Source: a virus (taxonomy: Duplodnaviria > Caudoviricetes). From it: 64,000 nt of DNA. The notes beneath the pieces are model-generated. The model searched no databases and had not been told where the DNA came from. It worked only from the letters and a program-made list of their open reading frames with translations. The translations under genes and the position numbers were made by a program. This document shows, one piece after another, positions 1 to 64,000 of the stretch (within the stretch, counting starts at the first letter, position 1; each line of letters starts with the position of its first letter). The DNA lies in IMG/VR virus record IMGVR_UViG_2904200584_000016, positions 6,688 to 70,687 of that record; one strand, 5' to 3'.

Positions 1-9898: not shown

Positions 9899-10210
9899 TT
9901 ACAGTAGTTTTTTTAATGTGTTTATTTGTTCTTGAACTATCGTTTTACTCTTAGTGTCTAACTCTCTATAATTGTCTAATAGATTGACTTCTTCTTCTTT
10001 TAGTTGTATATTCTCTTTTAAATCTGTTTTACACAATATATAATCTATACTTACATTGTATATATTAGACAACTCAACTAATTTATCTATATCTATTTTT
10101 CTATTACCATTTTCCCACCTTAAGACACTATTATAAGCTACATTTAGTTTATCAGCTATTTCTTGTATATTATAGCCTCTTTCTTTTCTAACTTCTTTTA
10201 GTCTATTCAT
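9899..10210 (-). CDS. XRE-family repressor
   Basis: RLKEVRKERG...WENGNRKID...NVSIDYILC; CCTTTTCGGT repeats in the adjacent divergent promoter. Confidence 0.9.
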   Translation of the reverse strand: MNRLKEVRKERGYNIQEIADKLNVAYNSVLRWENGNRKIDIDKLVELSNIYNVSIDYILCKTDLKENIQLKEEEVNLLDNYRELDTKSKTIVQEQINTLKKLL

Positions 10211-10781
10211 TTTCCCACCTTCTTTTTTACATTTATAATATCATATGAGATAACTTTAAACAACACCAAAAAGGTTAGTACTATAAAACATTCAAATCCT
10301 TTTCGGTATTATTTTTTATTTTTTATATTGACATACACCCTTTTCGGTTGTATAATTGAATCATAGCAAGGGAGAACAAGAAAACACTAAACCACCTCTC
10401 AAAGAAGTAACAGGCGAAGAACCTTCTTAAAACTCTAAAGCTAAAAATTAATTATACTAGTTGGTGAGGTGTTCCCAACATTAAGTAAGTAAATAAAATT
10501 AATAAAGGTTTCCAGTTTGAGCCTACAAAAATCTGAGGTATCAACAATAGTTGCTTCTAAAATGGCACTCAATACAACTTAATATGACATAGCAGTTGTG
10601 AGGTACTGCGTTATAAAAAGTACTAAAGATTGAGCATTAAAATTATAGTTTGTACTGCTTGACACCTACATGGTTATAAACTATCTAATATTTACTAATA
10701 TAATTTAAACTATTTATTAGATTATTTTAGTAAGTGTTAGAATACAACACTTAAATTATGATATAATAATAAAATAGGAGT

Positions 10782-11093
10782 GTGAACGGCATGGATGAAA
10801 AAATATTAGAGTTATTACAAAAAATGGATACTAGGTTTGACAGAATCGAAAATAGACTAGATAGTATGGATGGTCGTTTTGATGGGATTGAAAACCAACT
10901 TAGTGATTTAAAAGAAGGTCAAGAAGAAATTAAAAAGAAACTAGACTTAACTTATGATCAAGTTGCTAGAAATATGGAAGGTATAACAGAAGTTGGAGAA
11001 AAAATAGACACTTTAAAAAATGACATGAACTTTGTAGAAATGGCTACATCTAAAAATTGGAATGAAATAGCAAAGTTAAAATCAATTAAATAG
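10782..11093 (+). CDS. Coiled-coil heptad-repeat protein
   Basis: RFDRIENRLDSMDGRFDGIE repeats; paralogue of 11920-12261. Confidence 0.7.
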   Translation: MNGMDEKILELLQKMDTRFDRIENRLDSMDGRFDGIENQLSDLKEGQEEIKKKLDLTYDQVARNMEGITEVGEKIDTLKNDMNFVEMATSKNWNEIAKLKSIK

Positions 11094-11104
11094 GAGTAGA
11101 TAAA

Positions 11105-11338
11105 ATGGATGAGAAAACATTAGAATTGCTACGAGAAATACAGGAAAGTATTAAAGTTTTAAATGACAAGCTTGACGAATTTGATTATACACAGGATAAA
11201 ATAAAATCTAATGTTGAGGGACTTTTAGAATGTTTTAGTCGTATTGATTTTAGAATTGAAGACCTAGAAAATGGTCAAACTTCGTTGTATACTAAGCTTG
11301 ATATAGTGCAAAATGAAACAGCAAAATCAATTAAATAG
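11105..11338 (+). CDS. Coiled-coil protein, paralogue of 10782
   Basis: MDEKTLELL...KSIK start and end shared with the upstream gene. Confidence 0.65.
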   Translation: MDEKTLELLREIQESIKVLNDKLDEFDYTQDKIKSNVEGLLECFSRIDFRIEDLENGQTSLYTKLDIVQNETAKSIK

Positions 11339-11434
11339 CAGTACATAAAAAGACATCTTTAATTTAAGGTGTCTTTTATATAACTCTTTAGTATGGTATT
11401 ATTATAGAATAATGATATTCTTGGAGGGAACAAA

Positions 11435-11638
11435 ATGAACTTAGATAGATTAAAAGAATTAAGAGAAAGCAGAGGATACACGCAACAAATGTTAAGCACA
11501 TACATTAATATGTCGACTTCAACTTATAATGATAAGGAAAAGGGTAAAACATCATTTAAAATTGAAGAACTTGAAAAAATAGCTAAATTGCTTAAATTCA
11601 GTAAAGAAGAAATGTTTGAATTACTCGACTTAGACTAA
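11435..11638 (+). CDS. XRE/Cro-type HTH regulator
   Basis: RLKELRESRGYTQQ...YNDKEKGKTSFKIEEL. Confidence 0.9.
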   Translation: MNLDRLKELRESRGYTQQMLSTYINMSTSTYNDKEKGKTSFKIEELEKIAKLLKFSKEEMFELLDLD

Positions 11639-11919
11639 TCGAGTAAAATAAAAAATAAAAATCCGAAAAATACGTTGACAATATTCGTATAAGAATATAT
11701 AATTAAAGTATCAAAACAAATATAGAATCAAATCCAAATCCGAAAAACGCTTTTTAAAAATTCGGATACAATAGTACATTGAAAACTTAATATGACATAG
11801 CAGTTGTGAGGTACTGCATTATCAAAAACACATCAAGTATTTAGTAAAATAATTTATGGATTGTTTTATTAAGTACTTGAATATAGTACTTACATTCATG
11901 TTATAATAATAAAAGGAGT

Positions 11920-12261
11920 GTGGTTATTATGGAAAATAAGATACTAGAATTATTACAAAAAATGGATAGTAGTATTAATGAGATGCAAGGAGAAATAAAA
12001 GGAATTAATACTAGATTTGATGGTATCGACAAGCGATTTGATAGTATTGAAAATAGACTTGATGGTATCGACAAGCGATTTGATAGTATCGAAAATAGAC
12101 TTGATGTCATTGAAAAGAAACAAGATATTTTATATAATCAAGCTATTGCAACGGCTGAAAATATAACAGAAATAAGAGAAGATTTAGGAGATGTACAAGT
12201 CACAACGACATGTAATCTAAATGACTTAAAAGAGTTAAAAAAACTTAAATCAGTTAAATAG
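11920..12261 (+). CDS. Coiled-coil protein with 42-bp tandem repeat
   Basis: DGIDKRFDSIENRL repeated twice. Confidence 0.7.
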   Translation: MVIMENKILELLQKMDSSINEMQGEIKGINTRFDGIDKRFDSIENRLDGIDKRFDSIENRLDVIEKKQDILYNQAIATAENITEIREDLGDVQVTTTCNLNDLKELKKLKSVK

Positions 12262-12355
12262 TAGTACATAAAAAGACACTTGAACTATTGAGTGTCTTTT
12301 ATATAAACTCTTAATATGGTATTATTAAACAATAATATCATTGGAGGTATAACGA

Positions 12356-12544
12356 ATGTATGAGCAGAGAAAAGCAAAAGTAATATTCAATAAAGGAGCT
12401 GGTAATTCTAGGGGAGAATCATATACGAATAGGGTTACAATTCCAACTACATGGATAAAACATATGGACATAACTAAACTAGACAGAGAAGTTTTGTTGA
12501 CTTTTGATGGTAATAAAATAGTAATAGAAAAAATAGATGAGTAG
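12356..12544 (+). CDS. AbrB/MazE-like DNA-binding protein
   Basis: RVTIPTTWIKHMDI...VLLTFDGNKIVIEK swapped-hairpin pattern. Confidence 0.8.
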   Translation: MYEQRKAKVIFNKGAGNSRGESYTNRVTIPTTWIKHMDITKLDREVLLTFDGNKIVIEKIDE

Positions 12545-12668
12545 ATAAAAAATCTACTCAAAAAAAATACTTGACAACTCGTGACGAGTCAATTATAATT
12601 AAATCATAAAATAAAAATTTTTACAAAACGACTAGTAACGAGTCAGTAAAAAAGGGGGGGGCTATAAA

Positions 12669-12710
12669 ATGCTAAATATATACATAACTAATTTAGGGAA
12701 ATATAATTGA
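12669..12710 (+). pseudogene. ardA 5' stub 1 (MLNIYITNLGKYN*)
   Basis: Same 13 residues as the N-terminus of ardA at 13574, with its own RBS. Confidence 0.85.
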
Positions 12711-12777
12711 AATTCCTTTTATATAATTCTCTGATATGATATTATTATTCTATAATAATAATGTTGGAGGGGACAAA

Positions 12778-12969
12778 GTGAAATTATATCTATTAAGAGA
12801 AATAAGAGAAGAAAAAAAATATTCACAAGAAGATGTTGCAAGAGGTATAAACATTTCATTGCGTTCTTATGTAAGAAAAGAAAAAGGAGAACGTGAATTT
12901 TCAATATCTGAATTTGAACGATTAATAACTTTTTTAGACATTGATGCAAATACTTTATTAGAAAAATAA
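12778..12969 (+). CDS. XRE/Cro-type HTH regulator
   Basis: GTG start after GGAGG; IREEKKYSQEDVA...RKEKGEREFSISEF. Confidence 0.9.
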   Translation: MKLYLLREIREEKKYSQEDVARGINISLRSYVRKEKGEREFSISEFERLITFLDIDANTLLEK

Positions 12970-13109
12970 TAAAAATTTTTAAAAAAATGTATGACCAAAT
13001 AGACTTGACAACATGGACTTAATGAATTATAATTAAATTAAGAAAAGGGAAAGCTTTAAATTAATATACGACCAAATAGTCATAAGATAAATGAAAGGGG
13101 GATATAAAA

Positions 13110-13151
13110 ATGCTAAAAATATATATAGCTAACTTAGGAAAGTATAATTGA
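13110..13151 (+). pseudogene. ardA 5' stub 2 (MLKIYIANLGKYN*)
   Basis: Variant allele of the ardA N-terminus with the same breakpoint as stub 1. Confidence 0.85.
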
Positions 13152-13218
13152 AATTCCTTTTATATAGTTCTCTAATATGATATTATTATTCTATAATAAT
13201 ATTACTAGGAGGTATGAC

Positions 13219-13416
13219 ATGAATTTAGCTAGACTTAAAGAGTTAAGAGTAGAAAAGAAGTTTACACAACAACAATTAAGTACTGCTATAGGAATAACTT
13301 TTAAAACATATTCAAAAAAAGAAAATGGACATAGAGAGTTTACAATTAGTGAGTTTGAAAAGATTTGCTTTGTATTAGATATAGAACCATCTGAGTTATT
13401 AGAAATAGAAATGTAA
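13219..13416 (+). CDS. XRE/Cro-type HTH regulator
   Basis: RLKELRVEKKFTQQQL...KKENGHREFTISEF; AGGAGG RBS. Confidence 0.9.
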   Translation: MNLARLKELRVEKKFTQQQLSTAIGITFKTYSKKENGHREFTISEFEKICFVLDIEPSELLEIEM

Positions 13417-13573
13417 AAATTTTTTAATAAAATATCTGCAAAAACATATTGCATTATTGGCGAATGTATAATATAATAAAATCAAGAAAAGTACAAAAGG
13501 GAATAATAATAAAATATAACTCGCCATTTTTACCATATTAAATAAGCGAATAATTAAAAGGGAGGATATAAAA

Positions 13574-14287
13574 ATGCTAAATATATACATAACTAATTTA
13601 GGGAAATATAACGAAGGCGAACTAATAGGGGAATGGGCTAAACTTCCAATAGATAAGGAAGAATTACAAGAAATATTAAATAGAATAGGGATAAATGAAG
13701 AATATGAAGAGTATTTCATAACAGATTTTGAAACAGATATAGAAGGGTTAAAAATAAGTGAATATAGCAATATAGAGCAACTGAATGAATTAGCAAAGGA
13801 ACTTGAGGGGTTAGAAGAATATGAAGTTGAACAGCTAAAGGCTTTGCTTGAACATGGATACATTGATTTTTATGACATGCTTGAAGGGGATATTTGCAGA
13901 CTATCAGATAATTATACTTTTATACAACTTGATGACAGGTCATCATTGGATGATGAAAATTTAGGACGTAGTTATATAGAAGAAATATGTTATGGTGATT
14001 TATCTTGTATAGAAAATATTGATTACTACTTTGACATAGAAGCCTTTTCAAGAGATTTACGTTTTGATAAAGACATAATTATTGAAGATTTAGACGAAGA
14101 AAATATAGAATATTATGAAAATATGACAGATATTGAATTTGCAGAGAATTATATTGAACAATTAGGAGATATTGAAGAGTTAGGTCAAGAAACACTTGAA
14201 AAATACTTTGATTATGAGTTGTATGGAAGAGACTTGCGTTATGAGGGTATTTGCATAGCATCAAATTATTTAGCTATAGTTTTTTAA
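13574..14287 (+). CDS. ardA: ArdA antirestriction protein (DNA mimic)
   Basis: IYITNLGKYNEGELIGEW, EEYFITDFE, YFDYELYGRDL; very acidic; duplicated C-terminal module. Confidence 0.92.
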   Translation: MLNIYITNLGKYNEGELIGEWAKLPIDKEELQEILNRIGINEEYEEYFITDFETDIEGLKISEYSNIEQLNELAKELEGLEEYEVEQLKALLEHGYIDFYDMLEGDICRLSDNYTFIQLDDRSSLDDENLGRSYIEEICYGDLSCIENIDYYFDIEAFSRDLRFDKDIIIEDLDEENIEYYENMTDIEFAENYIEQLGDIEELGQETLEKYFDYELYGRDLRYEGICIASNYLAIVF

Positions 14288-14508
14288 ATTAAAAGTTTTA
14301 GGGCGTTCTTTAAAAACGCCACTTCCAATAAAAAAAATTGAAAGGGGAATAAATCATGAAAAAATTAATAATCAAGATAAAATCATTGTTTAAAAAGGAT
14401 TTAGATAGTAGCTATTGGAGTACTACAGAAAGTATTATTTTAAAATGTGGAAACAGCAATCAATTAGAATTATTGAAACAATCTAATAAATTATAAGGAG
14501 GTAATAAC

Positions 14509-14745
14509 ATGATAAATTATTCTGAATATATGACTGCAACAGATTTAATAAATATATGTGACCTTTTAGAAAGTAAAACAATAGGAGAGCCGGGGACTTA
14601 TAATTCTTTAAGTACTAGACTGAGCAATTTAATTGGGTTGGATTGGGCTCTAAAAGGAGAAGAACTGAGACAGCAATTAATACAAAATATTAATAATATG
14701 ATGTATTTAGATAATGAAAATAAAATTCAATATAAAGAATTTTAA
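14509..14745 (+). CDS. Hypothetical protein
   Basis: ORF with AGGAGG RBS. Confidence 0.65.
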   Translation: MINYSEYMTATDLINICDLLESKTIGEPGTYNSLSTRLSNLIGLDWALKGEELRQQLIQNINNMMYLDNENKIQYKEF

Positions 14746-14805
14746 ATAATTTAAGTAAATAAAATTCAACTTTTAAGTTGATATAAAACAATAGGAGGAT
14801 TAAAA

Positions 14806-15417
14806 ATGAAAAAAATATTATTATTTGAAGGTGCTGGAATGGATATTTATGAAGAGGGTTCAGATGTTGGAAATCATAGAATTAGAACCGCTTTTATAAA
14901 TGGTAATGGAGATAAAATATATTTAGAGCTAGAAGGAAATATACAGAATTGTAAAATTTCAAAAAGATTTGGGTGGTATACACATATTGACCATTGTTTT
15001 AACATTAGTATGTCGACTGATGAAAATGTTTCAAGCATAAAATTGAATAATACATTTTTCAATGGCTATTCAAAAAGTGACTTAACAAAATATATAAACA
15101 AAAATTTTAATTGTAAGTTTGACACTATAGAGGTTTTAGACTGGATGGAAGGCTACAGAGTGCATGGGAATAGAAATGAATACAATTTGATGGACGACCA
15201 TGAGTTGAACAGAAAAAGAACTATAGCAAGAAATAAAGCTTATGAAAAAATAGATAAAGAAATAAGAGAAAAATTAGGAGAAAAATATTCTAAAATAAGT
15301 CTTTACTCTATGGATGAGGACTCTATAACTATTAGATGTTATACATATGAAAAAGATTTATATAAAATAGGCATGAGTGAAGATAATAGATTATTAAAAA
15401 TACCAGTTAATTATTAG
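14806..15417 (+). CDS. Hypothetical protein (LFEGAG...RIRTAF N-terminus)
   Basis: ORF with AGGAGG RBS. Confidence 0.7.
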   Translation: MKKILLFEGAGMDIYEEGSDVGNHRIRTAFINGNGDKIYLELEGNIQNCKISKRFGWYTHIDHCFNISMSTDENVSSIKLNNTFFNGYSKSDLTKYINKNFNCKFDTIEVLDWMEGYRVHGNRNEYNLMDDHELNRKRTIARNKAYEKIDKEIREKLGEKYSKISLYSMDEDSITIRCYTYEKDLYKIGMSEDNRLLKIPVNY

Positions 15418-15497
15418 ATATAGTCAAATATTTAAAAACAATAGGTTAGACGTTAAAATAAATAAAATTAATTATTAATATAAATGGAGGAAGAAAA

Positions 15498-15799
15498 ATG
15501 GAAAGAACATATAGAACAAAAGAAGAAACAATTAAATATTTTAAAACAATCGCATCTAGTTACAAGAAAGATGCAGATATAAATAATAACAAAGTAGCAA
15601 AGGGGAATCCAAGGTGTTTGAGTTGGTAGCACTTGAGTTGGAAAGAACACATAAAACAAAAGAGGAAACAGTTAAACGCTTTAAACAATTAGCGTTTGAA
15701 TATGAAAGATATTCATATAGAAATGATGATAAAATAGCAAATGGAAAGGCAGAAGCTTATGAATTAGCAGCTTTTCAGATAGAAAGAAATATGAAATAA
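15498..15799 (+). pseudogene. Two-repeat small protein with frameshift near 15601-15608
   Basis: ERTYRTKEETIKYFK... in one frame and ERTHKTKEETVKRFK... in the next; one base missing at AAGGGGAATCC. Confidence 0.6.
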
Positions 15800-16061
15800 A
15801 TATTCAAATAAAATATTAATTTTAATATAACAGGGAGGTTTGATTACTATGATAATATCAGCATGGCAAAATAATAATTCTAAAAAAGTTTTAATAGAAG
15901 TAAAAAAAGATAAAAAAAATATAGATGTTTTAATAGCATATACTAATAAAATAAAAGGTAAAGATATGACGATGATACAATCTTGGATACTTGAAGAAGT
16001 AAATAATACAAAAAATAATGGTTATGGCATATATGAATTAATATAATTGGAGGGAAATAAA

Positions 16062-16598
16062 ATGAAAAAAATAGCAGATTTAAATAGAGAAGAGTTAAAA
16101 AGAGTTTATAAAACAAATAGTAAGTTAAGAGAATATATAAGAAAAGATTATGAAGAAAATCAAATGTACATAGTAAGTCAAACACTAGATTATTTTAGAA
16201 ACTCATTAGCAAATTATTCGATTGATCTTTACAATAATAATTATATAAATGTTCATGATAGAAACAAATTCCTTGAAGGAATTATAAAAGCGAATAGCGA
16301 CCATGCGTTGTCTTTTGATGATAGTACAATTCTTTATGAAACAATAAACATACATAATAAATTACAACACACAGATTATGACGAGGAAAATTATAAAACA
16401 TTAGAAGCTAAATTTAATTTAATGATTGAAGAACTAAAAGAAAGTGTTTTAAAAGAATTTAATAATATAACAATGATAGAAAGTGAAAGTTATTTGTTCG
16501 AAGCATTTACAATGATATATGTTGATGATGAGATTAATGACTATGATTTTTATATAGATGAAGATTATGTTTTATATAAAAGAGTGTCATATCTTTAA
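16062..16598 (+). CDS. Acidic hypothetical protein
   Basis: ORF; GGAGG RBS supports MKKIAD start. Confidence 0.65.
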   Translation: MKKIADLNREELKRVYKTNSKLREYIRKDYEENQMYIVSQTLDYFRNSLANYSIDLYNNNYINVHDRNKFLEGIIKANSDHALSFDDSTILYETINIHNKLQHTDYDEENYKTLEAKFNLMIEELKESVLKEFNNITMIESESYLFEAFTMIYVDDEINDYDFYIDEDYVLYKRVSYL

Positions 16599-16830
16599 TA
16601 TAAAATATGAAGTAATAAAGTATTAAAATTATATTTTTAATATGATATATGAGTTATCAAATCGCTATTGTTATAGCTATATTATTATAATTCAAATGAT
16701 AATGATAGTGATTTGATAAAAGGGTTTTAAAGATTATAAAAATCAAAAGGTATAAATACATTAAGATGATTTTCAAACAGCCTATAGAGGCTTGTACAGG
16801 GTCATAATCATAAACTAGGAGGGTGTAAAA

Positions 16831-17328
16831 ATGAAATTTAAAAATATAGTTATGGGAATAGTATTGGGTTTAATTCTTGTTGGAGTTGCAGGAGCAACAA
16901 AAGTTAAGGCTGCCGAATTAGATAATTTTTATGTAGAAACTACAGACAGAGTTATTGAAGTTTTAGAAGATGAAAGTATAGTTTTATATGATACTAAAGA
17001 GCAAGTTTATAATTTCTATCCAATTTGTATGGGTGATTGGAGCTATAGCTTTAAAAATAAAAAAGATTTAGATAGCGCAGTTGCAACTTACAAAGAGCTA
17101 TCAAACAATATAAGTCACTCAAAGGATGTATATGTGATTAATAAGTTGAATAACAATGGAAACATTAAAGTATTTTTAAGTGATGGAAGTTCAATTGTAT
17201 ATATAAAAAATGATAATAAATATTATTTTTATCCAGCCTGTATGGGTGATTGGTATTTAATATTAGATAATAAAATAAATTTAAAAAACTGTATAAACAC
17301 TTATTTTAATATGGGAGGTGCAATATGA
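16831..17328 (+). CDS. Secreted protein with internal duplication
   Basis: Signal peptide (…VKA-AE); YNFYPICMGDW / YYFYPACMGDW repeats. Confidence 0.7.
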   Translation: MKFKNIVMGIVLGLILVGVAGATKVKAAELDNFYVETTDRVIEVLEDESIVLYDTKEQVYNFYPICMGDWSYSFKNKKDLDSAVATYKELSNNISHSKDVYVINKLNNNGNIKVFLSDGSSIVYIKNDNKYYFYPACMGDWYLILDNKINLKNCINTYFNMGGAI

Positions 17329-17546
17329 TACGATATATAAAAGATATAAATAATATAAGTTTAGAAGATGCAAAAGAATTAAGTGAAAAGGGGGTTTATT
17401 TCATTATAAAAGATGGGAAAATAAAAGGTATTAAATTTGAAAATATAAAAAATATATGATGTTTATAAGATAAAATCTCAATTGGTACAGATATAGTTCA
17501 CTGAATATTGTTATAATTAACATATAAATTAAATGGAGGGGTAAAA

Positions 17547-18629
17547 ATGGAAACTTTATTGGAAAAAAATTTATTAAAAGAATATAAATTATGGCAAGGT
17601 GGAGAACATAGACGAATTTACATAAATAAAGTTCCTTCTAAAATTAATTTCAAAGAGTTTATTAAAAATAATGATTTTGGAATTGGACTAGGAGAGGGAC
17701 TAGGAATAACTAAGATAGCACAGCGTGTTGAAAATTCTGGTAATATTTCTGAATTAAAAATTTATTATGATTGTAACAATGAAAATTTTTACTTCATAAA
17801 ACAATACTCAGATGTGTTGAAAAAATTCATAGATTTACTTACTGATGAAATAATTGAAATATATTCAAAAGAAATTTATAGAGAAGATAATGTTAGTCAA
17901 GAAATAAAAGAAAATTCATTTAATGTATTAACGTTAAATGGTTCTGAAAAACAAGTTGAATTGGCTAATGAAATAAGAGATAATGTTTTAAATTTTGTTG
18001 ACGAACTAGAAAAGATTAAAATGAAAAAAATAGAAGACGGAGATTATAAAGTAAAAGACAAGAGCATAGAAGAAATGACAGAAAAATGTAAAAGAAAGTT
18101 TAAAAGAATAAAAGAAGAAATGAGAAGTATAGAAAGTGCTAAATTCTTTATAGATAATTTCAAAGATATTTTAGAACATAATTCTTTAGAGCAAAAAGCA
18201 TTTCATATAAATCAGATATTAAAAAATTCTCAATTTGCAGAAGAAAGTAAAATATGGAGCTTACTGGAATATGAAACACAAGTATCACACAAATTAAAAA
18301 AGGTTAAAGATTATAACATAAGTTATGAAGAAGCTAAGAAGATAGCTAGAGAAATAAAATTTAACAACACATGGGCTAGTGAGATAAAAGAAAATGTACT
18401 TAAAATAGTTGAAATATTCGATGAAATAATAAAACAAGTTCCTAATGCAAGTACGAAAAAAACAAAAGAACTTATTATAGAGACATTAATACAAGAAAAT
18501 CCAAGATATTTCATAAATGGATTTAAAGAAATTAAAGAATCTAAAGTTGAAAGTATTAGAAAAATAGAAGAAATATCAAGAAAAATAGAATTAATATGGC
18601 ATTTATTTTATAGAGGAGTAAATTGTTAA
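17547..18629 (+). CDS. Hypothetical multidomain protein with repeated GSEKQ..(W)A.EI module
   Basis: LNGSEKQVELANEIRDNV and NNTWASEIKENV repeats. Confidence 0.7.
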   Translation: METLLEKNLLKEYKLWQGGEHRRIYINKVPSKINFKEFIKNNDFGIGLGEGLGITKIAQRVENSGNISELKIYYDCNNENFYFIKQYSDVLKKFIDLLTDEIIEIYSKEIYREDNVSQEIKENSFNVLTLNGSEKQVELANEIRDNVLNFVDELEKIKMKKIEDGDYKVKDKSIEEMTEKCKRKFKRIKEEMRSIESAKFFIDNFKDILEHNSLEQKAFHINQILKNSQFAEESKIWSLLEYETQVSHKLKKVKDYNISYEEAKKIAREIKFNNTWASEIKENVLKIVEIFDEIIKQVPNASTKKTKELIIETLIQENPRYFINGFKEIKESKVESIRKIEEISRKIELIWHLFYRGVNC

Positions 18630-18705
18630 AAATTTTGGATTGGTACAAATATAGTTCACCAACAGATGTTATAATTAAAATAAAAAATAATTGGAGGTTT
18701 AAAAC

Positions 18706-19212
18706 ATGAATATAGATTTTAGTACAATATTAGATTTAAAAGTTAATAAAGAGAATGTTAAAATGATAGAAAAAGAGATTAATAAAATTAACAATGATAT
18801 ATTTGATATAAGTCTTAAAGATTGTGCGAACGGTCATATAGGATGCGTTAAAGAAACAGCTGGAAAGAGTTTAAAAATTGAAACATGGGGTCATGGTGAA
18901 ATTAACAGTAGTATAGGAATAAGATTGAGATTTAATTTTTATTATTCAAAGGATGACAAAGTAGACATAGAAAATATAGAAAACATTTTAATATATGTAA
19001 ATAGCTTATGTAGCAAAAATGTAGAAAGTGACCTTATAGCCAATACAAGACCTAAATTTTATAAATTAGAAGAGAAATATTCTACACGTATTGAAAAATG
19101 TGAAATTAGACACGAATTTATAGGCATAAACAAGCAAGAAATTAAAGAATTTTTAGAGTATCTTACAGAAATTGAAAAGAGCGAAAGAACTGTTGTATAT
19201 AAAAATAATTAA
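18706..19212 (+). CDS. Hypothetical protein
   Basis: ORF with RBS; upstream promoter block duplicated from 17481. Confidence 0.65.
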   Translation: MNIDFSTILDLKVNKENVKMIEKEINKINNDIFDISLKDCANGHIGCVKETAGKSLKIETWGHGEINSSIGIRLRFNFYYSKDDKVDIENIENILIYVNSLCSKNVESDLIANTRPKFYKLEEKYSTRIEKCEIRHEFIGINKQEIKEFLEYLTEIEKSERTVVYKNN

Positions 19213-19230
19213 AAAATGGAGATGACTAAA

Positions 19231-19537
19231 ATGGAAAATAAAATAATAGAATTTTTAGAAGAAATGGAAAGTTTAAAAAAGGGGGGGGGAATTTAATATA
19301 ATTGAATTTGATAATGAGGTACAAGAATTATATGCTAGAACAGTAGAAAGAACAAGTAGTTGGGACTTTTTTACAGCTGGAGATATAAACGAATATTTAA
19401 ATGTAGGAAGCTATACATATTGCGGATTAGGCGAAGATTATGACATAGACATAAATGTTGAATTTGAAGTAGTAGAAAAAAATGAGGAAGAGATTTGTAG
19501 CTCTATAATAAAGATTACAAATATAGAAAAATTATAA
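19231..19537 (+). pseudogene. Small acidic protein interrupted by a G9 tract
   Basis: MENKIIEFLEEMESLKKGG reaches a stop at 19294; the shifted frame continues 82 codons to TAA at 19535. Confidence 0.65.
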
Positions 19538-19817
19538 GGAGGAATAAAAATGGAAAAATATTTCAAAGAAGAATGGTCTTATATAGCTGATGCAGGATAG
19601 GAAATACAAGATATAGAAAGCACTATAATAACAATAGATGATTTTGAAGTAAGTATAAAAATGAGTGAAGATTTTAGACATAGATGTAATTGAATTTATT
19701 TTAAAAAATTATAAAATTGAATATAAAAATCATAAAGCTGTATTGTTATAATACAGTTTTTTAATACAAAAATACAGATATATCTTGAATAATATTTTAA
19801 AATAGGAGGAAATTAAA

Positions 19818-20303
19818 ATGGGTAAAATGGATAAAAAAGAAGCTAAAAAATTTTTAAAGGTTGTAGATATGAATATAGATAAAATAAAGGAAGAAGCTAC
19901 GAAAATTTATAAAGAATGCTACTTAATAGAAACAACTGATACTATAAGAATTTCTATAAATTTGAAAGGAGTTGTAAAAAGCACAATTTCAAGTTGGCAA
20001 GGCTATTCAGATGATATTTTTAATATGAGAGAAATTATTGTCTATGAATTTAGTCAAGGAGAAGTTCAAATTGAAGATCTTTTAGGAGAACTTTGTTTTT
20101 TAAATGATTACGAAGAATTTGCTACTTGGTGTGACACTGAAAGCGAAACTTTGAATTGGAATAGTTATGAAAAATTCAACAAAGAAAATTTTGACGAATT
20201 AGTCGAGAGAAATATAGAAGATAGTTTACCAGATTTTTTGGAAGAATTGAGCGAAAGTATAGAAAATTGTAAACAAGAATTAAAATCAATGATTGAAATT
20301 TAA
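19818..20303 (+). CDS. Acidic hypothetical protein
   Basis: ORF with AGGAGG RBS; last gene before the mini-array. Confidence 0.7.
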   Translation: MGKMDKKEAKKFLKVVDMNIDKIKEEATKIYKECYLIETTDTIRISINLKGVVKSTISSWQGYSDDIFNMREIIVYEFSQGEVQIEDLLGELCFLNDYEEFATWCDTESETLNWNSYEKFNKENFDELVERNIEDSLPDFLEELSESIENCKQELKSMIEI

Positions 20304-20336
20304 ATGAAAGAGTATTATTATTAATGTATATAGTAT

Positions 20337-20501
20337 CTTTAAGATTAACTACAAGGGATTTAAAATATTTTTTAATTTATTTAGAAATGATATTGTAATA
20401 AGAATTTTCAGATTAACTACGAGGGATTTAAATGGCAATTTAATTTATAGAGAAATGATATAATGGCAATTATTTTTAGATTAACTATTTGGAAATAAAA
20501 A
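20337..20501 (+). CRISPR. Degenerate mini-CRISPR array: three 29-bp repeats, two 39-nt spacers, type I-B-like
   Basis: Repeats at 20337, 20405, 20473 (period 68); repeats 2 and 3 match the clostridial I-B repeat GTTTTAGATTAACTATATGGAATGTAAAT (recalled) at 22/29 and 23/29; no cas operon in window. Confidence 0.7.
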
Positions 20502-20530
20502 CAGTGTATTCGATAAATACACTGTTTTTT
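20497..20530. terminator. Bidirectional intrinsic terminator
   Basis: AAAAACAGTGTATT-CGATA-AATACACTGTTTTT between the array and the convergent gene. Confidence 0.8.
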
Positions 20531-20542
20531 AATGCTAAAGAT

Positions 20543-20842
20543 TTAGTTACTATAATAACTTAATCCTTCGATTATAAATCCTACGTTCATTGTCATTTCT
20601 GCTTCGTCGCTTTGCAATATTCCTTCCGTAAATTCGCTATCGCTTGATAATGTTATTTTTTTCCTTGCCACCATTTCCAAAATTGTTTGAAATAGTTTAA
20701 TTTTCATATTCTTATCAAGTCCAGCGTATTGCAAATAGTTTGCTATTTCTTGTGAAAATTTAGTTAATTCTGATTTAGTCATTTTTTTAGATAATTCTTT
20801 TCCAATATTCAAATAAACTTTTTTAGATTGTTCAACATTCAT
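20543..20842 (-). CDS. Small helical protein, possibly Cas11/Cas8b C-terminal-domain-like
   Basis: ~99 aa from MNVEQ; IGKELSKK...LFQTILEM...FTEGILQSD...VGFIIEGL parallels the Cas8b1 CTD pattern (by eye). Confidence 0.4.
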   Translation of the reverse strand: MNVEQSKKVYLNIGKELSKKMTKSELTKFSQEIANYLQYAGLDKNMKIKLFQTILEMVARKKITLSSDSEFTEGILQSDEAEMTMNVGFIIEGLSYYSN

Positions 20843-21249
20843 TTTTTTCAACCCCTTTTTCAAGTTATAATTCAATTATATTTTAAAAATGCTAATACTT
20901 CAAATATAAATATTTTTGTTTAAATATAAAACTGATTTCAATAATTTGTATTTAATATTTAATAGATTGTGTTACTTGAAGTTAATAAATAAATTAGAAA
21001 GATATATGGTACTAAAATCTAGTAATAAGTTAAAGTATAACAGCACTTTAGGGTTAATTTTGTAGTAAGTATATAAAGTCAATATGCTGTAATTTAGTAT
21101 ATTGACTTTATTGTTTACTTATTAATAGACATAATATTGTAAAAAAATGATATAGTTTAGAAAGATATGTAGATTAAACTTAGAATTAAAAGATTAACAT
21201 AGTATGACAATCGTAATCTCGTGTAGTATACTTAAATTGAGGTGATTAC

Positions 21250-21822
21250 ATGACTTGGAATGATTTGAAAAATAATGATATAACATATATAGTTGAATAT
21301 ATTAATAATAAGTTAAATAATAGTAAGAGCTTGACTAAAGTTGCTATAGAACTTGGAGTGTCTGAAAGCAGTATAAGAAAATATCTCACTAAAAGAGGTT
21401 ATAAGCGTGTAAATGATAAGTATGTGTTTATTGGTGACAATAGTATGACAAAGGTAGTAAACAATAGACAACAGAGTAATAATGATAATACATTTAATAT
21501 GACAATAGAAGATGACAACAGTCACAACATAGTAATTGACAACCAATTTAAAAATAATATAATTTCTTTAGCAAAAGACTATGACAAGATACAGCATGTA
21601 TTAAATTGGTTTGAGAATAAAGAAGATACAAATGTAATAGAGGTTGTACAGGATGGTATTAAGATTGATTTACCTTCAAAAGATGCTATAAGAACTACTG
21701 TTAGGTTGAATAAAGATGCATGGAACTTATTTGATGAGTTTTGTAAAAAGTTTAGAGAGTTTAATAAGTCTGATTTGATGAGCATGGCATTACTTGAATA
21801 CGTCAATAAGTATGATAAATAA
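21250..21822 (+). CDS. DNA-binding protein (N-terminal HTH, C-terminal RHH)
   Basis: SLTKVAIELGVSESSIRKYL; RTTVRLNKDAW...KSDLMSMALLEY. Confidence 0.75.
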   Translation: MTWNDLKNNDITYIVEYINNKLNNSKSLTKVAIELGVSESSIRKYLTKRGYKRVNDKYVFIGDNSMTKVVNNRQQSNNDNTFNMTIEDDNSHNIVIDNQFKNNIISLAKDYDKIQHVLNWFENKEDTNVIEVVQDGIKIDLPSKDAIRTTVRLNKDAWNLFDEFCKKFREFNKSDLMSMALLEYVNKYDK

Positions 21823-21898
21823 CATTTTTGTATTGTTGTAATTATTACTATTTTAGGGTAATATAAATATAACTATAATATAAAATGGAGGCATTATT

Positions 21899-22072
21899 AT
21901 GGTCGATAAAATAACAATAGATGAAGTACTTGAATTTATAAAATCAAAAGGTTATATATATAGTCAAGAAATTAGAAAAGAATTAGATAATCTTTGTCCG
22001 GTTTCTGATAATGAAATAGATAAGTGTATAGAAGAAAATGATGATGTATTCAGAAGGTTGGCAAGTAAATGA
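21899..22072 (+). CDS. Phd-like antitoxin of Doc
   Basis: 57 aa ending DDVFRRLASK; ATGA overlap with doc; absent from the ORF track. Confidence 0.7.
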   Translation: MVDKITIDEVLEFIKSKGYIYSQEIRKELDNLCPVSDNEIDKCIEENDDVFRRLASK

Positions 22073-22437
22073 TTACACTTGAATATATATGTAAAATTAA
22101 CAAAAAGATGATTGAAAGATATGGTGGAGCTGGAATGGGTATTAGAAATAAAAATCTTGCTATAAGTATAATTGATGGTATAAACCAGGAGGTATTTGGT
22201 AGAGTTATGTATCCTACAGTTGAAGAAAAAATATCTCATATTGTAGTAGGTATTATACAAGGCCATATATTTATAGATGCAAATAAAAGAACTGGATTAG
22301 CTGCATTACTAATACTTTGTGACAAATATAATATAGATGTGAATTATGATAAAGAAAATTTAGCTATAGAAATAGCTTTAAATAAAATAAATGAGTCTGA
22401 TTTGAGTAATATGTTAAAAAAGTGGAATAAAAAATAA
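22069..22437 (+). CDS. doc: Doc (death-on-curing) toxin, Fic family
   Basis: HIFIDANKRTG motif; YPTVEEK. Confidence 0.9.
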   Translation: MITLEYICKINKKMIERYGGAGMGIRNKNLAISIIDGINQEVFGRVMYPTVEEKISHIVVGIIQGHIFIDANKRTGLAALLILCDKYNIDVNYDKENLAIEIALNKINESDLSNMLKKWNKK

Positions 22438-22621
22438 ACTCATTAAATGTGTTATTTGTGTTATGTAAATATAAATCTAAGAATTTATTTTAATTTAAAT
22501 AAGAATGACAATAAAATCGTAGTTTTAATTTAAATAACCTCATTATTTTGAGGTTATTTTTTTATTTTCTATTTAAAACGGAGAAGGTAAATGTTATAAT
22601 ATATATATAATTAAAAAAAGG

Positions 22622-23572
22622 ATGTTTGAATTTATGAATTATAATTTAAAAAATGAAAATGTATTATCAGAGCTATTACAAAATGAGGATGAAAAAACAA
22701 GGATTGGTATACTCAAAGTTTATAAAGTGTTAATATTTTGGTTTGCTAAAGAAGGAAAGCTTGTTGAGGAAGAAAATGACTATATTGTTGAGATAGTAGG
22801 TAATGATAAAGAAGAAATTGTGAAAGATATGAGCCAGAATAAAACATACAATGCCATAATGGCTATAATTTTTAAAATTAATAAGATATTTAAAACTTTA
22901 AATTACGATATTCACTTTTCTAAACCAAAAAATTTAGTCGCTGAATTTGATTTATCAAAATATCTAACACAAGATGAAGTCCTTCAGGTATGTAGTAAGC
23001 TAACTAATGCACAAGATAAGTTTATAATTTATGCAGCTTTTTGTGGTCTTATTGGTAAAGATGCTGAAGACCTAAGGGGTATAAAAATAAAAGACATAGA
23101 TTTAGAAAAAAGATTAATAAAATTAAAGGATACAGAATTTAAGCTAGACAAGTTCTTATTTGATTTTACAAAAGATACATTAGAACAAAAAGAGTATAAA
23201 CAATATTTGGAGCAAGGCAGTAATGCTGCTGAATTTTATTTATTTAATTCTAATTCTGAATACTTAATTAAAACTAAACCAGATGCTAGATATGGAAATG
23301 GATTAAAAGAAATGGGATATTCAACAATTCGTAAAAGATTACTTATTATTAATGATTATTTAGATAATAAAGTACAGTTGAATTTCACTAATTTAAAGAT
23401 TTCTGGTATTATGCATCAAATGCAACTAAATGAAAAAAAATATACTAAATCTGGCTATTGGACTAATAAAAGTTTAAAATGGTTCAAAGAAGACAATAAT
23501 TTAAACTTTAAAATACAAGAAGTTTTATCTATTTACAAGCAAAAATATATTAAGGAGCAACCTTATGAGTAA
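22622..23572 (+). CDS. Tyrosine-recombinase-fold protein, SPbeta MrpR (YopR)-like repressor
   Basis: YLTQDEV...NAQDKFIIYAAFCGLIG...DLRGIKIKDID...NLKISG; catalytic R and HxxR appear degenerate. Confidence 0.65.
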   Translation: MFEFMNYNLKNENVLSELLQNEDEKTRIGILKVYKVLIFWFAKEGKLVEEENDYIVEIVGNDKEEIVKDMSQNKTYNAIMAIIFKINKIFKTLNYDIHFSKPKNLVAEFDLSKYLTQDEVLQVCSKLTNAQDKFIIYAAFCGLIGKDAEDLRGIKIKDIDLEKRLIKLKDTEFKLDKFLFDFTKDTLEQKEYKQYLEQGSNAAEFYLFNSNSEYLIKTKPDARYGNGLKEMGYSTIRKRLLIINDYLDNKVQLNFTNLKISGIMHQMQLNEKKYTKSGYWTNKSLKWFKEDNNLNFKIQEVLSIYKQKYIKEQPYE

Positions 23573-25133
23573 AGATGTTAAAGAAAACGTAGGTAATGAA
23601 CAGAAAGATCTAAATAAAATAAATTTAATTTATCATATTATATATGATAATGATAGATTTAAAATGATAACAAGAAAATATTTTGAAATTTTTAGATTGA
23701 GAGGTATGTCCGCTGAAGAAATTAGTTTGGAATTTGAAAAATTTCTATATTCTCTTATTTCAGATAAGTTTAAAAAGATAAATACAGTAAATGATGTTAA
23801 AAAATTAAGAAATCAAGAGAACTCATCATCATTAAAGCTTAAGAAGAGATGGTCTGATATGACTTTAGATTCTCTAAGTGAAGATAATAAATCTTCAAGA
23901 AAAAAAAGCAGTAAATACCTAAAAAAAGAATTAGAGATTGTTGAAAGTGAGTATTTAAAAAGTGGAAGAATCATTAGTGCTGGAGTAAAAAATCCAAAAG
24001 AATTAGAGGAGCAAAGAAAAGATTTTTTAGATGAATGGAAGTCAAGCTCTAATTATAACATATGTGATTACCCATATTTACAGGAGTTAAGTATTAGCAA
24101 AATAAATTCTGCATTTATACATGATATACTAATGTGTATAACAGAAGTACTAAAAGATGATTATGATTTTGATATTAATAAAATTGCAATCAAAACTCCA
24201 CCACATATTTCACCTGGAATTTTTTTACCTTTCACAAAAGGTAAAAGATACTCGCACTTGAATGTTAAAAAAAATGAAAATGAATACATGTCAGACGACT
24301 ATAGTGCTAAGAATCTTTCAGGTAAACAAATGAATTTTTTCTATAAGTTTTCAATTGGGCAAGATGAAAATATTGAAAATCTTAAACTAGAGCTAATAAA
24401 TCCTGATACAGAAAAAAGGGCTTTGCCAAAAATATATTTAGATAAACAAGACCTTGAAATTATTAGATTTGTTTATACTTATAGCCACATGAATTCTTTT
24501 TCATTTTATTTAGGCGATTTAGTAAAGTACTTAGGACTTTCAGATGGAAAAAAGAACTATATTAATATCAAAAATAGACTTTTAAAATTACCTTATTATA
24601 CTTTTTATTCGAATCAAACTAATGATAAAGGCGAATTAAAGTATGAGATTAGTTTTAATTTGTTTTCTAGTACAACAATAGTAAATGATGAAAACAATAA
24701 TAATAGAGAGTTGGTTAAAATCACAAAATCTTTTATTGAAGAAGTCGAAAGAGTTAATACAGATATAATGTATAGAAATGAACTTGAAAAATTACAATTA
24801 ACACAGTCAATTAATCTAGCTTATTTCTTAGAGGGTAGAAGGTCTTTTCTTATATCTTGTGGTGAGGATATAAAAAATAAAAGTTTTAGATATGACATAG
24901 AAGATTTAAAATTTGATGTTCATCTTAATAAAAGTAAAACAGTAAAGCAAAATATGGAGTATTTAGAACTAGGTTTTAATGAGATAAAAGAAAATCAATT
25001 TATAATTAAAGACTATAAAAGAGGAAATTCTTATTTTGATGTTTATTTCTATGAAGATTTTGAAAAAAGAAAACGTCTTATAAATAATACTATACTTTCT
25101 TTACCTGACTACATGATAGAAAATAAATCTTAA
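23565..25133 (+). CDS. Putative replication initiator protein
   Basis: 522 aa, winged-helix-like C-terminal half; immediately followed by iterons. Confidence 0.55.
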   Translation: MSKDVKENVGNEQKDLNKINLIYHIIYDNDRFKMITRKYFEIFRLRGMSAEEISLEFEKFLYSLISDKFKKINTVNDVKKLRNQENSSSLKLKKRWSDMTLDSLSEDNKSSRKKSSKYLKKELEIVESEYLKSGRIISAGVKNPKELEEQRKDFLDEWKSSSNYNICDYPYLQELSISKINSAFIHDILMCITEVLKDDYDFDINKIAIKTPPHISPGIFLPFTKGKRYSHLNVKKNENEYMSDDYSAKNLSGKQMNFFYKFSIGQDENIENLKLELINPDTEKRALPKIYLDKQDLEIIRFVYTYSHMNSFSFYLGDLVKYLGLSDGKKNYINIKNRLLKLPYYTFYSNQTNDKGELKYEISFNLFSSTTIVNDENNNNRELVKITKSFIEEVERVNTDIMYRNELEKLQLTQSINLAYFLEGRRSFLISCGEDIKNKSFRYDIEDLKFDVHLNKSKTVKQNMEYLELGFNEIKENQFIIKDYKRGNSYFDVYFYEDFEKRKRLINNTILSLPDYMIENKS

Positions 25134-25574
25134 AAATGGCCATATATTCTCCGTACTTAACAAAAAATGTCGAATTTATTTTAGATAAACTTAATAAAAA
25201 AAGTAAAATGACCGTATATTCTCCGTACTTAACAAAAAATAGATTTTTCAAAAAAACTAAATGGCCGTATATCTTCCGTACTTAACAAAAAATAGACCTT
25301 TTTTTAATTATTTTCTTGTCGAAAAATTTTTTTTGTAACATATTTTTTACTTTTCTTAGTAATTTCAAATCTCACGTCTTCTGAAACCACTCTATTTGAG
25401 CTAAATGACCGTATCAGCTCCGTACTTAACAGAAGACGTTGAAACCACTCTATTTGAGCTAAATGACCGTATCAGCTCCGTACTTAACAAATATAGACAT
25501 AAATTTATTTTTTGGGTAAGATAAATTTGAGTAAAAGGAATCATCGCCAAAATGGCTATATCAGCTCCGTACTT
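25134..25574 (+). repeat. Iteron array AAATG(A/G)CCGTAT...TCCGTACTTAAC x6 (probable origin)
   Basis: Copies at 25134, 25206, 25259, 25403, 25461, 25550. Confidence 0.85.
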
Positions 25575-25605
25575 CTGAAATTATTATTTTCTAAAGGAGA
25601 AAATT

Positions 25606-25872
25606 ATGAGTATTAAATATAAAGATAAAGAATTCGTACTTGTAGAAAAAAAGAATATAAATGAATTAGATAACTCTAATATAAAATATATTGACTTAAA
25701 GGACAAGCAGTATTATGTGGTTACACAAGGCAAAAAACCTAAAAGATTTAACCTAGAAGATATTAAAAATATAAAAAAAGATTTAGATAATGGCATAAGT
25801 TTAAGAAAGTGTGCAACAAAATGGAACTGTAGCACTAGGACTATACAGGATATAAAAAATAATATTTATTAA
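25606..25872 (+). CDS. Small HTH protein
   Basis: GISLRKCATKWNCSTRTIQDIK. Confidence 0.75.
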   Translation: MSIKYKDKEFVLVEKKNINELDNSNIKYIDLKDKQYYVVTQGKKPKRFNLEDIKNIKKDLDNGISLRKCATKWNCSTRTIQDIKNNIY

Positions 25873-25947
25873 TATACAGAGGTATTTATTTACTTTATAC
25901 CTCATTAAGATTATAATAATCATATATAGAGAAAGGAGGATTATAAA

Positions 25948-27126
25948 ATGCAAGAATTAAAACCAGTTGCTAGAATATCAAAGTCAAAATTAAAAGATAT
26001 ATTAGATGTTTTTAAAACTTCTATAAGAAAAGTAGAAAAAATAGATTATTCTGCTTGTAATTCTTGTGCAATAAAAAATAATCCTTCTTTTGATAGTAAT
26101 AAATTAAATGAATTTTGTTCAAATTGTCCTAAATTAAAAACTATATCAGAGTTTTCTTATGTTACAGAAAAGGAAACAGAACTAGGTACAATAGAAATTG
26201 TAACTAATGAAAGTAAATGTATGGCTTTAAGTAAAAGTGCTATAAAACAGTATTTAGCATATCATTTTATAGTATCTAATAAAAATTATGTTAGAAAAGC
26301 AGTATCCTTCCAAAACATAGCCGATATATGTAATGTTTCCGTTGTTACAGCCAGACATAACCATAATGTATTACTACAAGTTGGATTAGTTTATTCTACA
26401 GAAATAAAAAGAGGTAAATTTGATATAGTCATAGATGAAGAGTACAAAAACCATCTTAAAAAAGAAGATGGTGGAAAAGGTTACTTAACTATGTCATTAG
26501 ATACTTTAAATCACTTATTAAGTTTTGAAAATGTAAATGAGTTAAAACTTGAAATTAAAAAATTAATTTGGGCTGATGCTAAAGGAAGTAAGTTAGGTAA
26601 AAGAATACGATTTAAAAAAGACAATCTTATTTCTATACTTCCAGAATACATAAAGAAATCAAACAAGCGTACAGAAGCTTTTTTAAGAAGTTCTAAAACT
26701 TTATTTGATGTAAGTAATGACACAATAGATACAAAGCGTTATGAGACGAAAGAAACTATCTCAGAGAAATATACAGAACCAATTAGAATACAAATATCGA
26801 AATTCTTTGATAATACTGGTTGCTCTTTGAGTTCTAATTATAGTAAAGTGTTATCTCAGATAAATTTAGATAGATATAATTTATTTGAAGAAGATTTAAG
26901 AAGTAAATTAGACATGGAAAAAGATATTATTATAAATGACTTAGTTGGATTGTCGGTGCAGTATGGAGTTACTAGAGTTTTAGCAGCATTAGATTATATG
27001 TTTAATAAATATACAGTTGATGAAGAAGATATAAATTATAATGAAATACGTAATCCTGGTGCGTTTATAAGAACATTGATTGTTCAGAGCATAAATAAAA
27101 ATGGAAGTTTAGCAATAGCAATTTAA
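25948..27126 (+). CDS. Replication-associated protein (CxxC..CxxC, wHTH, C-terminal IRNPGAFI motif)
   Basis: SFQNIADICNVSVVTA HTH; C-terminus resembles DnaD/RepC-type helical domains. Confidence 0.5.
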   Translation: MQELKPVARISKSKLKDILDVFKTSIRKVEKIDYSACNSCAIKNNPSFDSNKLNEFCSNCPKLKTISEFSYVTEKETELGTIEIVTNESKCMALSKSAIKQYLAYHFIVSNKNYVRKAVSFQNIADICNVSVVTARHNHNVLLQVGLVYSTEIKRGKFDIVIDEEYKNHLKKEDGGKGYLTMSLDTLNHLLSFENVNELKLEIKKLIWADAKGSKLGKRIRFKKDNLISILPEYIKKSNKRTEAFLRSSKTLFDVSNDTIDTKRYETKETISEKYTEPIRIQISKFFDNTGCSLSSNYSKVLSQINLDRYNLFEEDLRSKLDMEKDIIINDLVGLSVQYGVTRVLAALDYMFNKYTVDEEDINYNEIRNPGAFIRTLIVQSINKNGSLAIAI

Positions 27127-27548
27127 TATATGGAGTAGTTCAAAAAAAATGATTTTGGCTACTCCTATTAGTGTTTGTATTCAAATTATAAAATACTTAA
27201 ATAGAGCTATAAAGAGTGTGAAATCTCTATTAGCTCTATTTTTTTATGCCTATTTTAATGAAATTATATACACAATAGAAAGTTTTTTATACATATTACT
27301 AATTTAATTTTCCAATAATAATATATATTTATTCAATTTATTAAGAAACTTATTAAAAAAAAATACTAATACATCAACAAGATGTTAATATTGAAATTTA
27401 TATTTTATTTTATTCCTTACAATCACTTCGATTTATAGTTTTTTCTGACTTTCTAATTATTGGTTTTAATTATTACTTTTAATTTTTGTTTTAAATTCTG
27501 AAAAACATTTATTATTTATACTTTAATAAATTAAAAGACAAATAATAT

Positions 27549-27649
27549 CGAATATATGTTCTTGAAATATCGAACAAAAAGAGTTATAATAATAATGTGC
27601 TAAAAATAATTGGTATATATCTTGTACACATAACAAGAACATATGTTTG
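27549..27649 (+). promoter_or_regulatory. SigA promoter with LexA (SOS) boxes
   Basis: CGAATATATGTTCT (27549) and AGAACATATGTTTG (27636) vs Firmicutes GAAC-N4-GTTC; TTGAAA(27562)-17-TATAAT(27585). Confidence 0.65.
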
Positions 27650-27888
27650 TAAAATGGTTAATTGTTTATATTTCTATCTATTTTTTATGTCTTATACTAT
27701 AAAGTTAAATATAAAATTAAGATAAATATTATTAATAATAAATAGTTTGAAAATTACAAAAATATGTCGATAGCTGGTAAAAAATGGAAGAACTACTTGG
27801 ATAGAATGTATGTTACAATGTAATTAATTAAGTGTAAAGGGGAAGTATTTATAATAGGTATACTTTATTTTTCTAAGGGGGAAAGTTT

Positions 27889-28029
27889 ATGTCAGAAGGA
27901 AAAATTAACAAAGAAAAATTAATGAAGCTAGGTAATATGCTGTCAGAATTAAAAAGGAATAATAAAGATAAATTTACAAATTATAAATCTGAAGTTGAGA
28001 AATATGAAAATAAAAAAAGAGGAGCATAA
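27889..28029 (+). CDS. 46-aa peptide, putative SOS-induced antirepressor
   Basis: MSEGKINKEKLMKLGNMLSELKRNNKDKFTNYKSEVEKYENKKRGA; AGGGGG RBS; similar to 28541. Confidence 0.55.
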   Translation: MSEGKINKEKLMKLGNMLSELKRNNKDKFTNYKSEVEKYENKKRGA

Positions 28030-28039
28030 AATCCTCTTT

Positions 28040-28387
28040 TTACTTCCTATTTTCTTCCTCTAAAAAAACCTCAGCTACATTGTATAATCTTTTTTGTGCT
28101 TCTGGACTTAATTTACTTATCATTCTTAACATTTCTTTAATATCATCATCAAAATCCATATCTAAAGTTGGGTCTTGAAATATATCCCCTTCTCCTGTTC
28201 TTAACCAATTTTCGTTTACATTAAATTCTTTGCATATATCATTGATTATTCTATCTGTTAAATCTCTCCTACCTGTTTCTAGAGAGGAAATGTGGTCTTG
28301 AGATAGAAATAATTTATTTCCCATCTGTGTTTGATTCAGCCCTAATTCTTTTCTTAAAGTTTTCAATCTTTTATTCAATATTATCAC
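28040..28387 (-). CDS. XRE-family phage repressor
   Basis: RLKTLRKELGLNQ...ISSLETGRR...NVNENWLRTGEG. Confidence 0.9.
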   Translation of the reverse strand: MIILNKRLKTLRKELGLNQTQMGNKLFLSQDHISSLETGRRDLTDRIINDICKEFNVNENWLRTGEGDIFQDPTLDMDFDDDIKEMLRMISKLSPEAQKRLYNVAEVFLEEENRK

Positions 28388-28419
28388 CTCCCTCTTTAAA
28401 ATATATTATCATATAAAAT

Positions 28420-28522
28420 ATGTCTTTGCAATAAAATTGATATAAAATATGTCAAAAACATATTACCTGTTGACAATATGCTAATGACATAATATAATTT
28501 AAATATGAAATGTCAAAGACAT
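28420..28522. promoter_or_regulatory. Four ATGTC-N3-GACAT-type operators over divergent promoters
   Basis: Sites at 28420, 28449, 28478, 28510 (last one perfect), ~30-bp period. Confidence 0.75.
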
Positions 28523-28540
28523 AAAAGGGAGTGATAATAT

Positions 28541-28696
28541 TTGCATAAAAAAAAGATGAATCAAAAAGAACTTGAGTTATTAGGGAAAATGTTTTTAAAA
28601 ATTAAAAAAATAGATAAACAGAAATTTGGAGAGTTAAAAGGTTCTGTTAAAACATCACTTGAATATGAAGATATTTTAGTTAATAAAGTTAGATAA
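28541..28696 (+). CDS. 51-aa peptide in the cro position, paralogue of 27889
   Basis: (M)HKKKMNQKELELLGKMFLKIKKIDKQKFGELKGSVKTSLEYEDILVNKVR; GGGAGTG RBS. Confidence 0.55.
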   Translation: MHKKKMNQKELELLGKMFLKIKKIDKQKFGELKGSVKTSLEYEDILVNKVR

Positions 28697-28834
28697 ATAT
28701 ACATATGGACATTGAAAACTGAATATTCGCACAAATAAAAAGTGCAACTATAAATTAAAAAATCTATCATTGCACTTTTTATTTTTAGAGGATATGATTT
28801 AATTTTGGTTAAATAAAGTCCATTTTATAGGACT

Positions 28835-29188
28835 TTATTTTTTTAATTCACTATTAGTATCATTTTGAATTTTTAATAATCCATCTATCTGGCTTAATAC
28901 AAATTCTTTGTATTCATATTTCAATAATTTGTATTTTTCAAGTAATTGTTTATTTAGATAATCTGATTTATTTATGTCTTTTTCATCAACTTCATCATCC
29001 AATAAGTAATCTAATGAACAATTAAATACATCACATATAAGTTTTGCTTTTTGAATAGAAAGGTTTTTCGTCTTTCCATTTATTATATCAGATAGTGTAG
29101 AAGTTGGAATTTTAGTTTTAACAGAAATATCTGTTAATGTTAACCCACTATTATTTATTAAAAATTTTATCTTTTTTCCTATGTTCAT
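28835..29188 (-). CDS. XRE-family repressor (second switch)
   Basis: IGKKIKFL...PTSTLSDIING...CSLDYLL. Confidence 0.88.
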   Translation of the reverse strand: MNIGKKIKFLINNSGLTLTDISVKTKIPTSTLSDIINGKTKNLSIQKAKLICDVFNCSLDYLLDDEVDEKDINKSDYLNKQLLEKYKLLKYEYKEFVLSQIDGLLKIQNDTNSELKK

Positions 29189-29348
29189 ATCAACATCCTC
29201 CTCTATAAATTTATGATAACATAATTTCGATAATCCGTAAAGAAGTTTATTAAAAATTTAAAAAACATGATAAATAGATTGACTTATTCGGAAAAACGGA
29301 ATATAATATAAATATATCCGAAAAAACGAATAAAGAAGGTGGAGATTT

Positions 29349-29543
29349 ATGTTCGTGAACTGGAAAATCGAAATGATTAAAAATAACATAACAGTTAAAG
29401 AAATAGCAAATATCCTTAACAAAGATGAAGAATTGGTGAAAAGCATTATAGACGGTCAACAGGAATTGTCAATAATTGATGGTGTGAAGATAAGGGAAAT
29501 ATTTTTTCCAAAATTATCTTTAGATTATTTATATTTAGAATAA
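29349..29543 (+). CDS. Cro-like HTH protein
   Basis: EMIKNNITVKEIA...FFPKLSLDYL; divergent from the repressor; TCCG/CGGA operator repeats at 29227-29330. Confidence 0.8.
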   Translation: MFVNWKIEMIKNNITVKEIANILNKDEELVKSIIDGQQELSIIDGVKIREIFFPKLSLDYLYLE

Positions 29544-29577
29544 GTAGACAATAATTAAAAAATAAATATGAAAGGAG

Positions 29578-30393
29578 ATGGTTAGAATGAATAATTTAAA
29601 CATCAAAGGAAGACAAAAATTTATGGATTTAGAAATACCAGTTATAGAAGGTGGTTTTGGTGAAGATAAAAAATGTATGACGGATAAGACTATAGCCGAG
29701 ATGCATAATATGGAAACCAAGAATGTAAGAGCCAGAATAAATAGTAATATAGCTAGATTTAAAAAAGAAGTTGATTATATTGATTTAAAAGTTGCTTATG
29801 AGGTAAGCGACAATTTACAAATCTTGAAAGCACTTGGTTATAGTAATATGCAAATATCAAAAGCCGATAATATTTATCTTTTATCTGAAAGAGGATATTC
29901 AAAATTAATTAAAATAATGGATACTGATTTAGCCTGGGAAATACACGATAAAATAATGGATGAATACTTCAATATGAGAGAACATTTTATAGATAGTTAT
30001 ATGATTCAAGATTCTATTGAAAGAGCTAAAAGATGGATAGAAGAAGAAAAAGAAAGATTATTACTTAAAGAAACAATTCAAGTTCAACAACCTAAAGTAG
30101 AATATCATGATAAAGTATTAAATCCTGACAAATTAGTTACGACAACAGATATTGCGAAAGATTTAGGAATGACAGCACAAGCATTAAATAAATTACTACA
30201 TTTAAACAGAATTATATATCCAGAAAGAATAAATGGTCGAATAAAATGTTGGAAACCATATAAAAATTATTTATGGTTGATACCTGAATATGCAGATTTT
30301 AAAATAACAGAACATGATACGCAGCTTAAATGGACTGAGATAGGTAGAAAATGGTTAATAGAATTTGTAGAGAACATTAAAAAAATAAGTTAA
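29578..30393 (+). CDS. Phage antirepressor (ORF6N-like plus KilA-C/ANT domains)
   Basis: IEGGFGE...YLLSERGY...QPKVEYHD...TTDIAKDLG...KWTEIGRKW. Confidence 0.85.
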   Translation: MVRMNNLNIKGRQKFMDLEIPVIEGGFGEDKKCMTDKTIAEMHNMETKNVRARINSNIARFKKEVDYIDLKVAYEVSDNLQILKALGYSNMQISKADNIYLLSERGYSKLIKIMDTDLAWEIHDKIMDEYFNMREHFIDSYMIQDSIERAKRWIEEEKERLLLKETIQVQQPKVEYHDKVLNPDKLVTTTDIAKDLGMTAQALNKLLHLNRIIYPERINGRIKCWKPYKNYLWLIPEYADFKITEHDTQLKWTEIGRKWLIEFVENIKKIS

Positions 30394-30692
30394 ATCAAGA
30401 AGTTAAAATGTAACTTGAAAAGTAGATATTTAAAAATATAAAAGATAGGTGATTAAATGATAAAACAAATACTAAATAAAAGAGGTAGTCTATTAAATCT
30501 AGCAAGTGAGTATTTGACAGAACAAGACTACCTCAAGTTTCAAGGATGGTATACGCATAGATATAGTAAGCTGGATGCTTATGATGCTTCTATAAATGAA
30601 TATTTAAATTATAAAAACGACAAAAAATTAATAACTTATGTATTTAATTTAAAATTTCAAGAAGCTCTCATAGAAATATAATATTACTAAAA

Positions 30693-31241
30693 ATGGTGAT
30701 TGAAATGAATTATAATTATGTAACTAAAATTGACTTGAAATATGGAAATACACAATTTGGATTTGAGAAATATAGTGATGCTTTAAATAAGTACAGAGAA
30801 CTTAAAGAAGAATTTAAGTATGTTCCATGTATTATAAAACTTCATTCATATGTAGCACACCAAGATTTATATGTGAAAGAAATTAAAGCTGATGGTTTCG
30901 AAAAGAAATATTTAGATATTAAAAATTTAATAAAATTGTTTAAAGAACATAAACAAAATATATCAGATGAACTAAGTCTTTGTGATAAGAAAAAGGAAGA
31001 AGTATTACATGTAATAGAAGAAATGAATTTAGACACAGCTTCTTTAAATGATAAGATTGATACCATTAAAGAATTAAAAAACACTTTAGCTAAGAGAAGG
31101 TTGGTTAAATATGAACTAAATAAATACTTTGCCTTTTGTAATACATTATATGAAATTGAAGAAGAGTTAAAAAAATATGAATCTAAATATAAACAAAAAG
31201 AAAATCAAGGAAAAAGCAGATTCAAAAAAAATAAAAAATAG
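30693..31241 (+). CDS. Hypothetical coiled-coil phage protein
   Basis: ORF in operon. Confidence 0.6.
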   Translation: MVIEMNYNYVTKIDLKYGNTQFGFEKYSDALNKYRELKEEFKYVPCIIKLHSYVAHQDLYVKEIKADGFEKKYLDIKNLIKLFKEHKQNISDELSLCDKKKEEVLHVIEEMNLDTASLNDKIDTIKELKNTLAKRRLVKYELNKYFAFCNTLYEIEEELKKYESKYKQKENQGKSRFKKNKK

Positions 31242-31652
31242 GTGATTAGATGGAAGAATATCAGTTTAACTTAATAAAAAAGCTTTGTGCTGAAAGAAAA
31301 ATACATAAAGGTTGGTTTAGAAATATTGAAAAATGTGGTTGTGGAGGTAAATGTAATAAGAAAAATTGTAAGATGTTAGAAAAATTATAGGGAGGTACAT
31401 ATGGAAAATCAAATTGAATTAACAGAAAAAGATATAGAGAACACTTTAAGCGCTTTAAATATTATTAAATATATTTGTATAAAATCTAAACATTGCAAAA
31501 ATTGTCCTCTTGGATATATGAAAAATCTTGATGAACATAATTGTATGCTATATGAATTAATAGACAGAGGGTTACTACCATGTGATTGGTCAGTAAAGAA
31601 AGTTACAAGATTGTTAGATACAATATGTGAATAAAATAAAGGAGTTGGTCGA

Positions 31653-32063
31653 ATGGAGTTAGATTTCAGAATTTGGAATGGATTTAGAATGATGCATGGA
31701 GAAGAATTAAGATTATTAACAGAAGAGAAATTTATAAAAAGTGGGTATTCTGAACAGTACTGTAATGATATTTGTATACCAAGGGTAGAAGATTTAAAAG
31801 TAATGCAGTACATAGGATTAAAAGATTATTTTGGGAAAAAGATATTTCACTATGATATTATCAAATTCATATTTGATGGTGCTTGGAAAGTATGTTTAGT
31901 AAATTTATCTTTAACAAAAGGAGCAACAGTTACATTTGAAAGTATAGGTGGGAAATATACTTTTAATTTAAGTGAAATATTTTCAAAGGATAGAAAATTA
32001 GAAATCATAGGTAATTTTTATGAAAATAAAGATATAATCGAAAAATATAATCTTAGTATTTGA
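31653..32063 (+). CDS. YopX-family protein
   Basis: FRIW...MQYIGLKD..GKKIF..DII...EIIGNFYEN. Confidence 0.85.
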   Translation: MELDFRIWNGFRMMHGEELRLLTEEKFIKSGYSEQYCNDICIPRVEDLKVMQYIGLKDYFGKKIFHYDIIKFIFDGAWKVCLVNLSLTKGATVTFESIGGKYTFNLSEIFSKDRKLEIIGNFYENKDIIEKYNLSI

Positions 32064-33399
32064 ATAGGAGAAGAAAATGGATGAAATGATAATTAGGGTG
32101 AAAATGGGAGAACCATTACCAACACTAGGAAAGATAATCAAATGTACTACATGTTTAACTAATGAAGAGAAATGTTTTAAGGTTAATAAGATATGTAAAT
32201 TAAGTTGGATTAACGATAGGGATAGTGAAGGGTTAATTGTAGAATGCAAAGGTAAATATATTAAATATTAATAAGAATAATGAAGTTAAAATCAAGATTT
32301 TAATAGGAGTGATTAAAAATGAAGAAAAATCCAATAAGAATTAAAAAATGTGACTGTGGTGGAGATATATATGAACTTAATACAAAAATAGGCATTATAT
32401 ATCAATGTAAAAATTGTGGAGAAATGTATAAATAAATCAATAAAATGTTGGGGCTGATGAGATGAAAGTTTGGATAGATGCAGGAGAATTTTTAGAAAAT
32501 ATTGAGTGTAAAGAACATATATCTGAATGCAGTTTGAGTGAAATGAAAAATATAAATAACCAAAGAGGTCAGGGAAGAAAAAATAAAAAAATAGAATGCT
32601 TTAATATTAAAACTGGAGAAGTTAGAGTATGTTCTGGGGGAATAGAAGCAAGTGAATATTTAAATGTTAGCTTGAGTTATATTTCTCGTTTAGCTAAAGA
32701 AAAAAAGATGAATAGTTATGGTTGGAAAGTGAGATATATTTAAGATATTACAGATATAGTTATTGAATGTAAATTACTAAATTAAGTAAAAATTAGCATA
32801 GCATGAATCTAAAAGAGTTTGAAAATTATGATAATAAAGGTGGGATTAAGAATGAGAAAAGAGGACTTAGATAAAAGAATATGTGATGTAGAACTTGAAG
32901 CAGATAACATACAAACGTACAGAGAGTTTATTGTTGAAACAGAGGAAGAAATAGGAACAGGTTCAGCAGACTTAGACAATATGACAGATGAGGAATTGAC
33001 TGTGTACTTAGACTTTTTAGATGAATTATTATTGAAATAAAAAGCAGGAGGATATCAAATGGATTTTAATTTTAGAAAGATTTGTGAAAGAGATGAACTT
33101 ACTGATGATTTTATTATAAAAATTTGTCAGTTATCACATGATGAGTTTGGAGGAACTATTTATGTACCATGTAATATTCATCCATGTGGTTGGGATGAAT
33201 TAGAAGTGCCAAATCCAAAAGATTTAGATTCAGATGAATTAATAAGGGATTTCTTATTAGAGTATAAATTCGAATGTGAGAATATATCAGGAAATATTTA
33301 TGATAACAACCATCCATTTATAGGCAAAACATTGAGAGAAATTCTTATGATAGTGGATTGTAAATTTATAATTGGTGTGATGTAAGGAGGAAATTAGTT

Positions 33400-34176
33400 A
33401 TGGGAAATATAGAATTAACACCTAGAGATTATTTTGAAGATATTAAAAATAGAAAGCAAAAGAATACAAATGAAAATCTTGATATAGTATATGAAAATTC
33501 TTTAATTCTTTTAAATAAATATATTATAACTGGTCAAAAAAAGGGTGCTAAGAAGTTAATATTTTTACTTGAATGTATTGAAAAAGAAAGAAATGTGATA
33601 GAGCTGGGAATAGATACATTTGTGTATAAAGAAGACGTAGAAAAATATATTGATTATATATCTAAAAATACAGTAAAGATAATAGAACTCGAAAATTACG
33701 AAAGAGAGATACCTGATGAAATAGTAGAAGTTATAGAAAAAACAAAAGATATATTTGATAAAATGTATGTTTTGTTTACTGATTATACAGGTAAAATTAC
33801 AAAGGAGATAAGTAAAGAGAGGAGAGATAAAGACCCAATATTATTTGGTGTTTTTTCAGATGAGAAAAGCAGAGCTATTGTAGATAGATTTTATTATCTT
33901 GGAGACTGGGAAGATGAGTATTGTGATTTAACATTAGAAAAAATGATAAATGATTATAAGAAAAAAGGAAAACAAGACATATCAAAGCATATAATTACAC
34001 CTAAATCATTAGATGAATTAAAAAAAGAATTAGATTCTTTAGAAAAAAATAATGATACATATAAGCAGATTACCAATATAAAGCCATTACCTACAACAAA
34101 TAACTCTAGTGCAGAACCACCTAAATTAAATATATTTAAAAAAATAAAAAATAGAGTATTTAAAAATGAAAAGTAA
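33400..34176 (+). CDS. Conserved phage hypothetical protein
   Basis: YEREIPDE...DPILFG...RFYYLGDWEDE. Confidence 0.7.
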   Translation: MGNIELTPRDYFEDIKNRKQKNTNENLDIVYENSLILLNKYIITGQKKGAKKLIFLLECIEKERNVIELGIDTFVYKEDVEKYIDYISKNTVKIIELENYEREIPDEIVEVIEKTKDIFDKMYVLFTDYTGKITKEISKERRDKDPILFGVFSDEKSRAIVDRFYYLGDWEDEYCDLTLEKMINDYKKKGKQDISKHIITPKSLDELKKELDSLEKNNDTYKQITNIKPLPTTNNSSAEPPKLNIFKKIKNRVFKNEK

Positions 34177-34606
34177 TGTTGATTTAACAGAAAATAGGGA
34201 TTTTAGAGATGTAAGAGTAAAAGGCATCAGTATTTTAGGTATTGAAGAGATATCAAATAGAATGTTGAGTGGTTTTAGTGATTTTGGAATTGGACATCTT
34301 TATGGTAAAAATTTGGAATTTGAATTTGATAGAAATGAAATATTTTTAACTGGAAATGCGAATGACAGAGAAGAAAAAGAGTTTCTTATGCTTTGTGAAG
34401 AAAATAAGGTTTGTGTTAGATGTGGAGATGAATTAAGAGAAGGATGGAACAAGATAAGCATAGAGTTATGTAATAAATGTTATGAAATATTAGATGTTGA
34501 GTATGAAAATAAAAAGGTAATTCGAGAGTTATTTTTTAGAGATAGAGATGTGAATGCAGAGTTATTTTAGGAGACAGATAAGAAAATAAATAGAGGAGGA
34601 ATTTAT

Positions 34607-35005
34607 ATGCAAAAAGATGTGTGGCTATATAGTTGGGATGATGAATATTTTGCAAGTGATGAATACGAAAGTAAAGAGGAAGCTATTGAAGCAGCTAAGG
34701 AAGAACTTAGAAGGTTGGGGGAGTTCGGTAGATTAGTTTATGTTGGTCAAAAAAAGGAGGTTAATATACCCGACATAGATGCAGGAGAAGCACTAGAGCG
34801 TGTTCAAGATAAAATTGATAATGAATTTGGAGGGTATGGAGAAGATTGGTTTGAAAATATACGTGTTGAAGATATATTGATACTAGAGAGTAGGATAAGC
34901 GAAGTATTTAAAAAATGGATAAATGAATTTGGATATAAACCATATTGGTTTGTTGTTACAGATACAGAGGAAATAGAACTAAAAGATGCTATTAATGAAA
35001 ACTAG
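34607..35005 (+). CDS. Acidic phage protein
   Basis: YESKEEAIEAA...VYVGQ; GGAGG RBS. Confidence 0.65.
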   Translation: MQKDVWLYSWDDEYFASDEYESKEEAIEAAKEELRRLGEFGRLVYVGQKKEVNIPDIDAGEALERVQDKIDNEFGGYGEDWFENIRVEDILILESRISEVFKKWINEFGYKPYWFVVTDTEEIELKDAINEN

Positions 35006-35637
35006 TATTTTCAGTGATGACAACAGTATGACAAGAATAATGAGTATATAAAGGAGTGATGTTTATTAAGAGTTTTAGATGTATATTAGGACACATGTTT
35101 TCAAGGGTAAAAGATTGTTACTTGATTACAACCAGAAGTCAGCAGTATACTTGTAAGATTTGGATGTGTAAATATTGTGGACAAATTGTAGCTGGTTCAA
35201 CTCCTGTTTATCATCCTAATATAAAAGTTAATGAGTATTGTATAAAGTGTGAGTTTTCGGCATGTGCAAATAATTATGAGGGATATTGTAACTCTAAAGA
35301 TAAAGAAATTGAATTTAAGTCTTTTTGCTTAGAAGGTAATAAAGAGATTTCGCAGTGTAAAAATTTTGATTTGGAATAAAATTTAAATTAAATAGGAGGA
35401 TTTTAAAATATGAAAATAAATGTACGTGTTAAAACTAATAAGATTGGTTCAGACTGTGAGCTGGAGCTTGAAATAGATGATGATGATTTAAAAAATATGT
35501 CTGATGAAGATAGAGAGGATTATATAGATAAAATTGCATGGGATTATGTTTTTGAAAATCTTATAGATTGGAATTGGTATGAGGTTGAAGATTAAGTTAA
35601 AACAATAATTTTAATTATTTATAAAGGAGGATTTAAT

Positions 35638-36675
35638 GTGAATAAAGATAATTTAGAAACAATTATAGAAGGTTATAAGGTATTTAATCCAGATTGGACT
35701 TGCAGAAATTTTAAATATGAAGTAGGTAAGACTTATGAACATGATGGAGATATAGAAGTATGTGAAGCTGGATTTCATTTCTGTCAAAAAGCAATTGACT
35801 GTTTTAACTATTATTCTTTTGATAATAAAAATAAAGTTGCTAAAATTGAAGCAATAGGATTAATTAAGACAGATGGTGATAAATCTGTCACAAATAAAAT
35901 TACAATAGTGAAAGAAATTGAATGGGAAGAATTATTAAATATTGTAAATATAGGGAATAACAATACAGGATATGGTAATACAGGAAATCGTAATACAGGA
36001 TATTGTAATTCAGGAAATTGGAATGAAGGATGTTGGAATACAGGAAATTATAATACAGGATATTGTAATTCAGGAAATTGGAATACTGGAAATTATAATA
36101 CAGGAAATCATAATACAGGATATTGTAATTCAGGAAATTGGAATGAAGGATGTTGGAATACAGGAAATTATAATACAGGATATTGTAATTCAGGAAATTG
36201 GAATACTGGAAATTATAATACAGGAAATCATAATACAGGATATTGTAATTCAGGAAATTGGAATGAAGGATGTTGGAATACAGGAAATTATAATATAGGG
36301 AATTGTAACTCAGGAGATTGGAACATAGGAGATTATAATGCAGGTGTATTTTGTACAGACGTTCCAAAAATTAGGATGTTTAATAAAGAAACCGATTTAA
36401 CATATGAGGATTGGATGAATAGTGAGGCACGAAATATTTTAAAAAGAAATAGTTATTTAACAAAATGGATTCGCATTGATGACATGACAGAAGAAGAAGA
36501 GAAGAATAATCCAGGATATGAAATTAATAATGGTTATTTAAAGGTGTTTACATTTGAGGAGATGTGCAAGAACATGTGGGATAGCTTAACTGAGGAAGAA
36601 AAGAAAATTATTATGGAAATACCAAATTTTGATAGGGGTATCTTTAAAGAAATAACTGGAATAGAGGGACTTTAA
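35638..36675 (+). CDS. Pentapeptide (NTGxx)-repeat phage protein
   Basis: GYKVF...CEAGFHFC N-domain; 15-nt repeats with an exact 120-bp higher-order period (36001/36121/36241). Confidence 0.85.
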   Translation: MNKDNLETIIEGYKVFNPDWTCRNFKYEVGKTYEHDGDIEVCEAGFHFCQKAIDCFNYYSFDNKNKVAKIEAIGLIKTDGDKSVTNKITIVKEIEWEELLNIVNIGNNNTGYGNTGNRNTGYCNSGNWNEGCWNTGNYNTGYCNSGNWNTGNYNTGNHNTGYCNSGNWNEGCWNTGNYNTGYCNSGNWNTGNYNTGNHNTGYCNSGNWNEGCWNTGNYNIGNCNSGDWNIGDYNAGVFCTDVPKIRMFNKETDLTYEDWMNSEARNILKRNSYLTKWIRIDDMTEEEEKNNPGYEINNGYLKVFTFEEMCKNMWDSLTEEEKKIIMEIPNFDRGIFKEITGIEGL

Positions 36676-36798
36676 ACTAAAAATAAAGGAGTATAGCATA
36701 GTGGATAAAGAAGAACATACAGATTGTTATGGTAATTGTAAAGAATGTGATGAATATCATAAGATGCTATGCAATTCATTATATGAGGAGGATTAGAA

Positions 36799-37416
36799 AT
36801 GGCTAAATATGATTTATTATTAGAATTGAATAATATTTTGTCTAAGATAGAGAAGTATTGTGATAAAACGATTAAAAATAATAACGATAAAGAATTGAGA
36901 ACCTGCACTAATTGCGAATTTGCTTATTATGGTAGTTATGTTGAAAGCGGATGTGTTTGTACAGATATTGAAGGATTTGGCATACATGATATGGTAAAAA
37001 GAATTATTGAAAAAAATAAAGAAAAGATTGATTTAGAAAGAAAAATAAAGTATCCAGCTATATATAAACATTTTAAAGGCGGATTTTATACAGTTATGGG
37101 AATTAGTAAGGCTGTTACTGGTGATGAACTTGATAATATATTTAAAAATATGGGATGCATAAACAGACTGGATGTACTTGAATATAGATTTGGTTCTAGG
37201 CATACAGAAACTAAGGAAAATGTAATTATATATAGAGACAATAAAGGCAATTTATATCATTATAAAGATGTTGACAATAATACGAATTTAGTAATATATA
37301 AAACTTTATATGATGGAAGTGGAGCTTATGCAAGACCTATTGAAATGTTTTTATCTAAAGTAGATAAAGAAAAATATCCTAACATTGCTCAAGAATATAG
37401 ATTTGAAGAGGTGTAA
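36799..37416 (+). CDS. DUF1653-domain protein with Cys-rich N-terminus
   Basis: YKHFKGGFY...HTET...VIYKTLY...YARPIEMFLSKVDKEKYP...QEYRFE. Confidence 0.8.
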   Translation: MAKYDLLLELNNILSKIEKYCDKTIKNNNDKELRTCTNCEFAYYGSYVESGCVCTDIEGFGIHDMVKRIIEKNKEKIDLERKIKYPAIYKHFKGGFYTVMGISKAVTGDELDNIFKNMGCINRLDVLEYRFGSRHTETKENVIIYRDNKGNLYHYKDVDNNTNLVIYKTLYDGSGAYARPIEMFLSKVDKEKYPNIAQEYRFEEV

Positions 37417-37418
37417 AT

Positions 37419-38540
37419 ATGCCAACATTTAATAGATATAAAATGGAAGAGTTAATTGGATTACAGGATGAAAGATGGAGAAATGAAGAATTCAGAAATA
37501 GACGCTTAGCTGAGTTAATTTCTAGAAATATTACATACTACACTTCTAATCCTACAATTATTGACCAATTTGATAATGAGCTTAGAGGGATAGCAAATAA
37601 ATTTGAGAGATGGAATATGAGACATTTTTTTGCTCAACTTACCCCAATAAAAAAAGTTGAAAGAGGGGATGTGACAAGAAGATATTTAAATCCACATTAC
37701 TATACCCCTGATGAATTTAATTTCAACAATATTGCAAATGATACAGAAAAACTGTATCTAGGAATAGAATTAGAAATAGATAAAGGTGGTAAAAATGAAG
37801 AAAATGCAAAATTTATTCAAAATTTCTTAGGAGAAAAAAATTGTTATATAGTTAAAGATGGAAGTTTAGAGGATGGGTTAGAAATAGTAACACATCCTTG
37901 TACATTACAATATCACAAAAAATTAGCATATAAAGATTTATTTAAAAGATTAGAAGAAAAAGGATATAAGTCTCATGATACAAAAACTTGCGGATATCAT
38001 GTACATGTAAATAGAGATTTTTTTAGTACTGATTTAACAATACAGGATTTATGTATTACGAAGATTTTATATTTAATAGAAAAATATTGGGAATATGTTA
38101 AAGCAATAGCTAGAAGGAATTCAAATCAGTATTCTCAAAGGTTAGGTATCAAAGACAATGAAAGTATGTTTGAACTTTTAATTAAAGCAAAAGGAAATAA
38201 TTATAGGTCTAAATATAATGTAGTTAATTTAGAGCATGATGAAACAATTGAATTTAGAATGTTTAGAGGAACATTGAAATATGAGACCTTTATAGCGACT
38301 ATGGAGTTTATATATAATTTAGCTTACATATGCAAAGACACATCTTTAGAGAACATACAAAATGTAGAATTTCAAGACATATTAAATGTTTGTCAATCAG
38401 AGTATTTATTAGAGTATTTTAATAGTAGAATTGAAAATATGAAAAGTACAATTGATTCAGAAGATGAATATAAAATAAGCCCAAGAAGAGAGTTATTTTT
38501 TACTGATGAATGGTCTCTTTACTCTAATGGAAGACGATAG
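37419..38540 (+). CDS. Putative amidoligase-family enzyme
   Basis: GIELE, DGSL..GLEIVTHP, TCGYHVHV, TIEFRMF. Confidence 0.8.
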   Translation: MPTFNRYKMEELIGLQDERWRNEEFRNRRLAELISRNITYYTSNPTIIDQFDNELRGIANKFERWNMRHFFAQLTPIKKVERGDVTRRYLNPHYYTPDEFNFNNIANDTEKLYLGIELEIDKGGKNEENAKFIQNFLGEKNCYIVKDGSLEDGLEIVTHPCTLQYHKKLAYKDLFKRLEEKGYKSHDTKTCGYHVHVNRDFFSTDLTIQDLCITKILYLIEKYWEYVKAIARRNSNQYSQRLGIKDNESMFELLIKAKGNNYRSKYNVVNLEHDETIEFRMFRGTLKYETFIATMEFIYNLAYICKDTSLENIQNVEFQDILNVCQSEYLLEYFNSRIENMKSTIDSEDEYKISPRRELFFTDEWSLYSNGRR

Positions 38541-39124
38541 ATATAATAGAATATTAAATAAAGATTAGAAGAGGTATAAATGTGAGTGAAATCAATAAGA
38601 AAGAAGTAAATGATAAAAAGATTCATCTCTATGGAGAAGAGATATCTATTCCATCTAGATTGTGGTTTTATTTTAATAAATGGTTGGAAACTAGTAAAAA
38701 TAAAATAAGGAGGGATTAGTTTGAATATAAATAAATTAAAAAAAATAAAAGAAAGAGAAGCAAAAAGATGGAATATAGAAAAAATTACTAATAGGATAAA
38801 TGACCATATGAACATTCAGGATGATATAGAAAAATTGGATAAATTTGAAACACCAGTTATTAGTAAGGAGGTAGATTTTTATTTATTGAAAATAGGATTT
38901 CAATATGAAAGGAATAATGGAAGGAATGCCTTAGTAGGAATTAAGGATATGCGTCATATATCAATAAGTAAAGTTAATTCTAACTTATTATCAATAGATA
39001 TACATAAATTTATTAAACAAGAAAATGGAAAACTTAGTGAATTTAAAGCACATGAATATATAGAAAAGTAATTAAAACAAATGTTTTAATGTGATTTTAC
39101 CTAGTAGGTACAAGGAGGTTTTTA

Positions 39125-39526
39125 ATGAAAGAGCTTTTAGAAGTAAAAAAAATATTTGATAGTTTAGCATCTACATCTAGTAGAAAAGAAAAAGAGAGAA
39201 TATTAGAAAAATATAAAAATAATAGAATGTTTGTTGAATGTTTACAATTTCTGCTAGATTCAAATATTCTCACTGGAATATCTAAGAATAAAATATGTAA
39301 GAATCTAAATAATACTAGTCATAATGAATTAGAGAACATATATGATATGCTTGACTATTTAATTAAGAATAATACTGGCAGAAATATAGATGTAAAAACA
39401 ATACAAGTATTTGCCAGTAAAGATGAAAAATTAAAAGATTTTATTTTTAATTTAGCTACAAAATCAATTAAATTAGGAATAACATATAAGACTGTAGACA
39501 AAATAATGCCAGGTTTAATTATCTAA
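39125..39526 (+). CDS. Stand-alone N-terminal domain of a phage ATP-dependent DNA ligase
   Basis: TSSRKEKERIL...TGIS...NNTG...KSIKLGIT..TV..IMPGLI; no catalytic domain follows. Confidence 0.6.
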   Translation: MKELLEVKKIFDSLASTSSRKEKERILEKYKNNRMFVECLQFLLDSNILTGISKNKICKNLNNTSHNELENIYDMLDYLIKNNTGRNIDVKTIQVFASKDEKLKDFIFNLATKSIKLGITYKTVDKIMPGLII

Positions 39527-39554
39527 TAAATTTTGTATTTTTTACCAAAAACTA

Positions 39555-39610
39555 TTGAGAACATAGAGGTTATATGATATAATAAAAATATATTGAGAAC
39601 AGAGAAGTTA
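39555..39610 (+). promoter_or_regulatory. Promoter TTGAGA-17-TATAAT with two shared operators
   Basis: GAACATAGAGGTTA (39559) and GAACAGAGAAGTTA (39597). Confidence 0.7.
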
Positions 39611-40169
39611 AAAAAGGGGGCAATGAGATGACTGACAAAATAATAATAGCAAGTGTAGATGGAGAGGAAATGATATTTAGAACTGAAATGAAAAAGTTAG
39701 AAAAAGGAGATAGTCTTATAGTTTCTGTAAATGGTGTAAAAAGATTAGCTCTATTCATTAGGTATATAAGTACTTGTGAAGAATATATAGAAGATATAGC
39801 ATTTCAAAAAGTAGATGAAATATTATATGAAAACACAATTGCCAAAGAAAAAGAAAGAGTTAAAAAGGTATTTAAAGATAAGTGTATGAAAAATTATAAA
39901 CCTATTGTTAATACAGAAATAGACTCTTATTTGAGAGAATGTGGTTTCAATTGTGATGGTAGACAATTTTTCAAAAGTATAGACAATACACAAATTTTAA
40001 TTAGCAGGGATTGTGATAAAGATGTTTTGACTGTATCGAAAGGTTTGACAATAACTAAAACAGATATAACAAATAAAAATTTAATTACAGTTATTAAAAT
40101 AATAAATAATAGTCTATTAATAGTTAGGTAATAGAAATAAATATTTTTATAATAAAAGGGAGTGATTTA

Positions 40170-42350
40170 ATGATAGGTTGGGAAATGAATGAAATGCAAA
40201 ATGCAATATGGAATAATAAATATAGAAATAATAATGAAACTTTTGATGAATGGCTCAATAGAGTGTCTAATGGAGATAAAGAAGTAAAACGGTTGATACA
40301 AGAAAAAAAATTCTTATTTGGAGGAAGGATATTAGCTAATAGAGGATTACAGAATGATGGAAGAAAAATAACCTATTCAAACTGTTATGTTTTAGCAACT
40401 GGTGATTCTATTGAAGATATATACCAAACATGTAGTGATACTGCAAGAACCTTTTCTTATGGAGGAGGGGTAGGAATCGATATATCTAAGTTAAGACCTA
40501 GAGGAGCAAAAGTCAATAATTCAGCTAAATCTACAACTGGTGCAGTTTCATTTATGGATACATATTCCTTAGTTGCTGAAACAATAGGTCAAAGTGGTCG
40601 TAGAGCTGCTTTAATGATATCTCTCGATATTAATCACCCAGATATTGAAGAATTTATAAATATTAAAACAGATTTAAATAAAATTACTAAAGCTAATATA
40701 TCTGTAAGAATAACAGATGAATTTATGCAAAAAGCTACAGGGATAGATTCAAATCCAATGTATAATTGTTCTTTTACAAGAGAAGAGACTGGTGAAATTA
40801 TAGTTAAAGAAATAAATGCTAAAGAACTATTTAATAAACTATGTGAAAATAATTGGAATTATGCAGAACCAGGAATTTTATTTTGGGACAAAATAAATAA
40901 TTATAATTTATTGAGCGAGGATGATGAATTTGAATATGCAGGTGTAAATCCCTGCGCCGAAGAGCCGCTTCCAGCAGGTGGTAGTTGTCTTTTAGGCTCA
41001 TTTAACTTAAGCGAATATGTTAAAGAAGATAAAACTTTTAATTATAATGATTTTAGAAAAGATATAAAAATAGTAGTAAAAGCAATGAATAATGTTTTAG
41101 ATGAAGGTCTACCTTTGCATCCATTGAAAATCCAAAAAGATACAGTTAGAAATTACAGACAAATAGGTATTGGAGTTATGGGAATAGCTGATATGCTCAT
41201 AAAAATGAATGTAAGATATGGTTCAGAAATGGCCATTGAATTATGTAACGTGATAGGTAAATGTTTAGCAGATGAAACACTAAAACAATCAGCCTTATTA
41301 TCAAAAAAATATGGTACATATCCAAAATATAAAGAATGTATTTTAAAATCAGAATTTATTCAAGAAAATGCATCTCATGAAACACTAGAATTAATAAAAA
41401 GATATGGTCTTAGAAATTCACAACTTTTAACAATAGCTCCAACTGGAAGTATATCAACTATGCTAGGAATATCTGGAGGAATAGAACCAATCTTCGCCTT
41501 TTCTTACACTAGAAAAACTGAAAGTTTACATGATAAAGAGAAATATTATAAAGTTTACACACCTATAGTTAAAAAATATATGAGAGAAAACAACATTGAA
41601 GATGAAAATACACTTCCTGATTACTTTGTAACAGCAACAATGCTAACTCCAAAAGAACGTATTTTAATGCAGTCAGCATTTCAGAAACATATAGATGCAA
41701 GTATCTCATCTACTGTAAATTTACCTAATGAAGCGACGGTTGAACAGGTCGAAGAATTATATTCATTAGCATGGGTCAATGGATTAAAAGGATTGACAAT
41801 ATATAGAGCTGGTTGTAAACGTGAAGGAATTCTTACAACTAATGCTATAGACAACACACAAGAGCTTAAGAGAGGAGATTGGAAACCTGTATCAAATGAT
41901 GCTGTTTTGTATAAGAAAGAGTTATATGTTGGATGTGGTAAATTAATTTTATTTATATCTTATTCCGAGACAGAAGAAGATATACAAGAGTTATATGTAA
42001 CAAAGGCTGGTTCAGGCGGGTGTGAAAAACTTCTTGTGACTGCAACAATTGCAATGTCTGGGATGCTTAGACTTGGGGGAACTTTAGATAATATAGAAAA
42101 GGCTTTAAGAGGTGTTAATACTTGTCCTAGTTTTGCTACAAGTAGAGCGAAAGGAAATATATTAGACAGAGGAAATCATTGTGGCATTACTATTTTAAAT
42201 GCTGTAAAAGATTTTCTTAAGGAAAAACAGGGAGAAAAAATAGAAGAATCTAAAGAATATGAGCCAAAATGTCCTGAATGTGGGTTAAATATTCAAATGA
42301 TGGAAGGATGTATGACTTGCCCTAATTGTGGGTGGAGTAAATGTAATTAA
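40170..42350 (+). CDS. nrdJ: Class II (B12-dependent) ribonucleotide reductase with C-terminal TSCPD/Zn-ribbon
   Basis: GGRIL, SNCYV, GRRAALM, NPCAEEPL, TIAPTGSIS, EGCMTCPNCGWSKC. Confidence 0.92.
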   Translation: MIGWEMNEMQNAIWNNKYRNNNETFDEWLNRVSNGDKEVKRLIQEKKFLFGGRILANRGLQNDGRKITYSNCYVLATGDSIEDIYQTCSDTARTFSYGGGVGIDISKLRPRGAKVNNSAKSTTGAVSFMDTYSLVAETIGQSGRRAALMISLDINHPDIEEFINIKTDLNKITKANISVRITDEFMQKATGIDSNPMYNCSFTREETGEIIVKEINAKELFNKLCENNWNYAEPGILFWDKINNYNLLSEDDEFEYAGVNPCAEEPLPAGGSCLLGSFNLSEYVKEDKTFNYNDFRKDIKIVVKAMNNVLDEGLPLHPLKIQKDTVRNYRQIGIGVMGIADMLIKMNVRYGSEMAIELCNVIGKCLADETLKQSALLSKKYGTYPKYKECILKSEFIQENASHETLELIKRYGLRNSQLLTIAPTGSISTMLGISGGIEPIFAFSYTRKTESLHDKEKYYKVYTPIVKKYMRENNIEDENTLPDYFVTATMLTPKERILMQSAFQKHIDASISSTVNLPNEATVEQVEELYSLAWVNGLKGLTIYRAGCKREGILTTNAIDNTQELKRGDWKPVSNDAVLYKKELYVGCGKLILFISYSETEEDIQELYVTKAGSGGCEKLLVTATIAMSGMLRLGGTLDNIEKALRGVNTCPSFATSRAKGNILDRGNHCGITILNAVKDFLKEKQGEKIEESKEYEPKCPECGLNIQMMEGCMTCPNCGWSKCN

Positions 42351-42387
42351 ATTAAGAGGGATTATTCCCTCTTTGGAGGTGAGTTAA

Positions 42388-42750
42388 ATGGAGTTTAGTG
42401 AACAAATTATAAAAATTTTAGATAATTTAAGTGATAAAGTTGGGATGACTATAGACTGGTCTAATACTAATGTAATTCCATATTTACAAACATTAACTAC
42501 TAAATATATTAATTATGAGATAGCTACAAGTGTGTTTTGGATAATTATATGTGTAATTGGAGTAATTCTTGGTATTTTATTGATTTATATGGATTGGAAA
42601 TATGATAACGGGTTTATAGTTCCTGGTTTGTGTATTACAATACTTTCTTTCTCTTGTATATTAATTCAATCAAAAGATGTAATAACTGCAAAGATATTTC
42701 CAGAAAAAATTGTAATTGATTACTTACTTGAAATAAAAAATAATATTTAG
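42388..42750 (+). CDS. Membrane protein
   Basis: Two hydrophobic segments. Confidence 0.65.
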   Translation: MEFSEQIIKILDNLSDKVGMTIDWSNTNVIPYLQTLTTKYINYEIATSVFWIIICVIGVILGILLIYMDWKYDNGFIVPGLCITILSFSCILIQSKDVITAKIFPEKIVIDYLLEIKNNI

Positions 42751-43356
42751 AGGATGATTGTTATGACCAAAAAAGAATTTACTACTAAATTTCTTAAAGA
42801 GCAGCAGAGAAGAATAAAGGTTTTATATTATGAAGTTGAAAATTTCAAGATGGATAGAAGGTTTAATGAGAGGAAAAAGTCTAGGAGACATTAAAATGTT
42901 TCTTTTAATATAAGGAGGAAGTAGCTATATGTATTTTGAAACGGACATTATAAAAAATAAGAATACTGTAAATAAAATAATAAAATATTGTGGTGGAAAT
43001 ACTGAAAAATTGAAAGATTGGCTAAAAGAAATAGAAAATAAAAGTATCAGTAGTTTAGAAGAATTAAAAGAATATCCATTAAAAAGAAATTATAAATTTG
43101 TATTTTCCAAAGAAGAAGCTCCTAATTTAGATAAGCTTATAAAAATGAAACTAAGAGATAATTATTTAGAAAAATGTGAGATTTGTAGTTTAGAAAATCT
43201 CTTAAGTATGCTAAATGATGAGATTTTAGATTTAAATAAAGAAGATATCTCTTATGAAGATAATATTGAATGGATTGAAAATTGTAAAGAAGAACTAATT
43301 AAATTAAAGGTAGGAAGTATTTGCATAGATTGGTAGAAAAATAAAGGAGTGATACT

Positions 43357-43893
43357 GTGAGATTTTGGTGTGAGAATTGTAATAAATACTTCAATTTAGA
43401 AGAAACATTGCAAGAATATAATTATTTCTTAAATGAAGATATAGTAGTATGTTCTAGTTGTAAAAGAGATTTAATACCTATAAATAGGGAAACAGAATTA
43501 TCATTAGGTTTTGATAGTGATACAAACCAATTAACTTATGTTGAATATGATTCTAGTGATTATAGTTTACTTAGAAAGGTAAATGCAGATATTGAAGATG
43601 TAGTAAAACCTATAATACATTACATAAAAAGTTTAAATAAAAATAGTTTAGATTTAAATGGGATTACAATAACAATGAATGGTAATAGAGAAGGAAAAAG
43701 ACTTGATGGATTAAATTATGAAGAAGGAGTGGTTATGGACAATTTGATAAATGCATGGAATGGATTTTGCAAATTAAAAAGACAGTATCCTTCTGAGTTA
43801 GGAGATTTTCAAAATGCTATACATCAAGCTCAACAAGTATTAGGGTTAAGAGTTTTAAGAAATGATTATCCAGAAGGTTGGATTAAAAAATAA
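43357..43893 (+). CDS. Zn-ribbon protein fused to a small helical domain
   Basis: CENC...CSSC N-terminus; AWNGF...PSE..DF..AIH..Q...R..YPEGW C-terminus. Confidence 0.6.
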   Translation: MRFWCENCNKYFNLEETLQEYNYFLNEDIVVCSSCKRDLIPINRETELSLGFDSDTNQLTYVEYDSSDYSLLRKVNADIEDVVKPIIHYIKSLNKNSLDLNGITITMNGNREGKRLDGLNYEEGVVMDNLINAWNGFCKLKRQYPSELGDFQNAIHQAQQVLGLRVLRNDYPEGWIKK

Positions 43894-44628
43894 ATATAAT
43901 AAGGAGTCAAACCATGTCTACAAAAACTATATTAAAAAATATAGATATAAAAGATGAGAAAGTAGCAGAAAGACTAATATCAGCTTTAGAAGAATCAAAA
44001 AGTAAACAAAATTCAAATGATAAGGTTTTAAAGTTATATTATATTGCAGAAGAATTAATTTGCAAAGGAGAATTTGTACATTTGTATATGCATAAAGTTT
44101 GTACTGAAAAAGAAGCTAAAGACTGGATGGATAGAATGAAAAAAGAGTCTATTAAACAATTAAAAGTGACTGAAAAGGATATTAAGTCTTCTTGGTACCA
44201 TGAAATTGAATTATCTAAATTAGAGCTAACTGAGTAAATTTAATAAGGATGATATTATAAAAAATCAATAGAAGGAGGTCTTAAATGACTAAATACAAAA
44301 TAAAAGCTGGAGATAATCTTATAATTCATCAATCTAAAAAACATGATATTAATTGGACTTTAGTTCCAGAAGATGATATTACAAGATGGATGTTAGAAAA
44401 AGTTTTAGAAGTAGTTAAAGAGGGGCAATATGATGTTTCTATTGAATGTATGAGTTTAAATATTGGAGAAATAGAATTAAAAAATATTACACTAATAATA
44501 TTTGGAAGTGGAAAAATTATTTTAAGAAATGAAGAGATTGAAATATCTGGATATTATAAAGTGAATAGAAGAGAAAGTAAAGAAAACTAATTAGAAGACA
44601 AATTTTATAAAGAAAGGGGAATTAAATA

Positions 44629-44955
44629 ATGGCTAAATATAAAAAGAAACCAGTTGTTATAGATGCAGAGCCATATAGAAAAGGATTAGAGGATGGGATA
44701 GAAGTACGATTTACAGATATGACAGGGGTTTTGCTACCATCTGTAAGGTTTGAATTAGATTGTTGAAAAAAACTAGAGGATTTTAGAACGAGATATGAGA
44801 AAGAATTTATAATTGTGAACATACTTCCTTACATAAATACATTAGAGGGGAAACACTTCATAACAAATACTGATATGATAATCACAGGAGTGAAGGGTGA
44901 AAGATATCCTTGCAAGAAAGAGATATTTGAAATGACTTATGAGTTAGTAGATTAG
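44629..44955 (+). pseudogene. PGDYG-like phage protein with in-frame TGA at 44764
   Basis: MAKYKKKPVVIDA...C*...TLEG...[22 protein letters not shown] in one frame. Confidence 0.7.
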
Positions 44956-46637
44956 TTATTAAAACAACAGTTACAACAGTTTTAACCGGAATATAAATTT
45001 TAAAATGAAAGGAAAGGAACAAATATAATGAGTTCTTTTAAGAAGTCGATAAAATCAGAGGATACAAAAAAATTAAATGATAAAACAATAAAACCCTCAG
45101 AAAGAATCTTTAAATATGAAATAAAAACTAAGGAAAATATATTGTATCTTGGCTCGGAATTATTCGTTTATGAAGAAGATGCTGGGGAGTTATTCTTAAA
45201 AAAAACTGTATTGCTGTATAATAAAATATTTAAGAAACTTGTTAATGATTATATTTATAGATTTGGCTTTGGAGAAAGGGGGGATTATTAGAATGTATGA
45301 TGATTTAGAGGAATGTATTATGATTTTAATAAAAAATAAAATAGTAGAGCAATATTCTAAAAATAGTGAGATTAAAGAGATGAGACAAGAAATAATAAAA
45401 CTTGAAAGAAAAGGCAATGTTGTTATAGATGTCTAGGGTTTTAATAGGTGAGGTGATATGTATGGGATTAGATTTAGGTTTTTATTCAATAAAAACAAAA
45501 GTTACAGATTTAGATACTTACTTAAATAAAACAAGAATACAAAAGTATCAAGAACTAAATAAGAATGAAGACGAATTTTATAAATTTGAAGAATTATTAG
45601 ATATTGACATAGCTTTAGAAGATTGGGCAATTATTCGTATGATGAATAAAGCTAAATCTGAGAAATATGAAAGCTATGAAGATAAAGCTATACTTATTAC
45701 AAAAGAAGATTTGAAAGATTATATAATCCCTTTTCTTAAACAAAAAGATATAAATTCTAAAATATTTAATAAAGATATAGAATTCTATTATAAAAACGAT
45801 GAAAAAATGACAATAGACAAATTATATCCAAAAGAATTTTGGGATTTAGTATTAAAAGAATTTCAAGAAATGTTAAATATAATTGATTTTGAAAATCATA
45901 GTTTAGTTATTATGTACTCGTATTAAAATACAGGATTTAATATCAAAAAACTTAGTGCTAGTTTATAGTAAAAGTTTTGGAATATGTTAGAATGAATATA
46001 AGTAAAAGGATGATACAACTATTATTTGGAGGTAAATATGTGTAAATTTTGTGACAGTATAAAAGATATGAAAAAACATGAAACTAGAAGAGTAAGAATT
46101 TCTTCTGTTGGAGTTAAAGGGAAAGATACTACTTATGAGAGTGCAGAGCTTTTAGACCAGGAAGATTGTTTTGATATTAGTTTTTATAAATTTAAAGAAG
46201 GGAATATAAATTTATCAGTAGAACACAATTTAATAGTCAAAGACTCAAATCAAAATATAAAGTTAAATGTGGATAGATTTGCAGGAGGAATACCATTTAA
46301 ATATTGTTTCTTATGTGGGGAAAAATTAAGTAGTGAAAGTATTGATTTTGAGAATTACATAGACAATTTGATGATTTTAGAAGAATAGGATTTAATTAAA
46401 AATGAGTGTATTAATAATATAAGTGTAAATTAACTTATATTATTAACATGAAATTATTATACTAGGAATTATTATTTCACAGTATTGAAAATATAAAATC
46501 TAAAATGAAAAAAGTAGTTGATATGATAAATTTTACATGGTAAAAGCATGGTAGTTGGTGCATTTCATTAAGTGAAGATAAAACAGAATTTAGGTTACTA
46601 GGAGTTGAAATACTAAAATAAATATAGGAGGGGAATT

Positions 46638-47435
46638 ATGTTTTATACATTTTGTCAAAATAATAGTGGAGGATATCTAATCAGAAATGATGTAGTAGAT
46701 GAATATGTAATAATAGAGGGTAATTCAGCAAATGACATAAAAAGGAAAGCGAACAAACTATTCAAAGGCTATTCCGAATATTGTCAATGTTGTGGAGAAC
46801 GTTGGAGTTATTTATTTAGTGATTTGGATTTAGACATCGAACCTAAAATATATGATAAAGCAGCAAACGAATATAAATCTGATTATAGTGGAGGTAAAAA
46901 GATTATAATACATTATGATAATGGCAGAGTAGAATCCATTGAAATTCCAAGAAAAACTCCTGAGCCAATAGATGATAATATATATAGGTTTATAAATGAA
47001 AAGAATAAATTATGTATAAAACAGTATGAAGAAGAATTTGTATTCCCTCAAGATATAAGCGTAGAAATGAAATCAACAGAATCTACGGCTACACGAAAAG
47101 GTGCAGGTGCAATTAGTATCTTTACAGGTTATGAGATAGTATTTAGTAAAGAGGATATAAGCAGCAATGCAATTCATTTTAATCAAGGGGCGAAAGAAAT
47201 ACATAAAAAGTCAGTATTATTCAAAAGGATAGTTGATTATATAAGGAACTATAATAATATAATATCTGCTATAGAAAAAGCAATAGAGAATTCAGATGAA
47301 AAAGAGAGATATGCAACAGAACATATAAAAATAGTAGCTAACATAATTAGATTAACCGAAGAAAACAATATCGAATTTAATATAATTGAAGCGGAAGAAT
47401 TTAAGGTAATTAAAGCAAAAGTGGTGTTTAAGTAA
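46638..47435 (+). CDS. Phage protein with QNNSGG / CxCCGERW N-terminal domain
   Basis: MFYTFCQNNSGG...YCQCCGERW. Confidence 0.7.
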   Translation: MFYTFCQNNSGGYLIRNDVVDEYVIIEGNSANDIKRKANKLFKGYSEYCQCCGERWSYLFSDLDLDIEPKIYDKAANEYKSDYSGGKKIIIHYDNGRVESIEIPRKTPEPIDDNIYRFINEKNKLCIKQYEEEFVFPQDISVEMKSTESTATRKGAGAISIFTGYEIVFSKEDISSNAIHFNQGAKEIHKKSVLFKRIVDYIRNYNNIISAIEKAIENSDEKERYATEHIKIVANIIRLTEENNIEFNIIEAEEFKVIKAKVVFK

Positions 47436-47983
47436 CATAATACTATAAAATCTTATTTTAAATGGAGGGTGTTATGAACAATATAATATATGAACTTTTA
47501 GAATGGCTAAAAGGAGAAAAATTCACAAATGTAGATAAAATATCTACAACAATGACAGAACAACAAGAGGAACTATATAAGTATGAGTTAGCAACAAACA
47601 GAATGATAGATAGTACAATTAAGAAAATAGAACTCTTAACAGAAGGAAATACGAAAGAAAATTGTGATATGGTTGTTTCCAAGGCATTTTTTGATGAGAT
47701 AAAAAATGATAGAGACAGATTTTATAACTTATATCATAGCTTATCCAAAGAATACAGATATTATGAAATGAATGAAAGGAAAAGAATAGATAGGTTATTA
47801 AAGGAACATGAATTTTTAATGACATTATGCTTAAGATATGAAAAAGAAAATCAAGACTTAAATAAAGTAATAAATCGTAATTGTGGAGATTAAATGCTCT
47901 AGAATTGGAAGTTCAGCACCTTATAGTATTAATGAATATAGTGCTATGATTATATTTAAATAATTTAAATAGGAGGTAAATAT

Positions 47984-48643
47984 ATGAAGGACATTTTAGG
48001 AAGAGAAGTTCAAGAAAATGATTTAGTAGTAGTAAAAGGTACTGGTAGATACAATAAGGGATTAAGAGTTGGTTTAATTAGAAATAATTCTGTGAAATTT
48101 GAGGACAATAGCATAGCAACTTACACAGAATTATTTAAAATAGTTAATCCAGCAACTGATGAATCAATCATAAAAGAAAATATACTAAAAAAAGAAAGAG
48201 AGCAAGAAGACACTAAAAGAAAGAGAGAACAAGAAAGAAAATCTAAAAGAGTAATACCTAAAAAAAATCTTGAATTAGGTAAATTATATTTAGATGATAG
48301 AGGTAGAAAAATGTATTACTTAGGGATAGGAATTGTAACTAAGTATGAAGATGAATGGGATAATAGATGGAGAAATGAGAAAATAATAGGAGAGGGTTTA
48401 ATAGTTGTTCATGTAGATGATTTTACTGAAAGACATTATGGAATAAATTTATGTTATGACCTTGCTAAAAAAGGTATAGATGTAAGAAAGACAATACCTA
48501 GGTTTGTTGAAGATTTAGGTAATCAATTTGATATTAGTGGTAGAGTAATAGAGCTTTTAGAAGAAACAGAGAAGCCCCAAAATATGTATAGTTTCGCAGG
48601 ACAAAAAAGAAGAAAAATCTTGATAGAATTAAAAATTAATTAA
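47984..48643 (+). CDS. Hypothetical phage protein
   Basis: MKDILGREVQENDLVV; AGGAGG RBS. Confidence 0.65.
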   Translation: MKDILGREVQENDLVVVKGTGRYNKGLRVGLIRNNSVKFEDNSIATYTELFKIVNPATDESIIKENILKKEREQEDTKRKREQERKSKRVIPKKNLELGKLYLDDRGRKMYYLGIGIVTKYEDEWDNRWRNEKIIGEGLIVVHVDDFTERHYGINLCYDLAKKGIDVRKTIPRFVEDLGNQFDISGRVIELLEETEKPQNMYSFAGQKRRKILIELKIN

Positions 48644-49533
48644 AATCTTAATTTTAATATGATAGGAGGAAAATATGGAAGATTGTTATGTATTTGAAGT
48701 TATAGAAAATTTCACTGATGAAAGAATCCATTTTGACTATGAAAATACTCACTTTTGTAAGGGGGATAAATTTATTGGACATATAAGTAAAAGTGGCAGT
48801 GGTGGAGATGTAGTAGTTAAAATGTTTTGTTTAGAAATTATTAATATACCTTTAAATCTGGTAAAAAAGATTTATAAGGTAGAATTTAAAGAAGTAAAAT
48901 AATATTTATATGAGAAAGGTAAATTTAATATGTGTAAATTTTGTGAAAGCATAATTGATACGACAAAAGATATATATCTAGCCTCAAGAAATAGGTTAGG
49001 AAAAGATAACTCTTGTGAAATATATGATTATGATATGGAAAAATCTGTACAAGAAATCATAGATAATATAAGTAATAACTAAATAATTTAATGTGAGGTA
49101 AATATGAAAGGTTTAATGTATTTTCTATTTCATAGAGGTTGGATAATTGAAGAGTATAAAAATGATTCTACTAAGTTAATAGCAATATACAATAAAGATA
49201 AATTTATCTACCTTGAAATTGAGAAAGAATTAGGAGTGGCTAACTATTATAAGACTAAATGGATAGTTAATGAAGAAGTATATACTATTAGTTCAAATGG
49301 AAATGAGAAATTCATATTTAAAGAATTATTGAAATTAGGATTTAAATAATTTAGGGAAAGAGAGGTTACTGTAATGGTATATAGAAAAAACGATATGATA
49401 TGTCCTAATTGTGGAAACAAAATGAAAGAATTAATGATATATGAGCATCATGTAAAATGTCTTAATTGTAATTATGAAGAAAAAGATATTTATGTAATTA
49501 ATCAAGGAAAAAGTAAAATATAGATAAATAAAT

Positions 49534-50013
49534 TTGGAGGTAAATAAAGTGGTTATAATTTATAAAAATTCAAATGGAGATACAAGAATAGCAAAAAAAG
49601 ATGTTAGTTTTAAAGAATTTCAAGAGGCGAATGATATGCATATACAAGATGTTAGAAATATTATGAATGAATTAGCTTTAAAATTAATGGTCACTGGAGC
49701 TACACATGATTATACTAAAAAATCTGATGAGAAATTATTTTACAAAAACTTTCTATCAACTATAAATAATAATACAGATTTTGTTAATGATGAATGGTAT
49801 CAATTACATATAAAAAATGAGAGACATCATTTATTGTCAAGATGTCCAGAAGATGTTAATCTGATAGATATTTTAGAAATGATAACAGATTGTGTATGTG
49901 CTGGTATGGCTAGAAGTGGTGATATAAGACCAATTGAAATAGATGATGATATTTTAAATAAAGCTTTGGTAAATACTACTGAAATGATTAAAAATATGAT
50001 AAATGTAAAATAA
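49534..50013 (+). CDS. HD-like (DUF5662-like) protein
   Basis: HDYTK...H..NERHH...NLIDILEMITD. Confidence 0.6.
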   Translation: MEVNKVVIIYKNSNGDTRIAKKDVSFKEFQEANDMHIQDVRNIMNELALKLMVTGATHDYTKKSDEKLFYKNFLSTINNNTDFVNDEWYQLHIKNERHHLLSRCPEDVNLIDILEMITDCVCAGMARSGDIRPIEIDDDILNKALVNTTEMIKNMINVK

Positions 50014-50960
50014 AAATAATAAGTGAGGAGATATTCAAAATGAATAAAGAAATTAAAAACTATATGACAGCAGTAAACTATTTACTTGATAACTTAGAAT
50101 ATATGATGGAGGATGAAGAATTCGATAATGAAAAGTTACAGAAAAGAATTGATGTAATTAGAAAATTTGAAAGAGAGTTATAAGATGGGACAAGTAAGAA
50201 TAGCCAAACATAAAATTTTAGCTGATGCTTTAGTATGGCTAGGATTTGAATGTGAAAGAAAGGAAAACGGACAATACATACTTAAAAGAGATAGTAAATT
50301 TGATAGAGCATGGAAAGATTTACATTATTTAAGAGCTAACTAGTGTTTTACTGGAGGGCATTATGGAATATAAAAGAAAAATAAAAAATGGAGAAATAGA
50401 TACTGAAGATTATAGGCTTTTTAAGAATATTCAAAAAGAAAAAGATAGAGTATATGGTAAGTACATTAATGAGGAGTACATAATGGAAGAATTTATAAAC
50501 TACTTAAGATTAGAAGATAAAGATTATACTACAGAAATATTAGAAAGATATGCACGATATATTGATGAAAATTTAGATAATCGTTGTCCATATTGTGTAT
50601 ATAATATTTGTAGTGAACATGATAATTGTTTTGATGGGATACTCGAAAATTTAAAAGAAAGAATCAAATAAATATTTTAATATGAATTATTTAATGGGGA
50701 GTTGAGAAAAAGTGGATGAAGTTGAAATAAGATGTCCTTATTGCAATAGTAGCGATGTAGAACACATAGGTTCTTTAGATTGTGAAATAAATCTTGATGG
50801 AGGTGGAGAACATTCGAGATATAGATGCAGCAATGAGAGTTGTGATGAAATTTTTTATGTAATAATGATAGTGGATATTGCTGAAATCCAAGTTGGAAAA
50901 GAAAGACATGTAGATTATAAAGTTATTTATAGTAAATAATTTTATTTAAGAGGTAAGGTT

Positions 50961-51317
50961 ATGGAATTAATAAATGGAGTTAGAGGAAGTGGAAAAACTA
51001 CAGAATTAATAGAATATGCATACAGAAATAATGCACTTATATTATGTCATTCATGTGCAAATTTGAATTATATAATTGAAAGAGCAAAGGAATTAAAACT
51101 GGATATAATCAGACCAAGAATATTTAGAACTTATATAGAATCTAATCATAAAATAGAATATCTGAAAACTATAAATGGTAACATCATTAATAATATTTCT
51201 AATGTAAAATTAGTCATAGATGATATAGACTGTTGTTTAAAATCTATTATTAGAGAAGGTATAGATTGCGTTACTGGAACAATTCAAGTTAAAAACTTAG
51301 ATAATCATATCAAATAA
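50961..51317 (+). CDS. Small P-loop NTPase-like protein
   Basis: GVRGSGKTT Walker A; LVIDD Walker B. Confidence 0.7.
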   Translation: MELINGVRGSGKTTELIEYAYRNNALILCHSCANLNYIIERAKELKLDIIRPRIFRTYIESNHKIEYLKTINGNIINNISNVKLVIDDIDCCLKSIIREGIDCVTGTIQVKNLDNHIK

Positions 51318-51394
51318 AATCTTTTACAACAAATCAAAATTTCTAAAATAAATTCTTATTTATAATTCAATAAAAATTAAGGAGTGAGGCTATA

Positions 51395-51664
51395 GTGAAA
51401 AAATTTTTATTAATAGGGTTATTAGGAACAGTGTTAATAGGCATGTCTGGATGTACTGAGATACAGAAAGATTCTAAAAACAACACAGAAAATATAAAGA
51501 CATCTGTAACTGTAAGTTTATATTCTAATAATGGTGAAATATTTAAAAAATATGCAGATAAAAATATGAAGGTCAATCATAGTGACAGTGGAACTGTAAT
51601 ATTATATTTTAGTGATAAAAAAGTAACTACGTGTAATGTTCCAGTTGTAATAGAGGAAAATTAA
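51395..51664 (+). CDS. Lipoprotein
   Basis: Signal peptide with lipobox MSG-C. Confidence 0.7.
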   Translation: MKKFLLIGLLGTVLIGMSGCTEIQKDSKNNTENIKTSVTVSLYSNNGEIFKKYADKNMKVNHSDSGTVILYFSDKKVTTCNVPVVIEEN

Positions 51665-52682
51665 ATGTTTAAAGTCTTAAAAACAATTCTTATAATAATT
51701 TGGGTAGCAGATATTTTAAACTTCCCACAATTTCAATTCTTAGATACAACATATCCAATTAATACCTTAGCATGGTTATTAATCTGGATTCTTATACCTT
51801 CGAGTAGTGTGTATGTCAATAAAGAAGAATAAAAGAGAGGGGTATTGATATGATTGTACGTAAAATTGATGATATTAGTTCATCTAAAGTAATACAAGTC
51901 ATAGAAGTAAAATTTACAAGAGGAGCTGGAACAAAAGAAGATTTGGCAAGAGAAGTTATTCAATATTGGAGTTTTAATGGATTATTATTAGGGGAATATG
52001 ACCCAGTTAAAAAGTAATTAAAAGTATTATTTTAAGGAGATTAAAGATGAAAAAAGTAGATGTACTAGGAAATGAGAAATTTGATATAAAAAATTATAAC
52101 ATTATATGTGCCATATCAATGAATCATAATAAAGACCAAAATCAATTTGACCAATATAGACTATATGATGCTCATTGTAATTTAGTTGAGATAGATAAAA
52201 CATTAAAAGAATATGGTTATGGATATATTTTAACCCATACATACCAAAATGGATGGGATTCATGGGGCGACGAGTATGCTTGTACTGTAAAGGATATTAA
52301 AAATATAATAAAAAATGCTAAAAATAAAGAGCATTTATTTATAAAAGCACTAGAAGAATATTTTGGAAAACAAGATTAAAATATTGAGGAGGTATTTATA
52401 TTTGTTAAAAAGGATAAAGAAGAAAAGGAATAACATTAATCATATAGCTTCAATTATTATTTTTATAATAGGATTTATAATAGCAGCATATGTAGGAGGA
52501 AAAGTATTTTTTTTAGATGGATTCGTAAATACAATTAATCTGTTAAAATCTAGCGATTATAATGCATTAGAGCTAGGAAAAAATATTTTAAGAATATTAG
52601 TAGCTTATCCTATATGTGGAGTTATAAATGCCATATTTATATTTATAGCTGTAGCAGTAAATGAAATGTTAGACAAATAGGG

Positions 52683-53285
52683 GTGATATTTATAAGTAGT
52701 ACAAACAGAAGTGATGCTAGGGATTTTCATGTAAGTGATTACTATAGGACTCCAATTCCTAAAATTAAAGAGTTTTTAAATGAGTTTAGTAAATATGAAA
52801 ATATACTCAATTTAAAGATAAGGATATTAGACCCCTGTGCAGGTGGGGATAATACAAATCCAATGAGCTATCCAACTGCAATTCAAGAATTTTCAAATCA
52901 AGAAATTGCAATAGATACAGTAGATATAAGATATGATTCAAGAGCAAATCTAAAGCAAGATTACCTAGGGTTTCAACCTAAAGAAAAATATGATGTAATT
53001 ATTACTAATCCTCCCTTTAATTTAAGCTTGGATATAATTAATAAAGCTTTAAATGATGTAAAAGAAAATGGTTTTGTTATTATGCTGTTAAGACTGAATT
53101 ATTTAGGAGGTAAGATAAGGCAGGAACTATGGAAGAATAATATGCCTAAATATATTTTTGTTCATAATAGAAGAATGAGTTTTACGGATGATAAAAAGAC
53201 AGACAGTATAGAATACGCTCATTTCGTATGGCAGAAGGGATATAATCCAAATTTTTCAAAATTAAAAGTATTAATAAGTCAATAA
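52683..53285 (+). CDS. Amino (N6-A/N4-C) DNA methyltransferase
   Basis: ILDPCAGG motif I; IITNPPF motif IV. Confidence 0.85.
   Translation: MIFISSTNRSDARDFHVSDYYRTPIPKIKEFLNEFSKYENILNLKIRILDPCAGGDNTNPMSYPTAIQEFSNQEIAIDTVDIRYDSRANLKQDYLGFQPKEKYDVIITNPPFNLSLDIINKALNDVKENGFVIMLLRLNYLGGKIRQELWKNNMPKYIFVHNRRMSFTDDKKTDSIEYAHFVWQKGYNPNFSKLKVLISQ

Positions 53286-64000: not shown

Follow-up and report, generated by a model that had tools for sequence, protein, structure and literature searches.

Results

Organization of the locus

The window analysed here, a 64-kb stretch of DNA, is a phiCD211/phiCDIF1296T-like C. difficile phage-plasmid, and the part described below is the head of its rightward early operon. 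Four cassettes are stacked between a divergent repressor gene and ardA, each consisting of a conserved leader (which is itself an extended -10 promoter), the gene of a small regulator, and a sigma-A promoter. Three of the regulators are XRE helix-turn-helix (HTH) proteins and one has a predicted AbrB/MazE fold. The cassette promoters, three perfect TTGACA-17-TATAAT and one weaker, each contain two copies of a motif peculiar to that cassette, the first at the -35/spacer and the second at roughly +30 in the 5'UTR. No published description of the array was found in a literature search or in the passages available from PMC5786514, supplements excluded.

Upstream of the array, a perfect consensus promoter with the palindrome TGACAAATTTGTCA (8994-9022, + strand) precedes two tiny ORFs and XRE0 (9490-9681, +; 63 aa), which is an HTH_3 protein paralogous to the cassette regulators and is 100% conserved in six relatives. 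The divergent XRE repressor of 103 aa (9899-10210, - strand; HTH_3) is RepR in the phiCD211 annotation. The promoter P0 (TTGACA at 10328, TATAAT at 10356, + strand) lies beside it, followed by a conserved 5'UTR box with the hairpin GCAGT..ACTGC (10576-10619, +) and two coiled-coil genes (phrog_5553; 10782/10791-11093 and 11105-11338, +). A second copy of the box (11784-11827, +) and another coiled-coil gene (11920/11929-12261, +) separate the first cassette from the second. The only Rfam match in 9000-15000 was Histone3, below threshold (E 0.86), and the UTR box and the leaders are explained by no known RNA family. In the same interval, 9000 to 15000, no terminator-like site was found on the + strand.

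Leaders, regulators and ardA

The sequence-only reading had placed four small DNA-binding genes at 11435, 12356, 12778 and 13219 behind shared leaders at 11373, 12296, 12716 and 13157; the gene positions hold, and all four leaders align. Leader 1 (11373-11434, +) contains an extended -10 promoter TTTATA-16-TG.TATTAT, an AT palindrome and an RBS. By alignment and promoter scan it is matched by leaders 2 (12296-12355), 3 (12716-12777) and 4 (13157-13218), all on the + strand, and every leader scans as TTTATA-16-TATTAT with TG before it. The cassette motifs were searched for in the leaders and none was present, giving no sign of autoregulation.

XRE1 (67 aa, 11435-11638, 49.8 bits), XRE3 (63 aa, GTG start, 12778-12969, 41.2 bits) and XRE4 (65 aa, 13219-13416, 45.3 bits), all on the + strand, exceed the gathering score of Pfam HTH_3 (PF01381, XRE/Cro-C1 HTH; cut-off 23 bits), as do XRE0 (38.7 bits) and RepR (53.1 bits). 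The 62-aa regulator of the second cassette (12356-12544, +) scored below the Pfam cut-off for MazE_antitoxin (16.5 against 24.7 bits) and had no NCBIfam match. Its AF2 model (pLDDT 90.3) has the elements E-E-H-E-E of a beta-beta-alpha-beta-beta fold, and the Foldseek top matches were MazE, AbrB, SpoVT and VapB (probability 0.99, TM 0.62; none at E<=0.001). The six best profile-to-PDB matches were all AbrB (E 0.017-0.13), and 27 of 48 homologues match the AbrB/MazE/SpoVT family at E<=0.01; HMMER detected 252 relatives and another homologue search four. The predicted structure and the homologue matches thus agree with the earlier proposal that an AbrB-type gene fills the same slot as the XRE genes. 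The cassette regulators would presumably act as dimers.

Full-length ardA (13574-14287, +) encodes a 237-aa protein with a Pfam ArdA score of 142.5 bits (cut-off 27) and the predicted anti-restriction function of phrog_2059 (E 8.7e-49). Two truncated ardA starts, absent from the sequence-only reading, end cassettes 2 and 3 as 13-codon stumps: MLNIYITNLGKYN followed by a stop (12669-12710, +), with 38 nt identical to 13574-13611, and MLKIYIANLGKYN followed by a stop (13110-13151, +). From these stumps it follows that each cassette formerly stood directly before ardA and was stacked later. Between any regulator and the next leader or ardA we found only the promoter and the stumps, with no + strand ORF of at least 30 aa.

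Cassette promoters and candidate operators

Promoters of the form -35-17-TATAAT had been proposed at 11675, 12571, 13005 and 13449. The first three are perfect TTGACA-N17-TATAAT, whereas the fourth is TTGCAT-17-TATAAT with a -35 matching at three of six positions, and 13449 was therefore not picked up in the promoter scan. The perfect form occurs six times in the 64-kb window, against 0.06 expected (at least six in 0 of 100 shuffles), and all six copies adjoin an HTH or AbrB-type gene.

The module-specific repeats were compared with 1000 dinucleotide-preserving shuffles per region, and four of the five sets beat the shuffles, the XRE4 set being the exception. P0 carries CCTTTTCGGT at 10298 and 10339 (3/1000 shuffles as good) and an inverted copy with one mismatch at 10265 (whole element 10265-10356, +), confirming that the promoter beside the divergent repressor bears a repeat of its own. 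At P1 (11675-11703, +), AAATCCGAAAAA is repeated at 11659 and 11736 (8/1000), and two candidate operators, 11661-11690 and 11738-11767, each read ATCCGAA-N16-TTCGkAT and are 77 nt apart. The palindrome ACTCGTGACGAGT occupies the spacer of P2 (12571-12599, +) at 12577-12589, with ACTAGTAACGAGT at 12631-12643 (25/1000). P3 (13005-13033, +; element 12991-13083) has GACCAAATAG at 12993 and 13070 (3/1000) within the candidate operators ATGACCAAATAGACTT (12991) and ACGACCAAATAGTCAT (13068), which are also 77 nt apart. At P4 (13449-13477, +; element to 13551) we found TGGCGAAT (13458), CTCGCCAT (13520) and AAGCGAAT (13544); TGGCGA/TCGCCA is present at 13458 and 13521, but the best repeat of the region was matched by 198/1000 shuffles and is not significant alone.

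Within the 64 kb, each motif is restricted to its own cassette, except that the 8-mer AAGCGAAT occurs at two further places; one-mismatch copies of the 10-mer CCTTTTCGGT are also present at 26164 and 44169. Several motifs show dyad symmetry, such as ACTCGT-G-ACGAGT and the ATCCGAA-N16-TTCGkAT that occurs twice, and perfect palindromes were detected in relatives for XRE3 (ATGACC-AAAC-GGTCAT) and XRE4 (TCGCC-N5-GGCGA). The -35, the -10 with TAAA, the RBS and the ardA 5' end are common to the cassettes, and variation is confined to the two operator blocks.

Regulator-operator linkage among relatives

About 30 related phages and contigs were compared, giving 40 cassettes of nine regulator classes: 31 in the window and L001-L022, and nine on seven further contigs. 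The class-specific operator promoter lies directly 3' of its regulator in 38 of the 40, whatever flanks the cassette, and in the remaining two (L005, L070) the promoter is deleted. For instance, the AbrB-a promoter precedes ardA in L001, L008, L013, L015 and L016, XRE3 in the window, XREc in L002 and L012, and XRE4 in L014, while XRE3 with its own promoter stands directly before full-length ardA in L017-L019. In L006, the same downstream gene (89% identical) is preceded by another XRE with another operator. Related regulators carry related operators by sequence comparison: XRE1 and XREc are 69% identical and have the helix motif STSTY and the operator sequence CCGAAAAA in common. The N-terminal HTH of RepR is variable and its C-terminal half conserved, and in 14 loci each class of HTH allele goes with its own P0 spacer (five classes, five spacers), the two closest alleles having TTAAACGTCG in common.

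This linkage supports putative cognate repressor-operator pairs in which the regulator is tied to the downstream, not the upstream, promoter. Co-inheritance could also stem from adjacency (about 40 bp between regulator and operator) together with recombination at conserved flanks. The pairs had been proposed to be orthogonal, but some motifs overlap, TGAC-N6-GTCA half-sites being common to XRE0 and XRE3 and a CCGAAAA core to XRE1, XREc and RepR, which makes orthogonality doubtful for these pairs.

A leader scan of IMG/VR gave at least 20 full-leader matches among 80 loci, with no new class among the matches listed. We also examined 25 distant ArdA loci, three of them duplicates. The set includes the known relative L020, which another known relative, L021, repeats. 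Apart from these relatives, L022 alone combines a small ORF on the same strand with a palindrome-bearing promoter before ardA, and this ORF has no Pfam match; at L023, L027 and L045 the ardA promoter bears paired ACTCA..TGAGT palindromes, with no regulator adjacent. Among the loci examined, evidence for the array thus comes from the phiCD211 group.

RNA libraries of relatives' hosts

The elements matched in the RNA runs are relatives and not this phage, and all shares are small (<=0.18). Contigs from these libraries cover the leader with the AbrB gene (X2), the XRE1 gene (X9) and XRE0-RepR (X5), and no run covered 12573-13407. The word depth was 2.4-5 for ardA contigs versus 520-4296 for coiled-coil/AbrB contigs, a hint of low ardA against high coiled-coil/AbrB depth in the relatives, though contig depth cannot rank genes. 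The coiled-coil genes 3' of P0 are on high-depth contigs, suggesting that some strong-promoter regions are not silent in the resident state; an internal TGnTATAAT beside the coiled-coil RBS could account for the high depth.

Discussion

We suggest that each cassette is a self-contained unit whose regulator represses the promoter immediately 3' of its own gene, and that such cognate repressors time an early burst and the later shut-off of their own promoters, a model that we regard as probable as a whole. As in the zygotic induction that the sequence-only reading had proposed, DNA would enter the cell without regulators, so that all promoters fire and ArdA and the early genes are made on entry; the regulators, expressed from the leaders and by read-through, would then close their own promoters, which would remain off in the established plasmid state. 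Every cassette would once have headed ardA, leaving the 13-codon stumps behind, and recombination at the leader and ardA-5' stretches that the cassettes have in common would shuffle them among relatives, so that a promoter always moves together with its repressor. Several observations count against this model: the XRE4 repeats do not reach significance when only the window is considered and the P4 -35 is poor, P2 and P3 now drive just the 13-codon stumps and the next regulator, two relatives have lost an internal cassette promoter, adjacency could account for the co-inheritance, and the coiled-coil genes 3' of P0 are on high-depth RNA contigs in the hosts of relatives.

The cassettes may instead serve mainly for competition, the regulators of a resident element silencing in trans the matching ardA and early promoters of incoming relatives; an incomer with extra, unmatched promoters would escape, selecting for diversification and stacking. 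This proposal is compatible with the burst and shut-off model, from which it differs in selective purpose, and we consider it a possibility of clearly lower probability. It agrees with nine regulator/operator classes on one promoter scaffold, with their shuffled combinations (XRE1-AbrBa-XRE3-XRE4 in the window, XRE1-AbrBc-XREc-XRE4 in L011, one or two cassettes in most others) and with the allele diversity that the divergent repressor likewise shows, as in heteroimmune phages, although neutral recombination could also yield such diversity and two relatives show decay of stacked internal promoters. A classical autoregulated arrangement, in which each strong promoter answers to the regulator gene that follows it and not to the one before it, seems very unlikely to us. 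In its favour, transcripts started at P2 and P3 would run on into XRE3 and XRE4, the + strand showing no sign of a terminator, and XRE0 does sit 3' of a palindrome-bearing promoter; the regulator-promoter linkage among relatives contradicts this arrangement, as the AbrB-a operator promoter is the same before XRE3, XREc, XRE4 or ardA and different promoters precede XRE3 and XRE4 in different relatives.

The AT-rich sequence, the one motif set without significance, a PemI annotation on one relative's gene and weak antitoxin-family matches might suggest that the repeats arose by chance or are scars of recombination, the small proteins having other regulatory targets or being the antitoxin half of toxin-antitoxin pairs. 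We judge this improbable, because four of the five repeat sets beat the shuffles, the motif positions are constant across cassettes though the sequences differ, and the candidate operators are dyad-symmetric and lie on the -35/spacer; a toxin-antitoxin role was rejected, as no toxin-sized ORF lies 3' of any regulator. Activation is possible for some XRE and AbrB-family proteins, with no specific support here. That the regulators activate the neighbouring promoters is very unlikely, given that the promoters already match the consensus at 12 of 12 positions and that the sites overlap the -35/spacer or lie 3' of the start, positions typical of repression.

The burst and shut-off model provides a testable scheme for the timing of anti-restriction and early genes in a large C. 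difficile phage-plasmid. The leader and ardA-5' linkers that flank each cassette offer a simple recombinational route for swapping and stacking regulatory units, and as many as nine candidate repressor/operator pairs, all built on one consensus promoter scaffold, are possible regulatory parts for Clostridia and other Firmicutes. More tentatively, the array could be the record of an arms race among phage-plasmids, the cassette being a portable immunity unit of a promoter and a private repressor. If so, stacking would let an incomer express ArdA and early genes from promoters that the resident cannot silence, and it would widen the range of incomers that a resident can silence. Anti-restriction would then depend on a combinatorial immunity code, and the cassettes would amount to a naturally occurring set of repressor-operator pairs, mutually orthogonal and built on a single promoter scaffold.

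In lambdoid heteroimmunity, phage immunity regions have allele-specific repressor-operator sets. The array resembles them in its divergent repressor, multiple operator copies and allele-operator covariation, and differs in adding tandem same-strand units of putative repressor and promoter beyond one switch. The sequence-only reading had compared the array to Aca control of acr operons, and this analogy holds for the logic but not for the architecture. As far as the sources seen in part describe it (PMC13551039, PMC8633003), an anti-defence gene is coupled to a small regulator that has a site in the promoter, Aca1 has a second motif just 3' of the transcription start, and expression follows a burst and shut-off scheme like the one proposed here; the repeats of the array at the promoter -35/spacer and about +30 are candidate operators with an Aca-like placement. 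By the same accounts, the aca gene follows acr within a single autoregulated operon, whereas the array regulators are encoded upstream of the promoters that they would control, behind conserved leader promoters of their own, and the cargo is ArdA, not an anti-CRISPR.

According to the portions seen of PMC6294495, Reg576 of the Bacillus pumilus plasmid p576 controls establishment genes, ardC and others, as one autoregulated ribbon-helix-helix protein with one motif at four promoters. Both systems have strong anti-restriction/establishment promoters with short repeats, bound by the plasmid-encoded repressor in Reg576, and de-repression after entry until the repressor accumulates, which is described for Reg576, would apply to the array as well. 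The array, unlike the Reg576 system so described, has several HTH/AbrB-fold proteins, whose genes lie upstream, each after a copy of the shared leader promoter, and are stacked in tandem, and each private motif is found at only one promoter and not in the leaders. ArdK of plasmid R388, in the parts of PMC9723621 available to us, is likewise an HTH repressor of establishment genes acting through promoter repeats, a role only predicted for the array; it is a KorA-family protein without sequence relation to the array proteins, one regulator for five promoters without cassette stacking. From Reg576, ArdK and Aca alike, its closest known counterparts, the array is distinguished by its many private putative repressors, each encoded upstream of its target.

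Regulator cassettes and their promoters

The four regulator genes (XRE1, 11435; the AbrB-type gene, 12356; XRE3, 12778; XRE4, 13219), their common leaders and the subsequent promoters lie where the sequence-only reading had placed them, as the window sequence and leader alignment demonstrated. The leaders scan as TTTATA-16-TATTAT with TG upstream and are predicted extended -10 promoters; TG.TATTAT is kept in 17/17 distinct leader variants aligned from relatives. A -35-17-TATAAT promoter had been claimed after each gene, and three are perfect TTGACA-N17-TATAAT, while the one at 13449 is weaker (TTGCAT-17-TATAAT) and was not listed by the promoter scan. P0, the promoter at 10328 beside the divergent repressor gene repR (9899..10210, - strand), is likewise perfect. 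The window holds six perfect sites against 0.06 expected, a number reached in 0/100 shuffles.

The module-specific repeats are real, and each is restricted to its own cassette by motif search of the window. Shuffling each intergenic region 1000 times with dinucleotides preserved gave a direct repeat as good as the observed best 3 times for P0, 8 for XRE1, 25 for AbrB and 3 for XRE3, but 198 times for XRE4, so that the XRE4 set does not stand out from chance. Support for the XRE4 motifs comes only from relatives, where TGGCGA, CTCGCC and AAGCGAAT are mostly retained, with a perfect TCGCC-N5-GGCGA in the contig L011. In every putative operator pair one copy overlaps the -35 or spacer, and the second lies ~26-57 nt past the expected start, immediately before the RBS. 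Each of the two XRE1 copies is an ATCCGAA-N16-TTCGkAT dyad, an ACTCGT-G-ACGAGT dyad sits within the spacer of P2 (the promoter after the AbrB-type gene), and the downstream XRE3 site of the relative L017 is a perfect ATGACC-AAAC-GGTCAT.

The divergent repressor has a conserved C-terminal half, whereas the 14 loci compared carry five alleles of its N-terminal HTH, every allele paired with a P0 spacer of its own. TTAAACGTCG is common to the two closest alleles, and the allele in the window is accompanied by three copies of its site, at 10298, at 10339 and, inverted and with one mismatch, at 10265. Two further divergent HTH_3 repressor genes (28040-28500, 28835-29340) face strong promoters, perfect at 28470 and matching 11/12 near 29280, each with its own repeats (ATATGTC/GACATA; TCCGAAAAAACG-like).

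Regulator proteins

The XRE proteins are paralogues with between-class identity of 37-77%. XRE1 and XREc, a class from relatives, have in common STSTY in the putative recognition helix and CCGAAAAA; XRE3 and the upstream paralogue XRE0 (9490..9681) have in common ISLR.Y.RKE in this helix and TGAC-N6-GTCA half-sites. Similar putative helices with similar motifs support protein-site co-evolution, and the palindrome of the perfect promoter at 8994 is a candidate XRE0 site. In the 8994-9681 region this promoter, with palindrome TGACAAATTTGTCA, precedes two very short ORFs, which encode 52 and 33 aa and match no Pfam family, as well as XRE0. Six relatives keep XRE0 at 100% identity, in contrast to the mosaic sequence that extends rightward from it. 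The repressor gene converges on XRE0, and between the two a 31-nt inverted repeat (9718-9786) resembles a two-way terminator.

The assignment of an AbrB-type gene to the XRE slot was upheld. The 62-aa protein falls below the Pfam cut-off (16.5 vs 24.7 bits) and has no NCBIfam match. A homologue search gave 252 proteins at E<=0.001, and in a sample of 48 of these MazE_antitoxin was matched by 27. Its family profile matched only AbrB chains in PDB (E 0.017-0.13), and the AF2 model (pLDDT 90.3) is closest by Foldseek to MazE, AbrB, SpoVT and VapB (probability 0.99, TM 0.62, no E-value <0.1), making an AbrB-type fold a reasonable prediction. The three AbrB classes diverge chiefly at residues 10-22, a and c by 11/62 differences (counted by eye). 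One homologue, P0005, has 1341 aa with ten matched stretches of the 62-aa domain.

Regulator-operator linkage in relatives

A 5-kb query (9400-14400) matched nine phage and seven plasmid records, every one Clostridioides, including phiCD211, phiCDIF1296T, AR1086-1 and ~130-kb C. difficile plasmids. Identity was 86-95%, with top coverage of 63-64% and none reaching 80% of the query, so that close relatives share this region as a mosaic. The assembly behind the window is a single 70.7-kb contig; ParM-like, ribonucleotide reductase, DNA polymerase III alpha, Erf, ThyX-like and anti-repressor genes elsewhere in the window fit a large phage-plasmid.

We compared ten annotated relatives (L001-L010) and IMG/VR contigs found via ArdA (L011-L045) or the leader pattern (L046-L125, matches listed). 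Counting the window and L001-L022 together, there are 31 cassettes with a leader, and their regulators comprise 16 distinct sequences; nine more cassettes occur on seven further contigs among the matches listed, and all 40 form nine classes (XRE1, XREb, XREc, XRE3, XRE4, AbrB-a, AbrB-a', AbrB-b and AbrB-c), XREd being left out for want of a recognised leader. Among the loci listed, the same class-specific putative operator promoter follows the regulator in 38 of the 40 cassettes and is lost in two (L005, L070). The motif is present twice for XRE1 (AAATCCGAAAAA, copy spacing 77), XREb (TCGTAAAATCG, 74), XREc (AAAACCGAAAAATCGTT, 73), XREd (ACCGAAAT, 75), XRE3 (ATGACCAAA.., 77), AbrB-b (TCATTCGGACAGAA, 59) and AbrB-c (TATTCGTAACGAG, 59), and is ACTCGTGACGAGT / ACTAGTAACGAGT for AbrB-a (54).

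The neighbours vary. The AbrB-a promoter is followed by full-length ardA in L001, L008, L013, L015 and L016, by XRE3 in the window, by XREc in L002/L012 and by XRE4 in L014. XRE3 with its own promoter immediately precedes ardA in L017-L019, a different XRE and operator precede the same coiled-coil gene (89% identical) in L006, and the four-cassette set of L011 (XRE1, AbrB-c, XREc, XRE4) differs from that of the window. Since the pair is constant in the cassettes compared while neighbours change, each operator goes with the regulator encoded before it, and control of its promoter by the downstream regulator is ruled out.

In L005:4300-4370 and L070 an AbrB-type cassette has its promoter and downstream operator deleted, indicating that internal cassettes can decay.

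Cassette origin and neighbouring genes

The ardA RBS and first 38 nt (13574-13611) are repeated exactly at 12669, with a second, diverged copy at 13110; both hit a stop after 13 codons and had been overlooked in the earlier reading. The regions 3' of the regulators align on one scaffold (-35, -10 then TAAA, RBS, ardA 5' end) with only two variable blocks, near +30 and around the -35/spacer, and homology to ardA ends after ...AAATATAA, at the start of the next leader. This common scaffold with ardA remnants indicates that each cassette once stood directly before ardA and was stacked later.

Three small coiled-coil proteins (10782-11338, 11920-12261) lie between the cassettes; they belong to phrog_5553, which predicts no function, and carry RFD.IE.RLD-type repeats. 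Their genes follow a 44-nt 5'UTR box (10576-10619 and 11784-11827, 95% identical, hairpin GCAGT..ACTGC), kept in relatives in long and short forms and matching no Rfam family, and a TGnTATAAT element adjoins their RBS (10759-10767, 11898-11906). The ardA slot of L003:3850-4107, L004, L006, L009:4941-5198 and L010 holds an 85-aa protein with 46% identity to residues 146-228 of the 237-aa ArdA, a stand-alone C-terminal third that recalls the small ArdA proteins described in PMC12548430.

The RNA data are Logan contigs from relatives. In contigs of the X2 library the coiled-coil genes are continuous, over 11339 to 12263, with leader 2 and the AbrB gene; XRE1 is covered in X9, XRE0-RepR and the P0 UTR in X5, and ardA in X2 and X5. 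Loose contig ends place XREc-type and AbrB-a-type operators immediately before ardA in relatives' strains, an independent confirmation of cassette variety. The word depths (ardA 2.4-5; coiled-coil/AbrB 520-4296), from relatives' hosts, would fit a silent ardA promoter, though contig depth cannot rank genes and is not counted as evidence.

Proposed regulation and comparison with known systems

We infer binding, repression and timing as follows. The regulator made from the leader promoter would repress the consensus promoter 3' of its own gene via two sites. The scan of 9000-15000 detected nothing terminator-like on the + strand, so transcription from all these promoters would continue into ardA and the early genes; each must then carry its own repressor, which would explain the tight regulator-promoter linkage. 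On entry into a cell without these proteins all promoters would fire, and shut-off would follow. The original observation is confirmed and extended, and its interpretation as orthogonal repressor-operator pairs giving zygotic induction is partly supported: the comparison favours pairing with the upstream regulator, and the half-sites and motifs common to XRE3/XRE0 and XRE1/XREc warn that the operators may not be fully orthogonal.

No description of this array was found in the literature searched or in passages of the phiCD5763 paper. A pLS20-family study describes mosaic establishment operons. The regulatory logic is like that of Reg576 (plasmid p576), ArdK and the Aca proteins, and the regulators described here belong to none of these. 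The folds are HTH or AbrB here and RHH or KorA in the compared systems; unlike in those, the cassettes have no common regulon motif, and each regulator is encoded ahead of the promoter it would control, outside the regulated operon.

Follow-up and report, generated by a model that had tools for sequence, protein, structure and literature searches.

A candidate anti-CRISPR island in C. difficile phages that resembles parts of the host type I-B system

Results

A compound anti-defense locus in a phiCD211-like phage

We analyzed a 64,000-nucleotide stretch of a Caudoviricetes virus record (hereafter the window), and our reading of it, to which we assign a probability of roughly 0.68, is that positions 19818-21074 represent a compound anti-CRISPR island directed against the partial type I-B operon of the host, C. 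difficile, and made largely of copies of that operon's own parts (Table 1). Judged from sequence comparison, an acr gene, an array of mimic guides and a copied Cascade subunit together look like a CRISPR-off kit that would leave the host's alarm toxin untriggered.

The window derives from a phiCD211-like C. difficile phage, and positions 19800-21088 are 94.7% identical to phiCD211/phiCDIF1296T. A preliminary description of this DNA had placed the array at the end of an operon led by ardA. The ArdA gene is real and heads a same-strand run of small genes that forms an anti-defense region, but it lies 5.5 kb upstream, and it is an AcrIB2 homolog, the last gene of the run, that directly precedes the array. 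This 161-aa protein is 100% identical to its phiCD211 counterpart and 50.3% identical to gp27 of phiCD38-2 over residues 3-160 of 161 (98% of the length, E = 5e-45). The phiCD38-2 protein is described as the validated AcrIB2, and a split form in phiCDHM13 as inactive (PMC10732046). By homology, the window gene is predicted to encode a protein inhibitor and to be a divergent AcrIB2 allele. The window had also been described as lacking a cas operon, and no cas gene was present among its annotated ORFs (those near the array plus a few from other parts); the cas-derived sequences detected were limited to a cas3 3′ fragment and the Cas11b-like gene.

Table 1 Features of the candidate island and its surroundings in the window
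Feature	Position	Strand	Details
ArdA anti-restriction gene	13574..14287	+	Pfam PF07275 ArdA, E 2.2e-41
AcrIB2 homolog, 161 aa, acidic	19818..20303	+	PHROG 4337; also split-form PHROGs 27416, 30435
Predicted mini-array promoter, TTGAAA-17-TATTAT	20293..20321	+	Consensus scan 10 of 12
Repeat-like unit 1 (psiR1)	20337..20365	+	Ends GGGATTTAAAA
Guide 1, type S1, TATTTTTTAATTTAT...	20366..20404	+	Putative mimic of host psiS of G004 type
Repeat-like unit 2	20405..20433	+	Ends GGGATTTAAAT; candidate 8-nt 5′ handle ATTTAAAT
Guide 2, type S2, here GGCAATTTAATTTAT	20434..20472	+	Putative mimic of host psiS of L205 type
Repeat-like unit 3, terminal, degenerate, …GGAAATAAAAA	20473..20501	+	Runs into terminator
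Two-way intrinsic terminator	20497..20535	both	14-nt arms, 100% complementary, 5-nt loop
Predicted viral Cas11b / Cas8b C-terminal-domain homolog, 99 aa from ATG	20543..20842	-	PHROG 4021
Predicted promoter of Cas11b-like gene, TTGAAG-17-TATAAT	20875..20903	-	Consensus scan 10 of 12
cas3 3′-end fragment (host)	20952..21074	+	Inside 49-aa ORF 20916-21065

A CreTA-like module beside the host partial operon

In genomes G004 and G008 and in metagenome contig L205, a small module was found between the neighboring gene and cas6 of the cas6-cas8b-cas7-cas5-cas3, or 'partial', type I-B operon. Its four elements follow one another as a psiR-psiS-psiR mini-array, a site flanked by CCN, a promoter of the form TTGACT-N17/18-TATAAT and an ORF of 56 aa that has a hairpin. 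The −35 box of this promoter lies inside the protospacer of the host guide, and cas6 starts roughly 300 nt (260-285 by sequence) downstream of the start of the small ORF. The guide matches the seed of its own target at 10, 9 and 10 of 10 positions in G004, G008 and L205, scores that shuffled guides reach 7, 34 and 3 times per 10,000. Guide seeds covary with their targets, reading TATTT, ATCAA and GTCAA in the three variants; the target-flanking motifs are CCA, CCT and CCG, of which the CCG of L205 departs from the CCW consensus. The module was present in two of the eight genus genomes searched, and G002 has the operon without it. The 56-aa ORF product is basic and hydrophobic (pI 9.9, GRAVY 0.96), with a homolog on at least 998 C. 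difficile contigs.

The module resembles CreTA, which is described as a CRISPR-repressed toxin-antitoxin of type I-B Haloarcula and of I-F bacteria (review PMC12737573; PMC8501985, PMC10097628). As in CreTA, two degenerate repeats surround a guide near cas genes, the guide is partly complementary to a promoter beside a PAM, and a small gene stands behind that promoter. The known CreT toxins in these accounts are small RNAs, whereas the product of the host module would be a basic hydrophobic peptide; a CreTA case with a protein toxin has, for its part, been described (10.1101/2024.01.05.574328). On these grounds the 56-aa ORF may be a candidate CreT-like toxin, and the host guide might, alternatively or in addition, control cas6 via read-through in the manner of CreR. 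Our literature search found no report of a CreTA-like module guarding a C. difficile cas operon.

Architecture of the phage array

The three 29-nt repeat-like units recognized earlier do recur with start-to-start spacings of exactly 68 and 68 nt, with 100, 89 and 75% identity to copy 1, and Tandem Repeats Finder returned a period of 68 (2.2 copies, 78% matches, score 174). Overlooked until now was that the entire 68-nt unit is duplicated, the two spacers being ~75% alike. In the 64 kb there are three exact copies of the core AGATTAACTANNNGG, all within the array; at two or fewer mismatches there are 9 matches against 10.9 expected, which is not above chance. No further copy of the array was found in the whole 70,687-base virus record, where a looser pattern gave four matches, three of them the array units and the fourth, outside the array, with 2 mismatches.

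The −35 box of the predicted array promoter overlaps the final acr codons, and the same promoter sequence precedes the first repeat in all related loci; it is a prediction only, as promoter-like sites between 19600 and 21300 number 16, against 15.7 in shuffled sequence. That frequency also led us to reject the spacers themselves as promoters: each contains a TGATATAAT-like box, but in its poorly conserved distal part. At the other end, the array and the convergent gene do share a terminator, as had been proposed. Its perfect inverted repeat (arms 20497-20510 and 20516-20529) begins inside repeat 3 and is flanked by an A-run and TTTTTT, and the A-run 5′ of the hairpin means that it can serve both strands. 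The terminator is absent from the list produced by the consensus scan, and forms a stable hairpin in the predicted fold of the array transcript; apart from it, the 209-nt transcript folds no better than shuffled sequences (z = −1.59). An Rfam search of the array gave no match at E-values up to 1.

Phage guides share their seeds with host guides

The first 11-12 bases of the phage spacers copy the guides of the host mini-arrays, and phage spacer types S1, S3 and S2 begin with the host seeds TATTT, ATCAA and GTCAA. Guide 1 is identical to the G004 host psiS over its first 15 nt and, on the CCA-flanked host site, matches all 10 pairing positions of the seed, with 12 uninterrupted PAM-proximal positions. 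Guide 2 agrees with the L205 host psiS at 14 of its first 15 nt and with the CCG-flanked L205 site at 9 of 10 seed positions, the mismatch falling at position 2. In other phages guide 2 begins GTCAATTT..., and the GTC form, present in 7 of 8 S2 variants, would by our reading match the L205 site at 10 of 10. Short matches are inflated here by the strong AT-richness of the sequences, and the pairing spans only 11-12 nt. The PAM and seed rules applied, a CCW motif and tolerance of a mismatch at position 6, follow Boudry 2015 (PMC4556805), where position 6 is the only position named. The repeats point the same way as the guides: phage repeats ending in GGGATTTAAAT share the ending of host psiR1, unlike that of genuine repeats, and the ending GGGATTTAAA(T/A) of unit 1 is likewise common to psiR1 and absent from genuine repeats.

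Host guides and targets covary, and their three seeds recur in the phage spacers; our preferred reading of the array is therefore a viral mimic of CreA, that is, a 'Cracr' array, rather than an immune array. The preliminary description had offered either a repressive guide or an RNA decoy; the former agrees with the seeds shared with host guides and with their promoter targets, and a plain decoy fits less well. The latter would nonetheless be the most serious competitor. Its units would soak up Cas6 and Cascade subunits, the spacers would be filler that has persisted owing to recent common descent, and their host likeness would reflect origin. Unit number varies from 1 to 4 across loci, and in phiCD506, phiCD481-1 and loci L022 and L024 a promoter, a single repeat and a terminator stand behind the acrIB2 homolog with no guide between them, so that the locus can evidently do without a guide and may act purely as a decoy. 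Such forms match the solitary repeat units, often beside acr genes, described as Racrs (PMC10651486), and several units would raise the dose.

The variation among guides argues otherwise. Only 2 of 45 sites are variable at positions 1-15, against 20 of 66 in the distal part (Fisher p = 0.0006), so that the seed is significantly more conserved than the remainder; of the two seed sites that do vary, one is position 12, which does not pair in type I crRNA-target recognition. The three seed types also map one-to-one onto the three covarying host guide/target pairs, and the arrays combine different guide types rather than copies of one. We consequently hold the decoy to be an unlikely account of the array as a whole, although the Racr definition does fit the single-repeat forms in phiCD506-type phages. 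As in a Racr, the window array is a phage repeat mimic with a predicted promoter directly upstream and an adjoining acr gene; it differs in having three units and conserved guides, Racrs being described as unassociated with other repeats and as acting by sequestration only. Type I-B and C. difficile are absent from the main text of that study (PMC10651486), and its Supplementary Data may list these loci.

We also considered direct targeting of cas promoters. When three cas3 loci from genome G001 were scanned for a CCW motif with an adjoining seed, only scattered matches with 2 mismatches appeared, none in a promoter, and this possibility was set aside. G001 is itself without the partial cas operon and the module.

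A viral homolog of the Cas8b C-terminus

The gene convergent to the acrIB2 homolog, with ArdA upstream, stands alone outside any cas operon. Its product had been likened to the Cas8b C-terminus or Cas11 small subunit, and similarity searches bear this out: BLASTP aligned it with residues 376-460 of the 464-aa Cas8b of the host partial operon at 35% identity over 92 columns (E = 8e-12), and a profile comparison with the Cas8b C-terminus by hhalign gave a probability of 97.2% (E = 3e-11). PADLOC identifies the host protein as Cas8b (E = 2.2e-146), and its gene contains an internal GGAGG, 8 nt and an ATG at M373; initiation there would yield a Cas11b of 92 aa. Neither the full-operon Cas8b nor a 382-aa protein of the third G001 operon showed profile similarity. 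From these alignments we take the viral protein to be a divergent copy of the host Cas11b small subunit, the C-terminus of Cas8b.

The AF2 model (pLDDT 92) has five helices. Its best VIA-align matches were 3wa8_B, a CasB/Cse2 (Z 7.5, rmsd 3.1, 90 aligned), and 5u07_B (Z 7.5), with the C-terminal domain of a I-B CAST Cas8 (8fcj_I, residues 394-498) at Z 6.4; by titles and chain lengths, 8 of the top 20 structural matches are Cas11-family, and the Z scores, 5.5-7.5, fall in a range where the tool advises caution for helical bundles. Foldseek against the PDB returned E-values above 1, none at 0.001 or better, and searches of Pfam, PADLOC and PDB sequences gave no match. A search of 1.84 billion proteins for distant relatives of the 99-aa protein yielded only 5 representatives; the two whose source was looked up, P0078 and P0080, are labeled C. 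difficile, and IMG/VR searches with either found nothing.

The preliminary description had called for a check of array-gene linkage in related elements: both are present in 29 of the 31 phage records with an AcrIB2 homolog, and all 19 IMG/VR loci with the 99-aa gene have at least one repeat unit. In the published account of the phiCD38-2 AcrIB2 locus, the acr is similarly followed by a 'highly conserved gene of unknown function', which that account neither tested nor identified (PMC10732046).

AcrIB4 of Listeria offers a parallel, being described as a Cas8b C-terminal homolog, a viral cas-derived anti-CRISPR, that blocks DNA binding by Cascade (10.1101/2023.06.24.545427; 10.1101/2025.06.06.658234). 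Going by the description of AcrIB4 only, the 99-aa gene is similar in that it also sits on a mobile element among anti-defense genes; it differs in occurring in another host genus, AcrIB4 homologs being reported as limited to Listeria, and in being paired with a guide array. The word 'difficile' is absent from the main text of the AcrIB4 literature searched.

The phage array is contained in two RNA-library contigs, X1 and X2, where its depth equals that of the flanking contig; contigs X1-X3 cannot show transcript ends, strand or level. Across contigs from three RNA libraries, depth rises to ~35,000 within 20592-20802 against ~700-780 in the flanks, a poor measure of expression. A raw RNA run (X22) gave 17 reads, all from an L205-type host mini-array that is a relative of the phage array. 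It could be argued from the depth peak, from the position of the 99-aa gene on the strand of the lysogeny-side genes, and from the high transcription of acr-side genes reported for a stable phiCD38-2 lysogen (PMC10732046) that the island benefits the lysogen, the prophage contributing an additional small subunit and a reserve antitoxin guide that would stabilize CRISPR-Cas or make the host dependent. This seems improbable to us: contig depth reflects expression poorly, the array is tied to a validated anti-CRISPR family in nearly every record, and the Listeria homolog of the Cas8b C-terminus, as described, inhibits immunity, which a true Cas protein does not.

Kinship with genuine CRISPR arrays

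The likeness to clostridial I-B repeats noted beforehand holds for C. difficile itself. Repeat 2 matches GTTTTAGATTAACTATATGGAATGTAAAT, the commonest bona fide C. difficile prophage repeat (375 copies), at 22 of 29 positions; the units are members of the C. difficile type I-B repeat family, and all three have a ATTAACTA...GG core in common with genuine repeats. The proposed 8-nt Cas6 handle of repeat 2 is likewise plausible, differing by one base from the genuine ATGTAAAT. Genuine arrays, like this one, end in a degenerate last repeat followed by a terminator.

Among 50,697 phage records the array matched 29 C. difficile phage records and, otherwise, 5 from Cellulophaga with a 35-nt AT-rich match; in each C. 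difficile record compared, the best match lay directly behind the acr homolog. A scan of the genome collection with the repeat pattern gave 26 stretches, nearly all single chance matches, the only relevant one being in C. difficile CD160 (L164). Spacers typed in the window, phiCD211, CD1801, phiCD38-2, the CD160 genome locus and 19 IMG/VR loci fell into three conserved types with 17 variants, and in phages that share 71-74% identity in their acr genes the arrays agree at ~90%. No spacer match of at least 70% with a CCW motif occurred elsewhere in the window or in phiCD38-2, and the 50,697 phage records held no protospacer outside homologous arrays, where the matches are flanked by repeats and not by CCW. 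By their sequences, the spacers are conserved paralogs, not acquired spacers.

These observations weigh against the published reading of the phiCD211 counterpart, namely a genuine small prophage CRISPR array that uses host Cas proteins against competing phages. The '4-spacer array' statement for phiCD211 reportedly goes back to Garneau 2018. The AcrIB2 study took the phiCD211 array for an ordinary 4-spacer array, with arrays in phiCD38-2 unmentioned in its account (PMC10732046), and the homologous stretch bears the label rpt_family=CRISPR in the phiCD211 record. Expressed genuine arrays of the same repeat family are indeed present in C. difficile prophages; they similarly lie in the accessory region of temperate phages and depend on host Cas proteins (Hargreaves 2014, PMC4173771; Boudry 2015, PMC4556805). 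Such arrays, however, repeat one near-identical sequence up to 19 times, whereas the window units diverge from one another and from genuine repeats; they hold many unrelated spacers with protospacers in other phages, whereas the window spacers are mutually alike and kept across 29 records; and the conserved leader motif ...GGTATTGGAAATGCTAAGTTTATTTTGGG that precedes most of them is absent here, a short promoter-like stretch standing in its place. Taken together, the immune-array reading appears very improbable.

Discussion

The preliminary description had suggested that the array and the convergent gene hijack or poison host Cascade; the sequence comparisons support both halves of that reading, with the effect on Cascade itself putative. 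The components described above suggest how a viral CreA mimic may operate together with protein inhibitors. The product of the acrIB2 homolog would inhibit host immunity while the mini-array is transcribed from its own predicted promoter to the shared terminator. Host Cas6 could then cut the array RNA at the repeat-like units, and the phage guides would enter host Cascade, where they would compete with antiviral crRNAs. Their 11-12-nt PAM-proximal match would steer Cascade to the promoter normally shut by the host CreA-like guide, which is predicted to drive the 56-aa candidate toxin ORF directly upstream of cas6 and possibly to read into cas6. In this way a toxin guarding the CRISPR system would be kept silent while the phage Acr proteins disable immunity, and the two guides (three in relatives) would cover different host variants. 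For the 99-aa protein, the likeliest role is incorporation into, or binding to, Cascade as a defective or modified subunit, in line with the proposal for Listeria AcrIB4. One tension within this scheme should be mentioned: if the protein blocks DNA binding by Cascade as AcrIB4 does, it would work against a guide whose action depends on DNA binding by that complex.

A more specific version, in which viral Cas11b resides in Cascade, the mimic guides clamp the toxin promoter without Cas3 licensing, and AcrIB2 mops up Cas3, so that the three parts together beat a protein-toxin CreTA guard, is tentative and in our view rather doubtful. Were it true, it would be the first functionally matched pair of RNA guide mimic and subunit mimic, acting against a guard undescribed so far on the sole C. 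difficile cas operon that performs interference.

The nearest published relatives of the array are the Cracr RNAs and arrays, described as viral mimics of host CreA/CreR guides that act in synergy with Acr proteins (bioRxiv 10.1101/2024.10.29.618823). Like them, the window array is carried by a phage outside any cas locus, has repeat-like flanks, lies beside a protein Acr, and combines several guides for host variants within one transcription unit; it also contains a PAM-proximal copy of host guides, with 9-10 of 10 positions pairing where the criterion reported for Cracrs is at least 9 bp. It differs in being type I-B and from a Bacillota pathogen, the 30 Cracr arrays of that main text being I-C, I-E or I-F, and in its surroundings, with AcrIB2 rather than AcrIF24 as the partner Acr, a Cas11b homolog opposite the array and a candidate toxin that is a small protein. 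The main text of that preprint has 0 occurrences of C. difficile, and its Table S2 may list these loci.

If our interpretation is right, the 'CRISPR array' annotated in phiCD211-like phages, a weapon against other phages in print, would have to be reread as a mimic of host guides, and the gene of 'unknown function' downstream of acrIB2 in most C. difficile phages would gain an identity as a Cas11b / Cas8b C-terminal homolog. A CreTA-like module may, moreover, stand guard over the C. difficile cas operon that is proficient in interference. The locus would then be a type I-B example of layered defense and counter-defense in an important pathogen of the gut, would account for the only partial protection that AcrIB2 by itself affords in a lysogen, and would matter for predicting C. 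difficile phage-host outcomes from spacer matches.

A fragment of host cas3 within the candidate island

Next to the Cas11b-like gene lies a piece of the 3′ end of host cas3, with nucleotide identity to the cas3 end of the partial operon of 83% over 124 nt in G004, 81% in G002 and 77% in G008. Together with the degenerate repeats and their varying number, this fragment would be in keeping with decaying debris, a creA-like array, a cas8b 3′ end and a cas3 3′ end having been captured once by illegitimate recombination; we consider this the least probable account, given that conservation of the array equals or exceeds that of the adjoining coding genes and that the 99-aa ORF, whose 35% identity to the host protein indicates an old capture, has kept its frame and a confidently modeled fold. 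This ORF is uninterrupted in 76 database proteins as well as in every one of the 29 phage records, and an alignment of 24 sequences shows 47 invariant columns. The 49-aa ORF around the cas3 fragment shares 68% identity with residues 761-797 of the 798-aa Cas3 (E = 2e-13); its phiCD211 counterpart is annotated 'Cas3-HD', and the fragment may be a relic or a decoy peptide.

Layout of the array locus

The window is part of a 70,687-b IMG/VR virus record. Its segment 19800-21088 shares 94.7% identity with phiCD211/phiCDIF1296T (C. difficile phages that are large and plasmid-like) and 76-84% with many sipho- and myoviruses of smaller size from this host. The repeats described in a preliminary account of this locus are real, as is the convergent gene of ~99 codons that it placed behind a terminator. 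The same account had the array close an ardA-led run; an ArdA gene is indeed present upstream, but the gene directly before the array encodes an AcrIB2 homologue. This protein shares 100% identity with its phiCD211 counterpart and 50.3% with phiCD38-2 gp27, which has been validated as an inhibitor of type I-B interference in C. difficile (PMC10732046). In the phiCD211 record the homologous stretch carries a CRISPR repeat region annotation.

Features of the array locus in the window and elements of the host module, in order
Feature	Position	Details
ArdA gene	13574-14287	
AcrIB2 homologue gene	19818-20303	ends 33 nt before array
Repeat-like units	starts 20337, 20405, 20473	period exactly 68 nt
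Hairpin and T-run	20497-20535	perfect 14-bp arms; 3' of array, before convergent ORF
Convergent 99-aa ORF	20543-20842	
Copy of host cas3 3' end, 124 nt	20952-21074	within 49-aa ORF 20916-21065
Host module element 1		TGTATAAT box
Host module element 2		degenerate repeat ending GGGATTTAAAT
Host module element 3		39-nt guide
Host module element 4		second degenerate repeat and hairpin
Host module element 5	46-81 nt on from element 4	CCN, then match to guide positions 1-5 and 7-11
Host module element 6		promoter TTGACT-N17/18-TATAAT; -35 box within 39-nt protospacer
Host module element 7		56-aa ORF, basic, hydrophobic
Host module element 8		AT-rich hairpin
Host module element 9		cas6

Comparison with immune CRISPR arrays

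We rejected the reading of the window array as a genuine immune array, given its alike and conserved spacers and its lack of a near-invariant repeat, of the leader motif and, in the phage sequences searched, of protospacers. Its two spacers are ~75% alike. Across the loci compared (the window, phiCD211, CD1801, phiCD38-2, the CD160 genome locus and 19 IMG/VR loci), the number of repeat units ranges from one to four; the IMG/VR loci hold four units in 11 cases, three in 2, two in 4 and one in 2. The spacers of these loci fall into three conserved types (S1, S2 and S3) with 17 variants in total, and the noncoding array keeps ~90% identity between phages even where their acr genes share just 71-74% at the DNA level. 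In genuine C. difficile prophage arrays from IMG/VR the repeat, GTTTTAGATTAACTATATGGAATGTAAAT (375 copies), hardly varies and a leader motif is conserved; the window array has neither feature. In nine genuine prophage arrays of IMG/VR the common leader motif is replaced by a different, short leader, in which a TGGTATAAT box stands ~30 nt ahead of the array's first repeat.

Among 50,697 phage records the array matched 29 records, all of C. difficile phages, apart from a 35-nt AT-rich match in 5 Cellulophaga records; in those of the 29 that were compared the match lies directly behind the acr homologue. No protospacer at ≥70% with a CCW PAM was found outside the array in the window or phiCD38-2. 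The "targets in other phages" reported in print are thus most simply read as the homologous arrays themselves, which have a repeat at the place of the PAM.

A predicted regulatory module upstream of the host cas6

A search of eight genomes of the host genus with the array identified two chromosomal sites, both just upstream of the cas6 gene that heads a five-gene operon, cas6-cas8b(464 aa)-cas7-cas5-cas3; interference is reported to require this "partial" operon in particular (PMC10732046). A third version was recovered from a metagenome contig (L205). In all three loci, the other two being in genomes G004 and G008, the module lies between a neighbouring gene and cas6. Genome G002 has the partial operon without the module, and a homologue of the 56-aa ORF occurs in at least 998 C. 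difficile contigs.

The host guides have the seeds TATTT, ATCAA and GTCAA, and in each version the target covaries with its guide. We scored seeds with a CCW motif and position 6 free, which is the published rule for the C. difficile system (Boudry 2015, PMC4556805); guide and target matched at 10/10, 9/10 and 10/10 positions, values that shuffled guides reached 7, 34 and 3 times per 10,000, respectively. One of the three sites has CCG in place of CCW, and past position 12 guide and target are out of register. A seed-only match with lost register is the signature of CreA/CreR and would imply binding without cleavage; on this sequence evidence, the module upstream of the partial operon is CreTA-like. 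The third host version is present in 17 raw reads of RNA run X22 and is therefore transcribed. Our literature search found no description of a host CreTA-like module in C. difficile.

Phage guides resemble the host guides

Phage spacer types S1, S3 and S2 start with the host seeds TATTT, ATCAA and GTCAA, respectively. Window guide 1 (type S1) matches the G004 site at 10/10 positions, with 12 positions uninterrupted, and window guide 2 (type S2; GGCAA here, GTCAA in other phages) matches the metagenome site at 9/10. Within the three spacer types, variable sites number 2 of 45 at positions 1-15 versus 20 of 66 elsewhere (p 0.0006). The derived ending GGGATTTAAAT is common to the phage repeats and the host regulatory repeat, and differs from that of genuine repeats.

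Cracr RNAs and Cracr arrays have been described as CreA/CreR copies of viral origin, which act as competitors for Cas proteins and hold the promoters of cas or creT in the closed state; often they combine several guides against different host variants and occur together with protein Acrs (10.1101/2024.10.29.618823). Judged by its sequence, the phage array is best read as a Cracr array in the sense of that preprint, and it fits the repressive-guide option raised in the preliminary description in that the guides share seeds with the host regulatory guides and their promoter sites. The arrays in the main text of the preprint are all I-C, I-E or I-F, whereas the window array is I-B; C. difficile has zero mentions in that main text.

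A Cas11b-like protein and a cas3 fragment beside the array

Searches of Pfam, PADLOC and PDB sequences returned no match for the 99-aa protein. Its AlphaFold model (24 homologues) has five helices and a pLDDT of 92, and Foldseek gave no significant match. In a structure alignment against representatives, CasB/Cse2 chains ranked top (Z 7.5, although Z-scores alone are unsafe for a helical bundle), and the matches also included the C-terminal domain of a type I-B Cas8, type I-A Cas11 chains and Csm2 chains; by our reading of the titles, 8 of the top 20 structural matches belong to the Cas11 family. Against Cas8b of the partial operon, BLASTP aligned the protein with residues 376-460 of 464 (E 8e-12, 35% identity), and hhalign gave 97.2%. 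We consider this sequence evidence decisive in identifying the protein as a homologue of the Cas8b C-terminus (Cas11b region), in agreement with the resemblance to the Cas8b C-terminal/Cas11 small subunit suggested at the outset. Host cas8b contains an internal GGAGG followed after 8 nt by the ATG of Met373, a start that fits the internally translated Cas11b described for EVADES (10.1101/2025.06.06.658234). Listeria AcrIB4 is reported to share 38% identity with the 90 C-terminal residues of the Cas8b of its host and to keep Cascade from binding DNA, and a replacement of Cas11 by AcrIB4 has been proposed (10.1101/2023.06.24.545427, 10.1101/2025.06.06.658234); the viral 99-aa protein appears to be of the same kind, a Cas8b C-terminal homologue on a phage. 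Another C. difficile protein, P0080 (387 aa), has four tandem Cas11b-like domains (four matched stretches, 30% identity), an odd fused chain of small subunits.

The proposed linkage of array and gene was examined in relatives: of the 31 phage records with an AcrIB2 homologue, 29 have the array, and these 29 also have the 99-aa gene, whereas LIBA6276 and ES-S-0107-01 lack both. In C. difficile CD160 (loci L164/L186, contig C23), an array of two repeats and one guide comes after the acrIB2 homologue and ends in a terminator; the 99-aa gene is absent there, and the array repeats are nearer to genuine repeats. In RNA libraries X1-X3, contig depth at 20592-20802, inside the 99-aa gene, is 5,000-35,000 versus ~280-780 for flanking contigs; the excess may mean that the gene is very strongly expressed, as the pattern hints for lysogens, or that an RNA fragment is stable.

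The cas3 fragment is 83%, 81% and 77% identical in nucleotides to the partial-operon cas3 of G004, G002 and G008, respectively, and its 49-aa ORF shares 68% identity with Cas3 residues 761-797. The copy occurs in the phiCD211 group only; the homology of CD1801 ends near 20932. The fragment may be a capture relic or a decoy peptide.

Proposed mechanism

The array would be transcribed from a predicted TTGAAA-17-TATTAT promoter, its RNA would be cut by host Cas6, and the processed guides would be loaded into host Cascade, which would then repress the host promoter of the 56-aa ORF, a candidate toxin gene; the viral Cas11b would also be incorporated into Cascade. The homologies, the covarying seed/target pairs, the linkage and the conservation pattern are observed, and the functional steps are inferred. 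One tension is that the mimic guides, too, would fail if the viral subunit blocked DNA binding as AcrIB4 does. The subunit would then have to act otherwise (a block at the Cas3 step is one option), or array and protein would have to act at different times. Overall, the initial observation was confirmed and its interpretation is supported.

Other features of the window

An actin-like segregation gene (ParM-type, ALP_N) at 7061-8053 on the minus strand is consistent with a plasmid-like prophage. The stretch 21899-22437 holds a Doc/Fic toxin gene of 122 aa (Pfam Fic, E 6e-11; PHROG "Doc-like toxin"), overlapped on its upstream side by a 57-aa ORF that is probably the antitoxin. A 42-nt repeat at 12012-12118 (2.3 copies, 96%) falls within a coiled-coil ORF that is weakly similar to XhlA, and ORF 35638-36675 contains a long in-frame tandem repeat at 35962-36344, in which a 15-nt period with 25.5 copies is overlaid by higher-order periods (60 and 120 nt; matches up to 94%).

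Follow-up and report, generated by a model that had tools for sequence, protein, structure and literature searches.

A phage-borne type I-B repeat array beside acrIB2 as a probable mimic of CreA-like guides at a Clostridioides difficile cas operon

A CRISPR-like mini-array in a C. difficile phage and the acrIB2 homolog directly upstream of it probably act as one unit, in which the array would mimic host CreA RNAs of type I-B (a viral "Cracr" array) and would keep a CRISPR-guarding candidate toxin repressed while AcrIB2 acts. The comparison behind this reading is between the spacers of phage arrays and a creA-like module beside cas6 in C. difficile-type genomes. An earlier note on this DNA had proposed that the two spacers are guides for transcriptional silencing of two promoter alleles, for example those of the host cas promoter. 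The allelic, CreA-like part of that proposal holds, in that the PAM-proximal 15 to 16 nt of two allelic host pseudo-spacers recur in S1 and in the usual form of S2, but the predicted target is not the cas promoter. Because the predicted target is instead the promoter of a toxin-like open reading frame (ORF) located between creA and cas6, the element is better described as CreA/CrePA-like than as CreR-like. The PAM-flanked promoter match that the same note had suggested looking for was found, as CC-flanked sites that shortly precede a promoter next to the host cas operon.

The mini-array and its acrIB2 neighbor

The window, meaning the whole 64-kb stretch of viral DNA that was analyzed, comes from a virus record of 70.7 kb and represents a phiCD211/phiCDIF1296T-like C. 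difficile phage, with the 3-kb stretch around the array 95% identical over 76% of its length. The mini-array occupies positions 20337 to 20535 on the plus strand, begins 33 nt past the ORF of the acrIB2 homolog, and consists of three repeats, two spacers, and a terminator (Table 1). When the canonical C. difficile type I-B repeat was taken from genuine arrays of the host genomes, the window repeats were identical to it at 20 to 22 of 29 positions, and to the first repeat of the creA-like module in host genome G001 at 23 to 24 of 29. Within the 64-kb window, no further exact copies of the repeat pattern were found besides R1 to R3, and no cas genes were found near the array. A search of the window against Rfam at gathering thresholds returned no match; at lax thresholds, R2 gave a weak, sub-threshold match to CRISPR-DR14 (21 bits, against a gathering score of 45). 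Folding of the array RNA identified the terminator as the sole stable element, with no significant structure otherwise (z = −1.64), and the combination of a terminal repeat and a hairpin is also found in genuine C. difficile arrays.

Table 1. Positions of the mini-array elements and flanking genes in the window
Feature	Position	Strand	Description
acrIB2 homolog, 161 aa	19818-20303	+	50% aa identity (E = 3e-56) to phiCD38-2 gp27; phrog_4337; immediately precedes the array, in the same orientation
Promoter-like site, candidate array promoter	20293-20321	+	TTGAAA, 17 nt, TATTAT; overlaps the acr stop codon; 10/12 in a consensus scan, in which 10/12 sites were no commoner than in shuffles
Repeat R1	20337-20365	+	29 nt, CRISPR I-B-like; 20/29 to canonical C. 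difficile repeat, 23/29 to first repeat of G001 host creA
Pseudo-spacer S1, class A	20366-20404	+	39 nt; putative mimic of the G001 host creA allele
Repeat R2	20405-20433	+	29 nt; 22/29 to canonical repeat, 24/29 to first repeat of G001 host creA
Pseudo-spacer S2, class B	20434-20472	+	39 nt; putative mimic of the L149 host creA allele; carries TGATATAAT at 20456-20464
Repeat R3, degenerate, terminal	20473-20501	+	Continues into the terminator stem
Intrinsic terminator	20497-20535	+	Inverted repeat: perfect 14-bp stem, 5-nt loop, T-run
Convergent conserved gene, phrog_4021	20543-20875	-	70% aa identity to phiCD38-2 gp28; accompanies the acr-array pair; possible role in the mechanism

The phiCD38-2 protein gp27, to which the upstream protein was matched, is an experimentally validated AcrIB2 that has been proposed to act as a DNA mimic (PMC10732046). 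Used as a query against the genome contigs, the Acr protein found no related loci. No terminator-like element was seen between the acr gene and the array, and the final ~15 nt of the array leader resemble the host creA promoter region. RNA-library contigs from one study, which show no ends or strands, span the acr gene and the array in two of three runs and have a hole there in the third. Run X22, which is without the phage, contained 17 raw reads from the host allele-B creA, on both strands and too few to show processing.

The two spacers are related to each other to a degree rarely seen among acquired spacers. As the earlier note had claimed, they share a 23-nt core that is identical at 21 of 23 positions, and they diverge over the five 5'-terminal bases and at the 3' end. 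When 104 genuine C. difficile spacers from host loci were used as a null model, only 1 of 5,356 pairs reached at least 21/23, and none of 3,000 shuffles of S1 and S2 did so (maximum, 18).

Several other features lie close to the array. Short RNA-library contigs covering part of the phrog_4021 gene (window positions 20592 to 20802) reached depths of ~7,000 to 38,000 in all three runs of one study, compared with ~280 to 780 on the acr/array side and ~700 on the other flank, and could represent a very abundant short RNA from this gene or its antisense strand. A 49-aa ORF follows (20916 to 21065, plus strand), whose phiCD211 homolog is annotated as "CRISPR-associated endonuclease Cas3-HD"; this name looks unfounded, since the ORF had no family match in Pfam or NCBIfam. 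After this ORF is a 17-bp hairpin (21073 to 21111). In phiCD211 (positions 5615 to 7176 of locus L001), two transposase genes of an insertion sequence lie between the array region and a 190-aa gene labeled "integrase," an insertion that is absent from the window (~21070 to 21250). A Fic/DOC-family gene (Pfam PF02661, E = 6e-11) is located 1.5 kb downstream of the array (22069 to 22437, plus strand).

Spacer classes in phages and a creA-like module beside host cas6

Judged by sequence comparison, the array is conserved beside acrIB2 across unrelated C. difficile phages and is built from three fixed spacer classes. It is present in 29 phage records and 28 IMG/VR contigs, and it follows acrIB2 homologs in phiCD211, AR1086-1, phiCDHM13, phiCD38-2, CD1801, and phiCD418. 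For counting, 35 arrays were parsed: that of the window, those of 6 phage loci, and those of 28 IMG/VR contigs among 32 hits to a repeat-plus-core pattern; the other four hits (L119, L122, L123, and L131) were chance matches lacking repeats and were dropped beforehand. Spacers in the 35 arrays fell into classes A, B, and C plus one A' variant, and the order was invariably A, B, C. Eighteen arrays had the architecture ABC, 8 had AB, 3 had AC, 3 had B, and one each had BC, C, and A'. An acrIB2 homolog precedes 34 of the 35 arrays, the remaining one being truncated by the end of its contig, with 55 to 100% aa identity to the better-matching query (the window or the phiCD38-2 protein). A phrog_4021 gene lies downstream of 34 of 35.

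Variation within the spacers is strongly polarized. Positions 1 to 15 are constant within each class, save for position 2 of S2 in the window and position 12 of class C, and nearly all other changes occur from position 16 onward. Class A, for example, has four variants among 29 copies that differ only at positions 24, 30, and 36. The exception in the window is a G at seed position 2 of S2 (window position 20435), where 29 of 30 class-B spacers, and the relatives from runs X1 and X2, carry T.

Two departures from the common design were seen. A single-unit class A' array is found in L062 (G003 contig 23) and L140 (IMG/VR); compared with class A, the 3' part of its spacer is nearer to the host pseudo-spacer of allele A, its upstream Acr homolog is 55% identical, and the usual downstream gene is absent, so that it may be an intermediate form. 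In phiCD481-1 and phiCD506, the match to the array region is limited to ~100 nt (two pieces that make up 53% of the query), and this version may be a spacer-poor or remnant element.

Host genomes were found by a repeat-pattern scan. When four C. difficile-type genomes were scanned for the spacer core, it was matched, with two mismatches, ~450 nt upstream of a cas6 gene in G001. A creA-like mini-array lies there, between an ABC-transporter-like gene and cas6, in an operon without cas1, and the same arrangement occurs in three C. difficile-type genomes (G001, L149, and G011). The G001 module (L065, minus strand) comprises, in order, a repeat-like sequence, a 38-nt pseudo-spacer, and a degenerate repeat. 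About 45 nt past the degenerate repeat is a CCA followed by a site that matches pseudo-spacer positions 1 to 5 and 7 to 12; a promoter (TTGACT, 18 nt, TATAAT) starts 33 nt after this PAM and is followed by a Shine-Dalgarno sequence, a 56-aa ORF, a hairpin, and then cas6.

The three modules are allelic, and each corresponds to one phage spacer class. The G001 pseudo-spacer (allele A) begins with the class-A sequence; that of L149, a metagenome contig with a Cas6 98% identical, begins with the class-B sequence (PAM CCG, −35 box 28 nt after the PAM); and that of G011 (L151) begins with the class-C sequence (PAM CCT, −35 box 27 nt after the PAM). In all alleles, the promoter of the small ORF is near consensus (TTGACT, 17 to 18 nt, TATAAT), with a Shine-Dalgarno sequence before the ORF. 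A fourth locus, the metagenome contig L150 (Cas6 95%), carries an empty site at which the ABC-transporter-like gene runs straight into the cas6 leader, and its 300 nt upstream of cas6 contain no creA-like array and no small ORF. The guard module is present in three of the four genomes carrying this cas6, and the empty site in L150 marks it as an insertion/deletion polymorphism. In G001, cas1 is found only at the other cas operon, which places the module at the adaptation-less "partial" operon, the one reported to be interference proficient and to be the target of AcrIB2 (PMC10732046). Upstream of cas6 in full operons, there was a regulator gene but neither a mini-array nor a seed match.

The small ORF encodes a basic, hydrophobic protein of 56 to 58 aa with a lysine-rich N terminus and a hydrophobic stretch at approximately residues 33 to 47, and its frame is kept across alleles. 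It had no family match in Pfam, NCBIfam, or PADLOC, and its few relatives are exclusively Clostridioides proteins that are hypothetical or unnamed. We infer that this ORF encodes a toxin. It is on record in only about 30 contigs, a count to be read with the fact that small ORFs are often uncalled; this figure and the presence of the module in three of four genomes suggest that many hosts may be without the target.

The host pseudo-spacers can pair, at positions 1 to 5 and 7 to 10 or 11, with a CC-flanked site upstream of the small-ORF promoter. The PAM-proximal end of this site is 27 to 33 nt upstream of the −35 box, and the PAMs are CCA (allele A), CCG (allele B, a PAM that has been called noncanonical [PMC4556805]), and CCT (allele C). 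Position 6 is mismatched in all three host pseudo-spacer/target pairs. This fits the rule that type I effector complexes flip out every sixth base.

Phage spacers share their PAM-proximal bases with the corresponding host pseudo-spacers, at 15 of 15 positions for class A with G001, 16 of 16 for class B with L149 (15 of 16 for the copy in the window), and 16 to 17 of 17 for class C with G011. To compare guides with targets, seeds were scored over positions 1 to 5 and 7 to 11. Class A matched the G001 target at 10/10, and the common form of class B matched the L149 target at 10/10 (window S2, 9/10). Class C scored 9/10 on the G011 target and also 9/10 on the L149 target, and its host pseudo-spacer likewise scored 9/10. 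The other cross-allele pairs scored 4 to 8 of 10. Genome-wide, CC-flanked seed sites numbered 7 in G001 and 3 in G011, of which one per genome is the small-ORF promoter. In gapped alignments, homology to the target extends along most of each pseudo-spacer, but a one-base insertion after approximately position 10 to 12 breaks the continuous pairing (2 to 5 of 1,000 shuffles scored equally well). Homology interrupted in this way would explain why the guides look promoter proximal and would bind without licensing cleavage.

Two further seed sites were considered and set aside. A class-C seed target in prophages of G003 and G004 (L085 and L082) has a CCA and the exact 11-nt seed, with no pairing past 11 nt and with counts near the control level. 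This site (locus position ~1501, minus strand) is intergenic, flanked by a gene for a 74-aa helix-turn-helix-like protein and a divergent gene for a 166-aa protein, and could be due to chance or be a phage-versus-phage target. An S1 seed with a PAM at window position 61811 is antisense inside a 299-aa ORF and was judged to be chance.

Alternative explanations for the array

If the array were purely an RNA decoy, its repeats alone would soak up Cas6 and Cas7, and the content of its spacers would be irrelevant. This is how Racrs, solitary mimics of CRISPR repeats that phages encode, often in antidefense loci, and that engage Cas proteins, are described (PMC10651486), and the element studied here is likewise a phage-borne repeat element beside an acr gene. 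Sequestration is also within the Cracr model (10.1101/2024.10.29.618823). What the decoy does not account for is the spacers: positions 1 to 15 are almost invariant, with change mostly confined to position 16 and beyond, the invariant 5' parts are those of three host pseudo-spacer alleles with promoter-located targets, and the existence of three distinct, ordered classes is left without a reason. In Racrs the repeat alone acts, in contrast to the conserved seeds found here, which match host regulatory guides. We regard a pure decoy as improbable, and the duplicated decoy unit offered as an alternative in the earlier note is not needed to explain the array, though sequestration of Cas proteins may contribute.

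A second alternative takes the spacers as functional DNA, either as real promoters with one extended −10 box per unit or as protein-binding sites such as a partition or iteron array. As promoters they would be compatible with the viral CreA mimic, as an addition to it. The string that had been singled out in S2 as an extended −10 box, TGATATAAT, is indeed present and recurs in 16 of 23 class-C spacers (counted by eye). It is poorly conserved, however, and its role as a promoter is only putative. Class-B spacers retain the TATAAT hexamer in 28 of 30 copies but the TG in only 14 of 30 (counted by eye), the box falls within the variable 3' part of the spacers, and the host pseudo-spacers are without it. 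A consensus scan of the plus strand found no sigma-70-like sites inside S1 or S2, except for a 9/12 site extending across R1 as far as the first base of S1. As for protein binding, parA is nearby in small relatives, but there is no parA beside the array in the window, and the homologous host element sits at a cas operon rather than on a replicon. Little credence is given here to either form of this explanation as a replacement for a guide function.

The homologous array of phiCD211 was read earlier as an ordinary adaptive CRISPR array directed against competing phages ("inter-phage warfare"), and that region is annotated as a CRISPR repeat region. C. difficile prophage arrays do resemble the element in the window: they have the same repeat family, no phage cas genes, and a reliance on host Cas proteins (PMC4556805), as well as a terminal degenerate repeat fused to a terminator. 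Among 50,697 phage records, S1 has 25 full-length matches, all in C. difficile phages, at 97 to 100% identity. Every one of these lies inside a homologous array and is preceded by repeat sequence rather than by a CCW PAM, and no other protospacer for S1 or S2 was found in the 50,697 records, the remaining matches being weak and in unrelated phages. Prophage arrays have diverse spacers that match other phages (PMC4556805), unlike the three fixed guides found here, which are related to each other, match in full length only their own homologs, and keep their order across 35 arrays without turnover. The repeats, too, diverge from the canonical sequence. An adaptive function is thus very improbable.

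Finally, a neutral relic, in which a repeat-spacer unit was tandemly duplicated and has no function, would fit the 75% identity between the two 68-nt units but is scarcely credible, as the seed is conserved and the 3' part variable, and conservation is higher in the array region (91 to 97% identity in 25 of the 29 phage records with a match) than in the 3 kb around it (~79 to 84% to small phages), in phage families whose flanking Acr proteins fall to 55 to 58% aa identity.

Proposed mechanism and relation to known systems

As a viral CreA mimic, the array would be transcribed together with acrIB2 or shortly afterwards, and host Cas6 would cut the transcript into crRNA-like RNAs that load into host Cascade. 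Cascade loaded with a mimic would then bind the guard promoter and keep the toxin-like gene silent, binding without cleavage being expected because pairing ends after about 12 nt, and the mimic RNAs may also divert Cas proteins from immune crRNAs. In this manner, the phage could disable CRISPR immunity by AcrIB2 without setting off the host guard toxin. S1 would serve allele-A hosts and S2 allele-B hosts, and the third unit found in relatives would correspond to allele C. The two observations that originally drew attention to the spacers would also be accounted for: the similarity of S1 and S2 would reflect the homology of the host promoter alleles, and their promoter-like appearance would come from the descent of pseudo-spacers from the DNA upstream of the promoter, with which they pair.

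Some points count against this mechanism. Were AcrIB2 a DNA mimic, DNA binding by the mimic-loaded Cascade should be hindered as well, and the phage pseudo-spacers are of full length, unlike the I-F Cracrs that escape AcrIF24. In addition, the S2 copy in the window has a seed mismatch at position 2, the PAM of allele B is CCG, class C reaches only 9/10, and some hosts lack the module.

In a more elaborate version, which is unlikely, host and phage would be engaged in an allelic arms race, with the acrIB2-array pair serving as a skeleton key of two layers. Hosts would escape by a joint change of positions 1 to 5 in creA and in the promoter site, or by loss of the module, and phages would answer with arrays that hold a separate mimic for each allele. 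In the window, the position-2 change of S2 would be a key for an unsampled host allele, and the −10-like boxes, found only in phage copies, would be internal promoters that give each unit its own transcript. No mention of such a design was found in the passages of the Cracr preprint that were compared (10.1101/2024.10.29.618823).

The viral CreA mimic proposed here agrees in most respects with Cracr arrays, which are phage-borne units of repeat and pseudo-spacer located outside the cas locus and linked to an acr gene, whose RNAs have more than 9 PAM-proximal bases in common with a host CreA-type RNA (at least 9 serving as the criterion), and which may carry several units addressing allelic variants of one CRISPR type in related strains (10.1101/2024.10.29.618823). 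The element in the window is phage encoded away from any cas locus, has I-B-like repeats, shares at least 9 bases with the host guides, and has a PAM-flanked partial target at the promoter of a toxin-like ORF. It differs from the arrays of the preprint in being type I-B, in having up to three units, in its partner AcrIB2, and in pseudo-spacers that are not shortened; these are full length (36 to 40 nt), in contrast to the shortened I-F Cracrs that escape AcrIF24 (10.1101/2024.10.29.618823). The 30 arrays listed in that preprint are all I-C, I-E, or I-F, and I-B is named there only as a target type among 219 candidates. Neither "Clostridi" nor "difficile" appears in its main text, and its Table S2 may list these elements. 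The Cracr type of element is known from the preprint.

The host element, in turn, has the anatomy described for CreTA/CrePA (10.1101/2024.01.05.574328; PMC12737573), namely, a repeat, a pseudo-spacer, and a degenerate repeat inside the cas locus, with partial PAM-flanked complementarity to a site that closely precedes the −35 box of a small neighboring gene. This anatomy was found in three alleles upstream of cas6, in the operon without cas1. With CrePA it shares a protein ORF as the candidate toxin; unlike CrePA, the 56- to 58-aa product has no KilA-C domain and no family match. No paper was found that describes a CreTA-like module or a Cracr in C. difficile.

On this reading, an array once attributed to inter-phage warfare would be an RNA counterdefense coupled to the only validated anti-CRISPR of C. 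difficile, and the host locus points to a toxin guard, of a kind we did not find described in this species, on the cas operon that gives this important gut pathogen its interference. If true, viral CreA mimics would extend to type I-B arrays. The same reading predicts which host lineages would abort infection upon CRISPR inhibition, which would bear on CRISPR-based antimicrobials and on work with C. difficile phages.
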